Shown here one piece after another: positions 1 to 16,748 of a stretch of DNA of 16,748 nucleotides (the first letter of the stretch is position 1; every line of letters starts with the position of its first letter). Source of the stretch: Promethearchaeota archaeon (GTDB taxonomy: Archaea > Asgardarchaeota > Lokiarchaeia > Sigyniarchaeales > SOKP01); assembly GCA_016839705.1 (NCBI GenBank), contig JAEOTR010000069.1, positions 1 to 16,748 on the forward strand, given 5' to 3'. The position numbers were made by a program, and so were the translations under genes. The notes beneath the pieces are model-generated. The model worked only from the letters and a program-made list of their open reading frames with translations, had not been told where the DNA came from and did no database searches.

Positions 1-61
1 AACATTTTGTTAAACAAGCTATTCCACATGTATCCCTCTTACAATTTTCTTCTAAAAACAT
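1..61 (-). CDS. 5' end of a probable Fe-S binding protein, running off the left edge of the window
   Basis: Not in the ORF track. The minus strand from ATG at 61-59 reads MFLEENCKRDTCGIACLTKC with no stop, giving four Cys in a ferredoxin-like cluster. AGGAGG lies 6 nt upstream, and the orientation matches the upstream Fe-S gene. Confidence 0.75.
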   Translation of the reverse strand, partial: MFLEENCKRDTCGIACLTKC

Positions 62-67
62 TTTTTT

Positions 68-73
68 CCTCCT
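68..73 (-). promoter_or_regulatory. Shine-Dalgarno site AGGAGG for the edge gene
   Basis: Plus-strand cctcct at 68-73, 6 nt from the ATG, in an otherwise very AT-rich spacer. Confidence 0.7.
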
Positions 74-144
74 TTTTCTAATTTAAATGCATTTTTATTT
101 TGATTGTCTTTCTATTTTATTTACTTATTTTTTTATTTCAATTT

Positions 145-1356
145 CTATAATATTTCTTTTAATAAATTCACTAAATCCATGAGTTGGATATCATAATTAT
201 GTTCTTTTATGGCATCTGCGAAATTACGCTCACAGAATGGACAAGTAGTGACCAATATTTCTGCTTCTGTTTCTAATGCTTCTTCAACGCGATTGCTTGC
301 CATTTCCAAAGCCCACTCAGAAAATCCAGCTTTAACACCTCCTCCAGCACCGCAACATGTTGCATCTCCCTTAATTTTGCGCATTTCTTCTAACTCAATC
401 CCAGGAATACTTTTAATAATTTCTCTTGGTTCATCATACATTCCAGCATGGCGACCGAGATGGCATGGATCGTGATAGGTAACTTTTCTCTTTCCATTTG
501 AATTCCTTTTAAATTCAATTTTTCCTTCATCTAGGAGCCTTTTGATATATTCTGAAATATGGAGAACTTCAAAGGGTAAATTATCTTCCGAAGCTTCATT
601 GTAAAGAATTCTCGAGTAATCTTCTTTAATGGTTCGATAACAACCTGCACAAGAAGTAACAATGGTTTTTATATTTTTATTTCTAAATAATTCAAGATTA
701 TGCTGGGCTTGGTTTATTGCGATTTCTCTTTGCCCTGTTCTAAGTAGTGGTGATCCGCAGCACCATTCCTCCTGAAAGATGGAGAATTTGACGCCTATTT
801 TCTGGAGAACTTCAAAAGTATTTCTAGCTAATTCTTTTTCACGATAGGATGATGTACAGCCTACAAAATATCCAATTTCTGGATCTTCGGGATTTTCAAA
901 ATCATCAGGGAGCCAAGATAACCTATCTTCATGTTTTTCAAGATATGGATTATGCTCTTTAGCAGTATGATTTCCGAAATTAATAGCATTTTCCGTACAA
1001 AATCCATTTTTAAATGCTTCAGCCCGTGCAAATTCAATTATATCTACTGCAAATTCTGATCCCAATTTTCGGCTCAGGAGTTTACAATTCTCACCACAGT
1101 TTCCACATGTAGTGCAAGCATATAGAATTTTACTCATATGGTCACTCCATTCGAGTTCATTAGACATTAACCCGTAAATTAACCACAGGCGTCCGCCCGT
1201 ACTGAAAGATTCAAATTTGAACTTTTTATAACTCGGGCAGTTAATGTCTATACTATCACTCGTGAATTTGCAATAACCACATCTAAAGCACCTGTGTATC
1301 ATTTGTTCATAATATTTTAATCCCAACTCTTCTCGACTTTTTTGGTTTGATAACAT
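145..1356 (-). CDS. Fe-S oxidoreductase subunit, GlcF/GlpC/HdrD-like (2x[4Fe-4S] domain plus two CCG domains)
   Basis: Ferredoxin motifs CFRCGYC...CP and CTTCGNCGENC. CCG-domain motifs YFVGC, WCCGSP, TSCAGC, YHDPCHLGR, CCGAGGG and TTCPFC. Confidence 0.92.
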   Translation of the reverse strand: MLSNQKSREELGLKYYEQMIHRCFRCGYCKFTSDSIDINCPSYKKFKFESFSTGGRLWLIYGLMSNELEWSDHMSKILYACTTCGNCGENCKLLSRKLGSEFAVDIIEFARAEAFKNGFCTENAINFGNHTAKEHNPYLEKHEDRLSWLPDDFENPEDPEIGYFVGCTSSYREKELARNTFEVLQKIGVKFSIFQEEWCCGSPLLRTGQREIAINQAQHNLELFRNKNIKTIVTSCAGCYRTIKEDYSRILYNEASEDNLPFEVLHISEYIKRLLDEGKIEFKRNSNGKRKVTYHDPCHLGRHAGMYDEPREIIKSIPGIELEEMRKIKGDATCCGAGGGVKAGFSEWALEMASNRVEEALETEAEILVTTCPFCERNFADAIKEHNYDIQLMDLVNLLKEIL

Positions 1357-1359
1357 TTT

Positions 1360-2730
1360 TTACACCTCCCAATTTCCGGGGTTCATTATTCCATTTGGAT
1401 CTAAAAGATTTCGAACTCGTTTAAATAATCCCTTAAATTGCGGATCTGCTTTTTCCATAGTGAGTTTTTGACCTATTAATTCTGTTTTCCAGGGAACTCC
1501 GCCTATTTCCAAAACCATTTTATTCGTTTCTTCTAACCCTTCCCTAGCATTTTTCCTATCATCAGGATCTGCCCGATTAAACGGGAATGTTACGGAAAAC
1601 ATGACCGCATGACCGCTTCCTATTATTCTACATAATAATGATGGTACTAACCCATATTTTTCTGAAATTAATACTCCTTTTTCGATTGCTTCAGGAATTT
1701 TTTCCAATGGAATAAATGAGCCCACATATTCGAAACCACCTCCCTTTCTCCAGTCTGCTGCAAATGCAGCGGTATATTGGGGATGGTCCATCATATAAGT
1801 CCTTGTTTGACCCTGTATTGGAGCTGCTTGAGTGTTATTTTCTTTAAATATCTTTTCTATCGTAGTCCTTTTTAAATCCATTTCTTCTGTTGAGTTTCCG
1901 GTGATATATACCATAACAGCGCAAAATTGTTTCATATTACTGGGAGTATGGGAATGTCCTATCATAACATCTTCTGCGAATTCCGTAAAGGTTATTTTAG
2001 ACATTAAATTTGGAAGCCCATTAAAATCTTGAGTAAGTCCGAAAATTATGTCCCGTTCTTTTGGTTTAGGAAATAATTTTATGGACACTTTTGTAATAAC
2101 CCCCATAGTGCCGAAACTGCTTGTGAATAAACCAATTAAATCTGGGATAGGTGCTTTTGAAAACCAATATTCTGAAATTGCACAAGAACCCAATTTGGTT
2201 ATTTCTCCTGTAGGTAGCACGACTTCTAAGCCATTAATCATGCTTGCATGGTGTCCAAACTTCTGGGAGAGAGAACCTGATCCGTGAATTAATACGTTCC
2301 CTGCAATAGTTGCAGATGTTGGTGCGTCAGGAATCGGAGCTTGTAAATTTGGATGATATTCTTTCAAATATGATACTAGTGATCCTGTTGTTACACCCGC
2401 TTCTAAAACTGCATATCGTCCCAAACTATTAATTTCTAGAATTTTATCCATTCTTTTCATATCTATGACGATTCCTTTATGAACAGGAAGGATCAATCCA
2501 CTTAAAGTAAGACCTCCTCCCATAGGAATTAGAGGGATTATTTCTTTATTTGCTAGTTTTACGATTTTTTGTATTTCCTCAACAGTTTTAGGCATCACCA
2601 CGAAATCGACAGAACGGGGTTCAGAAGCCCCAGGGTCTTGTGAATATATGAAAAGCTCTTCTGGTTTATTTGAAGCAAAGTCTTTTCCGACAATATCTTC
2701 TAAATCTCTTAAAATGCTTTCTTTTTTCAT
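1360..2730 (-). CDS. FAD-linked oxidoreductase, VAO/PCMH superfamily (GlcD-like scaffold), substrate unknown
   Basis: FAD-binding motifs PMGGGLTLSG, EAGV, SATIAGN, GLEVVLPTG, GTMGVITK and the terminal LDPNGIMNPG. The GEHG and HxGDGNxH motifs are absent. Confidence 0.9.
   Translation of the reverse strand: MKKESILRDLEDIVGKDFASNKPEELFIYSQDPGASEPRSVDFVVMPKTVEEIQKIVKLANKEIIPLIPMGGGLTLSGLILPVHKGIVIDMKRMDKILEINSLGRYAVLEAGVTTGSLVSYLKEYHPNLQAPIPDAPTSATIAGNVLIHGSGSLSQKFGHHASMINGLEVVLPTGEITKLGSCAISEYWFSKAPIPDLIGLFTSSFGTMGVITKVSIKLFPKPKERDIIFGLTQDFNGLPNLMSKITFTEFAEDVMIGHSHTPSNMKQFCAVMVYITGNSTEEMDLKRTTIEKIFKENNTQAAPIQGQTRTYMMDHPQYTAAFAADWRKGGGFEYVGSFIPLEKIPEAIEKGVLISEKYGLVPSLLCRIIGSGHAVMFSVTFPFNRADPDDRKNAREGLEETNKMVLEIGGVPWKTELIGQKLTMEKADPQFKGLFKRVRNLLDPNGIMNPGNWEV
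1363..1369 (-). promoter_or_regulatory. Shine-Dalgarno GGAGGTG inside the last codons of the FAD oxidase gene, serving the Fe-S subunit
   Basis: Minus strand reads TGG GAG GTG TAA AAA ATG. Confidence 0.75.
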
Positions 2731-2758
2731 TTAAATCATTCTGAAACTTTGGTTCTAT

Positions 2759-2776
2759 AATGAATATATATTCATT
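2759..2776. promoter_or_regulatory. Perfect 18-bp palindrome, candidate operator upstream of the FAD oxidase/Fe-S genes
   Basis: aatgaatatatattcatt is its own reverse complement and lies 29-46 nt upstream of the ATG at 2730. Confidence 0.5.
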
Positions 2777-2820
2777 TATTTCTAAATGTATTTAAAATTA
2801 ATTATTTAATAAATGGATTA

Positions 2821-2854
2821 AAGAGCGATTAAGTGTTTTAATAGAAGAGCGATT
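2821..2854. repeat. 10-bp direct repeat aagagcgatt, two copies
   Basis: Exact copies at 2821-2830 and 2845-2854, 24-bp period. Confidence 0.6.
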
Positions 2855-2858
2855 CTAT

Positions 2859-3242
2859 TCATGCTTCTATCAAGTCCCTGCTAGCGATTATATTCACATC
2901 TAATCCTATTACTTTTTCAATTAACACGTCTCCCATTTTAATGGGAGGTTTAACTTCTGTCATTGCAATTTCTCTTAAAGTATCTTGAAGTTTCTCTTTA
3001 GGGATAGGGATGTCTGATCTTACAGGTATTAATGGGAGGAAACCATTTTTCACCCTAATAGTTGTTGTAAGAATTCTTTTTGGAGCAATAAATTCTTCTC
3101 GGCCATACACTTCTCCCCTTTTACATGAATGCCCTTCAATAATTAGTTCACCATTAACATTTTCAACATGAACTAAACAACCTGTAGGACATACTATACA
3201 GCGAATATCTTTACTTCCTTCTGGAATTTCTGACTCTGACAT
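2859..3242 (-). CDS. DUF1667-type small Cys-rich (probable Fe-S) subunit
   Basis: Motifs CIVCPTGC and CKRG..Y, then PKRILTTT and the terminal IIASR. It is the third gene of the GlpA-like/oxidoreductase/DUF1667 triad. Confidence 0.88.
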   Translation of the reverse strand: MSESEIPEGSKDIRCIVCPTGCLVHVENVNGELIIEGHSCKRGEVYGREEFIAPKRILTTTIRVKNGFLPLIPVRSDIPIPKEKLQDTLREIAMTEVKPPIKMGDVLIEKVIGLDVNIIASRDLIEA

Positions 3243-3259
3243 TTATCTAACCTTTAAAA

Positions 3260-4558
3260 TCAGTCTTCTTCAATTAAAACCTCTGGACGAGGTATTACTT
3301 CAATTTCTATATTTCTACAAGAAGGATCGATTGGTAATTCACTTAAATTTAATTTTATTTCAAGCATTTCACTAGGAATTACATAACTTCTCTTTCTTTT
3401 AAATAAGACCTTGTTATTTTCGTCTTTAAATTGAATTTGAATCCTTCTATCTGGTCTTTTTGCACGAAAAGTAAAAATTATATCTTTATCTAATTCAGAT
3501 TTTTTGATTAAATCAGGTTTCACATATCCGACATTTTCACCAGGAACACACGTAATTAGTCCTACTTTTTCTTGTTCTCTACCATATCTATTTTTAATGT
3601 AATCTATGGCATTTAATCCTGCTCGTTTGGCTTCAGCTGTAACTAGATCAACAAGATCATGGACCTGCAAAACATTTCCGCAGGCAAATACCCCCTTTAT
3701 GGTAGTTTCTAAATTATTATCTATAATAGGACCACCCATTTCTGAAATTTTTGCCCCTGCTTCTCTTGTTAATTCATTTTCGGGTATTAATCCAACTGAC
3801 AACAATAGGGTGTCGCATTCAATAAACTTCTCAGAGCCTATAACTCTATCGAAATTTCTGTCGACTTTTGAGATGGTTACACCTTTCACTCTATCTCTCC
3901 CATGAATTTTTGTAACTGTATAACTTGTTATAAGTGGAATTCCGTAATCTTCTAAACACTGCACTTGATTTCTTATTAACCCACTTACATAGGGTAAGAT
4001 TTCAACAACTGCTTTCACTTGACATCCTTCCCAGGTTAAACGTCGAGCCATTATCATACCGATATCTCCACTACCTAAGATTACATAAGACCTACCTGGA
4101 AGATAACCTTCAATATTTACAAATCTTTGGGCTTGTCCCGCGGTATATATTCCCGCAGGACGAAAACCTGGCATATTAATTGACCCTCTCGTTCTTTCAC
4201 GGCACCCCATAGCAAGAATAATCGCTTTAGCTTTAATTTCGATGAGCCCCTCTTTATTATTTACCGCGTATACTGTTTTTTCAGGTGTAAATTCAATTAC
4301 CATTGTATCTAGTTTATAAGGAATTTCTAACTCTTTGACTTGGTTAATAAACCTTTGAACATATTCCGGTCCTGTTAATTCTTCTTCAAATTCATGAAGA
4401 CCAAATCCATTATGTATGCACTGAAGAGTAATTCCTCCCAATTCTTTGTCACGTTCCAGAATCAAAACATTCAATCCCGCCTTATTAACGACTATAGCCG
4501 CAGCTAAGCCTGCAGAACCACCACCAATTACTACAACATCTACTTCGTAATTATTCAT
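3260..4558 (-). CDS. NAD(P)/FAD-dependent pyridine nucleotide-disulfide oxidoreductase family subunit
   Basis: Motifs GGGSAG (FAD), QCIHNGFG, AMGCRER, GSGDIG (NAD) and FACGNVLQVHDLVD. ATGA overlap with the upstream gene at 4555-4558 and GGAGGTG at 4569-4575. Confidence 0.92.
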   Translation of the reverse strand: MNNYEVDVVVIGGGSAGLAAAIVVNKAGLNVLILERDKELGGITLQCIHNGFGLHEFEEELTGPEYVQRFINQVKELEIPYKLDTMVIEFTPEKTVYAVNNKEGLIEIKAKAIILAMGCRERTRGSINMPGFRPAGIYTAGQAQRFVNIEGYLPGRSYVILGSGDIGMIMARRLTWEGCQVKAVVEILPYVSGLIRNQVQCLEDYGIPLITSYTVTKIHGRDRVKGVTISKVDRNFDRVIGSEKFIECDTLLLSVGLIPENELTREAGAKISEMGGPIIDNNLETTIKGVFACGNVLQVHDLVDLVTAEAKRAGLNAIDYIKNRYGREQEKVGLITCVPGENVGYVKPDLIKKSELDKDIIFTFRAKRPDRRIQIQFKDENNKVLFKRKRSYVIPSEMLEIKLNLSELPIDPSCRNIEIEVIPRPEVLIEED

Positions 4559-6027
4559 CCTTCATTGGCACCTCCAGAAATGTCTCTTAAAGCGATATCT
4601 TTTGTTTTTCCGACTAGGATATTAGTATCCTCCCCTCTTTTTGTTATTTCTTCATATTGTATACCTAATTCCCTTGCTAAGATCTCAATAACACGGGGAC
4701 GACAAAAACCTCCTTGGCATCTACCCATACCTGGTCTACAACGGAATTTTATTCCATCAACAGTTTTAGATCCAACAGGTGCGCGGATTGCGTCTATTAT
4801 TTCTTTCTCAGGAATAGTTTCACATCTACAAATGATCCTTCCCCACGCAGGGTCTTTATGTATCTTAGCATCAAGTTCTTCTTTAGTGAAATCTTTGAAA
4901 CGATCGGGTTTAGGTCGAATAGGATTATAGTCTTCTCGTACTTTTAATTCTAATCCTAGCAATTCAAGAAAATCAACTACTTTCTCAGCAATAGCAAAAG
5001 TTGCAGTTAAACCCGGAGATAGAATACCCGCTACGTTTATAAAACCATAAACATCAGTGTTATCTATAATAAAGTCATATGTATCTGGTACAGCTCTAAT
5101 ACCTGCAAAATTTCTAATTGAACTCCTCAAGGGTAGATTAGGAACTAATTTTTTAGCACCCTCTAAAATTTCCTTTAAGCCTGCTGTTGTTGTTGAGAGA
5201 TCTTCACGATCTGTTATATTTTGAGCATTAGGGCCAATGAAAGTATTACCATGTAAAGTGGGGCAGACTAGTATTCCCTTTGAAACCTTAGTGGCCATAG
5301 GAAAAAGCACCTTATTTAGTTGGATGGCATTTCTATCAAATAATATATATTCACCCTTTCGGGGTAATATACTGAAATAATCCAATCCTAACATTTTAGA
5401 TATTTTAGAACTAAATAACCCTGCGGCATTAATTAGATTCCTTCCTTGAAATTCTCCACCATAGGTTCTTACAGTAAATATGTAATCTTGATGTTTGATT
5501 TTTATAACTTCATGATTCCTGAAAAAGTTCACCCCATTCATAGCCGCATTTTCAGCTAAAGCGAAGGTTAATTCGTATGGACTTACAATACCAGCAGAAG
5601 GAGCATGTAAAACACCAACAACATCTTCTGTTAAGTTTGGTTCCATATCTAGTATCGTATCTTTGTCAAATATTAATTCTAAATCGGGTATCCCATCTTC
5701 AATGCCCTTTTTCCTTACTTCATCTAATTGTTTAATCTGATCATCTTCTAAAGCAACTACAAAAGAACCAATTCGTTTAAATGGAAAATTTAATTCCTTT
5801 ACTGCTTGGGTATAAAGGTTATTTCCTTTAATACACAAATATCGCTTAATGTATTCTCTAGCTGATGAATAACCCGCATGAACAACTCCTGAGTTAGCTT
5901 TTGTCGTTCCTGAGGCAATCTCTGCTTCTTTTTCCAACACACATATCTTTAAATCATACTTTGACAGTGTTCGGGCTATGCAACAGCCTGTGACTCCTCC
6001 GCCTATTATGATAACGTCATAAATCAA
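4555..6027 (-). CDS. glpA: FAD-dependent oxidoreductase with C-terminal BFD-like [2Fe-2S] domain; probable anaerobic glycerol-3-phosphate dehydrogenase subunit (GlpA/LhgO family)
   Basis: Motifs GGGVTG, TTKANSGVVHAG, PRKGEY, GPNA, FAGIRA and SPGLTA; BFD motif CRCE...GMGRCQGGFC. TTG start with an in-frame stop six codons upstream. The family call is secure; the substrate is inferred from gene context. Confidence 0.8.
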   Translation of the reverse strand: MIYDVIIIGGGVTGCCIARTLSKYDLKICVLEKEAEIASGTTKANSGVVHAGYSSAREYIKRYLCIKGNNLYTQAVKELNFPFKRIGSFVVALEDDQIKQLDEVRKKGIEDGIPDLELIFDKDTILDMEPNLTEDVVGVLHAPSAGIVSPYELTFALAENAAMNGVNFFRNHEVIKIKHQDYIFTVRTYGGEFQGRNLINAAGLFSSKISKMLGLDYFSILPRKGEYILFDRNAIQLNKVLFPMATKVSKGILVCPTLHGNTFIGPNAQNITDREDLSTTTAGLKEILEGAKKLVPNLPLRSSIRNFAGIRAVPDTYDFIIDNTDVYGFINVAGILSPGLTATFAIAEKVVDFLELLGLELKVREDYNPIRPKPDRFKDFTKEELDAKIHKDPAWGRIICRCETIPEKEIIDAIRAPVGSKTVDGIKFRCRPGMGRCQGGFCRPRVIEILARELGIQYEEITKRGEDTNILVGKTKDIALRDISGGANEG

Positions 6028-6094
6028 GTGAACGAGACCCTTTCAACTAATCTTGTTTTTTCACTAATATCTATAAATAAATTCTAATCTTGAA

Positions 6095-6117
6095 GAATTT
6101 AAATACCTTTTAAATTC
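6095..6117. promoter_or_regulatory. 9-5-9 inverted repeat overlapping a BRE/TATA-like element upstream of the glpA-like operon
   Basis: gaatttaaa-tacct-tttaaattc. The minus strand reads AAAAGG-TATTTAAAT. Confidence 0.5.
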
Positions 6118-6161
6118 GGTACTAGGAAAACTAGAAATTCCAAAAGTTCGATGATTGTATC

Positions 6162-6482
6162 TTAAAAAACATAAATAGCCAAAAACCAAAAAATATTAAA
6201 AATAATGGCTGAGAGGATTAAAATTTTAGTAAATGGGTTAAAAATCGTATTTTTTAAGGATCGAGTGAGGTTCGATTCATGTTCATGAGCAAGTAAATCT
6301 TTAACTTGATTATAATTAGGATTCATCTCTTTTTTCAGATGAATAGAGCCCAAAAATTTGGGATTCGATAAATTTTTAATAAGATGAGAAATATTATTGA
6401 AAGGGATTAAATGATTCCTATTAATTGAATTATATTCTTTATTTTCCAAAGAGTTCTTCTCATCGTTTTCTATCTCTTTCAT
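6162..6482 (-). CDS. Hypothetical small protein with a single C-terminal transmembrane helix (tail-anchored topology)
   Basis: 106 aa, ATG start, polar Asn-rich N-terminus, ending in ILILSAIIFNIFWFLAIYVF. It fills the gap between genes in the same orientation as its neighbours. Confidence 0.7.
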   Translation of the reverse strand: MKEIENDEKNSLENKEYNSINRNHLIPFNNISHLIKNLSNPKFLGSIHLKKEMNPNYNQVKDLLAHEHESNLTRSLKNTIFNPFTKILILSAIIFNIFWFLAIYVF

Positions 6483-6627
6483 ACGTTTTTCCTTTACTTA
6501 TGATACTTTAGTATCTAATTCAATATTAACAAATCTAATTTCTCTTAAATTTTTTATGGTTATGAAAATGAAATTCAAAATATTTATGGAATATGAACTG
6601 AAAATTACACTCAAAAAAATATTAAAC

Positions 6628-7020
6628 CTATTTTGTGTTATCTTCTAAGGAACTCTTAATGGAGTTAACGAAAGTATCGAAAAGTCCCACATCACTATCC
6701 CATTTCTTTAACATTTCTTCAGGATATAATTCAAAAAATTTCTCCGAAATAGCATCTAATTCCTTCTGAACTTTTTTTACCTTTATCTTGCTTGATGAAT
6801 TTGCAACAAAAAGAAAGTGGTTTCTCTTTACAATTGAAAAACGAATATTACTTAACTCGAAGTTTGAAATCCCACCCTCAGTAAGTTTTTCTGCAAATGT
6901 ATTTAGAGCACTCATAAGAGCACCAAAGAGTTGAGGATTAACTCTTGGATCTATAACACGACTATAAACAGTTGTCCCACTTTCAGTTAAAATCCATAAA
7001 TCCCGTAGTACTTTTGTCAT
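6628..7020 (-). CDS. Stand-alone longin-like domain protein (Asgard eukaryotic signature type)
   Basis: Pattern LWILTESGTTVYS (beta hairpin), QLFGALMSALNTFAEKL (helix), three short strands, then ELDAISEKFFELY and LFDTF helices, which fits longin topology. The ATG at 7020 is preferred; the ORF track uses GTG at 7032. Confidence 0.75.
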   Translation of the reverse strand: MTKVLRDLWILTESGTTVYSRVIDPRVNPQLFGALMSALNTFAEKLTEGGISNFELSNIRFSIVKRNHFLFVANSSSKIKVKKVQKELDAISEKFFELYPEEMLKKWDSDVGLFDTFVNSIKSSLEDNTK

Positions 7021-7162
7021 ATTATTACCCACTTAAAGTTTTGTTAAGTTAATAACTTATTTTAAAACAATAGTGATGTGTGATATTATGTATAATAATC
7101 TAATAAATTAAGAATTAATGATTTTGAATAGCATTTAATCTCTGTGGGGATATAATTACCTT

Positions 7163-8059
7163 TTATATTATCTTCATTAATATTTCTTTAATATGATTTA
7201 CAGAAGTAGAAAGATGTGCTTCACTAGAATAAAATTTAGCTTCGCAACTAGGAATTTCTTGGCATACTGATTGTGCCATCTTTTTTGGAACACTTGTGTC
7301 TATATCACCATGCCATAAATAAACTTTGACATCCGGGGAAATATCACTTAGCTTAAAATCCCAAGGTTTGACAAATAATTGAGCTTCATGAAAAGGACCA
7401 TTGACACCTTGGCGAAATGGTTCCATCATTAATGGTACATACATACTAAGCTTTTTTTTATCTTCAAAAAATTTCTTATCTGGTTCAGGCAAATTTTTAC
7501 CTCTTTTTCGAAACAATCTAATTATATCATCAATATTTTTCTCTACCAACTTTTTTGAAAACTTTGCTTGAATCTTAAATAACAATTTCAAACGGTTTGG
7601 ATGTTTTTGAGCTAATTCTAATTCCTTTCTATTATTTTTTGCCATTCCCTCAATACCTAGTACAATAGGACCTAATCCCGAAACAATCCCACATGAAATC
7701 ACACGTTTTGGATTCTTATAAGCACATGCTAAAGAAAAGGGGGCTCCACCGGAACCACCCAACACTGAAAATTTATCAATTTGAAGTGAATTAGCAAATT
7801 CAATTATGTCAGAGGACCAACTAAGAATCGAGTGGTTTGCTGTAAAGTCAGAAAGACCAAATCCTGGTCTATCTATGGCAATTAAATGAACCTGATTTTT
7901 TATCTCTTCAATATCATATATTTTAGGCTCAAGACGAGAAGATCGATGGCCATGGAAGTAAAAAATAGGTTTTCCTGTAACTGCCCCATACTCCGCGTAA
8001 CCAAGTTTACGTCCATCTTCTAATGTAAATAATTGATTTAATAACTCTTCTTCTACCAT
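7163..8059 (-). CDS. Alpha/beta fold hydrolase
   Basis: Motifs DGRKLGYAEYG, YFHG, IDRPGFGLS, nucleophile elbow GGSGG, acid in HGDIDTSVP and catalytic His in EAHLS. Confidence 0.92.
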   Translation of the reverse strand: MVEEELLNQLFTLEDGRKLGYAEYGAVTGKPIFYFHGHRSSRLEPKIYDIEEIKNQVHLIAIDRPGFGLSDFTANHSILSWSSDIIEFANSLQIDKFSVLGGSGGAPFSLACAYKNPKRVISCGIVSGLGPIVLGIEGMAKNNRKELELAQKHPNRLKLLFKIQAKFSKKLVEKNIDDIIRLFRKRGKNLPEPDKKFFEDKKKLSMYVPLMMEPFRQGVNGPFHEAQLFVKPWDFKLSDISPDVKVYLWHGDIDTSVPKKMAQSVCQEIPSCEAKFYSSEAHLSTSVNHIKEILMKII

Positions 8060-8217
8060 GATAATTCCAAAGTTTTTATGGATATCATAATTTAATTTTC
8101 AGTTTTTAAATATTTTTTCAGACGTCAAAGGAAAAATCATTATAAGAATTAACAAGCAAAAATATTATATTCCTAACTTTTACATTAATAAGCATTAAAT
8201 AAAGATTATATTTTCTA

Positions 8218-9963
8218 ATGAGTCAGATCTATAATAAAATCTCAGAAACCTTGTTTCAGAAGTTTGAAGAGATAGTAGGAAAAAATTACTTCTTTACTGA
8301 AGAGGTGCATAAATGGGCCTATACTTTTGGTAGCACAATGATAGAACCAGAATGGGCTCCTGAATTAATTTTAATTCCACAAAATTTGAAACAAATTTCT
8401 GAAATTTTAAGGCTTGCTAATAAAAATAAAATCCCTGTAACACCAAGGGGAAGTGGAACAAGCTTATCAGCAGGACCTTTAACCCCCTATGGAGGGGTAA
8501 TATTAGATCTAAGCGTTATGAATAGAGTAATATCAATCGATATTGAAAATAATTTAGTTGAGGTAGAACCTGGAGTAATTTGTGATGAATTAAATGAAAA
8601 ATTAAAGCCTTATGGTTATTTTTTTCCTCCAGATCCAGGATCAAGTTCTGTTGCGACTATAGGGGGGATGGTAGCGACAAATGCCGGAGGTGTACAAGCC
8701 TTTAAATATGGGGTCACTCAAAATTATGTACTTTTTTTAGAAGTAATCTTCCCAGATGGCAATTTGGTGAAATTGGGGTCAAATGTATTAAAATCTGTAT
8801 CTTCTTACAATCTCAAAGATTTAATTATAGGATCAGAAGGAACTTTAGCGGTTATCACTCAAATAGGATTAAAGATACGTCCTTTACCTAAGGTTCGAAA
8901 AACAGGTTTATTTATGTTTGATGATATTGATAAATTAGCAGATGCTGTATTAGAAATAAGAAGAAAAGGAATTATTACTAATTTATTTGAATTTATGGAT
9001 AAAGTAACTGTCACAGCAATCTTCGAATTCTTGGGGGGTGAATTTGAGCAATATCCAAAAGATTATGCTTTATTGGCTGAAATTGATGGGTCAAATGAGA
9101 ACGCTATTCAAGAAGAGTTTTCTATTTTATTTGATATTATGATTAAAAACAATCCAACGTTTTATAAAATCGCAAATAACCTTGAAGAACGAGAAATTTT
9201 AGTAGGAGCTAGAAAATCCGCGCTTCCCGCTTATTGTAGGATAGGCCCTTCTTGTTGTGTTGAGGATTGCACAATAAAAATTACCGATTTTGCAGAGGTA
9301 GTGAAAAAATTTGAGAATATTAGGCAGGAGTTAGATATCCCGAATATTACCACCGCAATGGTTTGTCATATGGAGGGAAACATGCATCCTACTTTTATTT
9401 TTAATGAAAATGACCCTAATGATCGTGCAGATTTTAAAAAAGCAGTGGATTATTTGTATAAAAAGATTATCATCCCTATTGGTGGATCTATTACTGGAGA
9501 ACATGGAATTGGAAAAGTAAAGACCCCTTTCTTAGAATTAGAGCATGGAGATGAAGTAGTAGATCTTATGTATCAAATTAAAAAACTTCTTGATCCTAAT
9601 TTTATCTTAAATCCGGGTGTAGGGAAGGGAGACATTCGCCCCTTAAGGATAACCGATCTAAACAGAAATTTAAAAAACCAACCTAATAAACTCTTGGAAT
9701 TAAATTGCATGAGATGTGGCTTTTGTCAAACTTCTTGTCCTTCTAGGATTTTTTATAAATCTGAAGCGTATAGTCCAAGAGGCCGATTAAGCTTGTTAAA
9801 TTCATTAGTACATGATGAAATAGATTTAAAAAGTAAGGCACTTATTAATGAAATTTTTCATGCTTGTACCCTTTGCGGACTATGTTATTCTAAATGCCCT
9901 GCAGGAGTAAGAACTCATGAAATATTTGAAAAAGCAAGAGAAATTCTTCATAAGAATAGCTGA
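8218..9963 (+). CDS. FAD-linked D-2-hydroxyacid (probable D-lactate) dehydrogenase, GlcD/Dld family, fused to a C-terminal 2x[4Fe-4S] domain
   Basis: Motifs PRGSGTSLSAG, FPPDPGS, TIGGMVATNAGG, GSEGTLAVIT, HMEGNMH, TGEHGIG and LDPNFILNPG; then CMRCGFCQTSCP and CTLCGLCYSKCP. It ends 5 nt before larA. Confidence 0.9.
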   Translation: MSQIYNKISETLFQKFEEIVGKNYFFTEEVHKWAYTFGSTMIEPEWAPELILIPQNLKQISEILRLANKNKIPVTPRGSGTSLSAGPLTPYGGVILDLSVMNRVISIDIENNLVEVEPGVICDELNEKLKPYGYFFPPDPGSSSVATIGGMVATNAGGVQAFKYGVTQNYVLFLEVIFPDGNLVKLGSNVLKSVSSYNLKDLIIGSEGTLAVITQIGLKIRPLPKVRKTGLFMFDDIDKLADAVLEIRRKGIITNLFEFMDKVTVTAIFEFLGGEFEQYPKDYALLAEIDGSNENAIQEEFSILFDIMIKNNPTFYKIANNLEEREILVGARKSALPAYCRIGPSCCVEDCTIKITDFAEVVKKFENIRQELDIPNITTAMVCHMEGNMHPTFIFNENDPNDRADFKKAVDYLYKKIIIPIGGSITGEHGIGKVKTPFLELEHGDEVVDLMYQIKKLLDPNFILNPGVGKGDIRPLRITDLNRNLKNQPNKLLELNCMRCGFCQTSCPSRIFYKSEAYSPRGRLSLLNSLVHDEIDLKSKALINEIFHACTLCGLCYSKCPAGVRTHEIFEKAREILHKNS

Positions 9964-9968
9964 AAAAA

Positions 9969-11243
9969 ATGGTAAAAATTGATTACGGTAAAGAGGGTTT
10001 AGAAATCTCTATTAATCCCTCATGGAATGTAACTATTTTTCATCCTAGGGCGCAAGCAGCGTTAGAAAATCCCATCAAGCAAATCAGGATGGCAATTAAA
10101 AACCCAATCAAAGGAAAATCCTTACAGAAAATAATTGAAGACAAAAAAAAAATTAATAAAATATGTATAGTCGTTTCAGATGTAACACGTCCCGTTCCCT
10201 CACACATTATTCTTGAAGGTTTAATCGGAGAATTAAATGATTATGGAATTTATGACAACCAAATCTTAATATTACTCGCTACTGGCTTACACAGACCATC
10301 AAGATCAGATGAAATAGAGAGAATAATTGGAAAAAAATTGATAGATAGATTAGAAGTTAAAAATCATGTGGCTACTGATATAAATTCACTCCAATATTTT
10401 GGGAATACTGAAGAAAATACCCCCATCTATATCAACAAGTATTATTGCACAAGTGATGTAAAAATAATAACGGGGTATGTAGAACCTCATTTTTTCTTTG
10501 GTTTTTCCGGTGGAAGAAAGTCTATAATTCCAGGTATTGCTGGGAACGAAACTATCCAAACAAACCATTCAGCTGAGAAGATTTCATCCCCATTTTCTCG
10601 TTTTGGGATCTATAAAGAAAATCTACATCATAAAAATTCAATGGAAATATGTCAGATGGTGGGTGTGGATTTTACGGTTAATGTTTGTATAAATAAAAAC
10701 CACGAAATTGTACAAGTTGCTGCAGGAGATTTTGAAAAAGTTCATGAAACTCTTGTAGATTACCAATTCAAACATTTATGTACTGAAATAAAAGAGCCCT
10801 ATGACATTGTAATATGTGGAAATGGAGGATATCCATTAGATTTAAATTTATATCAAGCGGTCAAAAGTATGGCTTTAGGAGAATTAGCAGTTAAACAAGA
10901 TGGAACTATTATTTCTGTAAATGAATGTATTGATGGAATAGGTGAAGAGATGTTTAAAGAATTACTTTTTTCAGGGAAAAGCCCTGAGGATCTATATAAT
11001 TCAATTATAAATAGGGAGATTATAGTCCCGGATCAATGGGAAATCCAGATTTTGGCTCGAATTCTTATGAAATCAGATGTTTTCGTAGTTTCAAGGCTTA
11101 AGGAAAATGAAATAGGAAATATAGGTTTGAAATATGCAAGTAATGTTGAAGAAGCTATAAATGAATCAATCAAAAAATATGGCCCCAGGGCAAGAATATT
11201 AATTTTGCCAAACGGCCCTCAAACCCTCCCTCTCTTAAAATAA
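9969..11243 (+). CDS. larA: Nickel-pincer nucleotide-dependent lactate (2-hydroxyacid) racemase
   Basis: All LarA hallmark motifs are present: SDVTRP, ATGLHR, EPHFFFGFSGGRKS, TNHS, GGYPLDLNLYQAVK and PDQW. Confidence 0.93.
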   Translation: MVKIDYGKEGLEISINPSWNVTIFHPRAQAALENPIKQIRMAIKNPIKGKSLQKIIEDKKKINKICIVVSDVTRPVPSHIILEGLIGELNDYGIYDNQILILLATGLHRPSRSDEIERIIGKKLIDRLEVKNHVATDINSLQYFGNTEENTPIYINKYYCTSDVKIITGYVEPHFFFGFSGGRKSIIPGIAGNETIQTNHSAEKISSPFSRFGIYKENLHHKNSMEICQMVGVDFTVNVCINKNHEIVQVAAGDFEKVHETLVDYQFKHLCTEIKEPYDIVICGNGGYPLDLNLYQAVKSMALGELAVKQDGTIISVNECIDGIGEEMFKELLFSGKSPEDLYNSIINREIIVPDQWEIQILARILMKSDVFVVSRLKENEIGNIGLKYASNVEEAINESIKKYGPRARILILPNGPQTLPLLK

Positions 11244-11363
11244 ATGATTATACTAATTTTACATCTTAAGATGGTATAAAAACCTCAACGTTTTCTGTTT
11301 AAAAATTTATCTTTTAATTAATTTTTTATAGGTAAATTTGAATTAAATTAATATAGGTATAAA

Positions 11364-11387
11364 ATTTGATTCGAAAACGGATCAAAT
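11364..11387 (+). other. Intergenic hairpin or inverted repeat
   Basis: atttgattcg-aaaa-cggatcaaat gives a 10-bp stem with one U.G pair and a 4-nt loop. Confidence 0.45.
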
Positions 11388-11454
11388 AATATAAGAATAT
11401 ATTCATCAGTCAAAAGCATATAGCAATTATAATCTCAAGAATGTTCTATAATTA

Positions 11455-13203
11455 GTGGAGTTTCTCAAGAAGATTATAAACAGAAAGATGCCGAAAATTT
11501 TAGTAAAATTAAGGAATATCACAGCAATAAGCTATATTACAATTACGTTAAACTTAATTTGTATAGCATTTGGTATCCTATACATTATAAATCCGTTGAT
11601 TTCAATTTTAATGAATATTTTTGGAATAATCCTCGTTTTAACTATTTTTGAAAATCTCTTGTTTATATATTTTACTCTTCATAAAAAAAATATTCTGAGG
11701 GTAAAAACGCAATATATCAGTTACGGCTTTTTGCTTCTCATCATTATTGCTATTCCTTGTATGATGTTAGGTAATTTACTTCTATCTGTAATATATTCAA
11801 ATAAGCTAATGGATACTATAGGTGCATATCTATTATTATATCTTGGGTATTTCGGGATTTTTAGTTATGGATTTTCATTTGCCCTATTTGAACTCAAACT
11901 ACTCTCTAATATTGATTTATATCTCTTTAAATTCTCATTATTTACTACAAATACGATAAGGCATAGCAGAATAAGGAAAATTTCAAGAAAAATATTAGTT
12001 ACATTATCAAGAATTACGTTTATTTTCGGTATTGTATTTGCTGTAGTTATAATATTTGGGTCATTTGAAGTAGTTACGACTTTTGTAGCTATTGTTTCTG
12101 GTCAATTTGGCACTTTCTTTTCAATAATATTTCTAGCAAATACACTTTTGCTTTTAAAGTTAAAACGTCGAAAAAGAACCACGAAAAAATATTACAAGAC
12201 AGCATTAATTGGATTTTTTGTTTCTGGGTGTTTGTTAATGCCATTATTTTTTACAAATACAACCATAAAAAATGCTGAAAATACATTTTCAACTGCTTTT
12301 GGTAGTAATTGGAGAGATCAAATTCCCTCTGGATCAAATGATTATTTCTTACCAACACCCTTTTCTCTCACAAGTTATTTTTTAGGCTCTCGACCAAAGG
12401 CATCCATAATCGAAACCAATACTCTCTTTTATAATGATGAAGGTATAAAACTTTACTTCGATTCTTATAAAGCTTTAAATGGAGGGGAAAGCCTTCCGGG
12501 AGAAAACTCAGTTATAATTCGAATTCATGGAGGAAGTTGGGTTTCTGGTGATAAGGGAATGATGAATATGATGCAGATGAATAAATACTTTGCAGCACAA
12601 GGATATATTGTATTTGATATTCAATATGGCTTGGATCAGAACCTATTATTCGGGTTAGATCCACTAACTCCCGAATATAAAAAAGGAAACTTTGATATAG
12701 ATGATATGATGCGCCATATAGGAGTATTTACTCAATACCTTGTGTCACATGCAGATGAGTATGGAGCAAATTTAAATTCGGTATTTGTGAGTGGAGGATC
12801 AGCAGGAGGACACCTTGCTAGCGCAGTTGCTCTAGCAATAGCAAGCGGGAACTACACGGAAATATTTGGAACAGGTTTAACAATAAAAGGTTTAATCCCG
12901 TTCTACCCTGCAAATGGTCAAATGGTTTTCTTTGGGATTAGTGGGAGTTATGAATTTACAAACCCCGAAAATTTAATAGGTCAAAATAGCCCCCCATGCC
13001 TAATTTTTCAAGGAACTCATGATATCCTTAATTATTTTAGTATTTCCGAAAGAATTAGAAATAATTACCGCGCTAAAGGAATCAGTGAATGTGCAATTTT
13101 ATGGATGCCATTTGGAGGTCATGCTTCTGATTTTTACTTCACAGGTTATTATAATCAAATCTTCCTCTATTTTATGGAAAGATTCATGTATCTATATCAT
13201 TAG
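11455..13203 (+). CDS. Polytopic membrane protein with C-terminal HSL-family (GDXG-type) esterase/lipase domain
   Basis: About seven hydrophobic segments in the first ~270 aa, then the HGGSW oxyanion motif, GGSAGG nucleophile, GTHD acid and GGHASD His. The start is either GTG 11455 or ATG 11488. Confidence 0.88.
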   Translation: MEFLKKIINRKMPKILVKLRNITAISYITITLNLICIAFGILYIINPLISILMNIFGIILVLTIFENLLFIYFTLHKKNILRVKTQYISYGFLLLIIIAIPCMMLGNLLLSVIYSNKLMDTIGAYLLLYLGYFGIFSYGFSFALFELKLLSNIDLYLFKFSLFTTNTIRHSRIRKISRKILVTLSRITFIFGIVFAVVIIFGSFEVVTTFVAIVSGQFGTFFSIIFLANTLLLLKLKRRKRTTKKYYKTALIGFFVSGCLLMPLFFTNTTIKNAENTFSTAFGSNWRDQIPSGSNDYFLPTPFSLTSYFLGSRPKASIIETNTLFYNDEGIKLYFDSYKALNGGESLPGENSVIIRIHGGSWVSGDKGMMNMMQMNKYFAAQGYIVFDIQYGLDQNLLFGLDPLTPEYKKGNFDIDDMMRHIGVFTQYLVSHADEYGANLNSVFVSGGSAGGHLASAVALAIASGNYTEIFGTGLTIKGLIPFYPANGQMVFFGISGSYEFTNPENLIGQNSPPCLIFQGTHDILNYFSISERIRNNYRAKGISECAILWMPFGGHASDFYFTGYYNQIFLYFMERFMYLYH

Positions 13204-13374
13204 ATTATAAATTCGTTAGGAAGAACAATAATATCAGCTTATTTCAATCCTCATAAAATTATTTTGTTATTTCTTAATTTTCTAATTAGGATCTTGATTT
13301 ATTTATTATAAGTGTTAGAGCCCTCCCACATTATTCCCGTGAGGTTGTTTGTTCGTAAACAAGTCACAAGTCTG

Positions 13375-13392
13375 TATAAAAAAGTTTTTATA
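13375..13392. promoter_or_regulatory. Palindromic TATA-like element upstream of tfb
   Basis: tataaaaa-ag-tttttata reads as an A-rich BRE plus TTTTTATA on both strands. Confidence 0.4.
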
Positions 13393-13573
13393 TGGTAGAT
13401 GAACTTAAAAGATCTTAAAAGTATCATATCAAAAACAGATCACATTTATAATTTAAAACTGATAAGTTTTTTTACATAAGTGAGTATTATCTGTTTGAAA
13501 CATTATAGAAATTTGTAGCAAAAAGATCACCTACCGATCACTACAATATCTAAAACAAATGAAGTGAATAGAA

Positions 13574-14503
13574 ATGAGCTATAGGGATCGCTTACGATCA
13601 ACAAAAACACCGGAAGAGGACACCAGTTGTAATACTGAAGCTCAATGTTGCAGTAATCCGTGTATTGAGCCACGAGATGGTGACGCCGTTTGTGTAAATT
13701 GTGGTATGATTCTCGGACGTAATCTTGTAGGAAACGAACGAAGAGCTTACACTGTTGAAGAAGTCAACAAAAGACGCAGAACAGAACCTCGATGGCGTGA
13801 ATTTGGACCCCGTACTATGTTACCAAACTCGAAAATTGATTCAAAAGGAAGACTAATAAATGCACGTGGTAAAACTTTATTCTCACGATTATCCAAAATT
13901 CAGAATTCTTTAATCTCAAGCATCGAAAGAAATTTTTGGGAAGCAAAACCTAAACTTAAAATGCTAACAAGCAAAATGAACATCCCAGAGTACATAAAGG
14001 AAACCGCATGGAAAATATATTCAGTAGTAGCGAAGAAAAAATTAACCATGGGAAGATCTATTGATGGGTTTATCGCCGCATCACTTTATGCAGCTATCAG
14101 AGTACATGAATTTCCTCGATTATTGGAAGAAGTGTGTGAAGCTTCAATGACTCCTCGGAGAACTGTACACCGTTCTTTAGGTATGGTTGTCAAAGAAGTA
14201 TTACCTGAACTTTCGTTAAAATACAAACCAATAACCGCAGAACAATTAGTATTTAGGTTCGGGAACGACCTTGGATTACCAATGGAAACACAGAAAATCG
14301 CAATAAACATGCTTGTAGAGGCGTCTAAAAACGGACTCTTACGAACTGGAAAAGATCCTAAAGGTTTAGCAGCAAGTGTAATTTACATGGCAGCTAAAGC
14401 AGGAAATCACCGAAAAACACAGGCAGAAGTTAGTGAGGTTGCAAAAGTCACAGAAGTGACATTAAGGAGTCGTTCTAAGCAAATCAAGAGCAAACTTCGA
14501 TGA
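13574..14503 (+). CDS. tfb: Transcription initiation factor IIB (TFB), atypical N-terminus
   Basis: Zn ribbon ending in CVNCG. Two cyclin repeats with GRSIDGFIAASLYAAIR and GKDPKGLAASVIYMAA, and the C-terminal HTH TQAEVSEVAKVTEVTLRSR. Confidence 0.95.
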   Translation: MSYRDRLRSTKTPEEDTSCNTEAQCCSNPCIEPRDGDAVCVNCGMILGRNLVGNERRAYTVEEVNKRRRTEPRWREFGPRTMLPNSKIDSKGRLINARGKTLFSRLSKIQNSLISSIERNFWEAKPKLKMLTSKMNIPEYIKETAWKIYSVVAKKKLTMGRSIDGFIAASLYAAIRVHEFPRLLEEVCEASMTPRRTVHRSLGMVVKEVLPELSLKYKPITAEQLVFRFGNDLGLPMETQKIAINMLVEASKNGLLRTGKDPKGLAASVIYMAAKAGNHRKTQAEVSEVAKVTEVTLRSRSKQIKSKLR

Positions 14504-14511
14504 TCTGGTTA

Positions 14512-14571
14512 AAAACAGAGATATTTTTCTGTTTTGAGTAAAAGCAACACCTTTTTTTTTCTTTTTATTTT
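14512..14571 (+). terminator. Probable tfb terminator (hairpin followed by oligo-T tract)
   Basis: aaaacaga...tctgtttt inverted repeat at 14512-14535, then T9-C-T5 from 14552. Oligo-T tracts are established archaeal termination signals. Confidence 0.6.
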
Positions 14572-14645
14572 GAAAGCCATTTTAACCTAAATATTTATAT
14601 TAAATTTTGACAAAGTATAGTTAAATATCATATAAGTGTACAAAT

Positions 14646-15860
14646 ATGGCTATATTTGATATAATCATTAGCATTATAAGTATCGCAATAGGGTATTTTC
14701 TAGGTGGAATCTTACCTTCTTTTATTTTTGGTAAATTAAAAGGTATTGATATACGAGAGAAGGGAACCAAAAATGCTGGAACCTCAAATGCATTTAAAGT
14801 CTTAGGACTTACATATGCAATACCTACAGCGTTATTTGATACATTGAAAGGATTATTAGCCATGTTAATCGCATTTTCTTTAGGAGCGGAGCATATTATT
14901 ATCCAAATAAGTGGATTAGCTGCCATTGCTGGACATGTTTTTCCTTATTATCTGCATTTTAGAGGAGGACAAGGAAATGCAACCGCTACGGGGATTCTCC
15001 TTTATTACCTCGTATATTATTTTAGCGTGAGCATAGCTCAATTCTGGCAGTTTTTCTATGTGATCTTGCTTTTGATTGTATTGTTAGTCATCTTTATCTA
15101 TATTTCTAAGTCTGGTAGTCTGATGCCCATGGTACTATTTCCTTTGCTTGGTTATGCTGTTTTCTATATATACCCGACTAGTGGTTTCAATCTTTTTTTT
15201 GTTATCATCCTTATTCATATTGCTACAATAGGGATGTATAAAGTAATTACAGAGAAGAAATTAGTTATTACCGATGAACGATTTCTGTCGAGTTGGTGGA
15301 GAGTGGCTATACGCCCTGTTTCTCTTCTGTTTCTCATTTTTTATTTTATTGATGTTCAACTCGGATTAACTGTTATTGGAGTTGTAAGTTTAAGTTTTAT
15401 TGCTCTCGATATTTTTAGGTTTCTTCATAAACGGACAAATATATTGTTAACAGAAAAAACTACAGCAATTTTTAGAAAAGGTGAAGAGAAAAAATTCTCT
15501 ACAATGACATTATTTTTAATTTCTACATTCGTTATCGTGCTTTTTTTTGATTTGGAAATCGCAATAACCTCGTTAATATTTCTTGTATTTGGAGATATGT
15601 TTGGTAAAATATTTGGATTGGCATATGGGCGACATAAAATATTTGAAAAGACTTTTGAAGGTACTCTTGCTTTTTATGGATCCATAATCATTTTTGGTTA
15701 TATTCTTTATACCATGTTTAACGTACCTTTATTAATACTTATTTCTGGGGGAATAGCGGCTCCTTTAATTGAATTATTACCAATAGGAATAAATGATAAT
15801 TTTACTGTTCCTATAATAAGCGGAGCAGTGATGACCGCAACCAAAGTGTTTTTTCTATAA
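14646..15860 (+). CDS. plsY: Fusion of a PlsY-family glycerol-3-phosphate acyltransferase (N-half) and a CTP-dependent Sec59/Dgk1/Vte5-family lipid kinase (C-half)
   Basis: PlsY half: GYFLGG, DIREKGTKNAGTSNAFK, FDTLKG, GHVFP and FRGGQGNAT. Kinase half: FRKGEEKK, FGDMFGKIFGLAYGRHKIFEKTFEG and NDNFTVP. Confidence 0.85.
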   Translation: MAIFDIIISIISIAIGYFLGGILPSFIFGKLKGIDIREKGTKNAGTSNAFKVLGLTYAIPTALFDTLKGLLAMLIAFSLGAEHIIIQISGLAAIAGHVFPYYLHFRGGQGNATATGILLYYLVYYFSVSIAQFWQFFYVILLLIVLLVIFIYISKSGSLMPMVLFPLLGYAVFYIYPTSGFNLFFVIILIHIATIGMYKVITEKKLVITDERFLSSWWRVAIRPVSLLFLIFYFIDVQLGLTVIGVVSLSFIALDIFRFLHKRTNILLTEKTTAIFRKGEEKKFSTMTLFLISTFVIVLFFDLEIAITSLIFLVFGDMFGKIFGLAYGRHKIFEKTFEGTLAFYGSIIIFGYILYTMFNVPLLILISGGIAAPLIELLPIGINDNFTVPIISGAVMTATKVFFL

Positions 15861-15978
15861 ATTCTAAGAATTCACTACATAGGGCTTAGGTTGATTTTTT
15901 AAGAGTTAGTAATTTGCTGTAGGTCTTATAGTTTAAAATAAAAATAAATATGCGTATTTTTATCTACCTTATGACGGT

Positions 15979-16719
15979 ATGAGTTATATTGAGAAAAAAT
16001 ATTATAGCAAAATTCAAGAAATTTTTGAGAGTTTATTAATCTTAGAAAATTCTTTGTTGGATCAATTAGAAAAAAGATCTGTGAAAAACATTAATGAAAT
16101 TGCGAAACTATGTGCTAATTTTAATCATAGTATAAATGTGATTCTTAAAAAGTATTATCCTGAGATAAAAGGTATGAGTGATAAGCTTACAATCAAATCT
16201 GTGTTAAAATTCTACTATGATTTGATTCACAAGTTAACAGATTTAGTAAGAAATATAGAAAATTTTAGGAAGATAGACCAGGAATATTATGATAAATTAA
16301 TAGAGTTTATTAAGGAGAAGAATAACTTAATTTCTGGTAAGTATAAAAGGATCTGTGCTCAGGAATTAACTGCTTTTTATGACCGAAATTCAAGAAATAA
16401 TTTAGAGAAAGTTCTCTTAGAAAAAATCGAACGAAAAAGTAGACAATACTTCACAATTGGTTCTTTGGAAGAGGAAGTTAAGAAAATCGCTGTGTTATCG
16501 GGTGCTGAATCTGTAATCATTATGAATGCTGATCAACTAAGCAAGGAAGAATTAGAATCCGCTCAATCAATAATCATGTTTGACATTGGAGAATTGCAGG
16601 ATTTTAGACAATTAATTAAAATAGGGAATGAAATAAAAAAATATTTAGAATCCAAAAAGTATGAATGTGTCGTTAAAAATGATACTGTAATTACCAATGC
16701 TAAACTCCTTCCTGATTAG
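15979..16719 (+). CDS. Hypothetical protein: helical N-domain plus a C-terminal domain resembling a reduced QueG/RdhA-type fold
   Basis: 246-aa ORF, ATG to TAG, charged and helical. The ORF is well supported; the C-terminal resemblance is by eye only. Confidence 0.75.
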   Translation: MSYIEKKYYSKIQEIFESLLILENSLLDQLEKRSVKNINEIAKLCANFNHSINVILKKYYPEIKGMSDKLTIKSVLKFYYDLIHKLTDLVRNIENFRKIDQEYYDKLIEFIKEKNNLISGKYKRICAQELTAFYDRNSRNNLEKVLLEKIERKSRQYFTIGSLEEEVKKIAVLSGAESVIIMNADQLSKEELESAQSIIMFDIGELQDFRQLIKIGNEIKKYLESKKYECVVKNDTVITNAKLLPD

Positions 16720-16748
16720 GGTAAAAACTTGATTAATATCCATAATAT

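Follow-up and report, generated by a model that had tools for sequence, protein, structure and literature searches.

The window analysed here is the whole 16,748-nucleotide stretch of contig JAEOTR010000069.1 from a Promethearchaeota archaeon. On its forward (+) strand, positions 14646..15860 (ATG to TAA, stop included) encode a 404-residue protein, P0001; no other long frame lies across this interval, the only overlap being one antisense ORF of 101 residues. The ORF list with its translation, the motifs and an AF2 model agree with the preliminary description of one membrane protein bearing two sets of motifs, and place ~14 helices in a single polypeptide with a PlsY-like N-terminal half and a kinase-like C-terminal half. 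The AF2 model of both domains has a mean pLDDT of 94 and a pTM of 0.88; an earlier run on just 24 close homologues gave a pLDDT of 67, and its Foldseek search was uninformative for the C-terminal half. In the secondary structure of the model, a basic and presumably cytoplasmic linker (YKVITEKKLVITDERFLSS, residues 198-216; 15237..15293, +) joins the halves, with K205, D210 and F213 conserved in the Asgard set. Full-length homologues share 30-91% identity with P0001, and because hundreds of them at ~400 residues, down to 30% identity, have the same architecture, the two-domain arrangement is, by this comparison of sequences, genuine and not an assembly artefact. Among 53 representatives of ~400 residues (mutual identity at most 50%), 51 bear both PF02660 and the C-terminal domain. 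The proposed fusion of a PlsY-like domain with a probable member of the CTP-transferase/prenol-kinase superfamily is real and conserved, and no published description of it was found in the literature searched. A complex prediction for the N-terminal against the C-terminal half scored 0.04, gave no verdict and was counted neither for nor against.

The PlsY-like domain spans residues 15-193 (14688..15224, +), and its seven helices extend over approximately residues 3-202. PF02660 matches this region with an E of 1.4e-31 and 110 bits (cut-off 24.1), at the same place when the genome is searched, and a profile search against the PDB matched the Aquifex aeolicus PlsY structure 5xj5 at E 1.8e-21. 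In the VIA fold comparison the N-terminal half superimposes on 5xj5 with Z 16.6 and an rmsd of 3.3 over 178 residues (Foldseek E 2e-5), and thus has the seven-helix PlsY fold. At the equivalog level, TIGR00023 was missed (91 bits for the whole protein and 96 for the N-terminal half alone, against a cut-off of 137.2), and P0001 scored likewise far under the cut-offs of the remaining PlsY equivalog models. The fused PlsY-like type forms a clade apart from canonical PlsY (99* split).

A gap-free HMM alignment to A. aeolicus PlsY (aaPlsY) locates the active-site changes. Motif 1 (GTKNAGTSNAFK, residues 40-51; 14763..14798, +; canonical GSGNxGxTNxxR) retains N43, G45 and N48, and its clamp residues Ser35 and Arg45 are replaced by T41 and K51. 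The acyl-phosphate 'phosphate hole' is retained, with the equivalent of His92 at H97 in a GH pair (residues 96-97) and a Gly-rich loop, FRGGQGNAT (residues 105-113; 14931..14984, + for pair and loop), in which clamp Lys104 is Gln109. Across 71 fusions, H97, G107, G108, G110 and N48 are conserved in at least 95%, and all six acyl-phosphate-site residues, G45 included, in at least 90%; position 109 is most often Q (42), followed by R (11), K (8) and E (5). The segment IHIAT (residues 190-194; 15213..15227, +) is a remnant of PlsY motif 3, as judged from an alignment with canonical paralogues of the same bacterial genomes and with canonical-type Asgard PlsY, by which the canonical xHxxNIxRL (HxxN) is not present in the fused type. 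Position 191 is H in close Asgard relatives only and F or Y elsewhere, and position 194 is variable. All of the motif deviations first quoted for this protein (GTKNAGTSNAFK, GGQGNAT, IHIAT and, in the C-terminal half, RVAIR) are present, at residues 40-51, 105-113, 190-194 and 217-224.

The loss of canonical residues falls on the side of the acceptor. In aaPlsY, G3P is contacted by a clamp of Ser35, Arg45, Lys104 and Asn180, plus Ser142 and His177; changing clamp residues to alanine costs >92% of activity, R45K costs >90%, and S35T and K104R leave 17% and 25% (PMC5700162). In P0001, S35, R45, K104, N180, S142 and H177 correspond to T41, K51, Q109, T194(?), S158 and H191(?), the H177 and N180 positions being mapped by sequence alignment only. 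These six positions vary across the 71 fusions, and the family includes non-canonical residues at the clamp (D at 41, Q or E at 109, and E, N or D at 158); close Asgard relatives have conservative substitutes (T41, K/R at 51, S/T at 158 and H191). P0001 thus keeps the acyl-phosphate site and lacks the canonical G3P pocket (clamp plus Ser142 and His177). G3P as an acceptor bound as in PlsY is unlikely because its contact residues are unconserved in the family. Some distant members (P0167, P0189, P0191) lack even motif 1, and P0191 clusters with a Spirochaetales MAG protein.

The C-terminal half (residues 217-404, seven helices; 15294..15857, +) was delimited by profile searches and fold matches, which together with its motifs suggest a member of the CdsA/CarS/prenol-kinase superfamily with prenol-kinase-type motifs; its kinase activity is predicted from motifs and fold. 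It has no match of its own in Pfam (E up to 1) or NCBIfam, and a profile built solely from the Asgard C-terminal halves had no PDB match at E up to 10. A C-terminal-half profile collected 3685 relatives. PF01148 (CTP_transf_1) matches weakly in 6 of 30 standalone relatives (best E 3e-5) and in 1 of 53 fusions, and the family profile matched TmCdsA (4q2e) at E 0.016. In VIA, 4q2e (Z 8.3, rmsd 7.2, 170 residues, within residues 222-404) and CarS 5guf (Z 7.8, rmsd 2.7, 97 residues, within residues 301-402) took ranks 2 and 4 among 48,161 chains, a Z of ~8 being a level often reached by chance among helical bundles. No solved kinase of the Sec59/VTE5/FolK/Dgk1 family was among the VIA matches listed. 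Atlas models of standalone proteins of 190-222 residues match the half at TM 0.76-0.90.

Seventeen motif residues of the C-terminal half are at least 90% conserved across the 71 fusions. At its start, WWRVAIRP (residues 217-224; 15294..15317, +) aligns with RKxxH or RKxxR in standalone relatives and is the likely counterpart of the Arg-Lys-x-x-His 'charged clamp', here R219-V220-x-x-R223; the clamp of prenol kinases is known from a model of PfPolK (PMC10849223). R219 is present in 70 of 71 fusions and R223 in all 71, with V, I, T, K or F at position 220. The core nucleotide-site motif of the superfamily, FGD(317)MFGKIFGLAYGRHKIFEKTFEGTLA (FGDMFGKIFGLAYGRHKIFEKTFEGTLA, residues 315-342; 15588..15671, +), aligns with residues ~150-195 of TmCdsA, with conservation of at least 90% at G316, D317, K321, G324, G328, K335, E338 and G339. 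D317, found in 68 of 71 fusions, is the putative equivalent, judged from motif position, of D177 in yeast Dgk1, where this Asp, conserved across cytidylyltransferases, is essential (D177A; PMC2459266). The C-terminal 'DDN' motif (ELLPIGINDNFTVP, residues 376-389; 15771..15812, +) is common to standalone kinase-like relatives, with E376 in 67, D384 in 70 and N385 in 71 of the 71 fusions.

A search for the architecture across taxa, as the preliminary description had proposed, was made with a 13-sequence alignment and showed that the fusion is not confined to archaea. Bacterial carriers include WOR-3, Calditrichota, Latescibacterota and Aminicenantes, among others, and canonical PlsY and PlsX accompany the fusion in all five carriers tested. 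Read from these gene complements, the bacterial fusion is a paralogue and not the housekeeping enzyme. In the Asgard sample, the fusion is found in one GTDB family only, that of the window, where its distribution is patchy (31 of 71 genomes) and half of the high-quality genomes (36 of the 71 are high quality) are without it. Because only ~44% of the family genomes have the fusion, the module is accessory and not essential. The Asgard copies are probably of bacterial origin. Other Asgard families have standalone PlsY with canonical motifs.

The module exists fused, as in P0001, or as two overlapping genes. In split forms (L094 of WOR-3, L118/L119, L121 and L123), a PlsY-like gene lies immediately 5' of a kinase-like gene and either overlaps it or is 1 nt away, and PlsY-like fragments lie 5' of the kinase-like gene in L110/L111 and L120. 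P0254, a relative of the RKxxH type, has no PlsY-like upstream neighbour. Standalone C-terminal domains of the 'WRxxxRP' type were considered as independent genes and rejected, since the readable upstream DNA showed broken or contig-truncated PlsY-like pieces. One Aminicenantes locus (L080) has the order fusion, PlsY-like gene (GGQG type), FakA, FakB, a linkage to FakAB seen in 1 of 22 bacterial loci. PlsY-GpsA fusion proteins exist in Bacillota.

The wider surroundings of the gene read TFIIB, fusion, 246-residue ORF and ProRS in Asgard genomes, and fusion, gap, pgk, tpi and secG in bacteria. As these conserved neighbours are housekeeping genes, synteny was rejected as a functional clue. An ESM-Atlas feature search with the downstream 246-residue protein returned no usable match. 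Upstream of the fusion, 22 Asgard loci have a membrane esterase; the window itself contains a G3P-dehydrogenase-like triad (GlpA).

Neither PlsX (PF02504) nor DegV/FakB (PF02645) was found in any of the 71 genomes of the archaeal family (36 of high quality), with controls in which both families were detected, nor in the host genome itself, which is 93% complete. The check for plsX and plsC that had been proposed for this genome thus returned only the latter, as a 558-residue protein with two PlsC-type domains (TIGR00530, 162 bits, above cut-off). Co-occurrence of the fusion with a PlsC-type gene was considered and rejected, as 63 of the 71 genomes have such a gene irrespective of the fusion. 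The missing suppliers, the split pairs and the FakA/FakB genes of L080 lend support to the earlier proposal of a kinase half that would bypass PlsX through a kinase activity predicted from motifs and fold. P0001 was also considered as the CDP-archaeol synthase CarS and rejected: the CarS gene of the host is a different one, on contig C25 (PF01864, 72 and 56 bits), and PF01864 has no match inside the window. The A4 profile missed the place of CarS and matched six kinase-like paralogues in the genome. One other kinase-family paralogue adjoins GGGPS and a geranylgeranyl reductase and is a better candidate for a prenol kinase than the C-terminal half. A tblastn search of the host genome with a bacterial G1PDH-like protein found nothing.

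Our best explanation, to which we give somewhat less than even confidence, is that the module supplies itself: its kinase-like half would generate a lipid phosphate, most probably acyl-phosphate, from which the PlsY-like half would move the chain to a non-canonical acceptor. P0001 would then be a bifunctional integral-membrane enzyme, predicted from sequence and model, of a distinct and widely distributed module that pairs a PlsY-like acyltransferase with an 'R-type' prenol-kinase-like protein. From the use of CTP and the choice of kinase substrate to the transfer between domains and the acceptor, we infer the following course. The C-terminal half would bind CTP at the cytoplasmic face and phosphorylate a membrane lipid, most likely the carboxylate of a free fatty acid, to give acyl-phosphate. 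This labile product would be handed directly to the N-terminal half, whose phosphate hole is intact, and the chain would pass to the hydroxyl of an acceptor with release of phosphate. Because the phosphate clamp is degenerate and the G3P contacts are unconserved, the acceptor would not be G3P in the canonical PlsY pose; candidates are G1P or G3P held differently, glycerol, and lyso- or neutral lipids.

Several lines of evidence argue for a self-supplied module. The two halves are coupled across great divergence, in 51 of 53 representatives and in split gene pairs, and the known suppliers of acyl-phosphate were not found in the archaeal family. Both halves look active because their sites are at least 90% conserved in the 71 fusions and the AF2 model is confident, and the G3P contacts are altered and variable. 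By analogy, L080 places FakA/FakB, a known fatty-acid kinase, after a PlsY-like gene, where the fusion has its kinase-like domain, and PlsY-GpsA is a precedent for joining PlsY to an enzyme that supplies one of its substrates. In addition, an energetically uphill synthesis of acyl-phosphate from an NTP, with a labile product, would favour a fusion with direct hand-over.

Other evidence speaks against it. Phosphorylation of a carboxylate is not known from any enzyme of the Sec59/VTE5/FolK/Dgk1 family, whose known substrates are all lipid alcohols (PMC10849223, PMC2459266). In P0001, Val takes the place of the Lys in the R-K-x-x-H clamp, and the C-terminal half is without a Pfam match and resembles CdsA and CarS in fold only at the Z of ~8 given above. 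Bacterial carriers already have PlsX, and the FakAB link is confined to one locus, where the fused kinase would be redundant as a source of acyl-phosphate because FakAB adjoin it. The gene is missing from half of the high-quality genomes of the family, and in the only cultured Lokiarchaeon that PMC13400652 and PMC9385802 cite, the lipidome is reported to contain archaeal lipids only.

The strongest alternative reverses the order of the two reactions, and we consider it unlikely. Here the PlsY-like half would acylate a neutral acceptor embedded in the membrane, such as glycerol, monoacylglycerol or an alkylglycerol, and a Dgk1-like half would use CTP to phosphorylate the lipid alcohol so formed to (lyso)phosphatidate, or the kinase half would phosphorylate prenol, diacylglycerol or archaeol in an adjacent step, with the acyl donor coming from elsewhere. 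Such a salvage route agrees with the chemistry of the characterised relatives of the C-terminal half, which all act on lipid alcohols, Dgk1 on diacylglycerol (PMC2459266) and PolK, VTE5 and FolK on prenols (PMC10849223). A phosphate-free acceptor fits the lost clamp and its acidic or neutral residues (D41, Q/E109, E/N/D158), and monoacylglycerol occupies the active site in aaPlsY crystals (PMC5700162). FakAB could supply acyl-phosphate in the L080 operon; in the archaeal family, however, the N-terminal half would be without a donor because no known acyl-phosphate source was found. The upstream membrane esterase and the G3P-dehydrogenase-like triad would also suit salvage, but unrelated genes such as TFIIB intervene and the proximity may be just shared locus ancestry. 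Where the kinase half is taken to act on prenol, the paralogue beside GGGPS and geranylgeranyl reductase is the better candidate.

It is improbable that the N-terminal half is an ordinary PlsY, one that opens bacterial-type ester phospholipid synthesis by turning sn-glycerol-3-phosphate (or G1P) into lysophosphatidate before the PlsC-type enzyme of the genome acts, with the C-terminal half an unrelated passenger such as a dolichol kinase. The PF02660 match, the PlsY fold and the database name of the protein, PlsY, are in keeping with this, as are the double-PlsC-type protein of the genome, the conservative clamp substitutes of close Asgard relatives and the acceptance of both G1P and G3P by bacterial PlsY (PMC13400652). 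Against these stand the TIGR00023 score far below its cut-off, the change of K104 to Q or E and the lack of the HxxN motif 3, in an enzyme type whose clamp mutants are strongly impaired (PMC5700162). Bacteria keep a canonical PlsY alongside the fusion, the fused type is a different lineage because canonical-motif standalone PlsY occurs in other Asgard families, and PlsC-type genes are distributed independently of it; the conserved fusion and gene order speak against a passenger domain. That the N-terminal half is a catalytically dead lipid-binding scaffold or regulator of the kinase-like half, or vice versa, is very improbable: the degenerate G3P pocket and the loss of motif 1 in P0167, P0189 and P0191 would fit, but most of the family, at an identity of only 30-40%, retains conservation of at least 90% in the acyl-phosphate site and C-terminal motifs, which indicates that both sites are under selection.

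A more far-reaching form of the self-supplied module, which we regard as quite improbable, is CTP-driven fatty-acid activation independent of PlsX and FakAB, with transfer to a non-G3P backbone such as sn-glycerol-1-phosphate or an ether-lipid intermediate. If true, one Asgard family, together with FCB-group bacteria that also bear GGGPS-like and G1PDH-like genes, would make hybrid lipids of ester/ether or 'wrong-handed' type. In a bolder variant, the kinase half would make a prenyl monophosphate and the PlsY-like half would transfer its prenyl group. The hybrid ester/ether lipids that the preliminary description raised as a possible product are pure speculation.

The presence of 'PlsY and PlsC but no PlsX in Asgard archaea' is a standard argument on the lipid divide and the origin of eukaryotic membranes, and reviews regard the function of the Asgard PlsY and PlsC homologues as unresolved (PMC9385802, PMC13400652, PMC6431249). 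Our analysis indicates that the 'PlsY' of the window's lineage is a distinct fused enzyme without the canonical G3P pocket, accessory and probably bacterial in origin, and that its kinase-like partner could account for the missing acyl-phosphate supplier. The fused gene should not be read as the ordinary first step of bacterial lipid synthesis, and gene-presence tables lump two different Asgard PlsY types, the fused and the standalone with canonical motifs. Uncultured sediment bacteria also carry this module widely, in addition to normal PlsX and PlsY, which points to an uncharacterised lipid reaction.

Among known systems, the two acyl-phosphate routes, FakA/FakB with PlsY and PlsX with PlsY, offer a functional analogy only, in that a supplier stands beside or works with a PlsY-type transferase; the C-terminal half is homologous to neither supplier. 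FakA is a soluble ATP-dependent kinase of the DAK family whose DegV partner binds fatty acid, and the substrate of PlsX is acyl-ACP. The CDP-diacylglycerol and CDP-archaeol synthases, CdsA and CarS, probably belong to the same superfamily as the C-terminal half and are its best solved-structure matches (4q2e, 5guf), but the second catalytic motif of CdsA is not seen in its sequence and the genome has a separate CarS. Bacterial PlsY (PF02660, TIGR00023; A. aeolicus 5xj5-5xj9) shares with the fusion the seven-helix fold (Z 16.6), the NxGxxN core of motif 1, the DxxKG motif and, in the phosphate hole, the Gly-rich loop together with the counterpart of His92. In contrast, the fusion has replaced or variable residues at the Ser35, Arg45, Lys104, Asn180, Ser142 and His177 positions, lacks HxxNIxRL, falls under the equivalog cut-off in a separate clade, has a kinase-like partner fused or operon-coupled to it and coexists with true PlsY in bacteria. 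With the CTP-dependent polyprenol-kinase family (Sec59/DOLK dolichol kinase, VTE5 phytol kinase, FolK, PfPolK and Dgk1), the C-terminal half shares a multi-helix membrane domain of ~190-200 residues and a probable distant relationship, in sequence and fold, to CdsA and CarS like that described for Dgk1 (PMC2459266). Judged by motifs, the two probably also have in common an N-terminal basic clamp (R-K-x-x-H, in the fusion R-V-x-x-R), a GDxxxKxxG...GRxK...K(T/S)xEG core and a C-terminal DDN. They differ in that the clamp Lys is unconserved in the fusion and the His is an invariant Arg, and it is this 'R-type' clade that is linked to PlsY-like genes.

The fusion gene (positions 14646-15860, + strand) runs from ATG to TAA and encodes a 404-residue protein, P0001, in whose translation every motif quoted in the preliminary description was found where it had been placed. 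These are GTKNAGTSNAFK (residues 40-51), FRGGQGNAT (105-113) and IHIAT (190-194) in the N-half and WWRVAIRP (217-224) in the C-half; the C-half further contains FGDMFGK...GRHK...EKTFEGTLA (315-342) and ELLPIGINDNFTVP (376-389). The N-half matches Pfam PF02660 G3P_acyltransf (E 1.4e-31, residues 15-193), and a PDB search with a profile of 24 N-halves returned Aquifex PlsY as its sole match (E 1.8e-21); against TIGR00023, the NCBI PlsY equivalog, P0001 scores 91 bits and does not reach the cut-off of 137.2. The C-half of P0001 has no match of its own in Pfam or NCBIfam. A profile of 24 C-halves retrieved 3685 proteins from 1.84 billion representatives, among them about 50 clusters of ~400-residue fusions and many standalone proteins of ~190 residues. 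Six of 30 standalone relatives match PF01148 CTP_transf_1 weakly, and their joint profile matches TmCdsA (E 0.016) via the motif DxxAxxxGxxFGRxK...KSLEG. The AlphaFold2 model of P0001 reached a mean pLDDT of 94.1 and a pTM of 0.88 with a 71-sequence alignment, as against a pLDDT of 67 with close homologues only. When this model was compared exhaustively with 48,161 PDB chains, the top match was PlsY (Z 16.6 over residues 6-207), with TmCdsA in second place (Z 8.3 over residues 222-404) and CarS, the CDP-archaeol synthase of archaea, in fourth (Z 7.8 and rmsd 2.7 over residues 301-402). In addition, standalone proteins of 190-222 residues, some of which bear the name "phosphatidate cytidylyltransferase family", have ESM-Atlas models that align with residues 203-403 at TM 0.76-0.90. 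The C-half thus probably belongs to the superfamily of CdsA, CarS and the prenol kinases. Within it, two sequence motifs, a putative N-terminal basic clamp and the terminal DDN, would place the C-half with the kinase-type branch and not with CdsA or CarS; an R-K-x-x-H basic clamp has been modelled in a Plasmodium prenol kinase (PMC10849223).

The two substrate sites of the PlsY-like half have fared differently. Crystallography of Aquifex aeolicus PlsY (aaPlsY) assigns the acyl-phosphate site to the backbone amides of loop 104-107, His92 and Thr41 with Ala40, and the G3P pocket to a phosphate clamp of Ser35, Arg45, Lys104 and Asn180 together with Ser142 and His177 (PMC5700162). This pocket was called invariable across 7,288 homologues; S35T keeps 17% and K104R 25% of activity, R45K loses more than 90%, and alanine replacement of clamp residues costs more than 92% (PMC5700162). 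Across 71 fusions (24 Asgard and 47 representatives at ≤50% identity), the acyl-phosphate site is retained, with G45, N48, H97, G107, G108 and G110 each at least 95% conserved. At the G3P clamp, position 41 (aaPlsY Ser35) is T, D or S, position 51 (Arg45) is K, R, H or others, position 109 (Lys104) is Q in 42 of the 71, R in 11, K in 8 and E in 5, and position 194 (Asn180) is variable. The 2-OH contacts are S or T at position 158 (Ser142) in the Asgard set and E, N or D in the others, and at position 191 (His177) H in the Asgard set only, F or Y elsewhere. Side-by-side alignments show the third PlsY motif to be wholly missing from the fusions; canonical PlsY paralogues of the same bacterial genomes carry GSGNxGATNxxR, GGKG and xHxxNIxRL, and the standalone PlsYs found in other Asgard families mostly carry GSGN, GKG and HRENIxRL. 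In the C-half, R219, R223, D255, R258, E280, S285, G316, D317, K321, G324, G328, K335, E338, G339, E376, D384 and N385 are at least 90% conserved in the same 71 fusions. This half is under strong constraint, with the clamp Lys position 220 alone free to vary.

With each prokaryotic species represented by one genome, a scan located the fused architecture in Asgard MAGs and several bacterial groups. The best 80 of 468 relatives comprise 58 from Asgard MAGs and 22 bacterial ones, from WOR-3, Caldithrix, Latescibacterota, Aminicenantes, one Actinomycetota MAG and "Eubacteriales" MAGs; the gene is full-length in 21 of these 22 bacterial loci, the exception (L075) being truncated. All five bacterial carriers tested also encode PlsX and a canonical PlsY of ~200 residues, which scores 150-178 bits against PF02660 versus 100-120 for the fusion. 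In these carriers the fusion is a paralogue with a different role. Three of the five carriers (two WOR-3 and one Caldithrix; genomes G001, G002 and G005) have a GGGPS/PcrB homologue, and two have a G1PDH-like gene (269 and 142 bits). Within the Asgard phylum, evenly sampled with 301 genomes, the window's own GTDB family is the only one with full-length fusions. Their occurrence there is patchy (31/71 genomes of a second sample, 17/36 high-quality ones, 8/15 in the own genus), and even 99-100% complete genomes can be without one. Five other Asgard families have standalone PlsY only, of 214-258 residues, with canonical motifs and without a kinase-like neighbour. In several Asgard MAGs, 2 to 4 diverged paralogues of the fusion stand in tandem (L035, L039, L050, L070 and others), and since these fall into different tree clades, the duplications are old. 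Quick tree searches with the N-half part all fused N-halves from canonical bacterial and Asgard PlsY on a branch of support 99; the Asgard fusions are nested in a group, also at 99, with WOR-3 and Caldithrix, and the fusions of Aminicenantes and Actinomycetota split off deeper in the tree. At least two domain crossings are required by the full-length tree, likewise a quick search. This topology is consistent with a bacterial origin of the Asgard fusion. Published work has treated the Asgard gene simply as "PlsY", noting the missing PlsX and calling its function unresolved (PMC6737245, PMC6431249, PMC9385802, PMC13400652); our literature search, incomplete in coverage, found no description of the fusion or of PlsY-like paralogues.

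In the window the fusion gene stands alone, with a TFIIB gene 143 nt before it and an ORF 119 nt after it. This ORF (15979-16719, +) encodes a soluble, Lys/Glu-rich protein of 246 residues that has no family match in Pfam, NCBIfam or ESM Atlas; in 44/58 Asgard loci it follows the fusion on the same strand at a distance of ~100 nt, and is itself followed by prolyl-tRNA synthetase. Upstream lies a 582-residue protein (11455-13203, +) that combines an N-half of several membrane helices with an esterase/lipase domain at the C-terminus (BD-FAE, Abhydrolase_3; faint match to LipP1, hormone-sensitive-lipase), homologues of which precede the fusion in 22 Asgard loci. On the other strand, ~8.6 kb from the fusion, is a G3P-dehydrogenase-like triad (2859-6027, -): a 490-residue FAD oxidoreductase with a BFD [2Fe-2S] domain, closest to type 2 glycerol-3-phosphate oxidase/GlpA (297 bits, below cut-off), a 432-residue pyridine-nucleotide-disulfide oxidoreductase and a DUF1667 protein. 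A 134-residue protein (6628-7032, -) has a longin domain of FUZ/MON1/HPS1 type (E 1e-7); Asgard genomes typically encode this eukaryote-like trafficking domain. The genes at 145-2730 (-) and 8218-11243 (+), which encode FAD-linked oxidases (one of them bearing a 4Fe-4S dicluster tail), a CCG/Fe-S protein and a homologue of LarA-type lactate racemase, look like a hydroxy-acid (lactate/glycolate-type) oxidation cluster.

The module also occurs as two adjacent genes, the PlsY-like gene first in every case: with a 4-nt overlap in WOR-3 (L094) and at L123, overlapping at L118/L119, and with a 1-nt gap at L121. Elsewhere a kinase-like gene follows broken PlsY pieces (L110/L111) or a GGQG-type PlsY fragment (L120). 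The kinase-like partner of split pairs reads RKxxR, and a relative of RKxxH type has no adjoining PlsY. At L123 (3635-5077, -) the split pair and a G1PDH-like gene (NF002022, 211 bits, below cut-off) are arranged tail-to-tail. The L094 PlsY retains Ser35, Arg45, Lys104 and Asn180, so the partnership may predate loss of the clamp, from which we infer that the donor side of the reaction could be the reason for the coupling. In one of the 22 bacterial loci (Aminicenantes JdFR-78, L080:5995-10274), the fusion is followed by a GGQG-type PlsY-like gene, FakA, FakB/DegV and then gap-pgk-tpi. FakA/FakB, a known fatty-acid kinase, there stands directly behind the PlsY-like gene, the place the kinase-like domain occupies in the fusion.

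As the simplest model to take in all these data, we propose a self-supplied, two-step module in which the C-half would make a lipid phosphate and the PlsY-like half, its lipid-phosphate site intact, would consume it. The route tentatively favoured is fatty acid plus CTP to acyl-phosphate, followed by acyl transfer. To our knowledge, acyl-phosphate is the only donor of the PlsY fold, and we favour it for this reason and because no other known supplier turned up in the archaeal family: PlsX and FakB were found neither in the 93%-complete own genome nor in 70 further genomes of the family (0/71 in all). The own genome encodes a 558-residue protein in which two acyltransferase domains of PlsC type stand in tandem (G000:C78, L002:481-2157, -; TIGR00530, 162 bits, above cut-off); PF01553 matches, mostly double-domain, occur in 63/71 family genomes regardless of the fusion. 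As the residues of the G3P pocket vary across the fusions, the model names no particular acceptor.

In the main alternative, which we regard as less likely, the kinase half would retain the usual substrates of its family, lipid alcohols, and act after or beside acylation of a neutral acceptor. A kinase-like profile found six further paralogues in the own genome and did not match the place of CarS, which, like GGGPS, the genome carries, outside the window. One, of 248 residues, stands in a row with GGGPS (PF01884, 179 bits) and a digeranylgeranylglycerophospholipid-reductase-like gene (440 bits) on one strand (G000:C87:79689-82646, L091) and looks like a better prenol-kinase candidate tied to ether-lipid genes. 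The other five (L087-L090, L092) are longer, at 342-384 residues, through an additional membrane region at the N-terminus; they are possible dolichol/polyprenol kinases, and two lie next to each other on contig C73. The same 93%-complete genome has no convincing match to G1PDH (best 30 bits, NF002022) or GpsA (24 bits). A canonical PlsY role is unlikely for the fusion, the one PF02660 gene of this 3.36-Mb genome, given its altered G3P clamp.

For a PlsY-like enzyme coupled to a putative acyl-phosphate source of its own, a 447-residue Bacillota family (ESM Atlas cluster) offers a comparison, in that PlsY (PF02660) is fused there to the N-domain of the NAD-dependent G3P dehydrogenase GpsA (PF01210). 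GpsA supplies the other PlsY substrate, and PlsY-GpsA sets a precedent for joining PlsY to the enzyme that provides one of its substrates.
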